From contig CAZZHG010000005.1 of assembly GCA_964653655.1 (NCBI GenBank), forward strand, positions 2,631 through 66,630: a stretch of DNA of 64,000 nucleotides, written 5' to 3'. This stretch comes from an uncultured Pseudobdellovibrionaceae bacterium (lineage in GTDB: Bacteria > Bdellovibrionota > FAC87 > UBA2466). Below are positions 1-64,000 of this stretch, one piece after another. How positions within the stretch are numbered: position 1 is the first letter of the stretch; each line of letters begins with the position of its first letter. The notes under the pieces were generated by a model. The model saw only the letters and a list, made by a program, of their open reading frames with translations, had not been told where the DNA came from and made no database searches. Made by a program: the position numbers and the translations under genes.

Positions 1-119
1 AGCTCCTGATCGAGACTGTCTTTCTCTATCTTGCAGTCCTTGGGTTTGAGCCGAATGACCGTATCGGCGGCGAAACCAGGCATGACTTGGAGCGCCAAGA
101 GCATCAGAAACACCGGCAT
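1..119 (-). CDS. N-terminal part of a secreted protein; the gene continues beyond the left edge of the window.
   Basis: Reverse-strand reading from the ATG at 117-119 gives MPVFLMLLALQVMPGFAADTV..., a signal-peptide-like start with no stop before the window edge. There is no clear SD. Confidence 0.3.
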   Translation of the reverse strand, partial: MPVFLMLLALQVMPGFAADTVIRLKPKDCKIEKDSLDQE

Positions 120-198
120 TTTCGAGGGCATTGGGTAATTGTCGTCGCAAGGGGGAGTTGTCTCAAGGCACGGAGTTAACTTACCGAAAAGATAGGGA

Positions 199-3100
199 AT
201 GCGCCTCGCCCGACTCTTTCTCTCTCTAATGATGTCAGTCGCGCCGCTTTCCGCGGACGAAGCGCACGATTCCGCGGCGACCGACGCCGGCTCGACCGAG
301 ATTACGACGGCCTATCCTTACGATCTCCAGCAGTGCCGCTTTCTGAAACGCGACAAGGGTTACTACTTTTTGGAGAAGGATTGGCACTTCCGCCAGACAG
401 GGCTCGATCTGTTTCGCAAGCATCCGCTCGTGAAGCGGGCGGATTACAGCAAGATTCAGCTGGGAATACTCGACACCCCGATTCGGGCGTCGGAAAACCC
501 GAAGGCCGGAAAACGGGTGAAGGCAGCTTCGAACGCCACCGCCGACGACCAGGACACCTTCCATGGAACTCACGTCGCGGGCATCGCCGCTTCGAAAACG
601 GTCGGCGTAAATCCGCGTTTGCCGCTAATTTCTCATCCGCTCGATTTTGAATGGACGATCTTCTCTCCGAGCATCGTAAACGCCTTGATCGCCGCCGGTA
701 AGGATCCCAAGACAAGAGTGGTTAACCTTTCCATCCACGCGCTCGAACACCCGCTCATCAAAGAGCAGGTGCTGGAGCTGACGAAGAAAGGCGTTTGGGT
801 CGTCTACGCCGCGGGAAACAACGGCGAAGTAAACGTCGGAGACAGCGCGCTTCTCAGAGAGCTGTCGCAGGTTCCCGAGCTCTTCTCCATCGGCGCGCTC
901 AACTACTTCGGAACCCCCGCATCATTCAGTAATCACGGCTCGAGCGTCGATTTCTACGCGCCGGGCGAGAGGATTCAGTCTCTTAACGCCGACTACGTTC
1001 CCGGAGAGAAAAAATCCAAAGCGAAGGCGGTGGCGGACGGAACGAGCATGGCGGCGCCTTACGCTTCGGCCGTACTTGCCACCATGCGGGCGATCGAGCC
1101 CTCTCTCACCGCGGAAGAAGCCTTGGAGCTCATCAAGGAGACGGCGATTCTCAGAGGCACGAAGGAAGTCGTGTCTCAGATTAACCCGTACCTCATCGTT
1201 TCCTATCTGGAGGCAATCCGTCTCGCCCGCCTGAAGCAGGAATGCAAGAAGCTGGTCTCCTGTTTTCCCGCGGCGAAGCGCGCCATTCAGGAGAAGGCGG
1301 AAGCTCTAGCCACGGCCCTCAAATCGCCGGAAAACAACAACTGCGACGAATGGGAGAAATTCCAAAATCAGCTTCGCCAAGGCTACTTCCTTACTCGCGG
1401 AAGAGATCCCCGTTTCAGCGGACCGCTCGTTCGCCTCTCCCAAAATGCCCCCCGGGGAAAAGCTGCGGAATCCGTTCTGTACACTTCGGGCGTCGCTCAG
1501 GAGCGGGCGCTCCCGGAGTTCATGGCCGATCACGGCGGCCTACTCGCAAAGGAAGAGGGAGAAGCCTCGAAAGCTTTCTTCGACGGCCGGCCGGACAAGC
1601 TGACCAAGGATGAGCTGGAGGTATCGTTCTCCAATCTCGACGCCATCTGGAAACGTTGTGAGAACTTCTTCTTCGTCCAAACCGACAATGGATTCTGCCA
1701 CGAGATGTTCCACGTCATGCCGAAGTCGTTGAAGCTCGCCTTGGCGAAAAGACTCGTCGATGCCAAGAAGCCGCTTTCGTCGATAAACCTGCTTCGAACC
1801 AACTTCCGGCTCTACGAGGACCCGGCGTCGCTACCCCTGCACAATGCGCTAGTGCCGCTCGCCATCGAGGGAATGGAGAAAAAGGTCCTCACTTCGACCG
1901 AAGCCGAGCACATGCTCGAAGAACTTCCGGAGCTTGCCGAGCAGGCCAGAAAGCAGGTGCTCCCCCTCCTGGAATCCTGCCTGAAAAGCCCCATCGCCGA
2001 GGAGCACAAGTACTGCCGCCGGTACATTGCCCGGGCCAAACTCTATCTGACCGCCGACTCCACGGCGGCGGACGACGAGAATGCCGCCAAGGAAATCGCC
2101 AAGGAATACGACATTGCCCTTCCCTACGCCGCTCTTCGAGTTCAAATCGAACGCGCCAGGGCCGGATTTTTCGACGAAGGAAAGATGGCGAACGTGTTGC
2201 TACGGCAACTCGCCGAGTGGAAGGAAATCGACGCGCCCTACACGAAGAAAGAGGAGAACCACGAGTTCGGAGCGCGCAAGGAGCTCTTCAACGACTGGCT
2301 GGAAGTGGCGAAGAGCCCCTTTTACGGCAAGCTAGTGGGCCAGATTCTCGCCAACCCGGCGAACCTGAAAGTCCTGGACCAGTTGCTTCACGGCAAAACG
2401 GCATTCCCCGATTCGGCGTGGGAAGGTTTCTTCCCGCTCGCCCAGCTGGAGCCGAAGGACCGCAAAGCCCTGCTGGAGGGGATCGCCGAACACTGGACCC
2501 TCAACGATTCAACGAGGGCGAAGCGCTACTTCACCCTGCTACAAGCGAACTCGGATCTACCGGAGGCGGCAAGCGTCCTCGAAGGTCTCAAGAAGAAGGA
2601 TCAGCCTACTCCCTTTTGGAAGGCGGCTCGGCGAAGTTACCTGCAACATGCCGCCGAAACGGCGACCGGTCCGACACCCGCTCTCGCGCAGCTTCTGGAT
2701 GAAACGCCGAAGAGCGAGCATTGGCTGACCCTGGCGTACCTCGACAAGGATTCGGCCGCCAAGGACCCCGAGTTCCTGAAACGTCTGGCGAAGATCTCTG
2801 AAGGAGCTCCCGCCGATTCCCTGCTCGCCACGGAGCTACTCGAGTGGATGAGCGTAAGCCTTCTGGGACAGCCCAAGGTCGAGACCAGCAACGCCATCGC
2901 GCCCATTCTGATTCCTAAGCTCGCCGAACTTTTTCGGGCGAGGGGACGATGGAACGAGAGCGGCGCACTCATTCCGGGCATCGGAACGAGTCTAAATCGG
3001 CTGTCCGAACGCCGGCCCCATCGATTCGCCCAATCGATTTTCCAGTTCGAAAAAATGCTCGCGGACGAAAAGTGGCTGACGGCGGACGACACACCAGAGG

Positions 3101-3552
3101 CGGATGACGAGCGGAAACTGGAGTCCATCTATCGGCGAAAAGATCTGTTTCTGGCGTTGAACACACTGACCAGCTCCGTCCAGGGCGACGCCTATCTGCA
3201 AAGCCACCCGAAAATGCTCGAATGGATGGTGAAGACGGCAACCGATCCCGATACGGACGAGAAGCTGGAGAATGCGGCACTCAATCCGACGCTGACATTC
3301 GCGTTGAAAGACAAAATCCCCGAAAAGTTGGGACCGGCGACCCGGACTCCCAACTGGCTCCTCGAAGTCACCTGGCGGCAACCCAAAGCTACTCCCAAGA
3401 TAGTTCAACTTTACAAGGAGAGCCGCCGCCCCGAACTTCTGCAATCTCTTCAACAGGCCCTCCTGCTGTTTCCCGAAAGACTTAGTTACGACGTGAAAAG
3501 GGAAATCGAAGGGCTTCCCGTTAGCGATCCGCCGATCGGAGGGGGCCCATGA
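199..3552 (+). CDS. Secreted subtilisin-like serine peptidase (S8 family) with a roughly 750-aa C-terminal extension of unknown function.
   Basis: Signal peptide MRLARLFLSLMMSVAPLSA. The S8 catalytic triad motifs are present in order: D in LGILDTPIR, H in HGTHVAGIAAS, S in GTSMAAPYASAVLA. The long helical C-terminal region matches no family I recognise. Confidence 0.8.
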   Translation: MRLARLFLSLMMSVAPLSADEAHDSAATDAGSTEITTAYPYDLQQCRFLKRDKGYYFLEKDWHFRQTGLDLFRKHPLVKRADYSKIQLGILDTPIRASENPKAGKRVKAASNATADDQDTFHGTHVAGIAASKTVGVNPRLPLISHPLDFEWTIFSPSIVNALIAAGKDPKTRVVNLSIHALEHPLIKEQVLELTKKGVWVVYAAGNNGEVNVGDSALLRELSQVPELFSIGALNYFGTPASFSNHGSSVDFYAPGERIQSLNADYVPGEKKSKAKAVADGTSMAAPYASAVLATMRAIEPSLTAEEALELIKETAILRGTKEVVSQINPYLIVSYLEAIRLARLKQECKKLVSCFPAAKRAIQEKAEALATALKSPENNNCDEWEKFQNQLRQGYFLTRGRDPRFSGPLVRLSQNAPRGKAAESVLYTSGVAQERALPEFMADHGGLLAKEEGEASKAFFDGRPDKLTKDELEVSFSNLDAIWKRCENFFFVQTDNGFCHEMFHVMPKSLKLALAKRLVDAKKPLSSINLLRTNFRLYEDPASLPLHNALVPLAIEGMEKKVLTSTEAEHMLEELPELAEQARKQVLPLLESCLKSPIAEEHKYCRRYIARAKLYLTADSTAADDENAAKEIAKEYDIALPYAALRVQIERARAGFFDEGKMANVLLRQLAEWKEIDAPYTKKEENHEFGARKELFNDWLEVAKSPFYGKLVGQILANPANLKVLDQLLHGKTAFPDSAWEGFFPLAQLEPKDRKALLEGIAEHWTLNDSTRAKRYFTLLQANSDLPEAASVLEGLKKKDQPTPFWKAARRSYLQHAAETATGPTPALAQLLDETPKSEHWLTLAYLDKDSAAKDPEFLKRLAKISEGAPADSLLATELLEWMSVSLLGQPKVETSNAIAPILIPKLAELFRARGRWNESGALIPGIGTSLNRLSERRPHRFAQSIFQFEKMLADEKWLTADDTPEADDERKLESIYRRKDLFLALNTLTSSVQGDAYLQSHPKMLEWMVKTATDPDTDEKLENAALNPTLTFALKDKIPEKLGPATRTPNWLLEVTWRQPKATPKIVQLYKESRRPELLQSLQQALLLFPERLSYDVKREIEGLPVSDPPIGGGP

Positions 3553-3857
3553 GAGCTCTACTCCTCCTATTGGCGTTTTCGCTAAGCTCGCTTGCCGACG
3601 AGAAACCTTTAGTCACCGTCGTTTTCAACAATCCGGTTTCCTGCGGACAGGCGATTCAGATCGTCCGTTCGGTACCCGTCTCTCTCAACTGCAACCGGGA
3701 TCGGCGGGCCGATTACGCCTATTCCGTCGTCCCCATCGGCGTGGCTCCCGTCGGAAAAATCCTGGGTCAGCTACGCCGGCTGCGGGGAGTCCGCCGTGCC
3801 GAGCTCTCCGTCGGCGAAGGCGGAACCAAGCTCCCCACCCTGCCCGGCGGCTACTAA
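3549..3857 (+). CDS. Small secreted protein translationally coupled to the S8 peptidase; possible cognate inhibitor or chaperone (speculative).
   Basis: Its start codon overlaps the stop of the S8 gene in ATGA. The product begins with signal peptide MRALLLLLAFSLSSLA. Confidence 0.5.
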   Translation: MRALLLLLAFSLSSLADEKPLVTVVFNNPVSCGQAIQIVRSVPVSLNCNRDRRADYAYSVVPIGVAPVGKILGQLRRLRGVRRAELSVGEGGTKLPTLPGGY

Positions 3858-3924
3858 AAGAGCTATTGATAATTCGAACGGTTCGACTAGAACTCTTCGG
3901 ATAAACCGAAGGTAGAGACTAGTC

Positions 3925-4818
3925 ATGACTCTGGACCAGTTGAGATACTTCGCCGCCGTGGCCACCTACCAGCACGTAGGCCGAGCCGCGAATGCGGTTG
4001 CCATCAGCCCCAGCGTTATCAGCGCTTCCATTTCCTCTCTCGAAGAAGAGCTCAACTGCGAACTGTTCCGTAAGCGCGGCCGCGGAATCGAGCTGACTCC
4101 GGACGGAGAGCGCCTACTCGAAAAAAGCCGGACCATTCTGTCGGGAGTCGACGGCCTGAAGGCCGAAATGAAGCGCGAGCCGGAATCGCTTTCCGGCCGC
4201 TACCGTCTCGGCGCCAGCCACTTTCTTTCGTCGAGACTGATGTTTCAGGGATGGCACGAGCTGCAGAAGAAACACCCGCGTCTCGTGGTCGACATGCATT
4301 CCATGAACACGGTTCACGCCATCGCCGAAGTGCTGTCGGGACGGCTCGATCTCGCCGTCTGCATCGGTCCGCTCAAGCACCCTGCTCTCTCAGAATATCC
4401 CCTCCACCGCGGCGACTTGGTGGTGGTCGTTCGCAAGGGACACCCGGTTCTGGAAAAGAGCCAGCGCGATCAAATTCGATTTCTCGCCGAGCATCCGGCG
4501 GTCATCCACAAGTCCTCGCAAGGCGTGGACGTTTGTGAAACGCACCCGGTGTTCGACCGCCTCGGCTTCCAGCCGAAGATAGACATCTACTTCGACAGCG
4601 ACGATATCGCCGTGCAAACGGTGCTTTTGTCCGATCGCTGGAGCTTTCTGCCCGACGCCGTCGCCTCGTCCCACGCGGAAAAGCTCAGCGTGATTCGTTT
4701 GCCGCGCACCGCCGGTACCGCGCCCTACCACATCAGCGCTCTCATTCACCGGGAACGGGGCAACGATCGGGTACTCCAGGCCCTGATCCAGACCCTCAAG
4801 GACCAGACCGTAAGCTAG
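3925..4818 (+). CDS. LysR-family transcriptional regulator.
   Basis: N-terminal LysR HTH (MTLDQLRYFAAVATYQHVGRAANAVAISPSVISASISSLEEEL...) followed by a roughly 200-aa substrate-binding domain. Total length 297 aa. Confidence 0.85.
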   Translation: MTLDQLRYFAAVATYQHVGRAANAVAISPSVISASISSLEEELNCELFRKRGRGIELTPDGERLLEKSRTILSGVDGLKAEMKREPESLSGRYRLGASHFLSSRLMFQGWHELQKKHPRLVVDMHSMNTVHAIAEVLSGRLDLAVCIGPLKHPALSEYPLHRGDLVVVVRKGHPVLEKSQRDQIRFLAEHPAVIHKSSQGVDVCETHPVFDRLGFQPKIDIYFDSDDIAVQTVLLSDRWSFLPDAVASSHAEKLSVIRLPRTAGTAPYHISALIHRERGNDRVLQALIQTLKDQTVS

Positions 4819-4849
4819 TGTTATACTGGGCCGGTACCAACCGACCTAC

Positions 4850-5452
4850 GTGCGATCCACGACTACACGCTTCATACTAGCGGCCCTCTTCGCGATAGCC
4901 TTCGCGCGCCCGGCCCAGGCCGCCTACCACTTCGGCTTTCAGGGATACGGCGGCTATTCGAGCTCGTCGGTTCCGAACGGCTTCGATAGCCCGACGCTCA
5001 TTCAAGCGGGTATCGGCGCGTCGCTCGGATTCGGATTCCGCCGGATCATGTTGGGAGTCGTTTCCGACTTCCGCTGGATCAGCCAGGTAAGCGCCGTCAC
5101 CAACGGCTCGGGAAACCGCCGAGGCGAAAGATTCAATCTGCTTTCGCCCTCGCTCTTCATCTTTTTCAACAAAGCCTACCTCTCCATCGAGTTTCAAAAG
5201 CTCGGCGAGTACAAGCTGTCGAACCTCACCGCCGAAGGAGCGCAGGTCATCTACCAGGATCCCATCGGCGCTAGAGTAACCTTCGCCTATACGATAGGCG
5301 GCCGGCTTTACCTCGGCGCGTACGTCGAATCCGTTCTCTTTCGTAAGCAGTTCGTCAGCGAGCTGAAAGAGCTGCACCCGCCGCTCAATGTTTGGCAAAC
5401 GGGCCTACTTCTCAGCTGGTCCCTGGAGAAAAGCGGCGGACGTAGAAGATGA
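4850..5452 (+). CDS. Secreted protein, probably an outer-membrane beta-barrel.
   Basis: Signal peptide MRSTTTRFILAALFAIAFARPAQA. The rest has alternating hydrophobic and polar beta-strand-like composition. It sits in an operon-like arrangement with the LysR gene and the BNR lipoprotein. Confidence 0.5.
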   Translation: MRSTTTRFILAALFAIAFARPAQAAYHFGFQGYGGYSSSSVPNGFDSPTLIQAGIGASLGFGFRRIMLGVVSDFRWISQVSAVTNGSGNRRGERFNLLSPSLFIFFNKAYLSIEFQKLGEYKLSNLTAEGAQVIYQDPIGARVTFAYTIGGRLYLGAYVESVLFRKQFVSELKELHPPLNVWQTGLLLSWSLEKSGGRRR

Positions 5453-6669
5453 AACGGGCGCTATTCCTATTTCCTTTCCTGCTCGCGGGCTGCGTGAAGA
5501 CGGGCTTTCCGTCTCTCATGTGCCAGCACCGGGGCTCCTGGAGCTCCGTCGACAACTTCGCGGTGGACGATACCAAGGATGCTGCCGGCTATCGCCCCAC
5601 TTCCGACAAGCTGGGAAACACTTTTATCGTCGGATACGGCACCGACTCCAGCAATACGGAACATTGGGTGGTCAGAAAGAGCGCCGATCGCGGCGCTACC
5701 TGGACGACGGTCGAAGACTTCCAGCTGAATAGCAACAAAGGCGCCATCGGCCTCGGAATTCTCTCTCAGCCCTCCGGCAATCTCTTCGCGGTCGGGTACG
5801 CTTATGACGCCTTGGCGAATCTGAATTGGGTAGTCCGAAAAAGCACCGACGCGGGAGCGACTTGGACCACCTCCGAAGCGTTTCAGCTCTCTGCGGGCCA
5901 GACCGCGACGGGCGATTCCATCACGCAGGATTCGGCGGGGGTACTTTACGCTTCCGGCGCCGCCGCCGACGGAACCGGAATGTTCCACTGGATCGTCCGT
6001 AAAAGCGCCGACAGCGGAACCACTTGGACCACGGTCGACGACTTCAATGCCGTCTCCGACAAGGATGCCTTTGCCGAGGGCGGAGTCTCGGACTCTTCCG
6101 GCGCGCTCTATATCGTCGGCAACGCGATGAACTCGACGTTCAACTCCCGGTGGACCGTGCGAAAGACGGTCGATGGCGGAACCACTTGGACGACTTCCGA
6201 CGATTACAGCAAGGAAAGCGACAAGAACGCGGCCGCAAGCGGCATCGCTGTCGACCACGGCACGTCGATTGTCGCCGTCGGCAACGCGACGACCTCGGCT
6301 TCCGTCCAGATGTGGACCATCCGCCGCAGTACCGACAACGGAGCCACCTGGTCCACGGTCGACGAGTTCACGCTAGCCGATGGCCAAGAGTCTCAAGCCA
6401 ACTCGGTTGTGCGGGATCCTTTCGGAAATTTCTACGTGGTGGGCAGTGCCGTGGACTCGAATGCGCTACGCCATCTCGTCCTGCGGAAATCTTCGGACGG
6501 CGGCGCCACCTGGTCCACGCTTCATGACTTCCAGCTATCGGCCGATGCCAACACATCCGGCTACCGGCTCAACTCCGATCCCGACGGCAACCTCTACGTC
6601 GTCGGACGGGGACAGACCGCTCCCGGTTCCTCCTACCGCTGGTTCACGCATCTTTTGAAATGCGAGTGA
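5449..6669 (+). CDS. Lipoprotein with six BNR/Asp-box repeats (predicted 6-bladed beta-propeller, sialidase-like fold).
   Basis: Lipobox LLAGC. Six repeats of the form W(I/V)VRKS(A/T)D(x)G(A/T)TW(T/S)T...F(Q/N) (SxDxGxTW Asp-boxes). There is a 4-bp ATGA overlap with the upstream gene. Confidence 0.75.
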   Translation: MKRALFLFPFLLAGCVKTGFPSLMCQHRGSWSSVDNFAVDDTKDAAGYRPTSDKLGNTFIVGYGTDSSNTEHWVVRKSADRGATWTTVEDFQLNSNKGAIGLGILSQPSGNLFAVGYAYDALANLNWVVRKSTDAGATWTTSEAFQLSAGQTATGDSITQDSAGVLYASGAAADGTGMFHWIVRKSADSGTTWTTVDDFNAVSDKDAFAEGGVSDSSGALYIVGNAMNSTFNSRWTVRKTVDGGTTWTTSDDYSKESDKNAAASGIAVDHGTSIVAVGNATTSASVQMWTIRRSTDNGATWSTVDEFTLADGQESQANSVVRDPFGNFYVVGSAVDSNALRHLVLRKSSDGGATWSTLHDFQLSADANTSGYRLNSDPDGNLYVVGRGQTAPGSSYRWFTHLLKCE

Positions 6670-6672
6670 GAA

Positions 6673-8655
6673 TCAACGGGAACCGCGCGGATTGGAGCGG
6701 CGTTCGGCGAGCGCGGCCCGGCCCATGAAGGCGAACAGCGTCTGAATGAGCTGATTGTTACGGCGGCTGCCCAGGTAATTTCCAATCAGTCCGAAGGTGA
6801 TGAGCAGACAGGTAAGCGTCGAAAGCACCTTCGCCCCTGAGTAGTCGTCCATCCAGTGGGCGAACAGGTGCAGCAGCAAAGCCCCGAGCAGCGGAACATA
6901 GCTCGTCAACCGGTTATAGAGGCGAGTCGTCTGCGCGACCATGCCCATCTCGATACGAGCTTGCGCCTGGACGTCCGACTCCTGTTTCCACAGCATGGGA
7001 TACAAGACCCGCACGCAGATGAACTGGATGAAGAGGCTCGAGTACCCGAGCGCCACGAGCCAGGCGAACAGGAACGAAACCATGAAATGCGCGAACACCG
7101 GGACCGCAAGCGCGCCCGAGTTCAGGTGGATGAAGAGCGGAAAGAGAACGCTCGAGGGCACCCAGCCTATCGTCGTAACGAGAGCGACCACCGCCGGAAG
7201 GCGAAGCACTCTCTTTCTCAAGAGCGCCTGCTTTTCCAAGGAGAGATCCGTTCGCTTCACGTACGGCAGAATTCCCCTGAGCGCCCAAACCCAGATGCCG
7301 AGACAAACCGCGTAAACGACCGGGTTGTAGACCACCATGAGCGATTTGAAATACGCCTGTTGCACCGACGACAATCGGCTCACAATCTCCAGCTGGTTGT
7401 ATAGGATGTTCACGGCGCTCGCCATTATCTGGGGCACGAGGCCGTAGAGAACGAGTCCGGTAAGAGGACTGCGAAAGCACACCGCCGCGAACCAGTTTCT
7501 GGGCGGCAGCTCCTTGTCGATGCGATAGCGCTCCAAAGCTCCCTTCAGGGCTTTCGCGAACGCACCGGCATCGGCAAATCTCTTCTCGGGATCCTTCTCC
7601 AGCGCCTTATCCAAAACGGTTTTCCAGGGCGCCTCGTCCCGGCAGGGGGGATCCCCGGCGAGGGCCAACCATTCCTTCAATACAATGGCGAGCGAGTAGA
7701 CGTCGGCGCGGCGATCGAGCTTTTTAATCGCGGCCGCCCGGTCTTCGGCGACAAACATCGCTTCCTGCTCGGGCGCCATGTATGCCTTCGTTCCGCCGAT
7801 TTGCCCGGAAGTACCGGCCACGTCTTCGAGCGAAAGAGACACATTGAAATCGCTGAGGAGAAACCGGCCGTAGAGATTGAGCAGGATGTTGGCCGGTTTG
7901 ACGTCGAGGTGAAGCACTCCCTGCTGATGGGCATACTGCAAAGTGTCCGCGAGCCGCGCTCCCGTCCACATCACCATCTCGAAGTAGTCGAGCTTCGCGA
8001 GCATCTCCCGAAACTGGAGACTCGACGGATGAAAGGGCACTTGATCCAGAATCTGCCCGTCGAGAATCTCGAGCACCGCCGCACCCGAGAGCTTTGATTT
8101 CGGAAACGCCCGAAGCTTTGTGAGAATCGTTTCGAGCGTCGCCCCGGGGATGTACTGCATGCACATGAAACGCAGGTTCCGGGCGGAGTCCACCGTGTCC
8201 GAGAACACTTTCACGATGTGATCGTGTTCCAGGGGCGCCATGAGGCGCGCCTCGCGGCCGGAGTTGCGGGACACTTTCAGAGCGACTTCCCGGCCGAGAG
8301 AGATTTGCCGGGCGAGATAGACATGGGCGATGCCGCCCCGGCCGAGACTACGCACGATCTCGAAGTCGCCGACGACGTCGCCCGTGGAGAACTCGGGAAG
8401 GCCTCCCTCGTCGAGCGCGATTCGTTCCAGCAGTTTCGGTCCGACGGGATTGGCGAGAAAAGTCCCCGAGCGCTCGTGGGACTCCGCGAGAGATTTCACT
8501 TCCTCGCTGAGGCGCGCGTCTTCGTGGCCGAGGGCCTCGAAGTACTCCGCCCTCGCCTCTTTACTCAAGGCGAGCGCGCGCTCGAGGCATTCGGCGACCC
8601 GATCCTGAAAGTCGGTGGCGACTTCAGTCTTTAGTTTGTTCTGTGCTGAGCTCAC
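6673..8655 (-). CDS. Membrane-anchored Ser/Thr protein kinase (Hanks-type), with a roughly 90-aa N-terminal extension and a C-terminal polytopic membrane domain.
   Basis: Kinase motifs are present: GxGxxG-like RSLGRGGIAHVY, the catalytic loop HLDVKPANILL, and the activation segment GTKAYMAPE. The C-terminal roughly 250 aa contains multiple hydrophobic helices. The start codon lies 32 bp inside the 3' end of the ECF sigma gene. Confidence 0.85.
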   Translation of the reverse strand: MSSAQNKLKTEVATDFQDRVAECLERALALSKEARAEYFEALGHEDARLSEEVKSLAESHERSGTFLANPVGPKLLERIALDEGGLPEFSTGDVVGDFEIVRSLGRGGIAHVYLARQISLGREVALKVSRNSGREARLMAPLEHDHIVKVFSDTVDSARNLRFMCMQYIPGATLETILTKLRAFPKSKLSGAAVLEILDGQILDQVPFHPSSLQFREMLAKLDYFEMVMWTGARLADTLQYAHQQGVLHLDVKPANILLNLYGRFLLSDFNVSLSLEDVAGTSGQIGGTKAYMAPEQEAMFVAEDRAAAIKKLDRRADVYSLAIVLKEWLALAGDPPCRDEAPWKTVLDKALEKDPEKRFADAGAFAKALKGALERYRIDKELPPRNWFAAVCFRSPLTGLVLYGLVPQIMASAVNILYNQLEIVSRLSSVQQAYFKSLMVVYNPVVYAVCLGIWVWALRGILPYVKRTDLSLEKQALLRKRVLRLPAVVALVTTIGWVPSSVLFPLFIHLNSGALAVPVFAHFMVSFLFAWLVALGYSSLFIQFICVRVLYPMLWKQESDVQAQARIEMGMVAQTTRLYNRLTSYVPLLGALLLHLFAHWMDDYSGAKVLSTLTCLLITFGLIGNYLGSRRNNQLIQTLFAFMGRAALAERRSNPRGSR

Positions 8656-9199
8656 GGAAGAGCCACGCCCTCGCCATGGTCCAATCCCGCTTCACGGTGG
8701 CGGGGGACGTTTTGGTGACTTCTGCGATCTCCTCGATGCTCAAGCCCCCGAAAAAACGAAGCTCGACCACGCGGGCCCGGCGCTCGTCTTCCTTTTCGAG
8801 TTTCTCCAACGCCTCGTGCACGGCTTGAATGTCGAGCCCTTCTTCCTTCGAAAAATTGATGTTCTCCTCGAACGTCACGCGGAACGCCCCGCCTCCCCGC
8901 TTGTCGCGGTTCTTGGCCTTTGCGTGATCCATCAGCACCCAGCGCATCAGCTTCGCCGCGGCCGCGAAGAAGTGCGCACGGTTTTCCCAGCGCACCTCTT
9001 TCTGATCGACCATTTTGAGGAAGGCTTCGTTCACGAGCGCCGTGGGTTGCAGCGTGTGGCCGGGCCTTTCCTTGCGAAGGTAGGCGGCCGCAATCCGGCG
9101 AAGTTGATCGAGCACTTGAGGCAGTAGTGCCTCCAGCGCCTTCTCATCTCCTTGGCGGTAGTTTTCTATGAGCTCGGTGACCGACGCGGGCTTTCCCAT
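8624..9199 (-). CDS. ECF-type RNA polymerase sigma factor (sigma-70 regions 2 and 4).
   Basis: 191 aa. Region 2-like helix near the N-terminus. The C-terminal region-4 HTH reads IEEIAEVTKTSPATVKRDWTMARAWL. A GGAGGA RBS precedes the start. The 3' end overlaps the kinase gene. Confidence 0.8.
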   Translation of the reverse strand: MGKPASVTELIENYRQGDEKALEALLPQVLDQLRRIAAAYLRKERPGHTLQPTALVNEAFLKMVDQKEVRWENRAHFFAAAAKLMRWVLMDHAKAKNRDKRGGGAFRVTFEENINFSKEEGLDIQAVHEALEKLEKEDERRARVVELRFFGGLSIEEIAEVTKTSPATVKRDWTMARAWLFRELSTEQTKD

Positions 9200-9334
9200 G
9201 GGCTCCTCCGATAGGGCTTCCCCTTCTTATCGGCCAAATAATCTCAATAATTTAGGGCATTTAGACACGATGAGCCATTTCGGAGGCCGGCGTCTCATTC
9301 CCCAGTAAGAGCAACAAAACCGGAGGTACTCAAA

Positions 9335-9721
9335 ATGAAACGCCCTCATAGCCAGACCGCTGAACTTCTTCGAAACATTGGTGAAACGGACACCACCCGC
9401 CGCGACTTTCTCGTGAAGTCGCTGCTCGCTCTCACGGGCGTTTCCATCAGCCTGATGGGCTGCGGCAAAAGCTCCGCGAGCAACACGTCGGCCGCGGGGG
9501 ATTTCGGTTCCGTCTCCGCCAATCACGGTCACGAGGCTTTCATCAGCACGGCCCAGCTCTCCGCGGGCGACTCGCTGATTCTCGACATCACCGGCGACTC
9601 CGACCATCCGCACACGGTCACCCTTAGCGCCGGTCAGGTGCAATCGATCGCAAACGGAGCGCGGGTAAGTGCTCTGTCGACGAATGACGCCGGTCACACC
9701 CACATCGTCACCTTCAACTAA
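9335..9721 (+). CDS. Tat-signal lipoprotein with His-rich motifs; possible metal-binding periplasmic protein.
   Basis: Twin-arginine motif TRRDFLVKS followed by a hydrophobic segment and the lipobox LMGC. The mature part carries HGHEAF, HPHTV and HTHIV motifs. Confidence 0.55.
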   Translation: MKRPHSQTAELLRNIGETDTTRRDFLVKSLLALTGVSISLMGCGKSSASNTSAAGDFGSVSANHGHEAFISTAQLSAGDSLILDITGDSDHPHTVTLSAGQVQSIANGARVSALSTNDAGHTHIVTFN

Positions 9722-9733
9722 AGGAGCCATGCC

Positions 9734-9937
9734 ATGCCTAAGCGCGAAAGAGATCAGGATGTTTCGATAGAGATTTGCCTACTGATGGGACTTTTTCTTG
9801 GAGCGATGTTGATGGGGCTCGGCGCGGCGTCCATGTGGGCCGCGAAAAACGGCGACGCGGGCCTCGGGCGTCGGCTGGCGGCCGAGTTCCAGCTGGTACG
9901 CGAAGGCGAAGCGAAGGTTTCCGGGGTCCGCCGATAA
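9734..9937 (+). CDS. Small single-pass membrane protein (67 aa), hypothetical.
   Basis: An AAGGAG RBS sits 7 nt upstream. There is one hydrophobic helix, LLMGLFLGAMLMGLGAASMWAA. Confidence 0.4.
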   Translation: MPKRERDQDVSIEICLLMGLFLGAMLMGLGAASMWAAKNGDAGLGRRLAAEFQLVREGEAKVSGVRR

Positions 9938-10050
9938 AGTTTGTTCTCCGTCCCGAAAGCAAGGGGCGTGCTCTACCAAACGCGCCGGTAGGGTACGCCC
10001 CTTCGCTTTTTCGCTTGGCATGGCCCCCGCACTCTGCGAAGAGTGGGGCC

Positions 10051-10347
10051 ATGCGGGTGTTGCACATTTTGGCATTCTTGGCTTTGGTCAGCTTTCCGGC
10101 CTTCGCGGGGGATTGCGACGGGACGGCCGATGTCGTGTTCCTAGTCCACTTCCGCGACCCTCAGTCGATTATTTACTTTAACGGCTACCTGCCCTCGATC
10201 ACCGGCGCGACCCGCCGGTTCACTTCGAAAAACCTCGTCAAGTGTAAGCTTCACGAGTTCGAGATCTCCGTCCACTCTCCCCGCTACGGAAACCGCGCTT
10301 TCGTAATGCCGGTCTGGGCCGGCGAGAGCTACGAACTCACTTTGTAA
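10051..10347 (+). CDS. Small secreted protein (about 98 aa), hypothetical.
   Basis: Internal start of the listed 9775..10347 ORF. MRVLHILAFLALVSFPAFAGDCDG is a clean signal peptide, whereas the upstream part of the ORF is Arg/Gly-rich low-complexity. Confidence 0.55.
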   Translation: MRVLHILAFLALVSFPAFAGDCDGTADVVFLVHFRDPQSIIYFNGYLPSITGATRRFTSKNLVKCKLHEFEISVHSPRYGNRAFVMPVWAGESYELTL

Positions 10348-10476
10348 ATTTTGATTCCGTCCAGCCGCGACCGCCGTACGCGGCCCTCTCTTTGCAGGCA
10401 CTCGCTCCGAAATCCGTTCTTCGTCCGATTGAGGGTTTCATCGTGAGAGAGAACGGAGCAACCCACGGAGTAATCT

Positions 10477-10992
10477 ATGTTCAAACTGCATCTGGCACTG
10501 GCAACACTGTTTCTTTCCGCGACAATGGCGAACGCGTTCCCGCTTTGGGATCAACCGATCTCGAACCCGGCCCCCGTTCCGGCGCAATGCACGGATTTCT
10601 CGGGCAAGTTCATCGGTGGTTGCGATATCGACGGAAACCGCGTGGAAGAGACGATGGAAGTAAAGCAAAGCGGTTGTGAAACGATCACGATCGCGGGCAA
10701 AACGATTTCCATCGGCGGTCTCTTCACGACGACGTCGGCCTCTGCCGCCTCGAAGACCGAGCTGGGTAAGGCGGAAGCCTGCACCATGACGCTCGTGTGG
10801 GACGCGAAGAAGGAGCACCTGCTCTTTCACGGCGGCAAGATGATCCAGAAGGTCGGAGCCGTTCAGGAAAAAGGCGAAATCAGAACGCTCGACGGCAGCT
10901 TGAAGCTGCAAGCGGATAAGCTGTCTCTCGTGCTGAACGAGTCCGGCGCCGCGGTTCGCAAAGTAGCGAGCTGTGAATATACCCGGCAGTAA
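10477..10992 (+). CDS. Secreted hypothetical protein.
   Basis: Signal peptide MFKLHLALATLFLSATMANA. The remainder has ordinary composition with several Cys. Confidence 0.6.
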   Translation: MFKLHLALATLFLSATMANAFPLWDQPISNPAPVPAQCTDFSGKFIGGCDIDGNRVEETMEVKQSGCETITIAGKTISIGGLFTTTSASAASKTELGKAEACTMTLVWDAKKEHLLFHGGKMIQKVGAVQEKGEIRTLDGSLKLQADKLSLVLNESGAAVRKVASCEYTRQ

Positions 10993-11092
10993 GATGCCAG
11001 GTCGGGCGCCCGTTTCCTTTCACCCAAGAGGAAGCGGGCGCTCTCTTTTTCTCCCCGTTGTCCGGCGAACCGATCCACCTTATATAGAGGGG

Positions 11093-11452
11093 ATGACGAA
11101 GGACACGGACGATCTCGTCGCGGGCATCCGCCGGCATCAGGCCGCGCAGGAAAAAACTTACCGCGCCCGCGCGCTCGGGATGTACCCGCACATCTGCGGC
11201 CGTTGCGCGCGTGAGTTCAGCGGCAAGCGTTTGAAGGAGCTCACCGTCCACCACCGCGATCACAACCACGACAACAACCCGCCCGATGGCAGTAACTGGG
11301 AACTGCTCTGCATCTATTGCCATGAGAACGAGCACGCCCGGAACGCGGTCGCCGACGCCTATACGGGCGAGAACGACGGTGGGATTAAGAAGCCGGAATT
11401 GAAGCATTCCCCGTTCGCGGGACTTGCCGACCTCCTTAACAAGAAGAAGTAA
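11093..11452 (+). CDS. yajD: HNH nuclease, YajD family.
   Basis: The motif YPHICGRCAREFSGKRLKELTVHHRDHNHDNNPPDGSNWELLCIYCHENEHA matches the YajD HNH fold (Cys4 zinc knuckle plus HH/N). Start chosen at MTKD with a GAGGGG RBS, giving about 119 aa. The ORF's upstream in-frame extension is probably not translated. Confidence 0.75.
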   Translation: MTKDTDDLVAGIRRHQAAQEKTYRARALGMYPHICGRCAREFSGKRLKELTVHHRDHNHDNNPPDGSNWELLCIYCHENEHARNAVADAYTGENDGGIKKPELKHSPFAGLADLLNKKK

Positions 11453-11626
11453 GCGCAGCCTAACTAACTGAAATACCTCGACACGTAGTGTTAACAATTG
11501 GCAACAGCTTCTCCGAACTCATAACTTCACGCGTTGACGAGTCGGCCCAAATTGATACGGTGCATTAAATCCACCGGCGCTTCCCGCTTTAACAGGGGCG
11601 GAAAGGGCTTATTGAAGGGGGCTTCA

Positions 11627-13174
11627 ATGAATCGGTTCTCGTTTGTCGTCGTTTCGGCGTTTGCTTCGGCATTGGCGTTCGCGGGCCCGGCTAAGTACCT
11701 CATTTCGGGCGGCGGCTTCTACGCCGGCCATTCCGAGGTGGTACTCGAGAAGAACGTGGAGCTCTTTCACGAAACCTCCGGCTGGTTCAAGATTCCGGCC
11801 GGCAACATCGTGACCCTCTTCGCCGCCGGTAACGATACCGCGCAGGACGACATTTCCGAGATCGACCCGAACTTCGGGGACGACGAGAAGCTCTTCTCGC
11901 ACCTCTTCGCCGACTCCAACAGCCCCGAGTTGATGCTTCGCCACAACAAGCTGCAGGGCCTCGCCGGCGGATCGAACGGTCCCGAGCTCACGGCTCAGCT
12001 GAAGGCGGCCGCCGCCAGCACGAGCGTGACGACTCCTTTTCGTTTTTACTACACGGGCCACGGAGCCCCGACCCAAGGGTTCTTTCCTCCGCCCGCAAAT
12101 CCAGCGGCCGGCGTGATCGTGCCGATCGGCTCGGTTCCGAACAGCTACATGGTGAAGTACCGCGACAATTATCTCGCGCTGTGGAACCAGACGAAGATGA
12201 CGGCGCCCGAGTACACGACGCTGCTCGATACTTTCACCGCCGATACTCCGATTCAGACCGTGATGGTTCAGTGCTATTCGGGCGGTTTCGCCCAGTTGAA
12301 TTTCGAAAAGGGTGACGCCGGCGGAAATCTCTCTAAAGCGAACCGTTGCGGTTTCTTTGCGACGGTTCCTTCGCGGGTCGCGGCCGGTTGCTCGGCCGAT
12401 ATCAATGCCCGTGAAGAGTACAGCCCCTACTTCCTCGCCGCGGTTCGCGGAAAGACGGAAAAGGGCGTGGCCGTGAACGCCGATTACGATGGTAACGGCA
12501 CGGTTACTTCGGATGAAGGACATGCGTTCGTGGTTCTCCACGAGAACGCCATCGACGTTCCGATTTCCACCTCCAGCCAGATGCTGCGGGAGAAGATCGA
12601 AAGCATTCCGATGGTCGGCGCGATGGCTCCGTATAGCTGGTTTGAAAAGCGCATGGACAAGGTCGAGAAGGCGATTGCCGACGGCCTGGCGCGCGAGCTG
12701 GGGATTGATTTGACGACGGCGAGCCCGAGCCCGATCGCCGCCATCCGGCAGAAGATCACCGAGACGAACAAGGCCTGGGGCGAGGCGAAGAACTTGTCCG
12801 GTACGGCCTCGCAAGTGGTGTCGAAGATTCTCACTCCGATTGCCCGCGAGCTTCGTCCGGATCACCCGGTCTTCCAGATCGAGTACCCGGCTCGTGACGA
12901 GAAGGATCCCGTGGTGCTGAAGGCCGTCGCGGAAGCGCGTGCGGCTTTGAAAGCTCACAAGGGCTTCGCGCAGGCTTTCGCCGCGTACAAGGCGTTGCTC
13001 AAGTCGTATGAAGATGCGACGGCGGTTCAGCACACGATGGCGAAGTGGGAGCGTCTTGGTTACCTGCTCGAGACGAAGACGCTGGAGTATGCGCTCGAAG
13101 CTCAGAACAATGCTGAGTGGACGCAGAAGTACCAGCAGCTCAAGACCTGCGAGCACCAGACGTTCTTTCAGTAG
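11627..13174 (+). CDS. Secreted protein with a caspase/legumain-like (clan CD) His-Cys dyad; putative cysteine peptidase.
   Basis: Signal peptide MNRFSFVVVSAFASALAFAGPA. A hydrophobic strand followed by HG (RFYYTGHGAP), and roughly 65 aa later a hydrophobic strand followed by QC (TVMVQCYSGGF). This spacing and context is typical of clan CD peptidases. The assignment is by motif only. Confidence 0.45.
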   Translation: MNRFSFVVVSAFASALAFAGPAKYLISGGGFYAGHSEVVLEKNVELFHETSGWFKIPAGNIVTLFAAGNDTAQDDISEIDPNFGDDEKLFSHLFADSNSPELMLRHNKLQGLAGGSNGPELTAQLKAAAASTSVTTPFRFYYTGHGAPTQGFFPPPANPAAGVIVPIGSVPNSYMVKYRDNYLALWNQTKMTAPEYTTLLDTFTADTPIQTVMVQCYSGGFAQLNFEKGDAGGNLSKANRCGFFATVPSRVAAGCSADINAREEYSPYFLAAVRGKTEKGVAVNADYDGNGTVTSDEGHAFVVLHENAIDVPISTSSQMLREKIESIPMVGAMAPYSWFEKRMDKVEKAIADGLARELGIDLTTASPSPIAAIRQKITETNKAWGEAKNLSGTASQVVSKILTPIARELRPDHPVFQIEYPARDEKDPVVLKAVAEARAALKAHKGFAQAFAAYKALLKSYEDATAVQHTMAKWERLGYLLETKTLEYALEAQNNAEWTQKYQQLKTCEHQTFFQ

Positions 13175-13186
13175 GGGACAAAATAA

Positions 13187-13897
13187 ATGAAGTTTGGCTT
13201 CGCTGTATTGCTATTAGCTGCGTCGTGTTTTGCCTCGGACATTCCGAAGTCCGAGTTGAGCAACATGTACACCGGTACGTGGCGGCTACCGTCTCAGTTC
13301 ACGGATGCCAGGCTCGTGAAGTTGCTGAACCTCTTCAATGCGAAGGTCTACGGAAAAGGTTTTCGTTATATCGGTGAGGCGGGTGATTTCTTTCACGGAC
13401 ACATCCTGGTGGAAGGCATCGGCAAAGGTCCGGATAAGATCCTGCGGCCGAGAGCCATCCTGTATCACACGCAGGAGGAGGCCTATAAGGCCCACTGGGA
13501 GCCGACTCCTGCCCTGACGAAGTACGACTATCTCGACGTCACCACGCGCAACTGGATTCAGTGGCTAAGTGACGATCCCGCTCAGGACGGCGTCGATATT
13601 CGGAACGCTCGTGAGTATGTGGATGCGAAGAAGAAGGACCCATCGGTGTTCTTTGGGGACCATCCGGCTCCGGTGTTCAAGGAGCATTACACGATTCATG
13701 GGAGCAAGCTCGACGACTCGAAGCTTGGCTTCAATCTCGATGGTGAATCGGAGTTCGAGTTCTACGCCGACTGCAACACTTCTCCCGAGAACGAGTACGA
13801 CCACCGCCATGGGCCGTATGACGTAGTCGTGCCGGGCCAGGGTACTGTGTGCCTCAAGTTCTCGACGGCTTTGGCTGGATATTTCGAGCGCTTTTAA
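13187..13897 (+). CDS. Secreted hypothetical protein, probably co-transcribed with the upstream caspase-like gene.
   Basis: Signal peptide MKFGFAVLLLAASCFA. The gap to the upstream gene is 12 bp. Confidence 0.6.
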   Translation: MKFGFAVLLLAASCFASDIPKSELSNMYTGTWRLPSQFTDARLVKLLNLFNAKVYGKGFRYIGEAGDFFHGHILVEGIGKGPDKILRPRAILYHTQEEAYKAHWEPTPALTKYDYLDVTTRNWIQWLSDDPAQDGVDIRNAREYVDAKKKDPSVFFGDHPAPVFKEHYTIHGSKLDDSKLGFNLDGESEFEFYADCNTSPENEYDHRHGPYDVVVPGQGTVCLKFSTALAGYFERF

Positions 13898-13926
13898 AAG
13901 GAAAAATTTGCGGGGATAAACATCGG

Positions 13927-13961
13927 AAAGCCGAAGGGGCAGTGCCCCTTCGGCTTTTTCC
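13927..13961. terminator. Bidirectional rho-independent terminator.
   Basis: AAAG-CCGAAGGGG-CAGTG-CCCCTTCGG-CTTTTTCC: a perfect 9-10 bp GC-rich stem with a 5-nt loop, flanked by an A-run and a T-run. It lies between convergent genes. Confidence 0.75.
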
Positions 13962-13983
13962 GTTGCTCAGGCAGCGTTAGTCA

Positions 13984-14169
13984 TTACAGGAGCGGGTCGT
14001 TGTTGCTTCTCGTTGGGACGTCTAGGCGCCCAGGATTTTGCGCTTCGCGGTCCGTTTCGATGTCGGAGACACTGCTGTCTCTCTTGCCGGCTCCTTGGCC
14101 GATTTCGGGTTTAGGTTCTGGAACCTTCCCGCTCATCGGCTTTTTTTGGTCTTTTTTTTCGCCCATCAT
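13984..14169 (-). CDS. Small hydrophilic protein (61 aa), hypothetical.
   Basis: A strong RBS, GAAAGGAGG, is followed by ATGATG. The product (MMGEKKDQKKPMSGKVPEPKPE...) is charged and probably disordered. The gene ends at the bidirectional terminator. Confidence 0.45.
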   Translation of the reverse strand: MMGEKKDQKKPMSGKVPEPKPEIGQGAGKRDSSVSDIETDREAQNPGRLDVPTRSNNDPLL

Positions 14170-14355
14170 GGCCTCCTTTCGCTTACTACGTGTTGGTTAC
14201 ACAGGGCCTATAGTGCATGGTGCGTTCCAACTTTCCGTGCGTGCAATTGGCGGCCTGGAGCGGGCGCCTGCGGCGACATGTCTCAATTCGGCAGCGACGA
14301 GCTGGGCCGCTTGGGTTACTTTCCTGAGGAAAGTGAACCAGGGGGTGCATTCGCC

Positions 14356-14652
14356 ATGAGAAAGTCGGCTTGGATATTCGTGCTCGCTGCTTTAGCCGAG
14401 GCCGTCTACTTTTTCTTGGAATACCGGAGCCTCGGTTTCCCGGATGGCCACCTGACTTCGCTCGATCGCATTCGCCAGATCATGTACCCAATCTTCATCG
14501 TGCTGAGCTTGATGTATTGCGTGCACGTTTACCTGATTCAGCAGCACCGCGGATTCTTTCGGATGTTGTTCTGGCTGCTATTCCTGAACGCGCTCTTCTT
14601 CGGCTGGAATCATTATGCGGGGATGTATTTCGAGAATGGGACGGGTGGGTGA
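14356..14652 (+). CDS. Small integral membrane protein (about 98 aa), hypothetical.
   Basis: The internal Met of the listed ORF. Three hydrophobic helices: IFVLAALAEAVYFFL, IMYPIFIVLSLMYCVHVYLI and MLFWLLFLNALFFGW. Confidence 0.5.
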   Translation: MRKSAWIFVLAALAEAVYFFLEYRSLGFPDGHLTSLDRIRQIMYPIFIVLSLMYCVHVYLIQQHRGFFRMLFWLLFLNALFFGWNHYAGMYFENGTGG

Positions 14653-14807
14653 GATTTCCTTTCCCTGAACGCCCACCAGACCTCCCCCAAATAATATAAC
14701 TATTTCAGTTATGTATCGCCTGTTGCTTCCCAAGCGAAAACCCCTGACCCAAGTTGATCAAATTGCCGCATCGTGTTAGTCGTTTGGAACACGGTTTGGG
14801 GGGAGAC

Positions 14808-15080
14808 ATGGGAAAAAAATCTAAGAAGCTCGCGTATTGGCTTGTCGCCGTTTTAGTTACGCCTATGGCGAGGGCGTTTGATATTCCGACACAGTTCCAA
14901 ATCCGGCCAAAGAGAGGTCCTTTCAGCCAAGACAATTGCCATCATTGTCAGTGTGCGCGCCCTGATCGGTATCAAACGCAAAGCTTTGAGTTCCGAGCGG
15001 GAGCTCCGCTGATTCGATCAGGAAACTGGTCCGAGTCGAATGAATCTAAGAAGAAGGGCTTCATCAAAGAAGAGAAATAA
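14808..15080 (+). CDS. Secreted small Cys/His-containing peptide (candidate precursor or signalling peptide).
   Basis: A GGGGGGAGA RBS precedes an ATG at 14808. The Sec signal MGKKSKKLAYWLVAVLVTPMARA/FD has an AxA cleavage site. The roughly 65-aa mature part contains DNCHHCQC. It is the first gene of the low-G+C island. Confidence 0.5.
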   Translation: MGKKSKKLAYWLVAVLVTPMARAFDIPTQFQIRPKRGPFSQDNCHHCQCARPDRYQTQSFEFRAGAPLIRSGNWSESNESKKKGFIKEEK

Positions 15081-15085
15081 TCGGA

Positions 15086-16588
15086 ATGAAGATCCAAAGA
15101 ACGAGGAGATCGATTCTCTTTGCAACGATTGGATCTGTTGTAGTGGGACTCTCAGTGAGTAGTCTGCGAGAAAAACCAATTCAGGAAAAAAGACTGCGAG
15201 CGATCTATCCGATCGGCATGCTCAGGCGAGACGAACGTCTCTTCGACCCCACGAATCTATGGTCAGTTTATCACTACTACCTACAAGAAAATCTCGCCAG
15301 TTGCCTAGTGATCGATTCGACTAAAACCACCTCAGGTTATGAACCAAATCTAGCGACGTCTTGGGAACAAATGAGTCCGACCCAATGGCGCTTCCATATT
15401 GGAAAAGAATTGCGTTGGTCAGATGGTTCGGAGCTTTCTGGCAAACACCTAGAGGAATACTTTCTGGCCCTCTCCCATCGAAACTCGAGACATCTAGTGG
15501 CGCTTAAGTCGCTCGTGACCGCTCAATGGGACGAAGATGCGAGAACTCTAGAATTAGCTTTTTCAAGGCCGACATCACAAACTTTGTTGCACGAGCTTTC
15601 TCTTTCCGATGCCGCTATTCTTCACCCTACGAATGTCGATAGTTCCTGGTCCATCACGTCGGGACGATACTCCGTAAGTCATTTTGATGTCGAAAAGCAG
15701 ACTCTCGAACTGCGGGTAAACACCTATCATCCGAAGTACGAGACAAATTCACCAAACGCCGTGGAGCTATTCCAACCGAAGGAAACCAATTGGAGCCTCG
15801 CGAAAGAAAACGCCGACCTCTGGCTAGTGCCAACCCCTTCATTCTCAGAAGAATTTCGACGACGAGTTACAAGTGCCCCAGCTAGGATAGAAGGCCCCCC
15901 CACAGTAATCTACTATTTCGAGTTCAATCTTAACCACCGGTTGGGAAAATCTACAGAAGCCCGAGTCGAATTTGCTTCAGCGATTCACGAGTTCTTCGAC
16001 AAAGCTGTTCCAAAAATGCCGGAAGCGACTCCGGACCGCCAATTCGCTGCACCCGGCTACCCATCGAGACTTCAAAACTCTGCAGTACAAGAAATCGAAC
16101 CGAAAGCACCTATTTCCATTCTGAGTGGAGAGACGATATCGATATCGATGTACTACTTCGGCGAGGAATACACGTGGCTTTCCACTGAATTTGCCTCCTT
16201 CCTAAGAAATAGAGGAGTAAACGCGACACTCTCCTACAATCGCTATAAGAAAAATGAGCCGCAAGATTGGTTTGCACGTGCTTCAATGTTTAGTGGAAAC
16301 CAGAGAGATTCTGTAGGGTCGTGGAGTTTCCTTCTCTCAAATCCGGACATCGATGTCGGGAGAAAATACCCTGATCTAACCGCCGATCTTAAGAAGGCCT
16401 CGGAAACGTCAGTCGCTTCAGAGAGAGAAAGCATTCTTCAGAGAATTCACTCCCGATTCATTGAACGTGCTCTAGTTGTGCCCTTCCTTCTTGAACGACG
16501 TTACGCAATACACTCTGAAAGGATCTCCCTAGAGCATTGGAACGAATTTGATCTGCGTTCACGTTTCTATGACATTACATGGAAATGA
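15086..16588 (+). CDS. Periplasmic solute-binding protein, family 5 (peptide/nickel-type SBP), Tat-exported.
   Basis: N-terminal TRRSILF Tat-like motif followed by a hydrophobic segment. The segment LATSWEQMSPTQWRFHIGKELRWSDGSELSGKHLEEYF matches the conserved SBP_bac_5 core (L.ESWE....T..F.LRKGV.F.DG..F.A.DV). Length 500 aa. Confidence 0.65.
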   Translation: MKIQRTRRSILFATIGSVVVGLSVSSLREKPIQEKRLRAIYPIGMLRRDERLFDPTNLWSVYHYYLQENLASCLVIDSTKTTSGYEPNLATSWEQMSPTQWRFHIGKELRWSDGSELSGKHLEEYFLALSHRNSRHLVALKSLVTAQWDEDARTLELAFSRPTSQTLLHELSLSDAAILHPTNVDSSWSITSGRYSVSHFDVEKQTLELRVNTYHPKYETNSPNAVELFQPKETNWSLAKENADLWLVPTPSFSEEFRRRVTSAPARIEGPPTVIYYFEFNLNHRLGKSTEARVEFASAIHEFFDKAVPKMPEATPDRQFAAPGYPSRLQNSAVQEIEPKAPISILSGETISISMYYFGEEYTWLSTEFASFLRNRGVNATLSYNRYKKNEPQDWFARASMFSGNQRDSVGSWSFLLSNPDIDVGRKYPDLTADLKKASETSVASERESILQRIHSRFIERALVVPFLLERRYAIHSERISLEHWNEFDLRSRFYDITWK

Positions 16589-16598
16589 AAGTGCCGCC

Positions 16599-17429
16599 AT
16601 GAAGACTTTCACAACCAGGTACGTTGCAACCTATGGCCACCTTTCCATCGGCAGCAAATGTACTCTGCAGCTAGACACCGGGGGTGCGGCAATCGGTTAT
16701 GGAGTTGGAACGACTCTCAGAACTGCGTCCAGAAGAGCCTTCTCTGAAGCTTGGGAAAGACACGTCATGAGTAACATGGCGTGTTTTGATCAGTCGATTA
16801 CCTCATCGAACGGATTCGCTGCGCATTGGTCGAAGGAAACGGCCCTAAGAAACAGTCTAGAAGAGTTGGTTGAACGCCGGATGGTGCTGCGAGCGTGGTC
16901 AACGGGTAGAGGATGGAACAGATCTGGTACGCTCGATTTGTGTGCCCGAGCGATTGTTTGGAAGGCCGAAGCCCAACACTGGAGAATTAACTGGTATCAG
17001 ATTCAAGTACCCGCCCAAAATCACCGCGTTCTCGTCCTGTTGGCCAGACACAAGACTCTTGGCGCATACTTCGATTCCGCCTCGAACGCACCCGGCTCCG
17101 CGCGAAAGCTCGCGCAAGGATTAGATCTATATCTGAACCGTATCGAGCGTTCCCCTTCTTTAGCGGAGCTTCCCGACTTTGCCACACCTGCCTCTCACCT
17201 GGCCTTCTATCGCAATCCCAGCAATCTTCAGGCCTTTGATTTCCTCGAAAACACATCTTCATGTGAAACACTCCCCGATGAGAGAACGAAATCACCCCCA
17301 CAGCAGAGCATCGTAAGCAACTCTCCTGGAATGCCGTATGTCGCCCGTTCGTGGAATAATGACTGGCCCCAACTGAGTTGGGGCGCGAAGAGCGGAGGAG
17401 CGAACTCGTGGCCTCACCCCCTGGCATAG
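16599..17429 (+). CDS. YcaO-superfamily protein, unusually short (about 277 aa).
   Basis: GYGVGTTLRTASRRAFSEAWERH matches the YcaO ATP-binding signature G(K)GxTxxxAxxSAxxEAxER. The start at MKTF lies immediately after the SBP stop. The alternative listed start at 16548 overlaps the SBP gene. Confidence 0.6.
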   Translation: MKTFTTRYVATYGHLSIGSKCTLQLDTGGAAIGYGVGTTLRTASRRAFSEAWERHVMSNMACFDQSITSSNGFAAHWSKETALRNSLEELVERRMVLRAWSTGRGWNRSGTLDLCARAIVWKAEAQHWRINWYQIQVPAQNHRVLVLLARHKTLGAYFDSASNAPGSARKLAQGLDLYLNRIERSPSLAELPDFATPASHLAFYRNPSNLQAFDFLENTSSCETLPDERTKSPPQQSIVSNSPGMPYVARSWNNDWPQLSWGAKSGGANSWPHPLA

Positions 17430-18655
17430 GTCTCTACAAATCCCGGCAGGTCTGGGCGTGGACCACATCTACGCTACTAGTTTTGTCGCTGATAGGGGTA
17501 CTACTCTGGACACAACACCTAAGACATTCATTCGGACGAATCCTTGAATCAGAGACGAAGCAGGCCATAGAAGCGACGCGGGAAGCAGTTCAGCACGGCA
17601 ACTTTCGGGCGTTTGTCGAATTGCTGGGTACAAGATTTTCCGACCCATACGTGAAAGTAGGATCCGCTTTCGGAAATCTCGAGATGGGCAGTCCAAGTGT
17701 TCTGCCAATCTGTAGTATTCAATCGCTAGAGAGTACATCGATCAAGGTTTGCGGGCCTTCCCAAATACCTTGGAGTCAGGCTTCTATCATTCTATCTATA
17801 TTCCTCCTGCTTTCCTTCGGTGCCCGCTTAGTTCTGACGACTATCGAAGAAAAAGCCATCGCGTCAATGACCTCGACTTTTGCACACCTTGAGCTTCCAA
17901 ATCCCCTCCTAAGCGGGATGACCCCGTTGTTAGCCGGCGTGAGTGACTTGAGACGGTCGGTAGTAGACCTTCAGGAACGTGATCGACGGCTATCGAAAAA
18001 GGCTCAGCTCACAGAAACAGCCCAAAAGGTCGCCCACGATATTCGCTCCCCTCTGTCGGCGCTCAAGGTTTTGGCCTCGTCACCAGAGGAACTCAACAAG
18101 GAAGAAGGAAGGAATCTCTTCCGGATGGCTACCGCCAGACTTGTCGGAATTGTAGACGACTTTCGAGAAAAATCTGGAGACGACCTGGAGATCGTTGACT
18201 TGGTTCCTCTTCTTTCAAGTGGGGTTCAAGAAAAGCTCCTGGAACGAAGTAACCGGCGAGATGTCGCTCTAACGTTGAATATCGAAGCAAAGGAACTCAA
18301 CTGTCGCGTTGAATCCAAGCTCTTTCAACGAGTGTTGTCTAACCTACTCAACAACTCGTTCGAAGCGATACATAGCCGAGGTACCATTCAGGTCACCGCA
18401 GCTGTTCTAAAAGATTCAAAGATTAGGATCGAAATAGTTGATGATGGCGTAGGCATACCAGCCACTATTTTAAACATATTGCGCAAGGAACAGATCTCTT
18501 ACGGAAAAGTGAAGGGCTCAGGATTGGGGTTCAATTCCGCTAGAGAATGGATTCTGTGCTGGGGCGGAAGCATTTCGATCTCTTCCACAGAAAACGTCGG
18601 AACTAGCGTTAGAATCGAACTCCCTAGTAGCGACCTGCAAAGAGCGGGATTCTGA
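17378..18655 (+). CDS. Sensor histidine kinase with two N-terminal TM helices and a roughly 110-aa periplasmic loop.
   Basis: HisKA H-box AHDIRSPLSALKVL. HATPase_c N-box LSNLLNNSFEAI and G-boxes DDGVGIP and GSGLGF. The TM helices are LLVLSLIGVLLW and IILSIFLLLSFGARLVL. The start codon is uncertain and the listed start overlaps the YcaO gene's 3' end. Confidence 0.8.
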   Translation: MGREERRSELVASPPGIGLYKSRQVWAWTTSTLLVLSLIGVLLWTQHLRHSFGRILESETKQAIEATREAVQHGNFRAFVELLGTRFSDPYVKVGSAFGNLEMGSPSVLPICSIQSLESTSIKVCGPSQIPWSQASIILSIFLLLSFGARLVLTTIEEKAIASMTSTFAHLELPNPLLSGMTPLLAGVSDLRRSVVDLQERDRRLSKKAQLTETAQKVAHDIRSPLSALKVLASSPEELNKEEGRNLFRMATARLVGIVDDFREKSGDDLEIVDLVPLLSSGVQEKLLERSNRRDVALTLNIEAKELNCRVESKLFQRVLSNLLNNSFEAIHSRGTIQVTAAVLKDSKIRIEIVDDGVGIPATILNILRKEQISYGKVKGSGLGFNSAREWILCWGGSISISSTENVGTSVRIELPSSDLQRAGF

Positions 18656-18696
18656 CCGGTCCCACCAAATCGTCTATCGAGGTAGATGTTCAGTTC

Positions 18697-18743
18697 AGAA
18701 AAAAAGAGAATGGGCGGCCCCCGTCACCGGAGAGCCGCCCATC
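18697..18743 (-). terminator. Rho-independent terminator for the minus-strand gene 18769..19581.
   Basis: On the minus strand, the hairpin GGGCGGC-N15-GCCGCCC at 18711-18742 is followed by TCTCTTTTTTT. Confidence 0.55.
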
Positions 18744-18768
18744 ATAGACTTATACCAACTTCCGTCGA

Positions 18769-19581
18769 TTAAAACGGGTTGCCCTGGCAAGTGCCCGAAG
18801 AGAGCAGCTTGCGATCGCCATTGCGGGTGATCACATAGACCGCGAACTGAGCGCTACGGCCCACCGCGGACTTCGAGCTCGTGAAGTTCTGCTGGCGCTG
18901 GCGAGGATCGAGAGTGCCACGCACCACATCCGACTGGTTCGTCTGCGGATTGTTGAAATGCACTTCGTAACCCGTCACGCCCGAACCGTTCACCGAGCAT
19001 TCGACATGGCTCTGCTTCTGGAAGAAGTTGCCGCCGAACTTGCCGTTACACTGGCCCGTGATCGCTCCGCCACCATGGTGGTTCTGAGCATCGTTCTGGA
19101 TCGCCCGTTCAAAAGCTCTCCAAGCCTGCTCAACCTCACGAATGGCGAACTGCACGCCGAAACCACCGCGGTTCAAGTTGTCGATAGCGCGGCTGAGATT
19201 CGCGTACTCGTTGTTCTCGAGGCTGCGAAGCGTACGGCCGAAACGATCGTGACCATCCCGATCCTGCAGCTCACGGATGACCTGACGACGAAGAGCGCGC
19301 TCGAGCGTGCTCGCCGCATCGGCAACCTGGTCGAGCTGAGCGACGGCGTTGTTCATGCCCTTCTCGCTGAAGTCATCGGCCTGATCGAAGGCCTGGTCGT
19401 CGAGCTTCTGAATCGCATCGATGAGATTCGAGGCGGCCTGAAAAAGAACGCCCGTCTGATTGGGACGGTGGAAGTGGCTACCGGGACCCCGGCGCCAACC
19501 GTTGTTGTTGTTGTGATTCGGACCATCCGCGACGGCAATCGCCGTCGCAGAAATGAGAAACAGAGCAATGAACTTGGACAT
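18769..19581 (-). CDS. Secreted hypothetical protein (Asn/Gln/Gly-rich).
   Basis: Start at the internal Met with a GGAG RBS. MSKFIALFLISATAIAVADG is a signal peptide. The ORF's upstream extension was rejected. Confidence 0.6.
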   Translation of the reverse strand: MSKFIALFLISATAIAVADGPNHNNNNGWRRGPGSHFHRPNQTGVLFQAASNLIDAIQKLDDQAFDQADDFSEKGMNNAVAQLDQVADAASTLERALRRQVIRELQDRDGHDRFGRTLRSLENNEYANLSRAIDNLNRGGFGVQFAIREVEQAWRAFERAIQNDAQNHHGGGAITGQCNGKFGGNFFQKQSHVECSVNGSGVTGYEVHFNNPQTNQSDVVRGTLDPRQRQQNFTSSKSAVGRSAQFAVYVITRNGDRKLLSSGTCQGNPF

Positions 19582-19756
19582 TTTTGCACTCCTTGAAAGT
19601 GACCCAGGGACACACTGCCGCGCTTCTCCCACCCGGAAACCCAATGCGTCAAACAAGGGAGACGGTAAGTGAAGTCAGAAACTTCAAGGGGCAAAAAAGC
19701 ACCGGGCGGAGTGGTCGCCCCACCCCGCCCGGCTAGTCGTTCATCACAGTTGAGGA

Positions 19757-20170
19757 TCAATTCACAAAACGGCAATTAACTTTGCCGGCATGCTGCCCGA
19801 AAGCAAACGTGCCGTCGAAAAGCTGATGCGAGTCCGCTGAATCGCGGCCGGTATTCGAACGAAAGTAGAAACCGTCGGGCTGACCGATCGGGGTGCGCTG
19901 GAACACGTTGATCGAATGAGCCTTGTGGTAATAGCTCGAAACCGCCAGGCGGCGATTCGTGATCTTGCCCAGGTAGTTCACGCGAATGTTAGCCACGCCA
20001 CTGCCGGCGCCAAAGGGGAAGCCCTCGGTATTCGCCTGAACCGTGAAAGAAACATGCGTCGTACGCGTCGCGTACGGAACCTCGCACTTTATGCGCGAAA
20101 GGGTGGCCCCATGGGCCTGCCCGATGAAAGTAACCGCTCCAACCGCAACCAACTGAACCAACTTCTTCAT
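19757..20170 (-). CDS. Small secreted hypothetical protein (about 137 aa).
   Basis: Internal Met with a GGAGGA RBS. Signal peptide MKKLVQLVAVGAVTFIGQAHG. The ORF's upstream extension was rejected. Confidence 0.55.
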   Translation of the reverse strand: MKKLVQLVAVGAVTFIGQAHGATLSRIKCEVPYATRTTHVSFTVQANTEGFPFGAGSGVANIRVNYLGKITNRRLAVSSYYHKAHSINVFQRTPIGQPDGFYFRSNTGRDSADSHQLFDGTFAFGQHAGKVNCRFVN

Positions 20171-20347
20171 AACTAAGTCCTCCATGCACTCCTTGTAGCA
20201 ACGCCCCCCGGGCAGATCCAATGGCATGATCCGAACGAAATCGTTCTGCGGAATGGGATAAAGAAGCCTTATGACGGTGAGAAGGTTTCCTAATTTGACC
20301 CTCCCCAGGCGCGCCCCTACGGTGCACCCTGAAAGGAAGTTCAACCG

Positions 20348-20608
20348 ATGAAAACACTCATCTTGTCGACGGCCCTGTTACTTTCGATTGGCGCGCAAGC
20401 CGCTCAGAAGCCCTTCCCCGTGAAGGGATACAACACGTTCTCCGATCAGAAAGAAGCGGTGAGCATCATGTATTGGAACTCGGAGAGGATCTGCATGAGC
20501 CGCCAGCCCTCGCGGCTCGCGAGAAAGGTCTCAGAAATTACGTACGCTCTCTACCCCAAGTACTACCCGACGGGAGTTAGCGCGACGGCCTACTTCGTTT
20601 GTGAGTGA
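20348..20608 (+). CDS. Small secreted hypothetical protein (86 aa).
   Basis: An AAGGAAG RBS precedes the start. Signal peptide MKTLILSTALLLSIGAQAA. Its 3' end overlaps the convergent gene by about 78 bp, which lowers confidence. Confidence 0.4.
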   Translation: MKTLILSTALLLSIGAQAAQKPFPVKGYNTFSDQKEAVSIMYWNSERICMSRQPSRLARKVSEITYALYPKYYPTGVSATAYFVCE

Positions 20609-21724
20609 TCGCAATTCCGTCAGAACCGCCTCAGCGAGGAGGCGATTGCCCTCCTCGTTGAGGTGGCCGATGGAGTCCGTGTAGATCGTCTGCGATTGCC
20701 GGCGAAACATCTGAGTGAGATCGGTGAAACGCTCGCCGTTTCGCTTCAGCAAACTTCCGCGCTCGCGAAGCTTCGGATAACCGGCGGCAATCACCTCGGC
20801 GTAGATACTGTCCTCGCGCGCGGCTTCCTCCTCGGAGAGAAGCTTCGAGCCCTTCAAATGCTGATTGGGCTGGAGGAAGTGCAAGTAAGCGATGCCGTGC
20901 TTCTTGCAAAACTCTCCCAGTAACTCGGAGCTGTCGCCCCAGATACGAACGGCCTCGCTCAGGTGAGCGGTCCAGGCGGTGGACCACTTCGCGCGGTTTC
21001 GCCGCTCGTAAGAGACGTTCAGAAAATCCCGCGCTCTCCTATCGAGAGCGGCAAGGGCCCTTTCCTTTCCGTTCGAAGCCGCAATCCGAAGCGCCTTACC
21101 CGTGTTGGGAAGAAGATAGCGCGAAAGCTGTTTCGCCTTCACATCGGCAAACGCCACCGCCCGAAGGCGCAGATAGATTCCCGAAAAGAAAGGCTCCGAC
21201 CGCAAAGCCGAGCGGGTCCAGTCGCGGGGGAACGCAAGCGGAGTTCCGTTCGGAAGATTCTCCGATAGCGCTCCCGCAAGCTCGTTGAAGCCGTCCAAAT
21301 TGACGACGATATCGGGGTAACGGCCCAGCACTCCCGCGTAAGTGAGCGCCATGAGCTGCTGCGGTTGTTTTAGCCCGCCCTTTGCGACCACGCTGAGCTT
21401 CGTCTTTCCCCAAAGTTTCGAAAGCTCGCCTTCCAGATACTCACGCTTCGTCTCGTTCAGGTAGTAGGCGACCGAAGCCCCCGTGAGCAGAACGTGAACC
21501 TTCTCGTCGCCGCGTTCCGGGACCGTGAAGCCCTTTTCCAAATCACTCTTTCCCTGCTTCATCGGCAATCCCGTGTAGGGGTGCATGGGATAGAGGAAAC
21601 TCGACTCGAAGTCCCCTTCGGAAAAATGAACGGCAATGCGCCTGAGAAAACCCAACCGAAGTACCGCAAACGATCCCGCCTCCAATAGAACGAGACCGAG
21701 GGCGAGACTTACTAGAAAGCGCAT
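20531..21724 (-). CDS. N-terminally membrane-anchored hypothetical protein, possibly an SGNH/AlgJ-like fold.
   Basis: N-terminal helix FLVSLALGLVLLEAGSFAVL. A C-terminal DSIGHLNEEG resembles the SGNH block V DxxH motif. The assignment is weak. Confidence 0.5.
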   Translation of the reverse strand: MRFLVSLALGLVLLEAGSFAVLRLGFLRRIAVHFSEGDFESSFLYPMHPYTGLPMKQGKSDLEKGFTVPERGDEKVHVLLTGASVAYYLNETKREYLEGELSKLWGKTKLSVVAKGGLKQPQQLMALTYAGVLGRYPDIVVNLDGFNELAGALSENLPNGTPLAFPRDWTRSALRSEPFFSGIYLRLRAVAFADVKAKQLSRYLLPNTGKALRIAASNGKERALAALDRRARDFLNVSYERRNRAKWSTAWTAHLSEAVRIWGDSSELLGEFCKKHGIAYLHFLQPNQHLKGSKLLSEEEAAREDSIYAEVIAAGYPKLRERGSLLKRNGERFTDLTQMFRRQSQTIYTDSIGHLNEEGNRLLAEAVLTELRSLTNEVGRRANSRRVVLGVESVRNF

Positions 21725-21996
21725 TAGAGAGAAAAGCAGCTGAGCGATTTATAGGTCTGATTCCAGACCGCATGCTGGTCGGTTTGGCAGCATTGAGTCC
21801 GGTGATAGACGGGACTCCAGGCGCAGCTATCGCCGGACTGCGACTTGAAGCAGCGAATCCGGTTGTAGGTCTCTTCCCAAATAGCCTGCTCGTCTGCCTT
21901 GCAACAGATCACCCTGTTGTGAAGCGGGTTCCACTCGCAACGGTTCGCGAGCGCCGGAATCGAAACCAAAAGCGTCATCAGGATAAGAATTTTCAA
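21724..21996 (-). CDS. Secreted Cys-rich small protein with an internal tandem repeat.
   Basis: Signal peptide MKILILMTLLVSIPALA. Two roughly 35-aa repeats share a C-W-x-P-x-x-(N/H)R-x-x-CC-x-(A/T)D-x-x-A-(I/V)W-x-(E/Q)TY-x-x-(I/L)-x-CF pattern, each with four Cys. Its stop overlaps the downstream start in TAATG. Confidence 0.6.
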   Translation of the reverse strand: MKILILMTLLVSIPALANRCEWNPLHNRVICCKADEQAIWEETYNRIRCFKSQSGDSCAWSPVYHRTQCCQTDQHAVWNQTYKSLSCFSL

Positions 21997-22049
21997 GTGG
22001 CCTCCCCTTCCGCGAATAGTAGCACCAACTAAGGTACAATTGATCCCCT

Positions 22050-22484
22050 ATGCCAAACCAACTCGCGTTCCTCGTCACCCTGTCGCTCTCCGTTGCCGTA
22101 ACCCTGACTCAAGCCGCCGTTCCTCCCATGGAAGGCTCGCTGAAGGATCGATTCGAGTCCTGCCGTCAGTGGAAAGATAAGCTGGTTGGCCCGGAGCAGC
22201 GAAAAGGCGCGGTGAAAGGGCAGCACGACTGCACGGTTGCGATGCAAGATGCGGAAAAGGCGATGGAAGTGAAGGACATGTCGCCGGAAATGGCGGCCCT
22301 CATACTGCGCATTGTCGACGTAACGCAGACGACGCCCGCCGAGATGACGAGCTGGAACCGCAAGGCGCGGCCCCTCTGCCGGACGGCGGAGCCCTACTTC
22401 AAGGCGAAAAATACGGACGATAGCGCGAAGGCGACCTATCTCGCCATGTGCCCGGTGCGGGCGGCGAAGATCTTCAAGAAGTAA
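22050..22484 (+). CDS. Secreted hypothetical protein (144 aa).
   Basis: Signal peptide MPNQLAFLVTLSLSVAVTLTQAA. The mature part is charged and helical. Confidence 0.55.
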   Translation: MPNQLAFLVTLSLSVAVTLTQAAVPPMEGSLKDRFESCRQWKDKLVGPEQRKGAVKGQHDCTVAMQDAEKAMEVKDMSPEMAALILRIVDVTQTTPAEMTSWNRKARPLCRTAEPYFKAKNTDDSAKATYLAMCPVRAAKIFKK

Positions 22485-23474
22485 TCAGCGAAGCGGCAGT
22501 TTCAGCTTCATCTCGTAGACCCCGAAGTTACTGGTGCCCTGGGCGGAGCCCGCGATGAATAGCTGGCTGCCTTTTGGCGCGAAGCTGACCAGATCCGCGC
22601 GGAAGTTGTGCGCGTCGGCGAGCAGCGTGCTCACGCCCGGAAGCTGCGGGAAGAAAAGCTGCAAGTCGCTCTGCTTGTTGCGCACGAGTACCACCGGAAG
22701 ATCCGGAGAGAGAATCACGACGTCGATCGGATCGAGGTCGAAGTGGGAGCGCTTACCCTTCTCCCGCCAGAGCACCCCTTCGCCGGTCACGATCATGAGG
22801 GCATCCTGCTTCGGAAAACGAAGAACGGCGTCGAGATCCTTCACGGAGACTCTTTCCTCGAAATCCCCTTCCGCGTCCCACTTGCACGTCTCCAGATTCA
22901 TCCGGTAGAGGCCAATCAAAGATTTCCCGCTTCCCGCCCGGCGTACCGAGTGAAAGTGGGCATGCGGATATATTCCACCTTGAGAAGGATGAAGGCCCGG
23001 CAGCACCGGCGTCATACAGGTTGCCTTCGGCGTGCCGGAGGCGTCTTCCACGCTATAGACCTGATAACGGTTGCCCAGAATCGCGGGCTCCTCGAGCACT
23101 CCGAAGAACTTATTTGAAGTGCGAATCAATTCCGTCGAGGGGCTGAACCAAGGCGGCAGCGCCCGCGGCCGCAGCGAAGCGAGCGGAATGATCACCTTGG
23201 GATCGGAGAAAATCGCAAAGGAACCCGAGGCTGTCGACTGGCAGCTCTCGCTGCTGTACTGAATCAGCCGTCCGTCGCCCTTGTACGTCTGGTAGAGCAC
23301 GCGCTTCTCGGCCTCGAAGGCCATGAGGTTTTCGACGGCTTCCGTCGTGCGATGGTAGCCTTTGCCGGCCACGAAATCGGAAACCAGATCCGGCACCGGA
23401 CACGGGCCGTCGCCTCCAGCGAAAACCGCCGTCGATAAAAACAAAGACAGGGTCATCAAGGATAGGTGCTTCAT
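22485..23474 (-). CDS. Secreted hypothetical protein (about 330 aa).
   Basis: The internal Met gives MKHLSLMTLSLFLSTAVFAGG, a signal peptide. The ORF's N-terminal extension is Arg-rich and overlaps the upstream gene. A 4-bp overlap with the upstream gene's stop suggests an operon. Confidence 0.55.
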   Translation of the reverse strand: MKHLSLMTLSLFLSTAVFAGGDGPCPVPDLVSDFVAGKGYHRTTEAVENLMAFEAEKRVLYQTYKGDGRLIQYSSESCQSTASGSFAIFSDPKVIIPLASLRPRALPPWFSPSTELIRTSNKFFGVLEEPAILGNRYQVYSVEDASGTPKATCMTPVLPGLHPSQGGIYPHAHFHSVRRAGSGKSLIGLYRMNLETCKWDAEGDFEERVSVKDLDAVLRFPKQDALMIVTGEGVLWREKGKRSHFDLDPIDVVILSPDLPVVLVRNKQSDLQLFFPQLPGVSTLLADAHNFRADLVSFAPKGSQLFIAGSAQGTSNFGVYEMKLKLPLR

Positions 23475-24586
23475 TGGTAGAGCCCTCCGAAGGCCCGTTG
23501 GGGAGTGAGCGCGGGGATGAGATTGAGCCGGACACCTTCCCACTCGATGCTGTCCAGCGGAAGCTGAAGCTCCCGAAGCTTCGCGGAAAGGCGCTTGGTC
23601 AAATCCTTTAGGCCCTCGTTGGTGACGGCGAGGCTCTTTGCGGCCTTCTTGATCGTCATCGAAGGAGTGGACTGAAAGAGCTCGATGAGTTTGCGCAGAC
23701 CGTCCTGCTGCACCCTCACGGTGCAATCGGCGTGGGTCAGCTCGATGGCGTTCTTTTTCTCGGCGGTCACGATCGTCCGGCCGGCCAGCACCTTGCGGTA
23801 GTGGCCGTTGAGCGATTCCATCTGCATGGCGACCGTGCGGAACTTGCCCCAGTCCTCGGCGCCCTTGAAGCTCTCGATTTCCGAGCGGGCTCCGTCGAAA
23901 TCCATCATCTTGAGCCGGGCGCGAATGAGCGCGTCTTTCGCCGCCGCGACACAGTACCACTCGCGCTCCGCCTCGCAGACTTGCACGAGCTGCTGCAAGC
24001 CCACCACCGACTCCTGCACCCGGCCCTGATGGCGCAAAACGATCTGGCGCCAGATGAGAAGCAGCTTCGCCAGCCGCTCGTCTTTCGCCGGGAAATCGAT
24101 GGAGTGAATGAGCGAAACGGTTTCGGGATCGGGCGCCATGTGGGCGAGGATCATCGTCGCCTTGATGCGCAAATCTCCGTCGTCCCCGGCGTGAGCGAGC
24201 ACCTGTTGCAGGAGCTCTTTGGCCCGGTTGCGCGATCCCATGTAGAAATGGATGAAGCCTAGCGCGTAGCCCGCGTAGCGGCCCTTCACCTTTTCGCAGT
24301 GAGCTTCGAGGATCGGAATGTAGAACTTCAGCTCTTCCATGCGATCGAGCTCCAGGAGCACGCGGATGAAGTGGCCCATGTGGTCCAGCTGGGAATCGAC
24401 CACTTGAAAGGGCAGCGTCGAGAAAGCCTGATGATAGAGGTGATAGGCCTGGCGAAACTGGTAGGCGAAGAAATACCGCCGCGCTTCGGCCAACTTCTCT
24501 TCTTGAGATGGTCTCATCTGCCTAATCAATTTTCGGGGTGGAAAGAACGTTAGGCTTAACTTTAACACCGGGGATCGGCTTTGCAA
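23471..24586 (-). CDS. Cytoplasmic helical-repeat (TPR-like) protein, hypothetical.
   Basis: There is no signal peptide. The sequence has helical-hairpin-like periodicity and the codon usage matches flanking genes. The start codon is uncertain (M1 or MRPSQEE). Confidence 0.5.
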   Translation of the reverse strand: MQSRSPVLKLSLTFFPPRKLIRQMRPSQEEKLAEARRYFFAYQFRQAYHLYHQAFSTLPFQVVDSQLDHMGHFIRVLLELDRMEELKFYIPILEAHCEKVKGRYAGYALGFIHFYMGSRNRAKELLQQVLAHAGDDGDLRIKATMILAHMAPDPETVSLIHSIDFPAKDERLAKLLLIWRQIVLRHQGRVQESVVGLQQLVQVCEAEREWYCVAAAKDALIRARLKMMDFDGARSEIESFKGAEDWGKFRTVAMQMESLNGHYRKVLAGRTIVTAEKKNAIELTHADCTVRVQQDGLRKLIELFQSTPSMTIKKAAKSLAVTNEGLKDLTKRLSAKLRELQLPLDSIEWEGVRLNLIPALTPQRAFGGLYQ

Positions 24587-24683
24587 AAACCGCCGAAACC
24601 CGCGTTTGCTTTTGTTAATGAGAGATTTCAGTCCCGGCCCCTCCCGCCGCCTGTGGGCGGGAGAGACCGGGCTTTCAGGCTGA

Positions 24684-25919
24684 TTACTTCACGCCGTAGC
24701 GCACGCTGCACGTGCCCGAACCACCGGGGCCGGTTACGGTGCCCGTCGCCGTGAACACCCCGGACTCCACCGGGGTAATCGTCTTCGTGCCGCCCAGCGC
24801 AGGCATCGACTGTCCGATGAGTAGCGCGCTGCTCACCTGTCCCGACGTTTTCATCGTGAGCACCAACGACTCACCGAGACGAATGAAGCTCGGATTGGCG
24901 GCGAGGGCGCACAGCGGCGACTCCACCACCGGGCCGGTGATGTTGACGTAGATCAGCGTCGCGTCGGCGCCGAGCGGGCTTTTCGCGGTCAAAGAAACCC
25001 GGAAGCTTCCCGTCACGGTCTTCGGCGGCGCGATCGTAAGCGTCATGCCGTTGATCTCCATCCACTCGGGAGCGCTCGGATCGAGGTAGAACTTGAGGCC
25101 CGCGATGTTGGGCATGTCGAGCAGCATCGGAAGCTTCTGCTCGTAAACTTCGCCCGACTCCACGCTGTAAGAGTAGAGGCTCTTCTTGAAGTGCGGCTCT
25201 CCCGGCGTGACGCTCTCGCAGGTCGAAGTGACGCCGCAGATGTCCACGTTCTGCGCCTTCGCCGTATCCTTCAGAAACGACTGCACCGACGGCAAAGCGA
25301 GATGGAGGCTGTAGTTGGTGTCCTGGATGTTGCCCTTGCTGTTGATGCCGACCACGCGGAACTTGCCGGCTTCCTTCGCCATCGTCGGCCCGCCGGAGTC
25401 TCCGAAGCACAGAGCGCCGCCGTTCACACGCTTCGAGACGAAATCGCTCTGGGAGAAGGACAGCACGTCCGACTCACCCATGCGAAGCACGCCGTCGTTG
25501 CCGCCGCCGCCGCCCGGAGTCGTGCAGCCGAAGCCGAGCAGAAAGACTCTGTCGCCGACATTCACGGAGCCGCCGATGGAGGCCGGCACCAGTCCTGAAA
25601 TCGCCTGGGGCGTGATGATGAGCCCGACATCCTTGTCCTGGGACGGGTAGTCGGGATGACGGAACCCTTTGCCGACGTAAGTGCGGCCGTCGACCGAGAA
25701 CTCGGCCGAGCCGCCATCCTTCACGCAGTGGGCGGCGAGGATCAAGGCGTTCGGACCGACCACGGTCGCCGTGCAGCTCGCGCCGTCGGCCCTCACCTGA
25801 ATCACTTCGCCGAACATGCCCTTCGGCACTTCGACGCCGTTGATGATGCGCTCGCCGCTCGCTTGAGCGGTCGACGCGAGTATCGTCGATAGAATCACGG
25901 CTGTTTTGAAAAGCTTCAT
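24684..25919 (-). CDS. Secreted trypsin-like serine peptidase (S1 family) with a C-terminal extension.
   Basis: Start at the internal Met with an AGGAGA RBS. Signal peptide MKLFKTAVILSTILASTAQA. Motifs IINGVEV, His in LILAAHC and Ser in CFGDSGGP are present. The C-terminal roughly 150 aa is an extra domain. Confidence 0.8.
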   Translation of the reverse strand: MKLFKTAVILSTILASTAQASGERIINGVEVPKGMFGEVIQVRADGASCTATVVGPNALILAAHCVKDGGSAEFSVDGRTYVGKGFRHPDYPSQDKDVGLIITPQAISGLVPASIGGSVNVGDRVFLLGFGCTTPGGGGGNDGVLRMGESDVLSFSQSDFVSKRVNGGALCFGDSGGPTMAKEAGKFRVVGINSKGNIQDTNYSLHLALPSVQSFLKDTAKAQNVDICGVTSTCESVTPGEPHFKKSLYSYSVESGEVYEQKLPMLLDMPNIAGLKFYLDPSAPEWMEINGMTLTIAPPKTVTGSFRVSLTAKSPLGADATLIYVNITGPVVESPLCALAANPSFIRLGESLVLTMKTSGQVSSALLIGQSMPALGGTKTITPVESGVFTATGTVTGPGGSGTCSVRYGVK

Positions 25920-26111
25920 TTGGTTTCTCCTTCGTTCGAGTTGGTTTTCAATCTCTTCATGATCAAATCTGACACGAAAAATTCTTCCGCCGGAAAATGG
26001 GTCCAAGTTGCCCGGAACAAAAGTTAAGGACTCGACTTCTGGTGACCGAAACCGCGGCGGGTTCATCGCCCTCGCCGCCGCCGTGGCATACTGATGCTTT
26101 AAAGGAAGAAG

Positions 26112-27101
26112 ATGATCGCAATCGCGCTGAAAGTAATGCTGCTCACCGCAATGGCTCAGGCGCCCGCGGTTCCGCCCTCCGCCGACGACCCTTACCGTCC
26201 GTCCGGTGAGGACGCCCTGATGAAAACCGGCCGCGACAAGGGAGAGCCCATCGACTTGGACTGGCGCCGCACGAGTGTGCAGCTCGACGCCGCCCAGGCG
26301 AAACAACATTTCGCGGATTTCGACGCCTCGAAGGAGCTCGCCCTCGCCAACGTGAAGCACTTCGATGAGTGGTACGTGGCCCGCCTCCCTTTAGAGGGGC
26401 TCGAGGGCGTGAAGATGACCCGCTACCGCATTCTTAAGCAGCTTCCGGTAAGCCACGGCGGCCTGAGGTTCACCATGAGGAAGGGATTCAAGGTCCGCCT
26501 CGTTCCTCAAGTGAACGGATCGAAGAGCCCGCGGCTTGAGTTCGATTCGCTGGGTTTCGGCATTTACGCCGTCGGAAAGAAGGGCCGCAAGTTCGGCATG
26601 GAAAATAGCGCCAACAAAGACCTGGTGAGCACTTACATGTTCTATACGCCGGCGGAGCTGATGGAGCGCTTCAGGCAGGACACCAAGAACAACGACATGA
26701 AGGAGATTCCCCTCAATCAGATGGAGGCGGCCGACACCCAGGCCCTGCTTCAGCACCTGGCCAAGAGCGCGACCGAGACGAAATACGAAGAGGTCTATGG
26801 GATGTTCCTCAATAACTGCGTGCACCGGCTGCTCGCCCTTATAAAGGAGAGCCGCCGTCCCTCTGGCAAGCCCGCGCGCAATGCCCTTATAAGGAAGACC
26901 GTGAAGACCGCCATCAATCCGGTGAGCGGGGTGCTCGATAGCGCCCGCGATGCTTCGGGCGATTTGCTTCCGACGGGGCTTACGAACGGGTTCTCACCCA
27001 TAATCACGCACGAGCTTTACCGGATCGGGGTGACCTCCTACTTCGCCGCCTGGTCCGACGTGCTGAAGGATCCAGAGCTCAAGTCCCTCAAGCAGAAGTG
27101 A
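26112..27101 (+). CDS. Secreted hypothetical protein.
   Basis: Signal peptide MIAIALKVMLLTAMAQA. Total length 329 aa with no family I recognise. Confidence 0.55.
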   Translation: MIAIALKVMLLTAMAQAPAVPPSADDPYRPSGEDALMKTGRDKGEPIDLDWRRTSVQLDAAQAKQHFADFDASKELALANVKHFDEWYVARLPLEGLEGVKMTRYRILKQLPVSHGGLRFTMRKGFKVRLVPQVNGSKSPRLEFDSLGFGIYAVGKKGRKFGMENSANKDLVSTYMFYTPAELMERFRQDTKNNDMKEIPLNQMEAADTQALLQHLAKSATETKYEEVYGMFLNNCVHRLLALIKESRRPSGKPARNALIRKTVKTAINPVSGVLDSARDASGDLLPTGLTNGFSPIITHELYRIGVTSYFAAWSDVLKDPELKSLKQK

Positions 27102-27373
27102 TCCGCTCCCTGACAGCCCGCTTGGACGTAGACCACTTTGTATACAGTCTAACCGCGCGAATTTCCGCCCTTCCACCGGTGAACTAACTTTAGCCGCCGT
27201 CCTTTCAGCCACTTTTCACGATCTGTACGGGCCGCCCAAACGAACTACACCTTTCGGGATTGAAGCCCGATTCCGGGTACCTACCTTTACTTTCCTGGAA
27301 ACTCCGCGCGGGTGGTACGGGGCTTGCTCTAACAGCAGGTAGTAACACCTTGGTTTTCGTCTTGGAGTGCAAC

Positions 27374-29869
27374 ATGGACTTTCGTCGCTACATCCTTATC
27401 GCGTTTTCCATCGTCCTCATCTCCGCTTGCGGAAAGAAGCCCGGCCTCGAAGGCCAAGCGGCGGCGCCTTCCGACGGCTGCGCGATGGTCGAAGGACCTA
27501 ACTTCAGCAACTTCAAAGCTTGTTACAAAGACATGGACGGCCTCGCCGTGTTCCAAGGCGATATCGTCCTCGGCAGCGTCGAGCAGCTCCAGATGCGCAC
27601 CGCGGTCGATTCCGACGCCGCGACTTCCTTGAGCTCTCATGAAAAGGATCGCTTCTGGCCGAGCAGCCTCATCCCGTACACGGTGGAAGGCGGCTTGAGC
27701 CTCTCCGCGATTATCACCGCGCAGACGGACCTCACGGTCCGCGCCGGAATCATTTTCGTTCCCCGCTCGATTCAGACGGATTACATCGCTTACGTTCCCA
27801 CCAGCGATCCGGCGATCTGCGGGCTTTCCCACATCGGCCGCCAGGGAGGCCGTCAGGAAGTGAAAATCGGCATCAACTGCCAGAACGATCGCACGATTCA
27901 GCACGAAACGATGCACGCTCTCGGCTTCTGGCACGAGCAATCGCGCCCGGACCGCGACGATCACATCCGCATCCGCTGGGAAAACGTGAAGGATCGCTTC
28001 CTCTCCGATTTCGACAAGATGCCCGTTCTCGCCGAAGGCCTCGGCGCGTACGACTTCGCATCGGTCATGCATTACCGCCGTAACGCCTTCTCCATGAACG
28101 GAGACGACACGATTCAGGCGGACACCGAAGCCCACAACGCCCAAATCGGCACCGGCACCAAAGCCTCCGACGGCGACATCCTGGGCCTCAAGGCGATTTA
28201 CGGTTCCGAAACCGAAGTGACTTTCAACGCCGCCGAAACGGAAGCCACCATCAAGTTCAAGACCCCGGTGTATATCTCGAGCCGCGTCCGCTACGGCCGC
28301 ACGCGCGCGAACCTCGACCAATCGGTCCTGGAAAGCCCTTTGAAGCTCAGCCACGAAGTGAAGCTCACCGGCCTCACGCCGAAGACGCGTTACTTCTTCA
28401 AAGTGGTCACGGGCTACGATCTTTCTGCGCAGCCGGCCTACGGCATCACCCGCTCGTTCATCACGGACAGAACGGCGCCGCAGATCCTCGATCCGCGCTT
28501 TACGGCGGACGGCAGCGAAATCGAATTCCGTCTCTCGACCGACGAAGACACGATTGCGTCGGTCACCTACTACCAGCTGCCCGACAAGTCGGATAAGCGG
28601 GTCGCGCGCGACTCGGCTTTCGGCAACGTGCACTACATGAAGTTCAGCGTCGGCGCCGGTAACTGGAAGTTCGTCCCCACCGTCATCGACGAAGCGGGTA
28701 ACGAAACCATCGGCGCGGTCCATCACTTCAGCAACGACGGTACGGCTCCGATCATCAGCAACATCAACGTGACGAACCGTACGGCGACCACCGCCACGAT
28801 CAACTGGACGACCAACGAAGCCGCCTCCACGATTGTGGACTACGGCACGTCGTCGGGTAACTTGAGCACCCGCCGCACGGGCGCGGCCGCGGCTCTGAGC
28901 CACTCGGTTGCTCTGACGGGTCTCTCGTCGAACCAGACTTATTATTACCGGGTCACCAGCGTGGATCTGGGCGGACGCTCCACGAGCTCGGCCATTCTCA
29001 CGCTCTCGACGGACTTCTCGGCTCCGGTCATCAGCGGCGTCGGCTCGAGCAACGTCTCGGGTACGGGCGCTCGGATCTCTTGGACCACGAATGAGGTTTC
29101 CGACTCGAAAGTCATCTGGGGAACCAACTGCGCGAGCTTCCCGAACACCCAGTGGCTCGCGGGCGACGTGACGTCGCACGTGGTGGACATCTCGGGTCTC
29201 AACCCGACGACGTTCTACTGCTACAAAGTGGTTTCGAAGGATCCGCAAGGCAACGAGAGCACCTCGGCTGCCGCGACGTTCACGACGACGGCCGCTCCGC
29301 CGCCCGTTCTGACCGCCGCCCTGGTCTCGGTCGCCTCTTCGGGCGTCACGATCACCTGGAACACGGATATCTCGTCGAGCTCGGTCGTGATTTACGGAAC
29401 GTCCTCGGGCAGCTATCCGAGCACGGCTTCGAGCGCGGGCAACACCACCGCTCACTCGGTGACGATTGCGGCGGGCAGCCTGGTTCAGGGCCAGACGTAC
29501 TACTTCAAGGTCCGGTCCGCGAGCCCCTCGGGCGCGACGGCCACCGGCCCCGAGCAGAGCTTCATCTTCCAGGACACGGTCACCGTGTCGGTTGCGCTTA
29601 ACGGGTACGGCCAGTACTGGTACTTGCCGCGCTACGTGACGGCGACGTCGAACAAAGCCAACTCGGGCTCGACGACGATGACGTTGAAGTTCATCTGGCG
29701 CTCGGGCAACCAGGAGTTCGACTCCATCCCGATGACCTACAATGCGGCGGCCAACAACTACACGGCGGAAATCCCGTTCGGATACTCGTACAACTACATC
29801 TATCCGGGCTCGGCGTACCTCCGCGTGGTTTCTTCGCTCGGCGGTAAAGCCGAATGGAAGAACTACTAA
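27374..29869 (+). CDS. Lipoprotein astacin-family zinc metallopeptidase (M12A) with multiple C-terminal fibronectin-III-like repeats.
   Basis: Lipobox LISAC. The zinc motif HETMHALGFWHEQSRPDRDDHI follows the HExxHxxGFxHExxRxDRD pattern, and the Met-turn SVMHY is present. Downstream are at least 4-5 repeats ending in (T)YY(F/Y)(R/K)V-type strands (TRYFFKVV, TYYYRVTS, TFYCYKVVS, TYYFKVRS). Confidence 0.8.
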   Translation: MDFRRYILIAFSIVLISACGKKPGLEGQAAAPSDGCAMVEGPNFSNFKACYKDMDGLAVFQGDIVLGSVEQLQMRTAVDSDAATSLSSHEKDRFWPSSLIPYTVEGGLSLSAIITAQTDLTVRAGIIFVPRSIQTDYIAYVPTSDPAICGLSHIGRQGGRQEVKIGINCQNDRTIQHETMHALGFWHEQSRPDRDDHIRIRWENVKDRFLSDFDKMPVLAEGLGAYDFASVMHYRRNAFSMNGDDTIQADTEAHNAQIGTGTKASDGDILGLKAIYGSETEVTFNAAETEATIKFKTPVYISSRVRYGRTRANLDQSVLESPLKLSHEVKLTGLTPKTRYFFKVVTGYDLSAQPAYGITRSFITDRTAPQILDPRFTADGSEIEFRLSTDEDTIASVTYYQLPDKSDKRVARDSAFGNVHYMKFSVGAGNWKFVPTVIDEAGNETIGAVHHFSNDGTAPIISNINVTNRTATTATINWTTNEAASTIVDYGTSSGNLSTRRTGAAAALSHSVALTGLSSNQTYYYRVTSVDLGGRSTSSAILTLSTDFSAPVISGVGSSNVSGTGARISWTTNEVSDSKVIWGTNCASFPNTQWLAGDVTSHVVDISGLNPTTFYCYKVVSKDPQGNESTSAAATFTTTAAPPPVLTAALVSVASSGVTITWNTDISSSSVVIYGTSSGSYPSTASSAGNTTAHSVTIAAGSLVQGQTYYFKVRSASPSGATATGPEQSFIFQDTVTVSVALNGYGQYWYLPRYVTATSNKANSGSTTMTLKFIWRSGNQEFDSIPMTYNAAANNYTAEIPFGYSYNYIYPGSAYLRVVSSLGGKAEWKNY

Positions 29870-30540
29870 GTAAGTAAGCCATCCAATATGGTGAGGGTGC
29901 GGTCCAGACGGGCCGCGACCGAAGGATCGTGAGTCACGACGAAGAGGGCTGTCTTGCGGCTGGCGCAAAGCCCTTGGAGTAGGCTCAAGACTTCCTTGCC
30001 CTGGGCGGAATCGAGACTTCCGGTGGGCTCGTCGGCAAGCACCACCCAAGGATCGGCGACGAGAGCGCGGGCGACGGCGACTCTTTGCAGCTCTCCGCCG
30101 GAGAGCTCGGGCGGATAGCATTCCGCCTTATCCTCGAGGTCCACGGACTTCAGACAATCGAGGGCTTTCTTTCGCCGGGTGGCTGCGTCCGCTCCGTCGA
30201 GCAGCAGCGGCAGCTCGACGTTTTCCAACGCCGTGAGAGTCGGCACGAGATTGAAGAACTGAAAGACGAATCCAAGATGGCGGCGGCGGAAACGGGAAAG
30301 CGTTTCGTCCGAAAGCCGCGTGAGATCCTGCTCGGCGATGCAAACGCTTCCCGAGGAAGGCGCTTCGAGCCCGCCCAAAAGATGAAGAAGCGTGCTTTTC
30401 CCCGAGCCCGAGGGCCCCATCAGCGCGACACTTTCGCCCGGCTCGACGGCAAGGCTAACACCACGCAGCACCGCTCTGGCGTTGGGAGAGAAGGATTTCG
30501 TCAGGGAGTCGGCTCGAATCACGGCCGAATTCTTCCACAC
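29866..30540 (-). CDS. ABC transporter ATP-binding protein (LolD/MacB-type).
   Basis: Walker A GPSGSGKST, the signature LSGGELQRVAVARAL, Walker B VVLADEPTGSLD, and the H-loop VVTHD are all present. Confidence 0.85.
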   Translation of the reverse strand: MWKNSAVIRADSLTKSFSPNARAVLRGVSLAVEPGESVALMGPSGSGKSTLLHLLGGLEAPSSGSVCIAEQDLTRLSDETLSRFRRRHLGFVFQFFNLVPTLTALENVELPLLLDGADAATRRKKALDCLKSVDLEDKAECYPPELSGGELQRVAVARALVADPWVVLADEPTGSLDSAQGKEVLSLLQGLCASRKTALFVVTHDPSVAARLDRTLTILDGLLT

Positions 30541-30569
30541 CCGGGCCCCGTAGACTAGACTCTTCGGCC

Positions 30570-33104
30570 ATGGGAAGGCGGGGAAGTTTGGGAGCGGGAT
30601 TGGGGCGCACTTCGCTCCGCGTGCCCTCGCGCGCGCTTCTCACCATCAGCTGCCTTGCGCTCGGCATCGCTCTTTTCACCTGCGTCGAAAGAATCCGCAC
30701 CGCCACTTTCGATGCGTTCAAAAGAGCGCAAGATACCGTCGTCGGAAAAGCGGACCTCGTCGTTACGGCGGGGGAGACGGGCATACCCGAGACAGCCATG
30801 CGAGTCATCGGACCGACGCCCGGGGTTTTGTTCTCCCTTCCCCGAGTCGCCTTGCGCGCTTTCAATGCGGACTCCCAAGACAAGTCCGAAACCCTTTCCC
30901 TCTTTGGAGTCGATCTCTTCCGCGAGCGCTTCGTGCGTACGACGACGGCGCGGCCATGGACGACCGCGGGGAATCTCTCGGACCTGAAGTCCCCCGACGC
31001 CATCGCCGTCGCCCCTTTACTCGCCGAAAAGCGCGGACTCGCCGTCGGCTCCTCCTTGCGGCTCGCGACCGCGTACGGCATCCGTACTTTCAAGGTGCGG
31101 GCGATTCTCGACTCCACCGGGCCGCTATCGGTTTTCGGCGGTTCCGCCGTCGTGATGTCGCTACCCGCCTCCCAAGCTCACTTCGGACGCGAGGGACGGC
31201 TCGATCGCATCGAAGTCCTTCTGAAGAAGGAAGCCAACGTCGAGCAAATGAGAAGCATTCTTGCCGCGAAGCTCGGACCCGGCACCCAAGTGGAAGTTTC
31301 AGAACGTAGAGCGGAAGGTTTCGCCCGGCTCGGAGATTCCTTGCAGACGGCGCTACGGCTCTTTGGCCTCGTGGCCCTCAGCGTCGCTCTGCTCGTCGCG
31401 GGAGGCTCGCTCGATTTCCACGTGGCCCTCCGCCGCCGGGAAATCGCGTTGAGACGGGCACTCGGCGCTTCCCGCCGCCAGGTCGTCGTCTCAATCGTGA
31501 GCGAGGCCGTCGGCATGGGGCTCGTCGGCACAGTACTCGGAATAGGACTTGGCCGGCTTCTCGCCACCAATCTCGCCGGGCTCGTCGAAAAAATGTGGCT
31601 CGGGCAATTTCGGGTCGCTCTCGAAATTCATCCGAAGGATGTCGGCTCCGCGGAAGTTCCCCTCGCTCTGCTCGTCGGCCTGGGGGCTACGTTCGTTTCG
31701 GCTCTGCCGGCCGCGTGGCGAGCGGCTTCGGTCGCTCCCGCGGAGGGTTGGCGCCCGGCTCGGCCAAGCTCCAGTCGGGAGCCGTCGGTTCTGCCGTGGT
31801 TTCTCGTCGGATACGCGGCGCTTTCGTTAAGTTTCGGTTGGTTCGCCGTTCACCCGGTGCTCGCGGTACTGGAAGCGTTGTCGGCCATTGGCGCCGTCGC
31901 CCTTTTCGCGCCGAGATTCGTGCGGGCGGTTTGCGGGCAGCTCGCGAAAATTCCGATCGGTGCCAGGTTCGGGCTTCTGACTCTCGCGCTTCGAAATCTA
32001 TCGCGCGCTTCGGGACGAACGGCGGGCGCTTCCAGAATCCTTGCTCTGTCTCTAGGGTTTGGAGTCGTGCTCGCGGTGTTGAATGCAAGTCTGGAAGCCT
32101 CCATCGAGCGAGCTCTCTCCTACACGCTTCAAGGAGATCTCGTCGTATCCGGGCGGGGAAAAATTCTCGGCAACTGGAGCCAGCCTCTCCACCAAAGCGT
32201 CGGAGCGAAACTTCGGGAGGTTCCCGGCATTCGAAATGCTTCCGCCACCCGCTACGTGCCGTGGAGCTACACCGGCGCCTCCGTCGGGATCAAAGCCTTC
32301 GACAAGCCGGCCGTGGGAGAAACGCTTTTCGCCGTTCGCGAGCCGTCCTATGAAGAAGCCGCAAGCAGCCTGTTTGAACGAACGAGCGTCCTTATATCGG
32401 AGTCATTCCGCCGGAAATTCCGCCTAGGACAAGGAGACTCGCTGACCCTCGAAACTCCTTCGGGCCCGGCGACCTTTCCCATCGCCGGTATCGTCGACGA
32501 TTACGCCCATTCGGGCGGTGTGATCTATTTGAACCGCGATCATTACCGCGCCCTTTGGAAAGACGAGCTGGTATCGCACTTTCGAGTAGAGCTTGCGCCG
32601 GGGGTCTCCGCGGAAAACATTCGCTCCGGTCTTGGCGGTGAACTGGGTTTGGAAGCAATGATGCCCGGAGAGCTGCGGGAGCAGGTCAGAGATTCCGTCC
32701 GGCAGAGTTTCGCCTTCGCCAAAGCGCTCGAAGCAGTGGCGATACTGATCGCGCTGCTGGGCGCCGCTTCCGCCGTGACTCTGGCGCTTCTCGACCGAAG
32801 CAGTGAGCTTTCGGCGATGCGTGCCGTCGGCATGTCGAAGGGTCAGCTCCATCGGCTGCTCACTCTCGAGCTTGGGATTTTGGGGGCTCTAACCGCGGTT
32901 TGCGCGGCCGGCATCGGACTTCTCGTCGGGGCGGGATGGGCTCTGGTGACTTTGGGCGAGGTGCTGGGCTGGACCGTGCGGCTATCGGTTCCGGCGGATC
33001 GAATCGGATTTGCCGTCGCCCTCGGCGCCGCGGCCATGATCGCCGCCGGCTGGATCCCTCTGAAAAAGCACGGGCGCCGGCTTTCACCGGCGCCCGTCTC
33101 TTGA
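30570..33104 (+). CDS. ABC transporter permease with two FtsX-like domains (MacB/LolCE-type, unfused).
   Basis: 844 aa. Two FtsX C-terminal cores, LRRALGASRRQVVVSIVSEAVGMGLVG and MRAVGMSKGQLHRLLTLELGILGALTA, each preceded by a large periplasmic domain. It is divergent from the ATPase gene across only about 29 bp. Confidence 0.75.
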   Translation: MGRRGSLGAGLGRTSLRVPSRALLTISCLALGIALFTCVERIRTATFDAFKRAQDTVVGKADLVVTAGETGIPETAMRVIGPTPGVLFSLPRVALRAFNADSQDKSETLSLFGVDLFRERFVRTTTARPWTTAGNLSDLKSPDAIAVAPLLAEKRGLAVGSSLRLATAYGIRTFKVRAILDSTGPLSVFGGSAVVMSLPASQAHFGREGRLDRIEVLLKKEANVEQMRSILAAKLGPGTQVEVSERRAEGFARLGDSLQTALRLFGLVALSVALLVAGGSLDFHVALRRREIALRRALGASRRQVVVSIVSEAVGMGLVGTVLGIGLGRLLATNLAGLVEKMWLGQFRVALEIHPKDVGSAEVPLALLVGLGATFVSALPAAWRAASVAPAEGWRPARPSSSREPSVLPWFLVGYAALSLSFGWFAVHPVLAVLEALSAIGAVALFAPRFVRAVCGQLAKIPIGARFGLLTLALRNLSRASGRTAGASRILALSLGFGVVLAVLNASLEASIERALSYTLQGDLVVSGRGKILGNWSQPLHQSVGAKLREVPGIRNASATRYVPWSYTGASVGIKAFDKPAVGETLFAVREPSYEEAASSLFERTSVLISESFRRKFRLGQGDSLTLETPSGPATFPIAGIVDDYAHSGGVIYLNRDHYRALWKDELVSHFRVELAPGVSAENIRSGLGGELGLEAMMPGELREQVRDSVRQSFAFAKALEAVAILIALLGAASAVTLALLDRSSELSAMRAVGMSKGQLHRLLTLELGILGALTAVCAAGIGLLVGAGWALVTLGEVLGWTVRLSVPADRIGFAVALGAAAMIAAGWIPLKKHGRRLSPAPVS

Positions 33105-33114
33105 AACTCGTCGA

Positions 33115-33630
33115 TTACTGCTTCGTGAACGCGAGTGTCGCGGCGGCCGTCGAATCGTCATCGAACGTGATGGCGACCGTCGCGTCGATCTTCGTGGCGC
33201 TCCATGTGCCGGTAACCGTATAGGACTTCACTTGACCGGTGACGTTGGTGCCCGAGCCGGAGATCGCGCCGTCTCCATTCAAGGTTCCCGTCACGTCTCC
33301 GTAAACCGACGAAGTCTTTGCCGTCAGCGTCGCCGCCGTAGCCGCGACCGTCGCTTCAAACGCCTCGGAGGCGGGGTTGCTGCCACCGAACACGTTGCCA
33401 TCCAAGTCAAAAGCGAAGTTCAGATCACCCGCCGCGCGGGTGGCTTTCGTCACGGTGACCGCAGCGGCACCAGTGCTGCTGAAAGTGGTGTTAGTCCACG
33501 TTCCGGTCCAGGTTCCAACGTAGGTGTCGGGAGTGAGCGCGGTATCGCCACAACCTTGAATGAGAACCATCACGGCAACAGCGGCGATGGACAAGAATGC
33601 TAGGGCGGCTTTCCTGCTGAACTGGTTCAT
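33115..33630 (-). CDS. Thr/Gly/Ala-rich lipoprotein, hypothetical.
   Basis: Signal plus lipobox LIQGC. The product is a low-complexity T/G/A-rich beta-type sequence. Confidence 0.55.
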   Translation of the reverse strand: MNQFSRKAALAFLSIAAVAVMVLIQGCGDTALTPDTYVGTWTGTWTNTTFSSTGAAAVTVTKATRAAGDLNFAFDLDGNVFGGSNPASEAFEATVAATAATLTAKTSSVYGDVTGTLNGDGAISGSGTNVTGQVKSYTVTGTWSATKIDATVAITFDDDSTAAATLAFTKQ

Positions 33631-33704
33631 GGATGTCTCCTGAGTTGGGGAAAAAATTAAGAGGCCTTAATTCTCAGGGAATGGCTCGGTGCGCGTCAAT
33701 GGCG

Positions 33705-34823
33705 TTAGCCCTGGGGCGGCGCGACGGGAGGAAAATACTTTTCGCGCAGTTTCAGGAAGGGAATCTCGACGACAAAACGCATTACTACGGCGGCGGCGAG
33801 ACTCACCGCCCAAACGACCCAGAGGCTCGTGCTCCGAAGATCGTGGCGGGCCCAAAGGAGCACGGGGATCTGGATCAGGTAGAAGCTGTAAGTGATGTCG
33901 GAGAAGAATTTCATAACCGGCCGTTTGCCGCCGATGCCGAAGGGTTTGCCGAGACAGCCGAGAATCACCACGCCGAACGAAAGCGCGATGGCCATCGGGT
34001 AGAAGATCCGCCATCCGAGCTCGTCCCAGTCTTCCCGAACGTAGTAACAACCAACGACTAGAGCGGTGCCGACGGCAACGAGCCACGCAGCGCGTTTGCC
34101 CTCGGCCCATTTTCGAAACGGAAGCGCCGCGATCGTGACGCCGACGAAGAGGCCCCCGAGATAGTGATGGGTCACGAACCGCTCCGGGCCGGCGGCCGAA
34201 AACGCGGCCGGAAGCCGGGCGAGGATCGCAACCACCATGCCGACGATTCCCGTGCCGAGCACGAGTTGGTTTACCGAGACTTTCGGAAGCAGCTTCTTTA
34301 TTCCGACAAACAACAACGGCAGAAGCAAATAGAACTGCTCTTCCACGCAAAGAGACCACGACCAATCGAAATGCCCGGGTTTGGGATCCGTGTAGTTCTG
34401 TAAAAAGAAAACGTACTGAAGGAAATTTCCCCACGGCACGTCGTGATCCCGCAGAGCTCCGGCCCGAAGGAGAATCAGCGTGAAAAAATACGCAGGCAAG
34501 GTGCGAAGCCAGCGTCTTGCCCAGAAACGACGGACGGCGAGAGCGCCCGTGCGGTTCCATTCGTCGAGAATGAGGCGCGCGATGAGAAATCCGCTCAGCA
34601 CGAAGAACATGTCGATCCCGTTCATTCCCCAGCGAAGCGGATCGCGCAGCCAATCGGCGCGATCGAAATACCGGAACGTGACCGTGTGACTCGAGAAAGC
34701 CCAGAACGCCGCGCCCGCGCGCAGGAAATCCAGCAGCGGATAGTGCTCGCGGTGCACGACGGCGGCGCTCGTAACGAGCCGCAGTTCAGGTCTGGTCTTG
34801 GTTGTGGCCCTAGCCTTACCCAT
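33705..34823 (-). CDS. Acyltransferase family 3 (OafA/YrhL-like) integral membrane protein.
   Basis: About ten hydrophobic helices. The N-terminal region matches the AT3 start (YPLLDFLRAGAAFWAFSSH, ...FFVLSGFLI). The internal Met start is preferred. The ORF's upstream 50 aa is low-complexity. Confidence 0.65.
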   Translation of the reverse strand: MGKARATTKTRPELRLVTSAAVVHREHYPLLDFLRAGAAFWAFSSHTVTFRYFDRADWLRDPLRWGMNGIDMFFVLSGFLIARLILDEWNRTGALAVRRFWARRWLRTLPAYFFTLILLRAGALRDHDVPWGNFLQYVFFLQNYTDPKPGHFDWSWSLCVEEQFYLLLPLLFVGIKKLLPKVSVNQLVLGTGIVGMVVAILARLPAAFSAAGPERFVTHHYLGGLFVGVTIAALPFRKWAEGKRAAWLVAVGTALVVGCYYVREDWDELGWRIFYPMAIALSFGVVILGCLGKPFGIGGKRPVMKFFSDITYSFYLIQIPVLLWARHDLRSTSLWVVWAVSLAAAVVMRFVVEIPFLKLREKYFPPVAPPQG

Positions 34824-35085
34824 GGGTTCTCTCTTCCTTATCGGCATGTCCGGGGCGGCGCCCAAAGCTAGATCGGTCTGAGGAAAACGCCGCCCAAAGG
34901 CTGGGCGTTCCGAAGGCGAATGGGTTCGGGCAGTTGAAGGGGGGCCTAGGGGGTGTGTACAGGCAGAATACACTTCGGCGCGCTTAAGCCTGTCGGATAT
35001 TTACATATATTCAGTCATTTAGGACGTTTCCAAGGGGCACGGTGGTTGCAATTTGGAGGGGTACGCCTTTCGTTTGGAGTGAGCC

Positions 35086-36291
35086 TTGAAGAACCACAAC
35101 TTCGCGCTTCTTAGTATCCTGCTGTGTGTATTTCTGTCCGGCTGTTTCACGATGCCCGGCAAGGGAACGCACACCAACAACTCTACGGTCGCCGACCCGC
35201 AACCCTCGAGCGGCCCCTACGTTTCGGGTCCGAGCGCCGGTGGCGACGGAGACGCGATTCACGGTGGCGACCCGGACGAGCTGGTTATCGATGAGATGCT
35301 CACGAAGCTCGACACTCTTTTCGGCAAAATCGAGCGCGGGGAATTGAACGGAAGAATCGGCCTCGCGCCGGATGCCTGCCCGACCCAGCCGCTCGGAATT
35401 TTTTGCGAGACGCTCAATCTTTCGGCCGCTCAGAAGTCCTACGTGGAAGATTTCACGAAAGGCGCGGCCGCTTCGGTCCGCGATCTTCTGCGCACTCGCT
35501 CACAGGCGCGTTTCCGTTTCACCGCCCGTTTCGGCTCCGTCCGCGCGAGCGACGGCCAAATCCGCGAAGTGCTCGCGTGGATCGAAAACGATGCCGCCGG
35601 TAAGCCGATCGTGATGCTGAACGAATCGGTTCGGACGCTCGAGACCGCGCGCAAGTTCGCTCTCGTTTCCCACGAAGTTTTGCATCTCGCCAACCGCATC
35701 GAAGACGGCTCGAGCGCTCCGCTCTTTCCGTCGGCGATGGGCGAAGGCCGCCGGCTCGCCGATACGGTGGGCGCCGCGCTCGCGACTCTCGTTTATCTGC
35801 GCGATACCGCAAAGGCTCCGACTCTCGTCGGGCTTTACCTCATCGGAGGCCGGGTCGCCGAACTGAAACGAAACGGATCCACTTACCAGCTCGTCAACGA
35901 GTATGGTTCAGCTTCCGGCGCCAACATCACCGAAGTGAACGGAACGTTCCGCATCGTTTCGACGAACCCAGAGTGGAACGGCGTCACCGGGGAAATGGAT
36001 TACCGGGGCACTATCCGCTGGAGCAACAACACGGTATGGGCTCCGCATCCGTTCTCCGTGGAAATTCTAGGTCTCGTCGGCAGCTACGCCTTCGAGGGCG
36101 GTTGCCGGGTCGAGCGAACTGGAGACTCCATCCGCTTCATCAACGAACGCGGAGCGGTTTCCGCCGGATCGATGCTGAGCGGAACGCGCGTCATCGCTGA
36201 AGATTGGAACGGCCTGAGCGGTACCATCAATACGGCCGGCGACATCAGCTGGAACAACGGCACCTTCTGGCGCCGCACTTCCCCCCGATAG
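35086..36291 (+). CDS. Lipoprotein, hypothetical (401 aa).
   Basis: Signal peptide plus lipobox FLSGC. No recognisable catalytic motif. Confidence 0.55.
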   Translation: MKNHNFALLSILLCVFLSGCFTMPGKGTHTNNSTVADPQPSSGPYVSGPSAGGDGDAIHGGDPDELVIDEMLTKLDTLFGKIERGELNGRIGLAPDACPTQPLGIFCETLNLSAAQKSYVEDFTKGAAASVRDLLRTRSQARFRFTARFGSVRASDGQIREVLAWIENDAAGKPIVMLNESVRTLETARKFALVSHEVLHLANRIEDGSSAPLFPSAMGEGRRLADTVGAALATLVYLRDTAKAPTLVGLYLIGGRVAELKRNGSTYQLVNEYGSASGANITEVNGTFRIVSTNPEWNGVTGEMDYRGTIRWSNNTVWAPHPFSVEILGLVGSYAFEGGCRVERTGDSIRFINERGAVSAGSMLSGTRVIAEDWNGLSGTINTAGDISWNNGTFWRRTSPR

Positions 36292-36292
36292 G

Positions 36293-37165
36293 CTAAAACC
36301 AAGCGACGAACCAGCTCCAGAGGATTTTGAGGAAGCTTGCGATCTGCGTGGACGCGAAGTCCGTGCGGCATTGGAAGGTGGGGCGTTCGGCGGTACGGCA
36401 ATCATCGAAGAGGCCGAGCCGCAAGTCATCGCTGGCGTTGCGTAGGAAATCGGCGTTGCTTGGGCGATTCAGATTAACGAACGCGGAAAGATAACCGTCA
36501 TTGTCTTGTCCGCCGGAATGGCTGATGGCGGTCACGCCCCAGCGGCCGTTCGCGTACCGCAGCAGCGGCCCGCCCGAGTCGCCGAAGCAAGTGCCGGTGC
36601 GGTTATCGGAACCGATGAGCCCACGAGTTTTTGTTTTGGGAGAATAGAGCTCCACGTACTCACCCACCCGAAGCACCTGGTTGGTGCCCGTGCGCTTGAT
36701 GCCGGTACCTAGCTTCGAATCGAAATCGTTACAGCCGAAACCCACGAGCCGCACTTTTTCCGCGGCGCCGGGGGAGTCCGCAAGCGCTATCACCTGGCCT
36801 TTGCGGGGATTGGCGACGTCTTCGTCCATCACCAGAAGCGAAACGTCTTCCGGATCGTTTAGTACGCCCGGCCCGAGATTTCTCACCCGGCTCGTTCCGA
36901 AATTTCCAAAGGAAGTGACGATCGTGTACTCGCCGCGCGCTTGAGTGCAGTGGGCCGCGGTAAGAACCGCGTTCGGGCTCACGAAAGTTCCCGTGCAAAC
37001 GCCATGACCCCGCGGCATCACGACCATCACGACGGCCGGATAGTCCGCGGTGACGATGAGGGACCTGTTCGACGGCGCTTCGAGCGCGTCGAGGTCGACT
37101 TCCAGGCCGCCCTTGCCGCAAGCAAGGCACAGAGGAAGCAGCAAAATGGGTAATAGAGAACGCAT
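36293..37165 (-). CDS. Trypsin-like serine peptidase (S1) lipoprotein.
   Basis: Lipobox LCLACG. The His motif VLTAAHC, a catalytic Asp in the middle, and the Ser motif CFGDSGGP are present. Confidence 0.8.
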   Translation of the reverse strand: MRSLLPILLLPLCLACGKGGLEVDLDALEAPSNRSLIVTADYPAVVMVVMPRGHGVCTGTFVSPNAVLTAAHCTQARGEYTIVTSFGNFGTSRVRNLGPGVLNDPEDVSLLVMDEDVANPRKGQVIALADSPGAAEKVRLVGFGCNDFDSKLGTGIKRTGTNQVLRVGEYVELYSPKTKTRGLIGSDNRTGTCFGDSGGPLLRYANGRWGVTAISHSGGQDNDGYLSAFVNLNRPSNADFLRNASDDLRLGLFDDCRTAERPTFQCRTDFASTQIASFLKILWSWFVAWF

Positions 37166-37521
37166 GGCGGAGAGAGGTCCTACTCTAGAGAGTAGCCAGG
37201 AAATGTAGGGTCACTTTGGCGCAATTGGGGAGCCGCCGGCACAAAAAGAGAGCCTGAAATCCGAGGTTTAGGGGGTCAGAAAGGGGGTTGCGGGGGAAAA
37301 GAAAAACGCCCCCGACTCTCTTGGTACGACTTCCGTCCCTGGTTCCGGGGGCTACGAGACAAGCCAGGGGCTTCTTTTTTACTACCGGCACTCTGCTCAA
37401 TGCCCGTACCAAAAATACCAAAAAAGTTTTCTCACCCGATTTAAATGCAGATTGCGTGCCTGTTTGGCCAGGCTGATCCCACTGTCCCGTTCGCCGGTTC
37501 CTGCAACACTCGTTGCAGAAC

Positions 37522-38280
37522 TCAAGGCGTGAAAGGCTCTCCGTACCGGTCGAGATGAAAAATCTTTTCCGGTGGGAAGCGGCCGGGGAAGGGTTTGTCC
37601 GGTCCCAGGCCATGACCTAGAGCGAGGAGCGCCACGACTTCGGCTTCCTCGGGGATATCGAATGCCTTTCTTACCGCCTCCGGGTTGAATCCTTCCATCG
37701 GAGCCGTGTCGAGCCCATAGCTTTCCGCGGCGAGCATCATGGTCGTTACCGCGATCATCGTGTGGCGCGTGACCCAAACGTCCATCTTCTGTTTGTCCAG
37801 AAATTCCAGAGCGCCCTTCGCGACTTTCTCGGAGTTTTCCGGTTTACCGGCTCCCCGCTCGGCTCCCTCGCGGACGATTCCCTCGACGTATTTGCGCCAT
37901 TCCTTCTTCATGCCGAGAGCGATTACGACGAGAGGGGCTTCGGTGACCTTAGGCTGATTGAACGCGGCCTCGCGGAGTTTTCTGCGGCCGTCCTCGCTCT
38001 CGACGAGGATGAATCGCCACGGCTGCAAGTTGTATCCGGAAGGACTTTGGGCGGTGATTTCCAGAATCGCCCTTAGCACGCTTTCCGGAATCGGATCCGG
38101 CCGGAAATGCGTCGTCGCCCTACGGTCCAGCACAACCTGAGTGATCGGTTTCACGGGCTGGCCGTTTTCCTGATTGAGAGGAAGCCACTGAGGGCGGTCC
38201 CTCAAGATAGGTTCCACGACTTCCGGTTCCGTCTTTCTAGCAGCTTCCATAGATCCTCCCTGACTCGCGTCGAGCCACAA
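37522..38280 (-). CDS. Nitroreductase-family flavoprotein.
   Basis: RATTHFRPDPIPESVLRAILEITAQSPSGYNLQPWRFILV matches the nitroreductase N-terminal FMN-binding region. Total length 252 aa. Confidence 0.75.
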   Translation of the reverse strand: MWLDASQGGSMEAARKTEPEVVEPILRDRPQWLPLNQENGQPVKPITQVVLDRRATTHFRPDPIPESVLRAILEITAQSPSGYNLQPWRFILVESEDGRRKLREAAFNQPKVTEAPLVVIALGMKKEWRKYVEGIVREGAERGAGKPENSEKVAKGALEFLDKQKMDVWVTRHTMIAVTTMMLAAESYGLDTAPMEGFNPEAVRKAFDIPEEAEVVALLALGHGLGPDKPFPGRFPPEKIFHLDRYGEPFTP

Positions 38281-38314
38281 ATTTGCAATCGCCGTGCCCG
38301 CAATGCCGCGCGGA

Positions 38315-38917
38315 TCACTCCGCTATTGCCGAGCCCTTCAGGAACGAAACGGACTTATCCATGGTGACCGGCCGGTTCTTCAGTTTGCTGCTATCTCGGA
38401 AGTACGACTTGTCCCCGAAATACAACACGTCGCCGAACCGTTGGACCACGTCATACGCGACGGTCCCCACCGAAACGGCTTCGCCGCTGCAGAAGAGGCC
38501 CGTGATGTCGCGCCGCTGACCCTGCTTCCAGTCGGTTATCTTGCAGAGCTTGGAGTCGTTGAACTCTTTCGCGGCTTTTTCTCCGTAAGCCGTAACTTTC
38601 AACTCCGTTATCGTGAAGTCGATGTTCTGGATCGTCGCGTTTTCCTTGGGCCCAGTGGCCAACTTGTACATGCCCGCGTAGGCACGCGCTTCCCATAGCG
38701 ATTCGATGGGGCAGGACCTTTCCGTGTAAAGCTTCTGCTCCCGCTTGAAATGATCGCCCCTCATGAACTCGAATTCCTCCTCCACCCACTTGCCGCGAGG
38801 ACCATCGTGGCAGGCCGCTCCCCACTTACCCGATAGCTCGATTTTGCCCTCAATGGCCCCGGCCACGCCCAGCTCCAACAGGCTCACCAGCACCAGTAAT
38901 GTCCGAATCGATCGCAT
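38315..38917 (-). CDS. Secreted hypothetical protein (200 aa).
   Basis: Signal peptide MRSIRTLLVLVSLLELGVAGA. Confidence 0.55.
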   Translation of the reverse strand: MRSIRTLLVLVSLLELGVAGAIEGKIELSGKWGAACHDGPRGKWVEEEFEFMRGDHFKREQKLYTERSCPIESLWEARAYAGMYKLATGPKENATIQNIDFTITELKVTAYGEKAAKEFNDSKLCKITDWKQGQRRDITGLFCSGEAVSVGTVAYDVVQRFGDVLYFGDKSYFRDSSKLKNRPVTMDKSVSFLKGSAIAE

Positions 38918-39002
38918 AGAAGCCTCCTTTTTCAGTCACTTGTGCAGGATGGGTGCCAGTTGGGGGTTTATTTGGGCCGGGATTTATGTTCAAACCTCCG
39001 CC

Positions 39003-40232
39003 ATGGCCCTAACCGAGCTCACCATCAACGCCCTTGGTCCCAAGGGGGACGGAATTCATCAGAATTCCCGCGGGCGGGTGTTCGTCGAGCGCACGGTCCC
39101 GGGCGACCGAGTGAAGGCGCGCCTCGAGCGGGACTCCATGGGGCTATCCCGGGGAGAAGTGATCGAAGTAATGCAGCCCTCGCGGTTTCGGATGAAGGCG
39201 CCCTGCCCTCACTACGAAGCCTGCGGCAATTGCACCCTCCAACATATAAATGAGGGTTTCTACCGGAACTGGAAGAAAGAGCTCGTGGGCGAGTCCTTCG
39301 CGAAGGTCGGGCTTCTTCCCCGGCGTTGGATACCGCCCGTGTTTCTGCCGGGCGCGAATCGCAGGCGCGCCACTTTTTCCGCGCGCCGGACGGGAAAGAA
39401 AATCCATTTTGGTTACTACCGCCGCCGGTCGAAGCTTTTGACCGACATCGATACCTGTCTCATCGCCGATCCTCGCATTCTGGAATTCAAGAAGGCTTTC
39501 GCCCCTCACCTTCCCTCCCTATTGAAGGCGGAAGAGACGCTAGACGTTTTCGTTCAGCTCGTGGGAGACCAGGTGGATGTGGTGCTCACGGGAAACGCCG
39601 TCTCTCCGAAGGTGCTTTCGGAGATCGGAATCACGCGCCTATCGGTGCGCGCGACCGAGAAGGACGAGCCTCGGATTCTCTTTCAAAAGACGCCCATCAC
39701 CACGAAGTTCGGCTCTCTAAAGGTGGAGCTGCCGCCCGGAGCCTTCCTTCAGCCGACTCTTGCGGGTGAAAAAGCACTGACCGACGCGGTTCTTGCCGCC
39801 CTTCCCGCGAAGGGCCGCTTCGCCGATCTTTTCTCGGGGTCCGGAACGTTCACGGGCCCGCTCTCGGCGCGGGGTCCGGTGGAAGCTTTCGAATCCACGC
39901 CTTCGGCCGTGAGAGCGCTCTCCAAAGCCGGCATTCGGGCGTTTCGGCGCGATCTTTTCAGACAACCCCTTCGCCGGGAGGAACTTCGCCGCTATGACGC
40001 CGTGGTCTTCGATCCGCCGCGGGCCGGCTGTGAAGCGCAGGCCGAGGCCCTTGCCCAAAGTGGCGTGCCGGTAGTGGTCGGCGTCTCCTGCAACCCGGCG
40101 ACTCTCGCCCGTGACGCCCGGATTCTGGCCGATGGCGGTTACTGGCTCCAAAGCCTCCAGCTCGTCGATCAATTTCTCTTCTCCCACCATGTCGAAGTGG
40201 TAGCGGTCTTTACGAAGAAACGCCGCCGCTAG
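39003..40232 (+). CDS. 23S rRNA (uracil-C5)-methyltransferase RumA/RlmD-like (TRAM, [4Fe-4S] and SAM-dependent methyltransferase domains).
   Basis: Internal Met MALTELTI. The TRAM-like N-terminus is followed by a Cys cluster, CPHYEACGNCTLQH. The class I methyltransferase motifs DLFSGSGTF and VVFDPPRAGC and the C-terminal catalytic Cys region VSCNPATLARD are present. Confidence 0.75.
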   Translation: MALTELTINALGPKGDGIHQNSRGRVFVERTVPGDRVKARLERDSMGLSRGEVIEVMQPSRFRMKAPCPHYEACGNCTLQHINEGFYRNWKKELVGESFAKVGLLPRRWIPPVFLPGANRRRATFSARRTGKKIHFGYYRRRSKLLTDIDTCLIADPRILEFKKAFAPHLPSLLKAEETLDVFVQLVGDQVDVVLTGNAVSPKVLSEIGITRLSVRATEKDEPRILFQKTPITTKFGSLKVELPPGAFLQPTLAGEKALTDAVLAALPAKGRFADLFSGSGTFTGPLSARGPVEAFESTPSAVRALSKAGIRAFRRDLFRQPLRREELRRYDAVVFDPPRAGCEAQAEALAQSGVPVVVGVSCNPATLARDARILADGGYWLQSLQLVDQFLFSHHVEVVAVFTKKRRR

Positions 40233-40246
40233 ATAATGCTGGCACC

Positions 40247-42319
40247 ATGAGCCTTACGGTCTACCGGCGCAAAAGAAAGTTCGATCAAACGCCGGAGCCC
40301 AAGGCCGACAAGAAACCCAAGAAATCGAAGGCCCTTCGTTTCGTCGTGCAAAAGCACGCGGCCACCCGCACTCACTACGATTTTCGGCTCGAATTGGACG
40401 GCGCCCTGCTCAGCTGGGCCGTTCCGAAAGGCCCGACTCTAACCTCCGGGGATCCTCGGCTTGCCGTTCACGTCGAGGATCATCCGATCGACTACGGCGA
40501 TTTCGAGGGAGTCATCCCGAAAGGCAACTACGGCGCCGGCACCGTGATGGTCTGGGACGCGGGCACTTACGTCGAGCGCGGCTCCACCGCGCGGGCCGAC
40601 AGCGAAAAGGCGATGCGCGCCGGAATGGAAAAGGGGCACGTCACCTTCGTGCTCGAAGGCGAGAAACTTCGGGGCGAGTTTGCGCTCGTCAAAATCAAGA
40701 AGAAGGGCGCTCCTCCGAACGGCTGGCTTCTCATTAAGAAGCACGACGCCGAAGCTTCCCGCCAGGACGTGACCAAACAGGACCGCTCCTGCGTCACGGG
40801 CCGATCGATGGAAGAGATCGCAAAGGCCGCCGACAGCGTGTGGATTCCGGGAAAGGGCCGCGCGAAGCAAGCGCCGAAGCGAGCGCCCTTGAAGAAGCCG
40901 CCTCGTCCGGCACCGAAGAAAGCTCCCGTGAAGGCAGCGCTCCCCCATCGGGTCCGCCCGATGGAACCGGTCTTCGCTCCCACGGCACCCACCGGCGGCG
41001 ATTGGATTTTCGAGACCTTCGGTGCGGGCCCGCGGGCTCTCGCGGAGGTGGAAGCCGGACAAGTGCGCCTGCACTCCAGGTCGCTCCTTCCTTTCGAGAA
41101 AAAGTATCCGGCGATTGTCAGCGCTTTGAGAAAACTCGGAACCACCGTGGTTCTCGACGGGGAAATCGTCGGCTCCAACTATCTGATTTCCGACGTGCTC
41201 TATATCGACGGCAAGGACCTTCGCGAGACCGCGCTTTCGGAGAGAAAGAAGCGGCTCGAATCGCTCGCCTTGAAGGCGCCCCTCCAGCTTGCGGAGCTCT
41301 TCGAAAAGCCGCCCGAGGCCGCGACCTATGTCGCGAAGAAGTCTGATTCGACTTATCGAAGCGGGCTTTCCCGCGATTGGCTCCGGATCAAGGGTGGCGG
41401 CACGAAGGGCAGGCCCGAACCGAAAACCAGCGAGTACCCGCCCCTCACCCATCCGAACAAAGTGTTTTGGCCCAAAGAGAAGATCACGAAGGGCGACCTC
41501 GCCGAGTACTACAAGAGCGTCGCGGATGTGATGCTCCCCTACATGAAGGACCGCCCGCAGTCTCTCCATCGTCAGCCCGACGGCTTGAAGAACGAAGGGT
41601 TCTTCCACAAGGACATGTCGGGTTTTCTTCCGCGCCGGATGGAGACGGTCCGGATCTGGTCGGGCTCCTCCGACCGGACGCTCAACTACGTTCTGTGTCA
41701 GGACAAGTGGGCGCTGCTCTATCTCGTGAACCTGGGCTGCATCGAGTTCAACCCGTGGCTTTCCAAGCGCCCGAAGCTCGAGAACCCCGACCAGGTGGTC
41801 ATCGATCTCGACCCGGACGACAACTCCTACGACGAAGTAGTGGAGGTCGCCCTCGAAGTGAGAAGAGTCCTCACTTCCATCGGCGCCGAGAGCTTTTGCA
41901 AGACGTCCGGCGCGAGCGGCATGCACATCGTGATCCCGACGGGCGCGAAGTTCGATTTCGATACGGGCCGGCTCTTCGCCGAAGCCGTCTGCAATGTCGT
42001 GCAAAAGAAGTTTCCCAAGAACACGAGCGTCGAGCGGACTCCCGCCAAACGCCGCCACAAGATCTACCTCGACTTCCTGCAGAACCGCCGCGGCCAGACT
42101 CTCGCGGCCCCCTACTGCGTCCGGCCCCGTCCGAATGCGACCGTATCGGCGCCGTTAAAGTGGTCGGAAGTGAAGAAGGGACTCACGCCGGAAGCCTTCA
42201 CCATCGAGACGATGGCTCGACGCATCGAGCGTGTGGGAGACCTCTGGAAGGGCACCCTCAATACCGCCGTCGACATCGAGGCCTGCCACAAGAGATTGCG
42301 AAAAAATTTTCACATTTAA
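40247..42319 (+). CDS. ligD: LigD-like multidomain protein: N-terminal 3'-phosphoesterase domain, a shortened ligase-like middle domain lacking the catalytic Lys, and a C-terminal primase-polymerase (LigD-Pol) domain.
   Basis: PE domain: RFVVQKHAATRTHYDFRLELDGALLSWAVPKGP. The middle domain has WIFETFGAGPRALA where ligases have EPKxDGxRA, then VLDGEIV (motif III-like), then YVAKKSDSTYRSGLSRDWLRIK (motif IV/V-like with EG changed to TY). No OB domain follows. Pol domain: VIDLDPDD, KTSGASGMHIVIP, YLDFLQNRRGQT. Confidence 0.75.
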   Translation: MSLTVYRRKRKFDQTPEPKADKKPKKSKALRFVVQKHAATRTHYDFRLELDGALLSWAVPKGPTLTSGDPRLAVHVEDHPIDYGDFEGVIPKGNYGAGTVMVWDAGTYVERGSTARADSEKAMRAGMEKGHVTFVLEGEKLRGEFALVKIKKKGAPPNGWLLIKKHDAEASRQDVTKQDRSCVTGRSMEEIAKAADSVWIPGKGRAKQAPKRAPLKKPPRPAPKKAPVKAALPHRVRPMEPVFAPTAPTGGDWIFETFGAGPRALAEVEAGQVRLHSRSLLPFEKKYPAIVSALRKLGTTVVLDGEIVGSNYLISDVLYIDGKDLRETALSERKKRLESLALKAPLQLAELFEKPPEAATYVAKKSDSTYRSGLSRDWLRIKGGGTKGRPEPKTSEYPPLTHPNKVFWPKEKITKGDLAEYYKSVADVMLPYMKDRPQSLHRQPDGLKNEGFFHKDMSGFLPRRMETVRIWSGSSDRTLNYVLCQDKWALLYLVNLGCIEFNPWLSKRPKLENPDQVVIDLDPDDNSYDEVVEVALEVRRVLTSIGAESFCKTSGASGMHIVIPTGAKFDFDTGRLFAEAVCNVVQKKFPKNTSVERTPAKRRHKIYLDFLQNRRGQTLAAPYCVRPRPNATVSAPLKWSEVKKGLTPEAFTIETMARRIERVGDLWKGTLNTAVDIEACHKRLRKNFHI

Positions 42320-42368
42320 TTCGGCTTAATTCCCTCAAAACGCAGCGCTGCAAAAGCCGAAAAGTCAG

Positions 42369-43022
42369 GTGGAGGTCCTCGTTATGGCCAAGTCCACCGC
42401 AAAGGCGAAGGCGCCCAAGAAAGAAAAGAAAGCCGCCGCTCCGAAGAAGGAATTCTTCAAGACGCGAAAAACCCGCGAGCCGGAGCTCGAAGCGGGCGAC
42501 ACGATCACGCCGCCGGAAGAAATCCAGCAGGCCATCGACGCCTTCCGCGATGCCCAGGAGCAGATGAAGCACTTCGAGGGCGAAGCGACCGTGCAAAAGG
42601 ACGCCATCAACGACTTCGCGCTGAAGGAGTATTCGAAGCGCGTGACGAAGGGCAAAGGCCGGTCGTTCAAGTTGCTGGGCGATCAGAGCATGGTGACCTA
42701 CGTAGTAATGGACGCGAGCGCCGGTCTCACCGAGGAAGAAGTCGAGGCGTTCAAGGAGCAATGGGGCGAGGACGCGGCCGATGAGCTCATCACGCGCGAT
42801 CTGGCGAGCATCCGTTTCGACGGGGCGGTTTTGGAAGCGAATTACGAAGCGGTGGTCGAAGCCCTGCAAGTCCTGCCGAAAGACGTGCTCGAGAATCTCT
42901 TCAAGCCGATGCTCATGAAGGCCACCAAGGGGGCCGTCGAAAAGGCGAAGAACTTCGCGAAGAACGCCGACGAGCTTCAGGAATTAATTCGGCAACTTAA
43001 GATACGTAATTACATCCGCTAA
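42369..43022 (+). CDS. Lysine-rich hypothetical protein (histone-H1-like N-terminal tail), not Ku.
   Basis: MAKSTAKAKAPKKEKKAAAPKK is followed by an acidic helical domain. An RBS-like GGTGGAGG precedes the start. It sits between the LigD-like gene and the mini-ligase gene. Confidence 0.55.
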   Translation: MEVLVMAKSTAKAKAPKKEKKAAAPKKEFFKTRKTREPELEAGDTITPPEEIQQAIDAFRDAQEQMKHFEGEATVQKDAINDFALKEYSKRVTKGKGRSFKLLGDQSMVTYVVMDASAGLTEEEVEAFKEQWGEDAADELITRDLASIRFDGAVLEANYEAVVEALQVLPKDVLENLFKPMLMKATKGAVEKAKNFAKNADELQELIRQLKIRNYIR

Positions 43023-43067
43023 GTTGAGGTTGCCCACCGCCTCCGGGCTGCCTATCTTGGGCGGCTC

Positions 43068-43676
43068 ATGGGGTTTGGGGATCCGCGCAGTGTTTTGACC
43101 GCGACTATTTTTACCCGGCGCCCTCTCATGCCTTCTTCTCTTTTCATCAAAGCGATGCACCCGAAGTCGGAGATTAGCCCCGACGCCCAGTCCATCGAAC
43201 GGGTTTTGAAAATGGGTTGGGTGGGCCAGTTGAAGATCCATGGCCACCGCGCGCAGATTCACATTCCTTCCGATCCGAAGGAAAAGCCCATCGCCTACAA
43301 CCGCCAGGGCCGTAAGCACAAGCTCGCCTTGCCCCCTTCGATGGTGAAGGAGCTGTACCGGCTGTTCCGCCCCGAAAAGGGCTGGAACGTGATCGACGCC
43401 GAATGGCTCAAGCCCGAAGAGAAGCTCTACGTTTTCGATTTCCTGAAAAAGGACGGCGAAATTCAACGCCCCAAGACTTTCCCCGAGCGCTGGGCGCTAC
43501 TGCCCCGCGCGTTTCTGTCCCCGCACATTCAGGTGCTGCCGCTATTTAGGGACCTGCCCGCTTGTCTGAAGGCGATGGCCACTCCCGGCGACCACATCGA
43601 AGGCCTCGTCTTCAAGTCGACGAGCTCGACGGGCTTCTCGGATACGTCGATCGTCCGCTGCCGCCGCAAAAAGTGA
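43068..43676 (+). CDS. Short ATP-dependent ligase-like nucleotidyltransferase domain protein (motif I is KIHGHR instead of KxDGxR).
   Basis: WVGQLKIHGHRAQIHI (motif I-like, Lys retained, Asp replaced by His). AYNRQGRKH, IDAEWL (motif III-like), LYVFDFLKKDGEIQRPKTFPERWALL, and EGLVFK (motif IV) are in ligase order. It is only about 180-200 aa, the start is uncertain, and its stop codon lies inside the left direct repeat of the adjacent mobile element. Confidence 0.5.
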   Translation: MGFGDPRSVLTATIFTRRPLMPSSLFIKAMHPKSEISPDAQSIERVLKMGWVGQLKIHGHRAQIHIPSDPKEKPIAYNRQGRKHKLALPPSMVKELYRLFRPEKGWNVIDAEWLKPEEKLYVFDFLKKDGEIQRPKTFPERWALLPRAFLSPHIQVLPLFRDLPACLKAMATPGDHIEGLVFKSTSSTGFSDTSIVRCRRKK

Positions 43677-43692
43677 AGCGTTCCGCATTGAA

Positions 43693-43722
43693 CCAAAAGG
43701 TGCGGCCTCACTTCTGGCTTTC
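43693..43722. repeat. Left inverted repeat of the Y1-transposase element.
   Basis: CCAAAAGGTGCGGCCTCACTTCTGGCTTTC is the exact reverse complement of 44433-44462. Confidence 0.8.
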
Positions 43723-44379
43723 GTCCTCTCGAAATTGAATAGGTATTTCCCGAGTCCGGCGAACTCGACCGAAGACGAACTTACGACGATAGAGCGCCTT
43801 GCGTAGAACCTCAACGTGCTCGGCATCGTAGGGCTCATCCAACCAGTCGCACCATCGGTAGATTCCTTTACGAGCAAGATTGAGCGAAAGAGATTTTTCA
43901 AATGGGTGAGACGAAAGATGAACTTCATAGGGCCGATCCAGTAGAAATCCACCAGCGGTGCTGAAACGATAGTCCGAGACGCGTGTTACGATTCCTTGCC
44001 GAACTGGATTTTGATAGATGTATCGAAAAACGTGGTGGTATTGAAACCAGTTATCGATAAGCGTCCACTTGTAGGGACCCCCGAAGACATGATTTATCCG
44101 ATCGGCTCGGGAGTTGATTTCATCACTAACTCCCTTCAAAAGGCGGCACATCACAGCATCAATGCCTATCGCGGGTGCGCTTGCAAGAATGTGATAATGA
44201 TTCGACATCAGAACGAAGGCGTGAACCTGTAGCCCCCACTTCTCGATTACCCAATTCAACTGCCCTACAAAGACGTTCCATACTTCTTGCGGCGGTAGAT
44301 AGAACCACTCGCGATTGTTAGAACGCCCGTAAAGGTGGTACGGGAGGCTTGTGCTTCGAATCAGACGTCTCCGAGCCAT
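43708..44379 (-). CDS. Y1 HuH tyrosine transposase (IS200-like / REP-associated tyrosine transposase family).
   Basis: The HuH motif VLMSNHYHILAS and a C-terminal catalytic Tyr context YIYQNPVRQGIV are present. At 223 aa it is larger than classical IS200 TnpA. Confidence 0.7.
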   Translation of the reverse strand: MARRRLIRSTSLPYHLYGRSNNREWFYLPPQEVWNVFVGQLNWVIEKWGLQVHAFVLMSNHYHILASAPAIGIDAVMCRLLKGVSDEINSRADRINHVFGGPYKWTLIDNWFQYHHVFRYIYQNPVRQGIVTRVSDYRFSTAGGFLLDRPYEVHLSSHPFEKSLSLNLARKGIYRWCDWLDEPYDAEHVEVLRKALYRRKFVFGRVRRTREIPIQFREDESQK

Positions 44380-44432
44380 GGGGAGAACAGATACACTCTC
44401 TGTAAGTAAACGCTAGAAGGTATGGGGGGCGT

Positions 44433-44462
44433 GAAAGCCAGAAGTGAGGCCGCACCTTTTGG
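44433..44462. repeat. Right inverted repeat of the Y1-transposase element.
   Basis: GAAAGCCAGAAGTGAGGCCGCACCTTTTGG is the exact reverse complement of 43693-43722. Confidence 0.8.
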
Positions 44463-44539
44463 CTGCGCCGCAAAAAGTGAAGCGTTCCGCATAATCTCTC
44501 TTTCAAGACCCGCCTCGCTCATTCCGAAAAATATAGAGT

Positions 44540-45391
44540 ATGGGAAAGCCTCGTGTCGGCATTTCCGGTTGGACCTTTCCGGCGTGGCGCGGAACGTTCT
44601 ACCCGAAAGACCTCGTTCAAAAGAAAGAGCTGGAGTACGCAAGCCGCCAGCTCACCTCCATCGAAATCAACGGCACTTTCTATTCCCTTCAGCGGCCGGC
44701 GACGTTTCAGTCCTGGTACGATCAAACTCCCGACGATTTTCAATTCGCGGTAAAGGCGCCTCAGTTCATTACGCACATCCTGCGCCTCAAGGAGCCGGCC
44801 GAGCCGCTCGCCAACTTTTTCGCTTCGGGTCTGCTCAACCTGCGCGAAAAGCTCGGACCCATCCTTTGGCAATTTCCGCCGAACGTGATGCTCAAAGACG
44901 ATCGCTTCGAAAAGTTTTTGAAGCTGCTTCCGTGGGACGCGAAATCGGCATCGAAGCTTGCGAAGAAGCACGGCGAGAAAGTGGAAGGCCGCGCGGTAAC
45001 CAAAGTGGAAGGACAATTCCCGGTTCGCCACGCCTTCGAGTTCCGCCACAAGAGCTTTCTGAACGAAGACTTCCTCGCGACTCTGCGCTCTCACAACGTC
45101 GCTTTCGTCTTTGCCCACGAGGGCGGTGAAAAAACTCCCTACACGGAAGAGCCCACCGCGGACTTCATCTACGCCAGACTCCACGGCGAGGGGAAACCCT
45201 ATGCGAAGGGTTACCCCGATCGCGAAATCGCAAAATGGACCAAGAAAGTAGCGTCCTGGTCCAAATCGGGCCTCGATTGTTACGTTTATTTCAGCAACGA
45301 AGCCAAGCTCCACTCTCCTGCCGGGGCCGCTAAGCTGCTGAGAGCGCTCGGACTGGCCCCCGCTCTCTCCAAAGGCAAGAAGGCCGCCTAA
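44540..45391 (+). CDS. DUF72 (YecE-like) family protein.
   Basis: N-terminal GISGWTFPAWRGTFYP is characteristic of DUF72/UPF0759 proteins. Total length 283 aa. Confidence 0.65.
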   Translation: MGKPRVGISGWTFPAWRGTFYPKDLVQKKELEYASRQLTSIEINGTFYSLQRPATFQSWYDQTPDDFQFAVKAPQFITHILRLKEPAEPLANFFASGLLNLREKLGPILWQFPPNVMLKDDRFEKFLKLLPWDAKSASKLAKKHGEKVEGRAVTKVEGQFPVRHAFEFRHKSFLNEDFLATLRSHNVAFVFAHEGGEKTPYTEEPTADFIYARLHGEGKPYAKGYPDREIAKWTKKVASWSKSGLDCYVYFSNEAKLHSPAGAAKLLRALGLAPALSKGKKAA

Positions 45392-45490
45392 TCTCAGTGG
45401 CCGAGCCCGTTGAACCCAGGAAATCTTGACCTCCCATGCGTTGATCCGACCTATCTATAGGAGTAGAACTAGGGCGAAGGTGTAACGTTC

Positions 45491-46294
45491 ATGAGCTGGC
45501 AGTCTCAGCTGGAAAACCCTCGCGAAGGCCATCACTTCGTGCAGGTGTACAAGACCCAATCGGAGCTTCTCGCTCCACTGCTGCACTATATCGGCACCGG
45601 ATTAAAACGCGGCGAAGGCGTGATCTTAGTCGTAGCCAAGCCTCACCGCGAAGCCCTCTCGATGGCGCTTTCGGGAATGAACTTCGACCTGGAATCGCTC
45701 GCGGCGTCGGGACAACTATCCTTCTTCGATTCCGACGAGATGCTCTCCAAGATTTTTGAAAAGGGCGAGATCAGCCGCGACCGGTTTTTCCTGACGCTGG
45801 ATCCGATCCTGGAGCAGGTCCGCTCGAAGTTCAAAGAAGTACGCGCGTTCGGAGAGATGGTCGACATGCTCTGGAGGGCGGGCAAGCTTTCCGCGGCGAT
45901 GAAGCTCGAGTCCCTCTGGGACGAGCTGATGACGAAGCATTCCTTCTCCCTGCTGTGCGCCTACCAGATGGACAACTTCGCTACGGGCGAAGAGGGCACT
46001 TCGATGAAACAAGTCAGCCGTGCCCATACCCATTTCATTCCGGCAACCGACTACGAGCGGCTCGAGAAATCGGTCGCCACCGCCATCGATGGCGTGCTCG
46101 GCGGAAATCAAGCAAACATGCTTCGCTCAATCGTAGCCGCGCAGAAAGACCGCGAGGCCGCGACCGAGATGCCCCTGTCCCAATGCCTGCTCATGTGGCT
46201 GAAGGAGAACATGCCGGTTATCGCCGACAAAGTCCTGCTTCGTGCCAAAGCCCAATACGAGAGCGACTCCGCTACTCCCGGTTATTACGCCTGA
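45491..46294 (+). CDS. MEDS-domain protein (putative sensory/regulatory).
   Basis: GHHFVQVYKTQSELLAPLLHYIGTGLKRGEGVILVVAKPHREAL matches the MEDS domain N-terminal signature (HxVQFYxxEEL...GL..GE.V...A...HREAL). Confidence 0.6.
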   Translation: MSWQSQLENPREGHHFVQVYKTQSELLAPLLHYIGTGLKRGEGVILVVAKPHREALSMALSGMNFDLESLAASGQLSFFDSDEMLSKIFEKGEISRDRFFLTLDPILEQVRSKFKEVRAFGEMVDMLWRAGKLSAAMKLESLWDELMTKHSFSLLCAYQMDNFATGEEGTSMKQVSRAHTHFIPATDYERLEKSVATAIDGVLGGNQANMLRSIVAAQKDREAATEMPLSQCLLMWLKENMPVIADKVLLRAKAQYESDSATPGYYA

Positions 46295-46381
46295 TAAGGA
46301 AAGTTCTCCGAATCGAGGGCCCCTCGGCCCGGGTCCGCCAAAGGGCCAATCCGAGTTGAGGGGCCCGTCGATTGGTCGGTA

Positions 46382-46522
46382 CTACTCGGCACCAACGGAA
46401 GAGTCCTCTTTCTCAGGCATTTCGGGTCTCGCCGGAGGTTTTTGGAAGCTGGAATCTTTCTTAGAGAGATCCTTTTCTTCCGTGGATTTTTCTTTTCCCA
46501 GTTTTTCGTTTTCCATGCCCAT
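46382..46522 (-). CDS. Small hydrophilic protein (46 aa), hypothetical. It is below the 60-aa cutoff and not in the ORF track.
   Basis: On the minus strand a canonical AAGGAG RBS is followed 7 nt later by ATG GGC ATG GAA AAC..., giving MGMENEKLGKEKSTEEKDLSKKDSSFQKPPARPEMPEKEDSSVGAE. Confidence 0.4.
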   Translation of the reverse strand: MGMENEKLGKEKSTEEKDLSKKDSSFQKPPARPEMPEKEDSSVGAE

Positions 46523-46642
46523 GGTTGTGCTCCTTTGTTGAGCTAGTGGTTTGCAATTTTGATTCCGACCTCGCCGATCTCAGGCGCGAATCTTTCGCCT
46601 GGCATTCCGATTGCACAACTCAACGCAGTACAAGGAGGCCAC

Positions 46643-46804
46643 ATGTTACACACGGTAAAAGATCCGGTCTGCGGCATGGAAATCAAAGGAAAGGACGTTC
46701 AGAACCGAAGTCAGCACGGGGACACGACGTACTATTTTTGCAGCGACATGTGCAAAGACCAGTTCGACAAAAACCCCGAGCGGTTTGCGAAAAAAGCGGC
46801 CTGA
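46643..46804 (+). CDS. YHS/TRASH-domain small protein (53 aa), putative metal-binding.
   Basis: An AGGAGG RBS precedes MLHTVKDPVCGMEIKGKDVQNRSQHGDTTYYFCSDMCKDQFDKNPERF. DPVCGM...YYFCS..C...F is the YHS/TRASH Cys motif. Confidence 0.65.
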   Translation: MLHTVKDPVCGMEIKGKDVQNRSQHGDTTYYFCSDMCKDQFDKNPERFAKKAA

Positions 46805-46830
46805 GAACCTTCGGCTGCTTCATGCCGCAC

Positions 46831-48471
46831 CTACCTTAGAGTCACGGTGATCGGGCAGCTCTTTCCGTTCGGCAGAAAGCCCAAGCTGAGCGAAGAGTGG
46901 CTCGAAGCGGTTCCACTCACGTTGAAGCTCTGCACGAGATTGGAGCCCGTCGGAACGGCGGGACCGGCCGTGATGCCGCTCGCGGGAACCGTACGCGTCA
47001 GAGCCCAGTTGAGGGTCGGCGCGCAGCTAAGAGGAGCGCTCAAGGTGAATCCGCGAAGCAGACATGACAACGCAAAGGTCGTCGAGGTTTGCGCACCGAA
47101 CAGGAACTGGCGCACTCCCGAGCACGCCGTGGGTCCCGGAGGAGGCTGGGGCGGATTCGGGGTCGGAGTGGGCGTCGGGTTAGGACTCGGCGTGGGGGTC
47201 GGCGTGGCCGCGCCTTTCACTTCGTAGCGAACTTTGCACGCAGCCGAGCTGACTCCCTGAGCGTTGATGACTTTGCCCGTGTACTCGAAAATTCCGACGG
47301 TGGAAGTGTCGGCGGCGACCGTGTACCGGCCGTTCTGTAGCGCCACTCGAACGCCCATGAACTCGCCGACAGTGGCATGCCCTTCCGTCACCCGAAGCGT
47401 GGCCGTCGCTTGCTGACGGTGCTGTGCGGGATTCGGGTTTACGGTGATCTCACAGGCCGGAGCGGGCGGCGGTGGAGGCGCGGTCACCACCCTCACCATC
47501 TTCGAGCTGCACGAGGCGCTCATCCCGGTCACGGTGTAGACGTTCGCCAGAAGATGTGTGGGAAGAGGACTGAGCGCTTTAACGGAACCCTGATAGGCGC
47601 CCCGATACGGATCGATTCGGATCACGTCCGGCGCTCCACTAGCCGTGGGTTTGGTCACGGTCGCGTAAGCAATCGGTCCCGTTCCGGAAAGGGTAAAGTT
47701 GATGTCTCCGCCCTGGTTAACGGTGGTCTGCTGAACGGTGATGCTACAGGTGATGGGGTTGCCGCCCGGAAGCGGATCTTCGCAAACTCGCTTGATGGTG
47801 GCTTCGACTTCGGCTTTGTTCCGGCTGATGTCGATGATAGACGCCGCGGGCTGGCCGGCCGAGGTTCCGCTGGTACAAATGACTCCCTGAAGCTTTCCGC
47901 CGGCGAACGCGCCCGCACCCGAATCACCGCCCTTGATTTCCATGTATCGGCCGCCCTGCTGGGTGCTCTTTACGCTGTAGAACGGCCCGCCTCCGGGAGT
48001 GTTGATGAAGTCGAGACTGTCCCGGAAGGACGCGTTCGAAACGTGCGCCCGCCCGTACTCGTTCAATCCGTTACCATTCACGGTGACGCTCGATCCGTTG
48101 GGCAACGGGCTACCGGCAATCTGCGCTACGTCCCCGGCGCCGACGATGTTGCGGTGAATTCTCATCACCACCACGCCGTCCACGGGACCCATGTGGATGA
48201 CTTCACTCTGCGAGATATTTCCGACGATCGAGTTCGGTACCGGGTTCGCGGCTCCCGATGGATCCGTGTACGCCTGTCGCCAGGCGGTTCCGCCCCCGGC
48301 GCAATGTCCGACGGTGAGCACGCAGTTCGCGCGCACGGCGACGGCCGAGCAAATGTCGTTGCCCAGTTTCAGCTGGATTTGATGGGAAGCGGCCGCCTTG
48401 TCTCCGGAAAAGGAAATGGCGACGGCCGAAACGGGAGCGAGAAGCAGCGCGAGGAAGGTGATGGATTTCAA
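46831..48471 (-). CDS. Secreted serine-protease-like (S1-related) protein with a Pro/Thr-rich linker and a C-terminal domain.
   Basis: Signal peptide MKSITFLALLLAPVSAVA. A His motif-like VLTVGHCAGGG and a Ser motif-like KGGDSGAGAF are present. The linker reads PTPTPSPNPTPTPTPNPPQPPPGPT. Confidence 0.55.
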   Translation of the reverse strand: MKSITFLALLLAPVSAVAISFSGDKAAASHQIQLKLGNDICSAVAVRANCVLTVGHCAGGGTAWRQAYTDPSGAANPVPNSIVGNISQSEVIHMGPVDGVVVMRIHRNIVGAGDVAQIAGSPLPNGSSVTVNGNGLNEYGRAHVSNASFRDSLDFINTPGGGPFYSVKSTQQGGRYMEIKGGDSGAGAFAGGKLQGVICTSGTSAGQPAASIIDISRNKAEVEATIKRVCEDPLPGGNPITCSITVQQTTVNQGGDINFTLSGTGPIAYATVTKPTASGAPDVIRIDPYRGAYQGSVKALSPLPTHLLANVYTVTGMSASCSSKMVRVVTAPPPPPAPACEITVNPNPAQHRQQATATLRVTEGHATVGEFMGVRVALQNGRYTVAADTSTVGIFEYTGKVINAQGVSSAACKVRYEVKGAATPTPTPSPNPTPTPTPNPPQPPPGPTACSGVRQFLFGAQTSTTFALSCLLRGFTLSAPLSCAPTLNWALTRTVPASGITAGPAVPTGSNLVQSFNVSGTASSHSSLSLGFLPNGKSCPITVTLR

Positions 48472-48589
48472 GCAGGCCTCCAGGGGAAGAGGATTTCTTT
48501 GACCCTTTCAGTATGGGACCGGAAGGCTACCGGACGGTTACAGCGGCGTAAGCGTCACGAAAACAAGGGGAAAAGAGGTAAGATGCCTC

Positions 48590-49297
48590 ATGATCGTGGA
48601 AGCCCTTATAAAAGACATCCGCCCGACCCAGATGGAAATAGGCACGGCCCACGTCACCTACTCCGTGGGGAAAGTACGGGAGCGAGGCCATCTTTCCCGC
48701 GCCCTTCCCGGCGTGATCGGCCCGGACGGCGACTACTACATTAGCGATGGGCACCACTGGGCGAGTGCCGCTCAAGCGATGGGCTTTAAAAGCCTTCGCA
48801 TCGAGGTACGCGCCGATTTTTCGGGTAAGGGCTGGGAGGAGTTCGCGAAATATCTGCACGAGCACGGCGTGGGCTATTTCACCCCGGAAGTTCGCAACCG
48901 CTTCGGGCTTACCGAGCTGTATCGGACGCAGTTACCAAAGAGCCTGAGCGAAATGCGGGACAATCCGGGCCGATCGATAGTCGGAATCGCCTTGGAAGAG
49001 CTGCCCCTCGTGGCGGAAGAAGCACTGAGGGATTACATCGAGTTCTCGCTCGCCGAGGAGTTCGAAGCGAACTTTCGAAAGCAGGGAGTCGACTTCGAAA
49101 AGCCCATCACCGACGAAGCCATCGAAAAGGCAAAGCGAGTGATTGCCACGGATGAGGATATCTTGGCCTACCTGGGAAAGAATCTGCGACCCGACCTCGA
49201 TCAGAAGAAAGCGGCCGAGGCCACCTTCGGGCCCATCAACCGTTATCGATCGGCTCTGGGTCTCGGGCGGATGACCCTCACCGCCACTCCGGAATAG
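48590..49297 (+). CDS. ParB/sulfiredoxin-like nuclease-domain protein.
   Basis: N-terminal IKDIRPTQ and DYYISDGHHW match the ParB/Srx DGHHR-type motif with Arg changed to Trp. Total length 235 aa. Confidence 0.5.
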   Translation: MIVEALIKDIRPTQMEIGTAHVTYSVGKVRERGHLSRALPGVIGPDGDYYISDGHHWASAAQAMGFKSLRIEVRADFSGKGWEEFAKYLHEHGVGYFTPEVRNRFGLTELYRTQLPKSLSEMRDNPGRSIVGIALEELPLVAEEALRDYIEFSLAEEFEANFRKQGVDFEKPITDEAIEKAKRVIATDEDILAYLGKNLRPDLDQKKAAEATFGPINRYRSALGLGRMTLTATPE

Positions 49298-51270
49298 GGA
49301 CAATCGTTCTTCGCGAACAGTTCGCGCCGCTCGCCGTTGGGCGGGTCGACGATGGCCACTTCGGGTGCCGTTCCTTCAAGTCCGCTCTCATTGAGGATGA
49401 CGGCGTAGTCGCCGAGAATATGGAGGACTTCTCTAGTATAAGGATCGTTGCCGAACGTCAGATTCGTGCCGGTGCTCAACTCTTGCTTGCCCATCGCACC
49501 GAGCTTACTCAGCTCCTCCCCCGGCAAGGAGGTGCCGCTGGAGGAAACCGTAGCCGAGAGCTTCAAAAAATCCGCAATCTGGGAGTTCAGGGCGGCAAGC
49601 ACCGGATCGGCGCTCACTCGCGCCGCGTGGCGATCGCGCAGCGCCTTCAGAAATTCGGGCGTTACATGGGTGCTTTTTCCCACGTTGACCACAGGCGTGA
49701 TGTCTTCAAACTGCAGGGGATTGGGGAGCGAATGCTCGCCGACCTTCGCTTGGTCCCAACCGGAAGAAAAGACCACGTCCGACTCCACTCCGCCGTGCTG
49801 GGTGGTTTTGCCCTTGGGCCTGAAGAAACCCTGAACCGTTAGTTTCGCGACGCCGAGCTTCTCCCCTTCAAGGACGTAAACCTGCTGAACGCTGCCCTTT
49901 CCGAACGTTCTGGAATCCCCCACGATGATACCGCGGCCGTAATCCTGTACGGCGCCGGCCAAAATTTCGGAAGAGCTGGCGCTTCTCTTGTCGACGAGAA
50001 CCACGAGGGGACCGTTGTAAATCTGATTGAGCTGAGAAACGTAGGCATTTCCGATTTTGTCGCCCGCGAAGTCCGTGACCTGGACCGCCGGAACCTTGCC
50101 GTGCAGAAGGCCGATCAGATGAACCACTTCATCGATGGACCCGCCACCATTGCCTCGCTGGTCGATGATAATCCCGGCGACGCCCTTCCCTGATACGGCA
50201 AGCGACTCGATGGCCTTGTAGACATCCTTCGCCATGGAAACCTTGTGATCCGGATCCGAATAATAGCTAGGGATGTCGATAATCGCGATGGGCAGCGCCT
50301 CGCCTTCGATCGGCAGCTCGGCAATGTGTATCTTCACTCGGTCCTCTCCGAGACTGATGTGCTCGCGGGGCACCTGGATGATGTTGGGGGGCACTCCCTC
50401 CTGGGAGGAAACTTTGAGATAGACCGTCGTGCCGGCCGCTCCTTTCAAGAGCTGACTCGCCTTCTCATAGGGCACTTTATCGAAATCGACGTAGTTCACC
50501 CCGTCCTCGGAAGCGCCGACTATTCGGTGACCTGCCTGCAGGGTTCCTTCCTTTGCGGCGCCGCCTCCGGGCATTACGGACTTGATCTCGATCCCGCCCT
50601 TTCCCGGCGCGATGGTGACCCCGATGCCGTCGAATCCGCTATTGATGGCCATCTTCCAACCCTCATACGTGTCCTCGGACATATAGGAGGAATGCGGATC
50701 GAGGGCGATGGCCGCCGAATCGAGGTAAACCTCGGTAACTTGCCCGGTCGATGCTTTGGTCGTCCACTCCAATCCGCGCTTGAGATCGTCCCTCAAAATC
50801 TTGATCGCCTCCGCACGGGGCATTCCGCTCTTCACGCGGATCTCGAGATCTTCCCGCACGAATTTCTCGAGCGACGAATTCCCCGTGGGCGCCTCGCCTT
50901 TCTCAAGCAGCTCGACCACGGGAGGAATCTTTTCCCGCTTTCTTTGTAGAAGCCTATGAAACATGTCCCAGGCGGAGGAAAATTTGCCGGCCTTTATTTC
51001 ATCGCCGTGACGAGCTTCGTACTTCAGGAACTCCACCTTGTCCTGTTCGGTCAGATAGATCGAATCGGGGTCGAGCGAAGCTAGATAGTTGGCGTGAATG
51101 CGATAGGACACCGTGGAAAGCGGGACCTCCAGAAAGTGCTCGGACTCGACGGCCTTCGAAAACTCGATGGCGGCTTGCTGATCTTGAGCGGTGGGCGAGC
51201 CGAGCTCGGCCCGGCCGGCCGCGCATGCGACCAGTAGAAGGAGGGCAAACTTTTTCAGCTCCAAACGCAT
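49243..51270 (-). CDS. Periplasmic C-terminal processing (tail-specific) peptidase, S41 family, with a PDZ domain.
   Basis: Signal peptide MRLELKKFALLLLVACAAGRA. IIDQRGNGGGSIDEVVHLIGLL matches the S41 catalytic-Ser region, and a PDZ-like segment lies upstream. Confidence 0.75.
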   Translation of the reverse strand: MRLELKKFALLLLVACAAGRAELGSPTAQDQQAAIEFSKAVESEHFLEVPLSTVSYRIHANYLASLDPDSIYLTEQDKVEFLKYEARHGDEIKAGKFSSAWDMFHRLLQRKREKIPPVVELLEKGEAPTGNSSLEKFVREDLEIRVKSGMPRAEAIKILRDDLKRGLEWTTKASTGQVTEVYLDSAAIALDPHSSYMSEDTYEGWKMAINSGFDGIGVTIAPGKGGIEIKSVMPGGGAAKEGTLQAGHRIVGASEDGVNYVDFDKVPYEKASQLLKGAAGTTVYLKVSSQEGVPPNIIQVPREHISLGEDRVKIHIAELPIEGEALPIAIIDIPSYYSDPDHKVSMAKDVYKAIESLAVSGKGVAGIIIDQRGNGGGSIDEVVHLIGLLHGKVPAVQVTDFAGDKIGNAYVSQLNQIYNGPLVVLVDKRSASSSEILAGAVQDYGRGIIVGDSRTFGKGSVQQVYVLEGEKLGVAKLTVQGFFRPKGKTTQHGGVESDVVFSSGWDQAKVGEHSLPNPLQFEDITPVVNVGKSTHVTPEFLKALRDRHAARVSADPVLAALNSQIADFLKLSATVSSSGTSLPGEELSKLGAMGKQELSTGTNLTFGNDPYTREVLHILGDYAVILNESGLEGTAPEVAIVDPPNGERRELFAKNDCPYSGVAVRVIRPRPRADR

Positions 51271-51403
51271 TTAGCCGCACCACCGACCGTCATTTAGGGC
51301 ACAACCTTAGAAGGGTACGTGAGCACGAATGGAATACAGAAGCGTTAAAGGAAGCGGCTGGAACGGCCTAATTTCAGTTACTTAATCTTACTCGTTAGGA
51401 CAA

Positions 51404-52489
51404 TTGACGAGTCCCCCGCCGCGGTCTTTCCTTAGCGCCTTCATGGGTTTCTGGCTTTCGGCTTTTTTGGTTTCCGGCACTCTGGGGCTTATCCTCGTGG
51501 CCGCCCTCTTTACTCAGACGGAAAATCGTCTGCCGAACCGGCTTTTGGCCGTGGTCGTTCTGCTCGCCCTACTCAACCAAGCGGTCGCCCTCCCGAGCCG
51601 CCTGCAGGGAGTGGATCCTTTCGAATGGATTCAGCTCGGTTTGGACTATCCGTTCGTGCTCCTTATAGCGCCGCTTCTCTATCTCTATATCGTATGCCTC
51701 ACCACCCGCGAGTTCTGTCTGAACCGTTCGCACTTAAAGCATCTGATTCCATTTTTCGTGGGAACGATTTGGACGGTCATTGTGCTGTCGTTGCGGCCCG
51801 CCACCTTCGAGTGGGAGCCCTATGCCCGCCACCTCTATCGGCTTTGCGTCGGCGGTTACTACGTCTACCTCGCCGAGAAGCAGGTAACCGAGTACGAGGC
51901 GCGCCTCCAAGAAGTAACGGCGAGCTCGCTCAAGGTGACTTGGCTAAAGTTGTTGTTACTTGCCGCCTTGGCGGCGTGGATTCTCAATGCCGGTCAGATC
52001 ATAACTGGTTTTCCGCTGGCACTGTCTCAAGCCCGAACGCTGCTTGTCACCCTGACTTTGTTCGCGATCGGATTCTTTGCCTTGCGCTATTCGGCGGTCT
52101 TTGCCGAGGCACGAGGGCTTTCCACTCGCTCGACTAAGTTTTCCCCGGAGGACTTGAAGGGAAACGCCAAGCTCCTGACCGCCATTCTCGAAAGCGAGAA
52201 ACTCTACCTGGATCCCGAGCTTCGTTTGAGCACTCTGGCCGAGCGCATGAAGCTGCGTCCCGACGAGGTCAGCGAAGTTCTTCGCGATGGCGTCGGAATG
52301 ACTTTCTTCAACCTGATAAATCGATACCGGGTCCGCGAGGCGGAGCATCGCCTTCGCGATTCCAGTCTGGCTCACCTGAGCATCCTGGGCATCGCGATGG
52401 ATTGCGGCTTCAACTCGAAGTCTTCCTTCGCTGAGGCCTTCAAGAAGTGGAACGGCAAAACCCCGTCCGAGTACCGTCAGGGCAGGTAG
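51404..52489 (+). CDS. AraC-family transcriptional regulator with an N-terminal polytopic membrane domain.
   Basis: About seven TM helices in the first roughly 230 aa. The C-terminal AraC HTH pair reads TLAERMKLRPDEVSEVL...ILGIAMDCGFNSKSSFAEAFKKWNGKTPSEYR. Confidence 0.75.
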   Translation: MTSPPPRSFLSAFMGFWLSAFLVSGTLGLILVAALFTQTENRLPNRLLAVVVLLALLNQAVALPSRLQGVDPFEWIQLGLDYPFVLLIAPLLYLYIVCLTTREFCLNRSHLKHLIPFFVGTIWTVIVLSLRPATFEWEPYARHLYRLCVGGYYVYLAEKQVTEYEARLQEVTASSLKVTWLKLLLLAALAAWILNAGQIITGFPLALSQARTLLVTLTLFAIGFFALRYSAVFAEARGLSTRSTKFSPEDLKGNAKLLTAILESEKLYLDPELRLSTLAERMKLRPDEVSEVLRDGVGMTFFNLINRYRVREAEHRLRDSSLAHLSILGIAMDCGFNSKSSFAEAFKKWNGKTPSEYRQGR

Positions 52490-52863
52490 TTCGCGAGCAC
52501 TATCTCGATGCTTTGGACGAACTCGCTCTTTGTCAGCACGACGGTCGCTCCCAGCAAATAGACTTCCTCCGCCGTCATCGGCGATCCATACAGCCCGTTG
52601 AATAGGATAAGGACGGGCAGATTCACGAGTGATTCGTCTTTGCGGATGGCTTTCAGAAGTTCGACGCCGTTGAGCCCCGGCATGTTCGTATCGGTGACGA
52701 CGAGGCCAACGTCGCCTTTCTTGATGAGGGAAAGCGCGGTCTCCGGCTTGGAGCAAAGCGCCAGCCTCGCTTTCGGAATCACCGCGGCGATGTAGTCTAG
52801 CCAGGCGGGATCGTCGTCGACAACCAGAGCCTTGAGCGGTTTTGTGTCGCCCCTCTTCTTCAT
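52477..52863 (-). CDS. Single-domain response regulator (CheY-like receiver).
   Basis: Internal Met with a GGGAGG RBS. LKALVVDDD, the phospho-acceptor context LVVTDTNMPGLNG, and a conserved K near the C-terminus are present. Total length about 128 aa. Confidence 0.75.
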   Translation of the reverse strand: MKKRGDTKPLKALVVDDDPAWLDYIAAVIPKARLALCSKPETALSLIKKGDVGLVVTDTNMPGLNGVELLKAIRKDESLVNLPVLILFNGLYGSPMTAEEVYLLGATVVLTKSEFVQSIEIVLANYLP

Positions 52864-52936
52864 GGAACCTCCCGTGGGGAGTTCCAGAATGAAGAAATTC
52901 GCTACGAATCTCGTCCGCCTGAAAAAAGTCGGACGC

Positions 52937-53923
52937 CTAAATCGGTGGGTTGGCTCCGAAGGCAATTCGCGCCAATTGATTCCGGAACGCGTCGGTCACG
53001 GAATCCTGCTGAACATGGAGTACCATCACCGGCAACCGGCTCTGACGCATAACCTGCCTCGCGAAACTTCCGAGCATTGCGGCACCAACCGGCCCCCGCT
53101 TCGAGGCCATGGCGATGATGGTGTCCTTGCCAAGCTCCCCGACCAGCCTGAGCAGGGCGGGAACCGGTCGGCCGAACGTCATGTCCAGCACCAGCCGAAT
53201 TTCCACGCCTTCCTTGCGTGCCTGTTCCATCCAGGCCTCCGATTCGATTCGAAGGCTTTCCTCGAGTTGCGAGACTGGATTCTGCGGATCGGTGGGAGAT
53301 ACGTTGCCGATCTCGGGATAGAGGCGGTTCATTTTGTGAAAGAGAGTGATGGAGGCGTTCGTTTCGGCCGCGAGCTGGACCGCTTTGTCGAAGGCGTCTT
53401 TCGACACTTCACTGAAGTCCGTCGGAAAGCAGATCTTCTTCAGCCCCCTCGGACGGGCCGCTTTCGGATTGACCACCAGAACGGGAATGGGGCTGCGTGA
53501 AGCGAGACTTTCGGCGAAACTCCCCAGTATCATCCGGGCCGGCCCGCGCCTTGCGTGGGAGGTAAGGACGATTCCGTCGGCACCTTCGTGAAGCGCGAAA
53601 CGAAGAAGCTCATTCACCCCGTCGTTCACCGACGCGGAAGCCTGGCGGAGGAAACGCGGAGGGAGCACTCCCAGAGTATTTCCCTGAACCAAAAGCTCCC
53701 GAAGATTCAGCTCGGCGGCGGTCGCCAAAGCGTGCCACTCCTCGAGAAATTGCCTGGTGCGTCCGTCGTACTTTCCGAGGGGCAGACAACTGACCGGCTG
53801 AATCGTCAGAAAGGTCTTCGTGTGAAGGCCCTTCAGATGCTCCACCGCCCGCCATTGAGTGACGGGTTGATCGTGAAAGGCATCCACCGCCCAGATCCAT
53901 TTTTTGGAACTTTTCGCTTCCAT
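52937..53923 (-). CDS. Tandem universal stress protein (2x UspA domains).
   Basis: 328 aa with two Usp-like halves. Each ends in the ATP-binding G-x2-G-x9-G(S/T)-type motif region (ILGSFAESLASRSPIPVLVV and MLGSFARQVMRQSRLPVMVL). Confidence 0.7.
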   Translation of the reverse strand: MEAKSSKKWIWAVDAFHDQPVTQWRAVEHLKGLHTKTFLTIQPVSCLPLGKYDGRTRQFLEEWHALATAAELNLRELLVQGNTLGVLPPRFLRQASASVNDGVNELLRFALHEGADGIVLTSHARRGPARMILGSFAESLASRSPIPVLVVNPKAARPRGLKKICFPTDFSEVSKDAFDKAVQLAAETNASITLFHKMNRLYPEIGNVSPTDPQNPVSQLEESLRIESEAWMEQARKEGVEIRLVLDMTFGRPVPALLRLVGELGKDTIIAMASKRGPVGAAMLGSFARQVMRQSRLPVMVLHVQQDSVTDAFRNQLARIAFGANPPI

Positions 53924-53942
53924 ACTCGTTCGAGCCCCCTCT

Positions 53943-54413
53943 TCATTCCGGTACTTTATGGCCAGCCGAGCCGGCCCACACCGGAGCCCCGGTCAGCTCC
54001 CGCAAAATTACTTTTCGATCTCTCCACCTGATCTCTTGGGCGACGATGGCGGGCTTTCCTTCCCAGCGGATCGTCACGCCCACCACCACCACCGGCTCGC
54101 CTTTAGTGAACAGGAGATCTCTTTCCATGACGAACCACTTCGGTCCGACATGAACTCCCATCTCTCCTTTTTCTCCACGCAGGCGGAGCTGAAGACCAGG
54201 CTCCACCGCATTCAGAGGCATCAGATCTTCCGTGCGAAGGACTTTTCCCTCGAAGGTGGCTCGAGTCCCTTTTTCGTAGAGCTCCTGGTATCGGCCTCCG
54301 GTGCCCCAAGCCCCGCTCGTTTGCTTGGCCGCGGACGGCTCGCTTTCCGCCCGTACGGTCATCAGGACCAACAGGGCGAAAACGGCAACGCCGGGACGCA
54401 GGAACTTTTTCAA
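53943..54413 (-). CDS. Secreted hypothetical protein (156 aa).
   Basis: Signal peptide MKKFLRPGVAVFALLVLMTVRA. Confidence 0.55.
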   Translation of the reverse strand: MKKFLRPGVAVFALLVLMTVRAESEPSAAKQTSGAWGTGGRYQELYEKGTRATFEGKVLRTEDLMPLNAVEPGLQLRLRGEKGEMGVHVGPKWFVMERDLLFTKGEPVVVVGVTIRWEGKPAIVAQEIRWRDRKVILRELTGAPVWAGSAGHKVPE

Positions 54414-54541
54414 GAAGGCCTCCTCTGAATCGGGTCTACGGCAACAGATTGCAAATCCAGAGCCAGCGAAACCACGGCCTTTTTGACCGGAATGGCCCCG
54501 AAATGGGACGAATCACCATCCGGACGAGACATTTTGTCGCC

Positions 54542-56134
54542 TCAACCGTTGGCGCACCGGTACTGCCGGGTTCCGCTACTTTTATCGATGAGGGTCTTCA
54601 AGACCGTGCAGATGGGGTATCCCCTTCGGCTACCCGCGGCGGCGGCGTGGGTCAGCGATTCCGCGGGAACCTCTTTGCCGGTAAAGGCGACGTCGGCCTT
54701 ATCGAAAGCTGTATAAGGAGTTACTCCCGCCTGCGGGATCCAAAGAAAATCCGGATGGGCATTCTCGTGCCATTCCCCTCCGAGCGCCATGTAGCGCCCT
54801 TCGGATTGGTACATCTCGAGATCGAAGGTGAAGGTCATGCGACGGATCTGGTCCGCGGCCGCCCGCGCGTCTCCGCTGGGCCGGGTCTCGACGAGGTAGC
54901 CCACCGTGGCGGCGACTCCGACCACTTTCTTGATTCCCCTATCGTCGTACCGGCCACCGGCTCCTCTTTGCCCTCGGGTGAGTGGCTTTTGAAACCGGTC
55001 CTTCGCCTTGAAACGGGAATCGTAATCCACGGCGACCTTCCGCCAATCGTCGTTGGTACGGGACGGATCCGTGGGGTCGAAGTAAGTCAGGCGATAGGCC
55101 GAGATCGGATGATTCCAAACCTGGTAGTCGAAAGCCACGTCCATGACGAAGGAAGATCCCTGACGGCCCACCAGGTTGCCCAGCGCCAGGAAGAACGTGG
55201 AGGGATTGGTGTCGAAGCATTCGGGTTGCTGAAGACGGCCGTTTGGAAATGTGTCGGTCTGCTTCTCGTCGCAGCGGCCTCCGACGAAATTCGTGGGAAT
55301 TTCCGCAGTGGCCCAGGCGAGCGTCGTCATGGCGCGGATTTCATCCGGAAGCCACCGCACGGTTACCTTGTTTGGTCCGACGACATCCACGGCCCGATCG
55401 GGGCGGGGCGCACCGATGCTGGCCGCTGCCCAGCCATGGCAAAGTCCCATCCAAGTGGGTACGTCGCCGGTTTCGTCCTTGTAACGGGCGCCCGCCAGCT
55501 TCTGATTGCGGGTGAGAGAGAAATCGGTGTCGCCCACGGTCAGATCCCACTTCTCGGCTGGCGACCAAGTTTGCACGAGCTTGGTCAGGTCGGCGAAGGA
55601 AAGCGAAAGCGCCCGGCTCCAGTCGGCCGGCTGTTGGTAGCTGGCAACCGCTTCGTCGTACGAACCGAACCAGGTGTTTTCGAGGTAGCGGAACGAAGTA
55701 GCTCCCCCGCGAAGCGACCAGTAATCGCCGGACCAAAGGCCGAGCTTGGTCTTTCCCTCGACGGGAAGTTGGCTGGGATCCCAGGAAAGTTTCTTTTCGT
55801 CGATCCAGCTGTGGGTCAGTTGGTTCACCCGATCGTAAGCGGCCGGAGCTTCCCAGGTAGCAGGTTGGTTGAGTTTCGGAAAATAGCGTCTGGCCACCCC
55901 TCGGCAAAGGGACTGAATGATTCGGCGGCGGTTTGCCGTGACCGGCACGGGCCTTCCTTCCGCCGTGCTTCGCGGAACGGCCTCGCTCATAAGGGAAACG
56001 TCTCCGTCGGCGAACCGCTTGAGGCGATTGCTCAGCTCCGCCGCTTCCCGCGCGGTTAGAATCACTTCGCTAGCGGGAATCCCGTTTCCGGAAGCGGACA
56101 GACAACATAGAACCCCAAAGATGACCTTTCGCAT
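54542..56134 (-). CDS. Large secreted hypothetical protein (530 aa).
   Basis: Signal peptide MRKVIFGVLCCLSASG. The composition is natural, whereas the antisense 536-aa ORF is Gly/Arg-rich. It contains MGLCHGWAAAS, which could be a Cys-nucleophile context, but this was not assigned. Confidence 0.6.
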   Translation of the reverse strand: MRKVIFGVLCCLSASGNGIPASEVILTAREAAELSNRLKRFADGDVSLMSEAVPRSTAEGRPVPVTANRRRIIQSLCRGVARRYFPKLNQPATWEAPAAYDRVNQLTHSWIDEKKLSWDPSQLPVEGKTKLGLWSGDYWSLRGGATSFRYLENTWFGSYDEAVASYQQPADWSRALSLSFADLTKLVQTWSPAEKWDLTVGDTDFSLTRNQKLAGARYKDETGDVPTWMGLCHGWAAASIGAPRPDRAVDVVGPNKVTVRWLPDEIRAMTTLAWATAEIPTNFVGGRCDEKQTDTFPNGRLQQPECFDTNPSTFFLALGNLVGRQGSSFVMDVAFDYQVWNHPISAYRLTYFDPTDPSRTNDDWRKVAVDYDSRFKAKDRFQKPLTRGQRGAGGRYDDRGIKKVVGVAATVGYLVETRPSGDARAAADQIRRMTFTFDLEMYQSEGRYMALGGEWHENAHPDFLWIPQAGVTPYTAFDKADVAFTGKEVPAESLTHAAAAGSRRGYPICTVLKTLIDKSSGTRQYRCANG

Positions 56135-56258
56135 GCTACCCCCAGCAGATTTGCGAAAGGGCTTTGCACCTTACGTGCCGAAGGCAGGCTCAGCTCGAAA
56201 TTTGCGGACGGGCGGATTTTTCGGGAAATATTGACTCAAACCAGCGGCAAGTTGCCCC

Positions 56259-57029
56259 CTAGAACCGTCCGTGGAACTTCAGATGACGGTAATCCTCGTA
56301 GTTCGCCCGCAGACACATCAGCCCGACCAGAACGAACCAGGCCCCGAGAACCGGACTCTGCCCGAAGATGCTGTACCCCCCGGCCGCCAGAAGCGCGAGA
56401 CCAACGGCATTGCCGGCAAGGTATACCGACTTCAAGATGCCCGGGCTCACGCCGGAATCCCCGGAAAAACAGGTAAGCAGCAGACGCCCGCCATCCAAGG
56501 GAAGCACGGGAAGAAGCTGAAAGACGGCCAACGTCAGATTAAACGCCGCGAGGTGAAAAAGGATTCCCACCAGAGTCACTCGACCGGGGTTGGTGTCCAA
56601 AAGGAACGCCAACCCGAAACACAAGAGCGCGAGAAAGGCGCTGAACCCGATGGCCTCGAGGTAAAGCTTGCAGCGCGACCAACGATTTCCCTCGGGCAGC
56701 TCGATAGGAGCGCCCGCGCCGAACAGATACAAAAACGCTCCCTGCGGTTTTTCCCCGAGCCGGCGGGCGCCAACCAGATGAAACATCTCCCTGGAAATTA
56801 TCGACAGAACGATTCCGATGGTGGTGACGAACGCCATACCCCAGTAGGTGGCCGAGCTTAGGTCCGTATAGAAGAACGGAAAAAGACGCAGCCTCAATGA
56901 CAAAAACAGGAGGCAGAGGAAGAACAGGATGGAGAAGTCCGTCGCGAAAACGGCTCCGCCCCATTCGAAAAGGCGTACCCGTCTTCCGAACTGGCTTTCG
57001 CCCCAGCGACGGGGCATGAGTCGTATCAC
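56259..57029 (-). CDS. Site-2-protease-like (M50 family) membrane protein with a non-canonical metal-binding motif (REMFH in place of HExxH).
   Basis: Polytopic membrane protein. IISREMFHLVGARRLGEKPQGAFLYLFGAGAPI aligns to the M50 HExxH...A..G...FGG region. The C-terminal FQLLPVLPLDGGRLLL matches the conserved M50 LPxxPLDGGR motif. Confidence 0.6.
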   Translation of the reverse strand: MIRLMPRRWGESQFGRRVRLFEWGGAVFATDFSILFFLCLLFLSLRLRLFPFFYTDLSSATYWGMAFVTTIGIVLSIISREMFHLVGARRLGEKPQGAFLYLFGAGAPIELPEGNRWSRCKLYLEAIGFSAFLALLCFGLAFLLDTNPGRVTLVGILFHLAAFNLTLAVFQLLPVLPLDGGRLLLTCFSGDSGVSPGILKSVYLAGNAVGLALLAAGGYSIFGQSPVLGAWFVLVGLMCLRANYEDYRHLKFHGRF

Positions 57030-57056
57030 AAGGCCTCCCTCGTCGTCCCGCGCGGC

Positions 57057-57602
57057 TCAGGCCAGCGGAACATGCTTCGGAAACAGCTCCTTCAGGCGCT
57101 TCTCGATGTCTCTTTCGTCGAGCCAGGAATAGTCCTTCTCCTTCTTGTCGACGAGCACACGCAACGCGCTGGAGCTGAGTTTGCCCTCCAGCCGACCCAT
57201 GAAACGGGGCTCGGCGACAAGCATGAGCTCATTGAACTTATTCTCCTTGCGGGCGGTCTCCAGCCATTCGGCGATGATTTCGCTGAAGGCCAGCGTCGCG
57301 TGCTCCGAAGGAGTCTCGCGCGAGGTCATCGCGTGGCGGGGCGCACCCGTCAAATGTCCCCCGGATGCCTTGGTATAACTATCGAACGCGCGGCCAGGTC
57401 GGTCCGAGACGAGATCCCGCTCTTTGCCCCTTCCTTCGGGGAAGGGAATTTCGTGAATCTTGGTGAACTCGTCCCCGTCCTTCTGAAAAAACTGGGCTCC
57501 CGCGCGGTGGGCGACGACCACCCAAGCGGTATGACGAGGAGTTACCTTCATGCCGAGGGTGCTGGAAATATCGACTCCGTTGTGTGTCTTCTTTTTTCTC
57601 AT
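57057..57602 (-). CDS. Host-attachment protein family (Hap / baeRF-like) protein.
   Basis: WVVVAHRAGAQFFQKDG...LVSDRPGRAFDS...GHLTGAPRHAM...FSEIIAEWL matches the 'protein required for attachment to host cells' family pattern (WvlvAdgsrARif...sDrpGr.fds.g..rHame...fa..ia.wL). Confidence 0.6.
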   Translation of the reverse strand: MRKKKTHNGVDISSTLGMKVTPRHTAWVVVAHRAGAQFFQKDGDEFTKIHEIPFPEGRGKERDLVSDRPGRAFDSYTKASGGHLTGAPRHAMTSRETPSEHATLAFSEIIAEWLETARKENKFNELMLVAEPRFMGRLEGKLSSSALRVLVDKKEKDYSWLDERDIEKRLKELFPKHVPLA

Positions 57603-57629
57603 GGACTCCGCTCTCCAAACTCGTTGTGA

Positions 57630-58025
57630 CTATTCCCGAAATAGACGGGCCAGCGCCCGGCACGCGTCGACGGTGGTAAAAATTCCGATGGCGTTCTCCG
57701 CTTTGTCCTCGATGATGGCGCAGCCATACTTTTCGTCCGCCATTTGAGAGACGACTTCCCGTAGCGGAGTATCCCGCCCGACCGCGTAGGGCGAGGGCAT
57801 CATGACGTCCTCGACGAGAAACCGGTCGCCGCCCTTGGTGAGCATGGCTTCCGTGATATCCCGGTCACTGATGACTCCGACGATCTTTCCCCGGTCCAGT
57901 ACCGGAAGGTGACGGATCTTAGAATCCCGCATCATTTCCTTCGCCGTACCGACGGGGATGTCGTGTCCCACCGTGAGCGGGGTCCAAGTCATGAAATCTC
58001 GAATCGCGTGAATCTTACTCTTCAT
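57630..58025 (-). CDS. CBS-domain pair protein.
   Basis: Internal Met with a GAGGTGA RBS. Two CBS motifs are present (IRDFMTWTPLTVGHDIPVGTAKEMMRDSKIRHLPV and FLVEDVMMPSPYAVGRDTPLREVVSQMADEKYGCAII). Confidence 0.7.
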   Translation of the reverse strand: MKSKIHAIRDFMTWTPLTVGHDIPVGTAKEMMRDSKIRHLPVLDRGKIVGVISDRDITEAMLTKGGDRFLVEDVMMPSPYAVGRDTPLREVVSQMADEKYGCAIIEDKAENAIGIFTTVDACRALARLFRE

Positions 58026-58138
58026 CGAATCACCTCGTGGTTGCTTGTGGATCGATGATTGCAATTGGCGTACCCATGTAAGCCGCCCTTCCGCCGGGCG
58101 CAAAGAGGCACTCCGGCGGCGCGAGGAGTCGGAAAGCG

Positions 58139-59419
58139 TTGGACAAGATCGCCCCTGATGGGCCACTTTGTCACATAACCATGAGCCCCTATTTCATCTT
58201 CGAAAAGCTGGGTATCTCGTTGCTACTGGGGCTGCTCGTCGGCCTTCAACGCGAGAAGGCGCAGTCGAGCTTGGGGGGCTTCAGGACCTTTCCGCTCGCC
58301 ACCATTTTCGGAACCCTTTGCGGCCTCATCGCTCAAACTTACGGAGGGAATTTTCTGGCGGCCGCGCTCATCGGTCTCATCGTCCTCATCCTGATGGGAA
58401 ACCTTTCCTTGCTACGCTCGGAAGAGCGGTCGGGTGGCATCACCACCGAAATTTCGCTGCTGATCATGTTCGCGGTGGGCGTCTATCTCGTCGCGGGCTC
58501 GAAGCTCGTCGCGGTGGTGATCGGAGGAGGCGTCGCGGTCCTGCTGCAGTACAAGCCCGAGCTTCACGGGTTCGCTTCCCGTCTCGGAGACGCGGATCTG
58601 AAGGCGATCATGCGATTCGTTCTGCTCTCCTTCATCATCCTTCCGATTCTTCCCAACGAAGCTTTCGGACCCTTCGAAGTTTTGAACCCGCACGAGATAT
58701 GGCTGATGGTCGTATTTATCGTCGGGCTCAACTTGATCGGCTACATAGTCTCCAAGTTCGTGGGCCCCTCCGCGGGCACTTTCACGTCGGGAATACTGGG
58801 GGGATTGATCTCTAGCACCGCCACTACGCTGAGCTTCACCCAAAGCGCGCGCAGGGGAGAAACGAGCCTTTCCCGGGCAACCACCGTTATTTTGATCGCT
58901 TCTACTTTCGTGTACTTGCGGGTGCTCCTTGAAACCGCCGCGGTCTCCAACACTCTCTTCAACGCCTTGCTCGCTCCCCTCTCGGCTTGGTTCGCCTTTT
59001 CTTTGCTTCTGGCCCTGGGCTCCCATTTTCTCTCGAAGGAGAAACAAACTTCCAGCAACGAGCCGCAGAAGCCGGGTGGCGTCCGTTCCGCTCTGATATT
59101 CGGGGTCACCTACGTCGCCGTCGTCGTCGTCACGGCGGCCGCGAAGAAGTACCTGGGGCCGGGCTCGCTCTACTGGGTGGCCGCCATTTCGGGCGTGACG
59201 GACGTGGACGCCATCACTTTGTCGACGGCAAGGCTCGTTACGCTGCATCAGCTGGCGCCTGAACAAGGGCGGGAAATGATTCTTTTGGGAACGCTCACCA
59301 ATCTTGCCTTCAAAACCGGAATCGTCGCTTTCAGCGGTAATGCCAAGCTGGCGCTCAAAGTTGGCGGGCTCTTGAGCCTGTGCATCGCCTTCGGCGTGCT
59401 CTTGTTCTGGCTCTTTTGA
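58139..59419 (+). CDS. MgtC/SapB-family membrane protein with a C-terminal DUF4010-type domain.
   Basis: N-terminal LLLGLLVGLQREK (MgtC signature LxxGLERE) with about ten TM helices over 426 aa. The start codon is uncertain; MSPYFIF at about 58181 is an alternative. Confidence 0.6.
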   Translation: MDKIAPDGPLCHITMSPYFIFEKLGISLLLGLLVGLQREKAQSSLGGFRTFPLATIFGTLCGLIAQTYGGNFLAAALIGLIVLILMGNLSLLRSEERSGGITTEISLLIMFAVGVYLVAGSKLVAVVIGGGVAVLLQYKPELHGFASRLGDADLKAIMRFVLLSFIILPILPNEAFGPFEVLNPHEIWLMVVFIVGLNLIGYIVSKFVGPSAGTFTSGILGGLISSTATTLSFTQSARRGETSLSRATTVILIASTFVYLRVLLETAAVSNTLFNALLAPLSAWFAFSLLLALGSHFLSKEKQTSSNEPQKPGGVRSALIFGVTYVAVVVVTAAAKKYLGPGSLYWVAAISGVTDVDAITLSTARLVTLHQLAPEQGREMILLGTLTNLAFKTGIVAFSGNAKLALKVGGLLSLCIAFGVLLFWLF

Positions 59420-59464
59420 GATCGTCAGTCGTCCTGAGATTCTCCGTCGTGTTAGGCTTGCCTC

Positions 59465-60736
59465 ATGCGTTTGCATTCCACCGTCGAATCGGCACTAGCC
59501 GCGCTCAAGCCGGGCTGGCGCGCGTTCGTTCACGGAGGCGCCGCGACACCGAAGGTCCTTCTGGAAGGGCTTGCCTCCATGGCTGACTCGTTGAAGGACT
59601 TGGAGCTTATCCACCTCCATACCGAAGGACCGCCGGTTCATGCGGCGCACTTTCGCGTGGCGAACCTTTTCGTCGGCGCGACGATGCGTCCCGTGCTGGA
59701 TTACGACCGGGTCGATTACCTACCAGTCTTTCTCTCCGAGATACCGGCGCTATTTCGCTCCGGGCGCCGGCCGCTCGATGCGGCTCTCATTCAGGTTTCT
59801 CCCCCTGATTCCCACGGCTACTGCAGCCTTGGCGTCAGCGTCGACATCGCCAGAGCCGCGGTCGAGTGTGCAAGCGTCGTCATCGCCCAGATCAACCCCC
59901 AGATGCCTCGGGCCTTGGGGGACGGCCTTTTGCACGTGAACCACATTCAACATGCCGTGGAGATCGAATCCCCGCTCTACGAGCGCACTCCCCAGCCTCT
60001 TTCCGATGAGGAGAGAAGACTCGGCGCGAACGTGGCCGCGCTCATCGAGGACGGCTCGACGTTGCAGATGGGAATCGGTTCCCTACCCGACGCCGTCCTG
60101 GGAGCCCTGACGAATCACAAGCGGCTTGGAATTCATACGGAGATGTGGTCCGACGGGGCACTGGCGCTCATCGAGTCCGGTGTCGTCGATAACTCGAACA
60201 AACAGGTACACCCGGGTAAGACGGTATCCACCTTCATCATGGGGTCTCGCCGGGTCTATGACTTCATTCATGACAACCCCGCGTTTCTTCAGCTGACCAG
60301 CGACTATGTGAACTCTCCGGCCGTCATCGCCCGCAACCCGAAGGTGGTGGCCATCAACAGCGCCGTTCAGATCGATCTGACGGGCCAGGTTTGCGCGGAC
60401 TCGGTGGGCTCCCGGATCATTTCGGGCGTGGGGGGCCAGATGGACTTCATGCGGGGAGCGGCGCTTTCGGAAGGCGGCAAGCCCATCATCGCGGTACTCT
60501 CCCGCACTCGATCGGGCCAATCCAGACTGGTAAGTCAGCTTCTACCCGCCTCGGGAGTGGTGACGACCCGGGCTCACGTGCATTACGTGGCGACGGAGTG
60601 GGGAGTGGCGGACCTTTATGGACGTACTTTGAGTGAACGTTGTAAGGCGTTGATCGCTATCGCCCATCCGCTGGATCGGGAGCGCCTGGAGCGGGAGTGG
60701 CACTCGATCTACCGAAAGGCTCCGGGCCTTAAGTAG
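59465..60736 (+). CDS. Acetyl-CoA hydrolase/transferase family protein (4-hydroxybutyrate/succinyl-CoA:acetate CoA-transferase-like).
   Basis: 423 aa. LQMGIGSLPDAVLGAL and AINSAVQIDLTGQV...SGVGGQMDFMRGA are characteristic of the AcetylCoA_hydro/transf family. Confidence 0.7.
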   Translation: MRLHSTVESALAALKPGWRAFVHGGAATPKVLLEGLASMADSLKDLELIHLHTEGPPVHAAHFRVANLFVGATMRPVLDYDRVDYLPVFLSEIPALFRSGRRPLDAALIQVSPPDSHGYCSLGVSVDIARAAVECASVVIAQINPQMPRALGDGLLHVNHIQHAVEIESPLYERTPQPLSDEERRLGANVAALIEDGSTLQMGIGSLPDAVLGALTNHKRLGIHTEMWSDGALALIESGVVDNSNKQVHPGKTVSTFIMGSRRVYDFIHDNPAFLQLTSDYVNSPAVIARNPKVVAINSAVQIDLTGQVCADSVGSRIISGVGGQMDFMRGAALSEGGKPIIAVLSRTRSGQSRLVSQLLPASGVVTTRAHVHYVATEWGVADLYGRTLSERCKALIAIAHPLDRERLEREWHSIYRKAPGLK

Positions 60737-60774
60737 CGACCATCCAGCGGACGTCTTATTGCTAGGTAATCCGC

Positions 60775-60806
60775 GGAAAGCGGCTAATGTGGGTAAGCCG
60801 CTTTCC
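60775..60806 (+). promoter_or_regulatory. Stable hairpin overlapping the translation-initiation region of the downstream gene (or a T-less terminator of the upstream gene).
   Basis: GGAAAGCGGCT-AATGTGGGTA-AGCCGCTTTCC is a perfect 11-bp stem. The listed ATG at 60787 sits in the loop, and the alternative ATG at 60808 follows directly. Confidence 0.4.
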
Positions 60807-61839
60807 TATGAAACCACCAATTCTTGCCTTCGTCTGCTTGGCGATCTCCGCCGTCTGCTGGGGTTTCGATTGCCGACAGAGCTGGAAGGGTGTGTCCGGC
60901 CCGGCGGTGGCGGCTCCCCTCGACTCTTATCTCACCCGGCACCGCGAAAGTAAGACGCGCGTCACGGGGGAAAAGCTGAACTTCATCGGAGTGGAGGGCC
61001 GAGACGTCTACAACCCCACCGCCCCTTTCAAAACGAGCCACGAGGGCAAGGAAGTGGAAGTGATCGCCGCGCGGGTGGAATCTAGAGACAGCGAGAGCGC
61101 CGAGACGGTTTTCTTCCAGAAGTCAGATGGGCAGTGGAAGCCTCTCTCAGGAGCGCCGGTTTTCAAAACGCAGGATCCTTTCGTCACCCGTATCGGAGCG
61201 GATTTGGTCGTGGGCGGAGTGGAGACCTTTCCCAAACCGGGCGGAGGCCTAGGCTACCGCACGGTGTTTCGCCGCGGGAAGGATATATCCTCCCTCGAAG
61301 TTTTTGCGACGGGACCTGAAGGAATGAAAGACATCCGCCTCCTTCCTTTGCCCGGCGGAAAAATCCTCGTCCTGACGAGACCCCAGGGCGCGACCGGAGG
61401 CCGGGGCAAGGTGGCGATGACCGTCATCGAAAACCTGAAAGGTCTGACCCCGGATGCGATCGGGAAAGCCACCATTTACGAAGATCTCTTCGTCGCCGAG
61501 GAATGGGGCGGAGGAAATGAGCTGCACCTTCTCAAGAACGGAATGGTCGGGGTACTCGGCCACGTGGCGAAATTCGACGCCGAAGGGAACCGGCACTACT
61601 ACCCGATGACCTTCGCGCTGAATCCGGAAACGGGACACCGTTCGTCCATGAAGATTCTTCTCGAGCGCTCGGAACTTCCGGCGGGCGCTTCCAAGCGCAA
61701 AGACCTGCAGGATGTATTGTTCAGTGGTGGCCTTGTCAGGCGAGCGGATGGTACCGCCGAGTTATATGTGGGCGCGGGAGACGCGGAAGTTTATCGGGTG
61801 AATATCGCCGACCCCTTCCAAGAGTTCGAAACCCCTTAG
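60787..61839 (+). CDS. Secreted hypothetical protein (possible beta-propeller).
   Basis: A signal peptide is present from either start (MWVSRFPMKPPILAFVCLAISAVCWG). 60808 is the alternative start. The composition is natural. Confidence 0.5.
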   Translation: MWVSRFPMKPPILAFVCLAISAVCWGFDCRQSWKGVSGPAVAAPLDSYLTRHRESKTRVTGEKLNFIGVEGRDVYNPTAPFKTSHEGKEVEVIAARVESRDSESAETVFFQKSDGQWKPLSGAPVFKTQDPFVTRIGADLVVGGVETFPKPGGGLGYRTVFRRGKDISSLEVFATGPEGMKDIRLLPLPGGKILVLTRPQGATGGRGKVAMTVIENLKGLTPDAIGKATIYEDLFVAEEWGGGNELHLLKNGMVGVLGHVAKFDAEGNRHYYPMTFALNPETGHRSSMKILLERSELPAGASKRKDLQDVLFSGGLVRRADGTAELYVGAGDAEVYRVNIADPFQEFETP

Positions 61840-62816
61840 CGTACGAGAGCGGCCGCGCGTTGCTTGATGTCCGAGCGCTGCTCGTCCGTAAGCACGTCCT
61901 TGAGCGCCTGCCTGTCGAGGTAATCGTTCAGAGCCACCACTTTGGAAGCCTCGAGAGTGACGCTGGGTTTCGGCAGCGAAGAGCGCGCCGAAGCGCTGAA
62001 GGTACCGCCGTTACGAGTCGTGCCGGAGAGGTAGATGAGCGCCTGGTCGCGTTCCTCGTTGGTCAGGTTCGACTTATCGAAGAGAAATCCGTCGATCATG
62101 AAAATAGCGGCAGCCTGCTTCGCCTTTTCTTCGGAAATCTCGTTGGGATCCTTCTTCTTCCCGTCGTCCTCATCGTTCCAGGAAGCAGCGGCCACGAGCT
62201 TACTGGACTGCATCAGCAGAACTTCGAGGACTCCGACGAAAGAAAGTCCAAGAAACGCCTGACCCGGACCGGATTTGGCGAAAGCTTTCGTTTTCTTGTA
62301 CCGGTCCGGAATCATCTTGGGTACGCCGACCATGAAGGGATGCAGGAACTGCAGCGGAAGCCAGTAGGCGATTCCGACTCCCGCGGCGAGCGAAATGGCG
62401 CCCGAAAGCGGGCCATGAGTCACGGTGGCGGTAAGAGTGCCGCCGAGAATCGCCCCCAAAGCCACGTTATCGGCGAGGCCCTTGGAAACTCCGTGGTAGA
62501 GCCATCGCTTTCCCGTGGAAGTGGCGGCGATGTTCGCAATTTCGTTCGTAAGTGGAAGCAGGTAACGGATGCCGCCGGGAAGGAACGCGGATCCCCCGAG
62601 AGCGGTCACAAAAATGTCGTGGGCGGCTCCGAGGGCGAATCCGGCGGGTTTCGCCGCAAACTTAAGCGTGTATTGCGCCTTCTCTTTGGCGTTTCTCGCA
62701 AGGCGAGCGTACTTTGACCAACAGTTCGCGGGCGCCGCCGACGAAGCGGTGAACGCCACTAAAGTAAGAACCACGGCAAAACGATGTAAAACGACCCTAC
62801 CCATCCCGCGGGACAC
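61836..62816 (-). CDS. Hypothetical secreted/membrane protein with Gly/Ala-rich hydrophobic segments.
   Basis: Signal-like VVLHRFAVVLTLVAFTASSAA. The composition is natural, whereas the opposite-strand ORF 61860..62717 is Arg/Gly-rich. Confidence 0.5.
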   Translation of the reverse strand: MSRGMGRVVLHRFAVVLTLVAFTASSAAPANCWSKYARLARNAKEKAQYTLKFAAKPAGFALGAAHDIFVTALGGSAFLPGGIRYLLPLTNEIANIAATSTGKRWLYHGVSKGLADNVALGAILGGTLTATVTHGPLSGAISLAAGVGIAYWLPLQFLHPFMVGVPKMIPDRYKKTKAFAKSGPGQAFLGLSFVGVLEVLLMQSSKLVAAASWNDEDDGKKKDPNEISEEKAKQAAAIFMIDGFLFDKSNLTNEERDQALIYLSGTTRNGGTFSASARSSLPKPSVTLEASKVVALNDYLDRQALKDVLTDEQRSDIKQRAAALVR

Positions 62817-63048
62817 TTGTGCAAGGCCGCTGCCGGATTTGGTTAGGTTTTTCGTGCGTAACGGGTTCCCGCCGGGTCCCCCGAAGTGACAAAAACCGTC
62901 AATTCAACTGGTTACGAAGTAGACAGTCTGTATTCACCGAACCCGTAACGACGCCTTAACATGCGTTAAACCAACTCCTATCGATATCCTCTTTCGCCAA
63001 GAGTCGCGGGTACACTTTAAGCTCAGCGAAAAAATTTTCGGGGGCTCC

Positions 63049-64000
63049 ATGACCAAATCTTTGCTCCTGTTTTTCACCGTCTGCCACACGGCTCTCGCCA
63101 ACTTCGAAGTTTACTTGAAGGAACCGAATCAGATTCCTCTATATGCTCAAGAGACGAACGTCTGGTGTGGAGCCGCCTCCGCCCAGATGATGCTCGAGGG
63201 ATTTCCCGGCAACGTCGACCACGTCTACAAGCAAAAGTTCATATGGGACACGATCCAGCCATTAAAAGTGGAGACGAGCTGGTACACGGACCCCGATGGA
63301 CTCAAAGCCGTGATGGGCGCCCTGGGCGGCGACTCGAACTGGGCGGTACGTTGTTCGAAGACCGCCGCTCCCCTCGCCAAATCGGTTTTGCGAAATCTAG
63401 CCGACAGAAAATATCCGACGACGGTTCTCGTCTACGGATCGGCCCATTGGATCGTTCTCATCGGCGCGACGACCGACGTGGATCCGGGAACCGCGGCCGC
63501 CGTCACGTTGGAAAAAGTGGAGGCCCACGATCCGTGGAAAGCGCAGCACGTGCTCGTCAGCGGGACAACCTGGTTTCAGAAATATTGGTACGGACCGGCA
63601 AGAGAGCGCGGCAAGTGGTCGGGCTGCTTCGTAGCGGTCGAGGAGAACACCAATACCCAGCGCGCGGAGCCCGATTACGAGCTCAGAGTAAAACCCGCGG
63701 TTGTCGACGGTGCCCCCATTTCTCCGGAGGAGAGCCTTCGCCTCGCGAAATCGCATCTGGCAAAGCTCGTCTCCGAAAATCCCAGCTTCTCGGCCCTCTC
63801 GCCCTTGAAGCTATCCGCTCCCCGTTTGGTCAGCCACGATCGCGGCTCGTATTACCTGATCTCTCTCGGAGACACCGGCGCGATTATGCTCAACGCGTAC
63901 ACCGGCGATTGGGAAGGCTTGAGCCAGTTCGGTAAACCGGTTCCGGTCGCCGAACGGCGGGAGCCGGGCACGTGGTATTTCACTCCGAGCCAGGAGTCCC
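63049..64000 (+). CDS. Secreted peptidase C39-like (papain-fold) domain protein; 5' partial, continuing past the right edge.
   Basis: A GGGGGCTCC RBS precedes the ATG at 63049. Signal peptide MTKSLLLFFTVCHTALA. NVWCGAASAQMMLEGF fits the C39-like Cys-nucleophile context, and a downstream His sits in VLVYGSAHWIVLIG. My manual translation has no in-frame stop to position 64000. Confidence 0.55.
   Translation, partial: MTKSLLLFFTVCHTALANFEVYLKEPNQIPLYAQETNVWCGAASAQMMLEGFPGNVDHVYKQKFIWDTIQPLKVETSWYTDPDGLKAVMGALGGDSNWAVRCSKTAAPLAKSVLRNLADRKYPTTVLVYGSAHWIVLIGATTDVDPGTAAAVTLEKVEAHDPWKAQHVLVSGTTWFQKYWYGPARERGKWSGCFVAVEENTNTQRAEPDYELRVKPAVVDGAPISPEESLRLAKSHLAKLVSENPSFSALSPLKLSAPRLVSHDRGSYYLISLGDTGAIMLNAYTGDWEGLSQFGKPVPVAERREPGTWYFTPSQES

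What the first reader, a model, noticed from the sequence alone, without database searches (positions are those of the whole stretch)
43663..44492. Y1-transposase element with an unusual DR-IR ... IR-DR architecture inserted at the 3' end of the ligase-like gene
A 223-aa HuH/Y1 transposase (IS200/RAYT-like) is bracketed by perfect 30-bp inverted repeats (43693-43722 and 44433-44462). Outside those lie about 26-30-bp direct repeats, GCCGCAAAAAGTGAAGCGTTCCGCAT (43663-43688 and 44467-44492). The left direct repeat contains the stop codon of the upstream ligase-like ORF. IS200/IS605 elements usually insert without target duplications. A 26-30-bp duplication, or a REP/BIME-like arrangement, is therefore noteworthy.
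Basis: seen in the sequence. Interest (0 to 1): 0.55.

Follow-up and report, generated by a model that had tools for sequence, protein, structure and literature searches.

The report
RAYT–REP cassette inserted with 27-bp duplication
A small HUH/tyrosine "REP-associated" transposase gene, bracketed by its own two inverted palindromic repeats, sits inside an otherwise conserved DNA-repair gene cluster and is flanked by a perfect 27-bp copy of the host gene's end; this is a rare sign that such cassettes, usually thought immobile, can be inserted as a unit.

Summary
There is a perfect 30-nt inverted repeat (43693-43722 / 44433-44462) and, outside it, a perfect 27-nt direct repeat (43662-43688 / 44466-44492). 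Neither occurs elsewhere in the window.

The 223-aa protein is a RAYT/TnpA_REP-like Y1 enzyme, not an IS200/IS605 transposase. The inverted repeats are its cognate REP hairpins. Relatives share the same end type, (CC)AAAAGGT..ACTTTTGG: 63 of 82 related loci have a flanking inverted repeat, and the 35 arms aligned all carry this motif. In the MAG that carries a 58%-identical relative, the identical 15-nt core is dispersed at 35 sites on 22 contigs, as singlets, tandem doublets and REPIN-like doublets.

The direct repeat is not a REP. Its left copy is the native 3' end of the ligase-like gene (RCRRKK-stop plus 12 nt). Three relatives have ligase-like and DUF72 genes adjacent with no cassette, and a reconstructed single-copy site is colinear with the nearest relative. 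The cassette is therefore an insertion accompanied by a 27-nt target duplication (31/32 nt with one indel).

No other family locus shows this, and resident relatives keep one fixed locus. The mechanism is unresolved. Candidates are RAYT-made staggered nicks, or host repair or template switching.

It is a new member of a known kind with one unusual, single-instance footprint.

The parts
43068..43676 (+). Host ligase-like ORF (202 aa from the first ATG; the NCBI call is 182 aa). Its last 15 nt lie in the left direct repeat.
   Evidence: weak DNA_ligase_A_M and RNA_ligase matches; 24 homologs all end ...SIVRCR(K/R)(R/K)K, so RCRRKK-stop is the native end.
43662..43688 (+). Left copy of the 27-nt direct repeat T (CGCCGCAAAAAGTGAAGCGTTCCGCAT). 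It comprises the codons RRKK, the stop TGA and 12 nt of 3' UTR. It is extendable to 43657 if one indel is allowed.
43689..43692 (+). 4-nt spacer TGAA between T and the left REP. Its origin is unknown: it may be an element end, donor flank or filler.
43693..43722 (+). Left inverted-repeat arm, i.e. the REP copy downstream of the RAYT gene. The REP proper is 43693-43717 (CCAAAAGGTGCGGCCTCACTTCTGG). It contains the RAYT stop codon.
   Evidence: Family-wide conservation of the end type. Hairpin pairing 77.8% against 35-53% in slid controls.
43708..44379 (-). RAYT/TnpA_REP-like HUH-Y1 gene, 223 aa. The HUH motif (NHYHIL) and the catalytic Tyr motif (RYIYQNPVR) are intact.
   Evidence: Y1_Tnp. (REP_Tyr_transpos, 55 bits, below the cutoff of 80). 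(invariant H61, H63, Y120, N124, P125). (only PDB hit is 4ER8, TnpA_REP, E=2.4e-10).
44433..44462 (+). Right inverted-repeat arm, i.e. the REP copy upstream of the RAYT gene. The REP proper is 44438-44462 (CCAGAAGTGAGGCCGCACCTTTTGG).
44463..44465 (+). 3-nt spacer CTG between the right REP and T. It may instead be the start of an extended, indel-containing duplication GCTGC(C)GCCGC....
44466..44492 (+). Right copy of the 27-nt direct repeat T. It is followed by the native 47-nt spacer before DUF72.
   Evidence: The junction is also present in the ENA contig L124.
44540..45391 (+). Host DUF72 gene. In relatives it directly follows the ligase-like gene.
   Evidence: DUF72, 231 bits. (gene order in L122, the P0122 contig and L123).

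Best explanation
The feature is a REPtron/TIRtron-like cassette: a RAYT (TnpA_REP-like HUH-Y1) gene plus its two cognate REP hairpins in inverted orientation. The cassette spans about 43689-44465. It has been inserted as one unit into the short spacer at the 3' end of a ligase-like gene, inside a conserved LigD / 213-217-aa / ligase-like / DUF72 cluster.

The 30-nt inverted repeats are the protein's recognition sites. Each arm is an imperfect palindrome that can form a bulged hairpin in single-stranded DNA. The 27-nt direct repeats are not part of the element. They are a duplication of the target made at insertion, and this keeps the ligase ORF intact.

Inferred mechanism: both 3' ends of the cassette were defined a few nt outside the REP feet, one REP being in the active orientation on each strand. 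These ends were joined to nicks in the two target strands 27-31 nt apart, and gap filling then duplicated the interval.

What is shown: the identity of the parts, the host origin of the direct repeat, the insertion status and the intact catalytic motifs. What is inferred: that the RAYT itself made the cuts, and the geometry of the joins.
For: Enzyme class: Y1_Tnp and REP_Tyr_transpos matches. The family profile hits only E. coli TnpA_REP 4ER8. The HUH and Y-x3-NP motifs are invariant in 28 homologs.

The inverted repeats are cognate REPs. Relatives at 56-58% identity in three other contexts (L001, L002, L043) carry the same GGTGCGGCCTCACTT core, or in L043 a close variant of it, in the same inverted layout. 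63 of 82 related loci have a flanking inverted repeat (score at least 18); the 35 arms aligned carry (CC)AAAAGGT[AG]N..[CT]AC[TC]TTTTGG. Hairpin pairing is 77.8% against 35-53% in slid controls, with compensatory changes. The exact core occurs 35 times on 22 contigs of the one MAG that carries the L001 relative, as singlets, tandem doublets and inverted doublets, against 17 single chance hits elsewhere.

The direct repeat is host sequence. All 24 ligase homologs end RCR(K/R)(R/K)K.

It is an insertion. L122, the P0122 contig and L123 have ligase-like and DUF72 genes adjacent, 31-45 nt apart, with no Y1 gene. With a single T, the window is colinear with L123: 74 vs 70 nt between anchors, with flanks 83-85% identical.

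It is recent: both repeat pairs are 100% identical.

It is not an assembly chimera at the right junction.
Against: This is one instance only. No other of 82 family loci has a non-REP direct repeat outside the REPs. 19 of 20 dispersed REP clusters in the JTS-AC389 MAG have no flanking repeat longer than 8 nt. Resident relatives occupy one fixed locus across 19-24 contigs.

HUH/Y1 enzymes are not known to make target duplications (PMC2817692), and REPtrons are said not to move as units (PMC6006769).

The 3-4 nt spacers and the possible 1-nt indel are not what a clean staggered-cut duplication gives. No common cleavage motif is evident at the four junctions.

The T sequence itself is not conserved in the nearest empty site, L123 (56% identity over the T-plus-spacer interval), so the pre-insertion sequence is inferred rather than seen.

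The rest of the source genome could not be searched.
Confidence: 0.6

Rival explanations
1. The cassette was inserted by host processes rather than by its own enzyme. One route is capture of a REP-bounded DNA fragment at a staggered double-strand break, repaired by Ku/LigD end joining. Another is replication template switching (MMBIR-like) that left the host after T, copied the cassette and re-entered the host 27-31 nt upstream. Either route would produce the duplication and the short junction fillers.
For: The event is unique in the family. The 3-4 nt non-matching spacers at both junctions and a possible 1-nt indel are typical of end joining or template switching. REP hairpins are plausible stall or switch points, which would explain why the fragment ends at the REPs. 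A LigD gene lies 1.3 kb upstream.
Against: Both ends of the inserted DNA fall within 3-4 nt of the REP feet and are symmetrical, which is more easily explained by REP-specific cutting. No donor sequence is available to test for junction microhomology.
Confidence: 0.25
2. This is att-like, site-specific or homology-driven integration. A circular form of the cassette that already carried one copy of T recombined with the chromosomal T. That would leave T on both sides, as integrative elements do when they target the 3' end of a gene.
For: The direct repeat covers the last 15 nt of an ORF, its stop and 12 nt more, so the gene is preserved. That is the classic layout of 3'-end-targeting integrative elements. 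The partial extra similarity GCTG beyond an indel resembles imperfect att arms.
Against: There is no tyrosine or serine recombinase in the 0.8-kb insert. A circle would have had to acquire T from the same locus beforehand. The nearest relative's site does not contain T. No other family member shows flanking host repeats.
Confidence: 0.07
3. The direct repeats are themselves degenerate REP copies. The whole feature would then be a BIME-like cluster (REP-like, REP ... REP, REP-like) rather than a target duplication.
For: T contains AAAAGTGAAGC against the REP core AGAAGTGAGGC. The motif A[AG]AAGTGA[AG]GC occurs in the window only at the two REPs and the two T copies. The core-to-core spacing of 32 nt on the right side falls within the tandem-doublet spacings of 23-46 nt seen in relatives.
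Against: An unbiased local-alignment test gives p of about 0.06-0.1. The motif was defined after seeing the match. The first 15 nt of the left T encode the conserved C-terminus of the ligase-like protein. The T - REP-L orientation (+,-) is not seen among the inverted doublets of JTS-AC389, all of which are (-,+).
Confidence: 0.05
4. It is an ordinary IS200/IS605-family insertion sequence, or alternatively an assembly artefact.
For: Pfam Y1_Tnp is the only Pfam hit. The source is a metagenome-assembled contig.
Against: The ends are inverted, not direct subterminal hairpins. The family profile finds TnpA_REP but no IS608 or ISDra2 TnpA at E<0.01. Relatives are single-locus residents with dispersed REPs. 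The right junction is present in a separate ENA contig. The repeats (27-30 nt) are shorter than usual final assembly k-mers.
Confidence: 0.03

Closest known systems
REPtron: RAYT / TnpA_REP gene flanked by REPs/REPINs (E. coli TnpA_REP, PDB 4ER8; Nunvar 2010 PMC2817692; Bertels & Rainey 2011; Quentin 2018 PMC6006769)
   Same: The HUH-Y1 protein is closest to TnpA_REP. The gene is flanked by two imperfect palindromes in inverted orientation. The same palindrome is dispersed as singlets, tandem doublets and REPIN-like doublets in a relative's genome. Relatives sit at one stable locus.
   Different: The REP has no canonical 5' GT[AG]G foot. Here there is a conserved AAAAG-GT[AG]N with a bulged G. 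The protein is 223 aa against 165 aa and scores below NCBIfam's RAYT cutoff (55 < 80). This copy is flanked by a 27-nt host duplication and interrupts a conserved gene cluster, so it looks inserted as a unit. REPtrons are stated not to do that.
TIRtron / TIRYT (Di Nocera 2013, PMC3733652)
   Same: A RAYT-like gene bracketed by long terminal inverted repeats that are not GTAG REPs. The inverted-repeat families are only moderately abundant and occur as dimers or clusters.
   Different: The signatures and HTH domains that define the TIRYT groups were not tested or not found here (only Y1_Tnp). The main text of that paper holds no occurrence of 'duplication' or 'direct repeat', so it does not describe flanking target duplications.
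IS200/IS605 insertion sequences (IS608, ISDra2)
   Same: HUH/Tyr chemistry on single-stranded DNA, and recognition of hairpins at the element ends.
   Different: Those elements have direct-oriented subterminal hairpins, no inverted repeats and no target duplication. They insert 3' of a 4-5-nt target and are multicopy (established knowledge; PMC2817692). Here the ends are inverted and a 27-nt duplication is present.
DDE-type insertion sequences and MITEs (terminal inverted repeats plus target-site duplication)
   Same: The overall layout: direct repeat - inverted repeat ... inverted repeat - direct repeat.
   Different: No DDE transposase is encoded. The duplication (27-32 nt) is far longer than the usual 2-14 bp. 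Spacers separate the direct and inverted repeats.
Integrative elements that target and re-create the 3' end of a gene (att core repeats)
   Same: The direct repeat spans the end of an ORF including its stop codon, so the gene is preserved.
   Different: No tyrosine or serine recombinase is present, the insert is only 0.8 kb, and no att-like conservation is seen in relatives.

Membership tests
RAYT / REPtron | HUH motif and catalytic Tyr (Y-x3-N-P) present | tested here: met
   NHYHIL and RYIYQNPVR are present. H61, H63, Y120, N124 and P125 are invariant in 28 homologs.
RAYT / REPtron | Sequence closer to TnpA_REP than to IS200/IS605 TnpA | tested here: met
   The profile of alignment A2 searched against the PDB gives a single hit, 4ER8 TnpA_REP, at E=2.4e-10.
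RAYT / REPtron | Passes the curated NCBIfam equivalog model REP_Tyr_transpos (NF047646) | tested here: not met
   55.3 bits against a cutoff of 80. It is a divergent relative, not an equivalog of the curated RAYTs.
RAYT / REPtron | [quoted passage not shown] | tested here: met
   30-nt perfect inverted repeat. L001, L002 and L043 carry the same core or a close variant in the same layout, and 63 of 82 related loci have a flanking inverted repeat.
RAYT / REPtron | REP is an imperfect palindrome able to form a hairpin | tested here: met
   On 33 family REPs, 77.8% of cells are paired against 35-53% in slid controls. 5 of 9 pairs show changes on both sides. Folding of the single window copy alone is not better than shuffles.
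RAYT / REPtron | Canonical 5' GT[AG]G tetranucleotide at the REP foot | tested here: inconclusive
   GGT is invariant and is followed by A or G, then a variable base (GTGC here; GTAC, GTAA, GTAG in relatives). Whether this plays the role of GTAG is unknown.
RAYT / REPtron | Cognate REPs dispersed in many copies in the host genome | not testable with these tools
   The source genome is not in the searchable collections, and no extra copy occurs in the 64 kb window. In the genome of a 58%-identical relative the exact pattern occurs 35 times on 22 contigs, and 42 copies of the 15-nt core are found with up to 2 mismatches.
RAYT / REPtron | Single, stably located gene copy (does not transpose as a unit) | tested here: not met
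   Relatives P0033 and P0034 each keep one context. This copy, however, interrupts a cluster that is contiguous in L122, L123 and the P0122 contig, and it carries a target duplication. Copy number in the source genome is unknown.
TIRtron / TIRYT | RAYT-like gene flanked by long terminal inverted repeats unrelated to GTAG REPs | tested here: met
   30-nt perfect terminal inverted repeats without a GTAG tag.
TIRtron / TIRYT | TIRYT-specific length and amino-acid signatures or HTH domain | not tested
   Only Y1_Tnp was found by Pfam. The published TIRYT alignment was not available for comparison.
IS200/IS605 | Direct-oriented subterminal hairpins, with no terminal inverted repeats | tested here: not met
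   The ends are a perfect inverted repeat.
IS200/IS605 | Insertion without target duplication | tested here: not met
   27-nt host duplication.
DDE insertion sequence / MITE | DDE transposase, in cis or in trans, and a short fixed-length target-site duplication abutting the terminal inverted repeats | tested here: not met
   The only ORF with a family match is Y1. The direct repeat is 27 nt and is separated from the inverted repeats by 3-4 nt.

The most novel reading that the evidence does not exclude
REP-bounded units of this Bdellovibrionota RAYT family, both whole RAYT cassettes and REPINs, can integrate into double-stranded targets by HUH-catalysed joining of both 3' ends to widely staggered nicks. 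This would leave long target duplications of about 27-45 nt, a transposition mode not described for any Y1/HUH enzyme. A possible second case is the REPIN in L032 (3017-3126), which is flanked by a direct repeat of about 42 nt whose 15-nt tail was found nowhere else in the 152 kb sampled.
Probability: 0.15. Interest if true: 0.7.

Novelty: new member of a known kind. Interest (0 to 1): 0.42.

Why it matters
RAYTs are regarded as domesticated, vertically inherited genes, and the REPtron is said not to move as a unit. How a RAYT and its first REPs arrive in a new genome, or at a new site, is unknown. This locus shows a complete RAYT+REP cassette that entered a conserved operon after divergence from relatives, with both junctions preserved and a long, perfect target duplication. 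If the footprint is enzymatic, it gives a testable handle on RAYT strand-transfer geometry. If it is a repair product, it shows how such cassettes can be seeded by illegitimate recombination. The 27-nt direct repeats next to 30-nt inverted repeats also predict frequent precise excision by slippage, which can be tested in reads.

Tried and rejected
1. Exact-protein look-ups of the RAYT and the ligase-like protein found nothing on record. The source contig beyond the window could not be reached, and the source genome was absent from the genome-contig scan.

2. Single-strand folding of the four end regions is not better than shuffles (z from -0.6 to +0.5). Support for the hairpin comes only from the family alignment.

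3. REP-likeness of the direct repeat is not significant in an unbiased test (p of about 0.06-0.1). The striking motif count is post hoc.

4. Low GC (50% against 58-60%) and low GC3 (0.51 against 0.70-0.78) of the cassette looked like evidence of recent foreign origin. I rejected this because the resident, syntenic relative in L001 shows the same deficit (GC3 0.55 against 0.72-0.76).

5. The 202-aa gene next to the L002 relative is not a ligase homolog, so that locus is not shared.

6. There is no Rfam family, no tRNA and no excess of promoter or terminator matches in the region.

7. There are no close relatives on plasmids (32% identity or less) and none on phages.

8. An 8-nt repeat, TTAGCCGA, flanks the L001 cassette. 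It was considered as a possible target duplication but overlaps the REP end, so it was left as undecidable.
Full report
**Observation.** The repeat finder reports a 30-nt, 100% complementary inverted repeat at 43693-43722 / 44433-44462. It also reports a 27-nt, 100% identical direct repeat at 43662-43688 / 44466-44492, spaced 804 nt apart. With up to three mismatches, each sequence occurs only at these two places in the 64 kb window, and none is expected from shuffles.

Between the repeats lies one ORF, 43708-44379 on the minus strand, of 223 aa. Its TGA stop codon lies inside the left inverted-repeat arm. The direct and inverted repeats are separated by TGAA on the left and CTG on the right. 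If a 1-nt indel is allowed, the duplication extends to 32 vs 31 nt (GCTGC[C]GCCGC...), in which case the right copy abuts the right arm directly. A separate ENA metagenome contig (L124, NODE_28819) carries the identical right junction, running from inside the Y1 gene into DUF72. At least that junction is therefore not peculiar to one assembly.

**The protein.** It matches Pfam Y1_Tnp just above threshold (24.7 against 23 bits). It matches NCBIfam's REP-associated tyrosine transposase model below threshold (55 against 80 bits).

A database search found 125 homologs. The nearest non-self hit is 58% identical, and the named sources are Bdellovibrionota, Pseudobdellovibrionaceae, Bacteriovorax and Halobacteriovoraceae. 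Several are labelled by JGI as 'REP element-mobilizing transposase RayT'.

In an alignment of 28 homologs, the HUH histidines (H61, H63) and the Y120-x3-N124-P125 motif are invariant. A profile of that alignment hits only one solved structure, E. coli TnpA_REP (4ER8, E=2.4e-10), and no IS608 or ISDra2 TnpA at E below 0.01. The enzyme is therefore a divergent RAYT-like HUH-Y1 protein with intact catalytic residues.

**The inverted repeats are cognate REPs.**
- Two relatives at 57-58% identity, from unrelated genomic contexts (L001, L002), are flanked by the same core. GGTGCGGCCTCACTT lies upstream and AAGTGAGGCCGCACC downstream, in one to three tandem copies.
- A metagenome scan gave 80 more loci. 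With L001 and L002 that makes 82, and 63 of them have an inverted repeat flanking the gene (score of at least 18). Most of the rest are truncated contigs or have fully palindromic ends.
- Anchored on an invariant GGT, the 35 arms aligned (34 relatives plus the window) read (CC)AAAAGGT[AG]N(6-8)[CT]AC[TC]TTTTGG.
- On 33 such arms, a bulged-hairpin model has 77.8% of cells paired, against 35-53% when the partner is slid. Changes on both sides occur at 5 of 9 pairs; for example, pair 12-19 is A-T in 16 sequences and G-C in 4.
- A scan of 185,579 species-representative genomes for RAAGTGAGGCCGCACCWWW found 39 stretches. Of these, 22 contigs with 35 matches all belong to one MAG, Bdellovibrionota JTS-AC389, which is the genome that carries the L001 relative. 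The other 17 are single hits in unrelated taxa.
- In that MAG the element occurs as singlets, as tandem doublets (spacing 26-46 nt) and as inverted doublets, always in (-,+) order. That is the same orientation in which the two REPs bracket the RAYT gene.

[quoted passage not shown] The only difference is a non-canonical foot in place of GTAG, which also brings it close to the 'TIRtrons' of Di Nocera 2013.

**The direct repeat is host DNA.** The left copy encodes the last four residues and the stop of the ligase-like ORF (CGC CGC AAA AAG TGA), plus 12 nt. All 24 aligned homologs end ...SIVRCR(K/R)(R/K)K, so this end is native.

In three relatives, the ligase-like gene is followed directly by DUF72, 31-45 nt downstream, within the same LigD / 213-aa / ligase-like / DUF72 order and with no Y1 gene:
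- L122, 70% amino-acid identity;
- the P0122 contig, 72% amino-acid identity;
- L123, in the same 90% protein cluster, with 83-85% nucleotide identity in the flanks.

Removing the cassette and one copy of T makes the window colinear with L123: 74 vs 70 nt lie between the conserved CGCTGCCGCCG anchor and the DUF72 start. The cassette is thus an insertion accompanied by a duplication of 27 (31-32) nt of target. Both repeat pairs are perfect, which argues for a recent event.

One caveat applies. T itself is not conserved in L123 (56% identity over the T-plus-spacer interval). At the same spot L123 has a perfect palindrome, TCTTAAAAGGTAC-TTA-GTACCTTTTAAGA, overlapping its own altered stop codon. 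That palindrome resembles the AAAAGGTAC class of family REPs.

**How unusual it is.**
- None of the other 82 family loci has a non-REP direct repeat outside its REPs. The four direct repeats scoring 20 or more (L042, L044, L057, L119) are REP copies themselves.
- Around the dispersed REPs of JTS-AC389, 19 of 20 clusters have no flanking repeat longer than 8 nt, which is the chance level.
- Two relatives, seen on 19 and 24 contigs from many samples, each sit in a single context. L001 and L043 (67% identical) share a position next to dnaE. This fits the view that RAYTs are stable residents.

**Mechanism.** The parts and the insertion status are shown; the chemistry is inferred.

The cassette's symmetry places one REP in the same orientation at the 3' end of each strand. 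Cleavage a few nt 3' of each hairpin would give two free 3'-OH ends. Joining these to 5'-phosphotyrosine-activated nicks in the two target strands 27-31 nt apart, followed by gap filling, would give the observed duplication. I rate the reading 'unit insertion with target duplication' at about 0.6. Within it, catalysis by the RAYT itself is no better than about 0.3, for two reasons. The event is unique, and the junctions carry 3-4 nt of unmatched sequence and share no cleavage motif.

The main rival (0.25) is host-mediated insertion, either by end-joining capture at a staggered break or by template switching at the REP hairpins. It explains the fillers and the uniqueness equally well.

An att-like integration of a T-bearing circle (0.07) lacks a recombinase and a source for T.

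The 'direct repeat is a degenerate REP' idea (0.05) rests on AAAAGTGAAGC against AGAAGTGAGGC. That similarity is not significant in an unbiased test, and the repeat overlaps conserved coding sequence.

A plain IS200/IS605 element or an artefact is unlikely (0.03).

Whatever the origin, 27-nt direct repeats held together by 30-nt inverted repeats should promote precise excision by slippage, which would restore the operon. That is a prediction from established knowledge of repeat-mediated deletion and was not tested here.

**Negative and corrected leads.**
- The low GC and GC3 of the cassette are not evidence of recent import, because the resident L001 gene shows the same deficit.
- There is no Rfam family, no tRNA and no excess of promoter or terminator matches.
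- There is no close plasmid or phage relative.
- The source genome beyond the window could not be reached. REP copy number in the source genome, and the uniqueness of T, therefore remain untested.

**Verdict.** The element is a new, divergent member of the known RAYT/REP (REPtron/TIRtron) kind. The flanking 27-nt duplication is a true target duplication marking a recent insertion of the whole cassette. That is unexpected for this class, but it rests on a single locus, with one ambiguous second candidate at L032.

Noticed in passing
L123:1985-2025 (JGI 3300004463, nearest empty site): At the position where the window has T and the cassette, L123 carries a perfect 13-bp-stem palindrome, TCTTAAAAGGTAC-TTA-GTACCTTTTAAGA. 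It overlaps an altered ligase C-terminus (RRRVLKGT-stop instead of RRKK-stop). It resembles the AAAAGGTAC..GTACCTTTT class of family REPs, so the same gene end may have been hit independently by a REP.
   Followed up: partly
L032:2955-3175 (MAG JTS-AC389): A REPIN-like inverted REP doublet (3017-3126) is flanked by a direct repeat of about 42 nt. The repeat is a hairpin, CCCAAAAGGGG-CCAA-CCCCCTTTTGGG, plus a tail, ACGGGTAGCTTGTTA. The hairpin loop is flipped between the two copies. The hairpin is itself a second dispersed repeat family (also in L008 and L041), but the tail occurs only in these two copies within the 152 kb sampled. This is a possible second case of the direct repeat - inverted repeat ... 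inverted repeat - direct repeat layout.
   Followed up: partly
L004:20-45, L029:270-300, L023:7515-7545, L008:985-1005 (MAG JTS-AC389): Many dispersed REPs carry a 10-12-nt tandem duplication of their own 3' end (GCACCTTTTGCC GCACCTTTTGCC). This suggests recurrent local cleavage and rejoining, or slippage, at the motif GCC|GCA.
   Followed up: no
L130 vs L125 (relative P0034): In one contig the whole RAYT cassette is inverted relative to its downstream neighbours. The breakpoints fall exactly in the 28-nt inverted REPs (blastn). This is either a flip of the cassette between its REPs or an assembly mis-join.
   Followed up: partly
window 40247-45391; L122; P0122 contig; L123: A gene cluster is conserved in these Bdellovibrionota relatives: LigD (phosphoesterase + ligase + primase-polymerase), a protein of about 215 aa of unknown function, a small 180-200-aa ATP-dependent-ligase-like protein, and DUF72. 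The small ligase-like protein always ends in a basic RCRKRK tail.
   Followed up: partly
L001:1901-2704 and L043:2656-3400: The L001 and L043 relatives (67% identical) both lie next to the 3' end of dnaE, sharing the flank GAAGTCGTGGGAG. In L001 the called ORF (267 aa) reads through the downstream REP in a frame different from the one that would stop at the REP's TGA. An 8-nt repeat, TTAGCCGA, flanks the L001 cassette but overlaps the REP end.
   Followed up: partly
window 43708-44379; L001:1901-2553; L002:2241-2921: The RAYT genes have markedly lower GC3 than their neighbours, even where they are long-term residents: window 0.51 against 0.70-0.78, L001 0.55 against 0.72-0.76. This looks like a family property rather than a mark of recent transfer.
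   Followed up: yes
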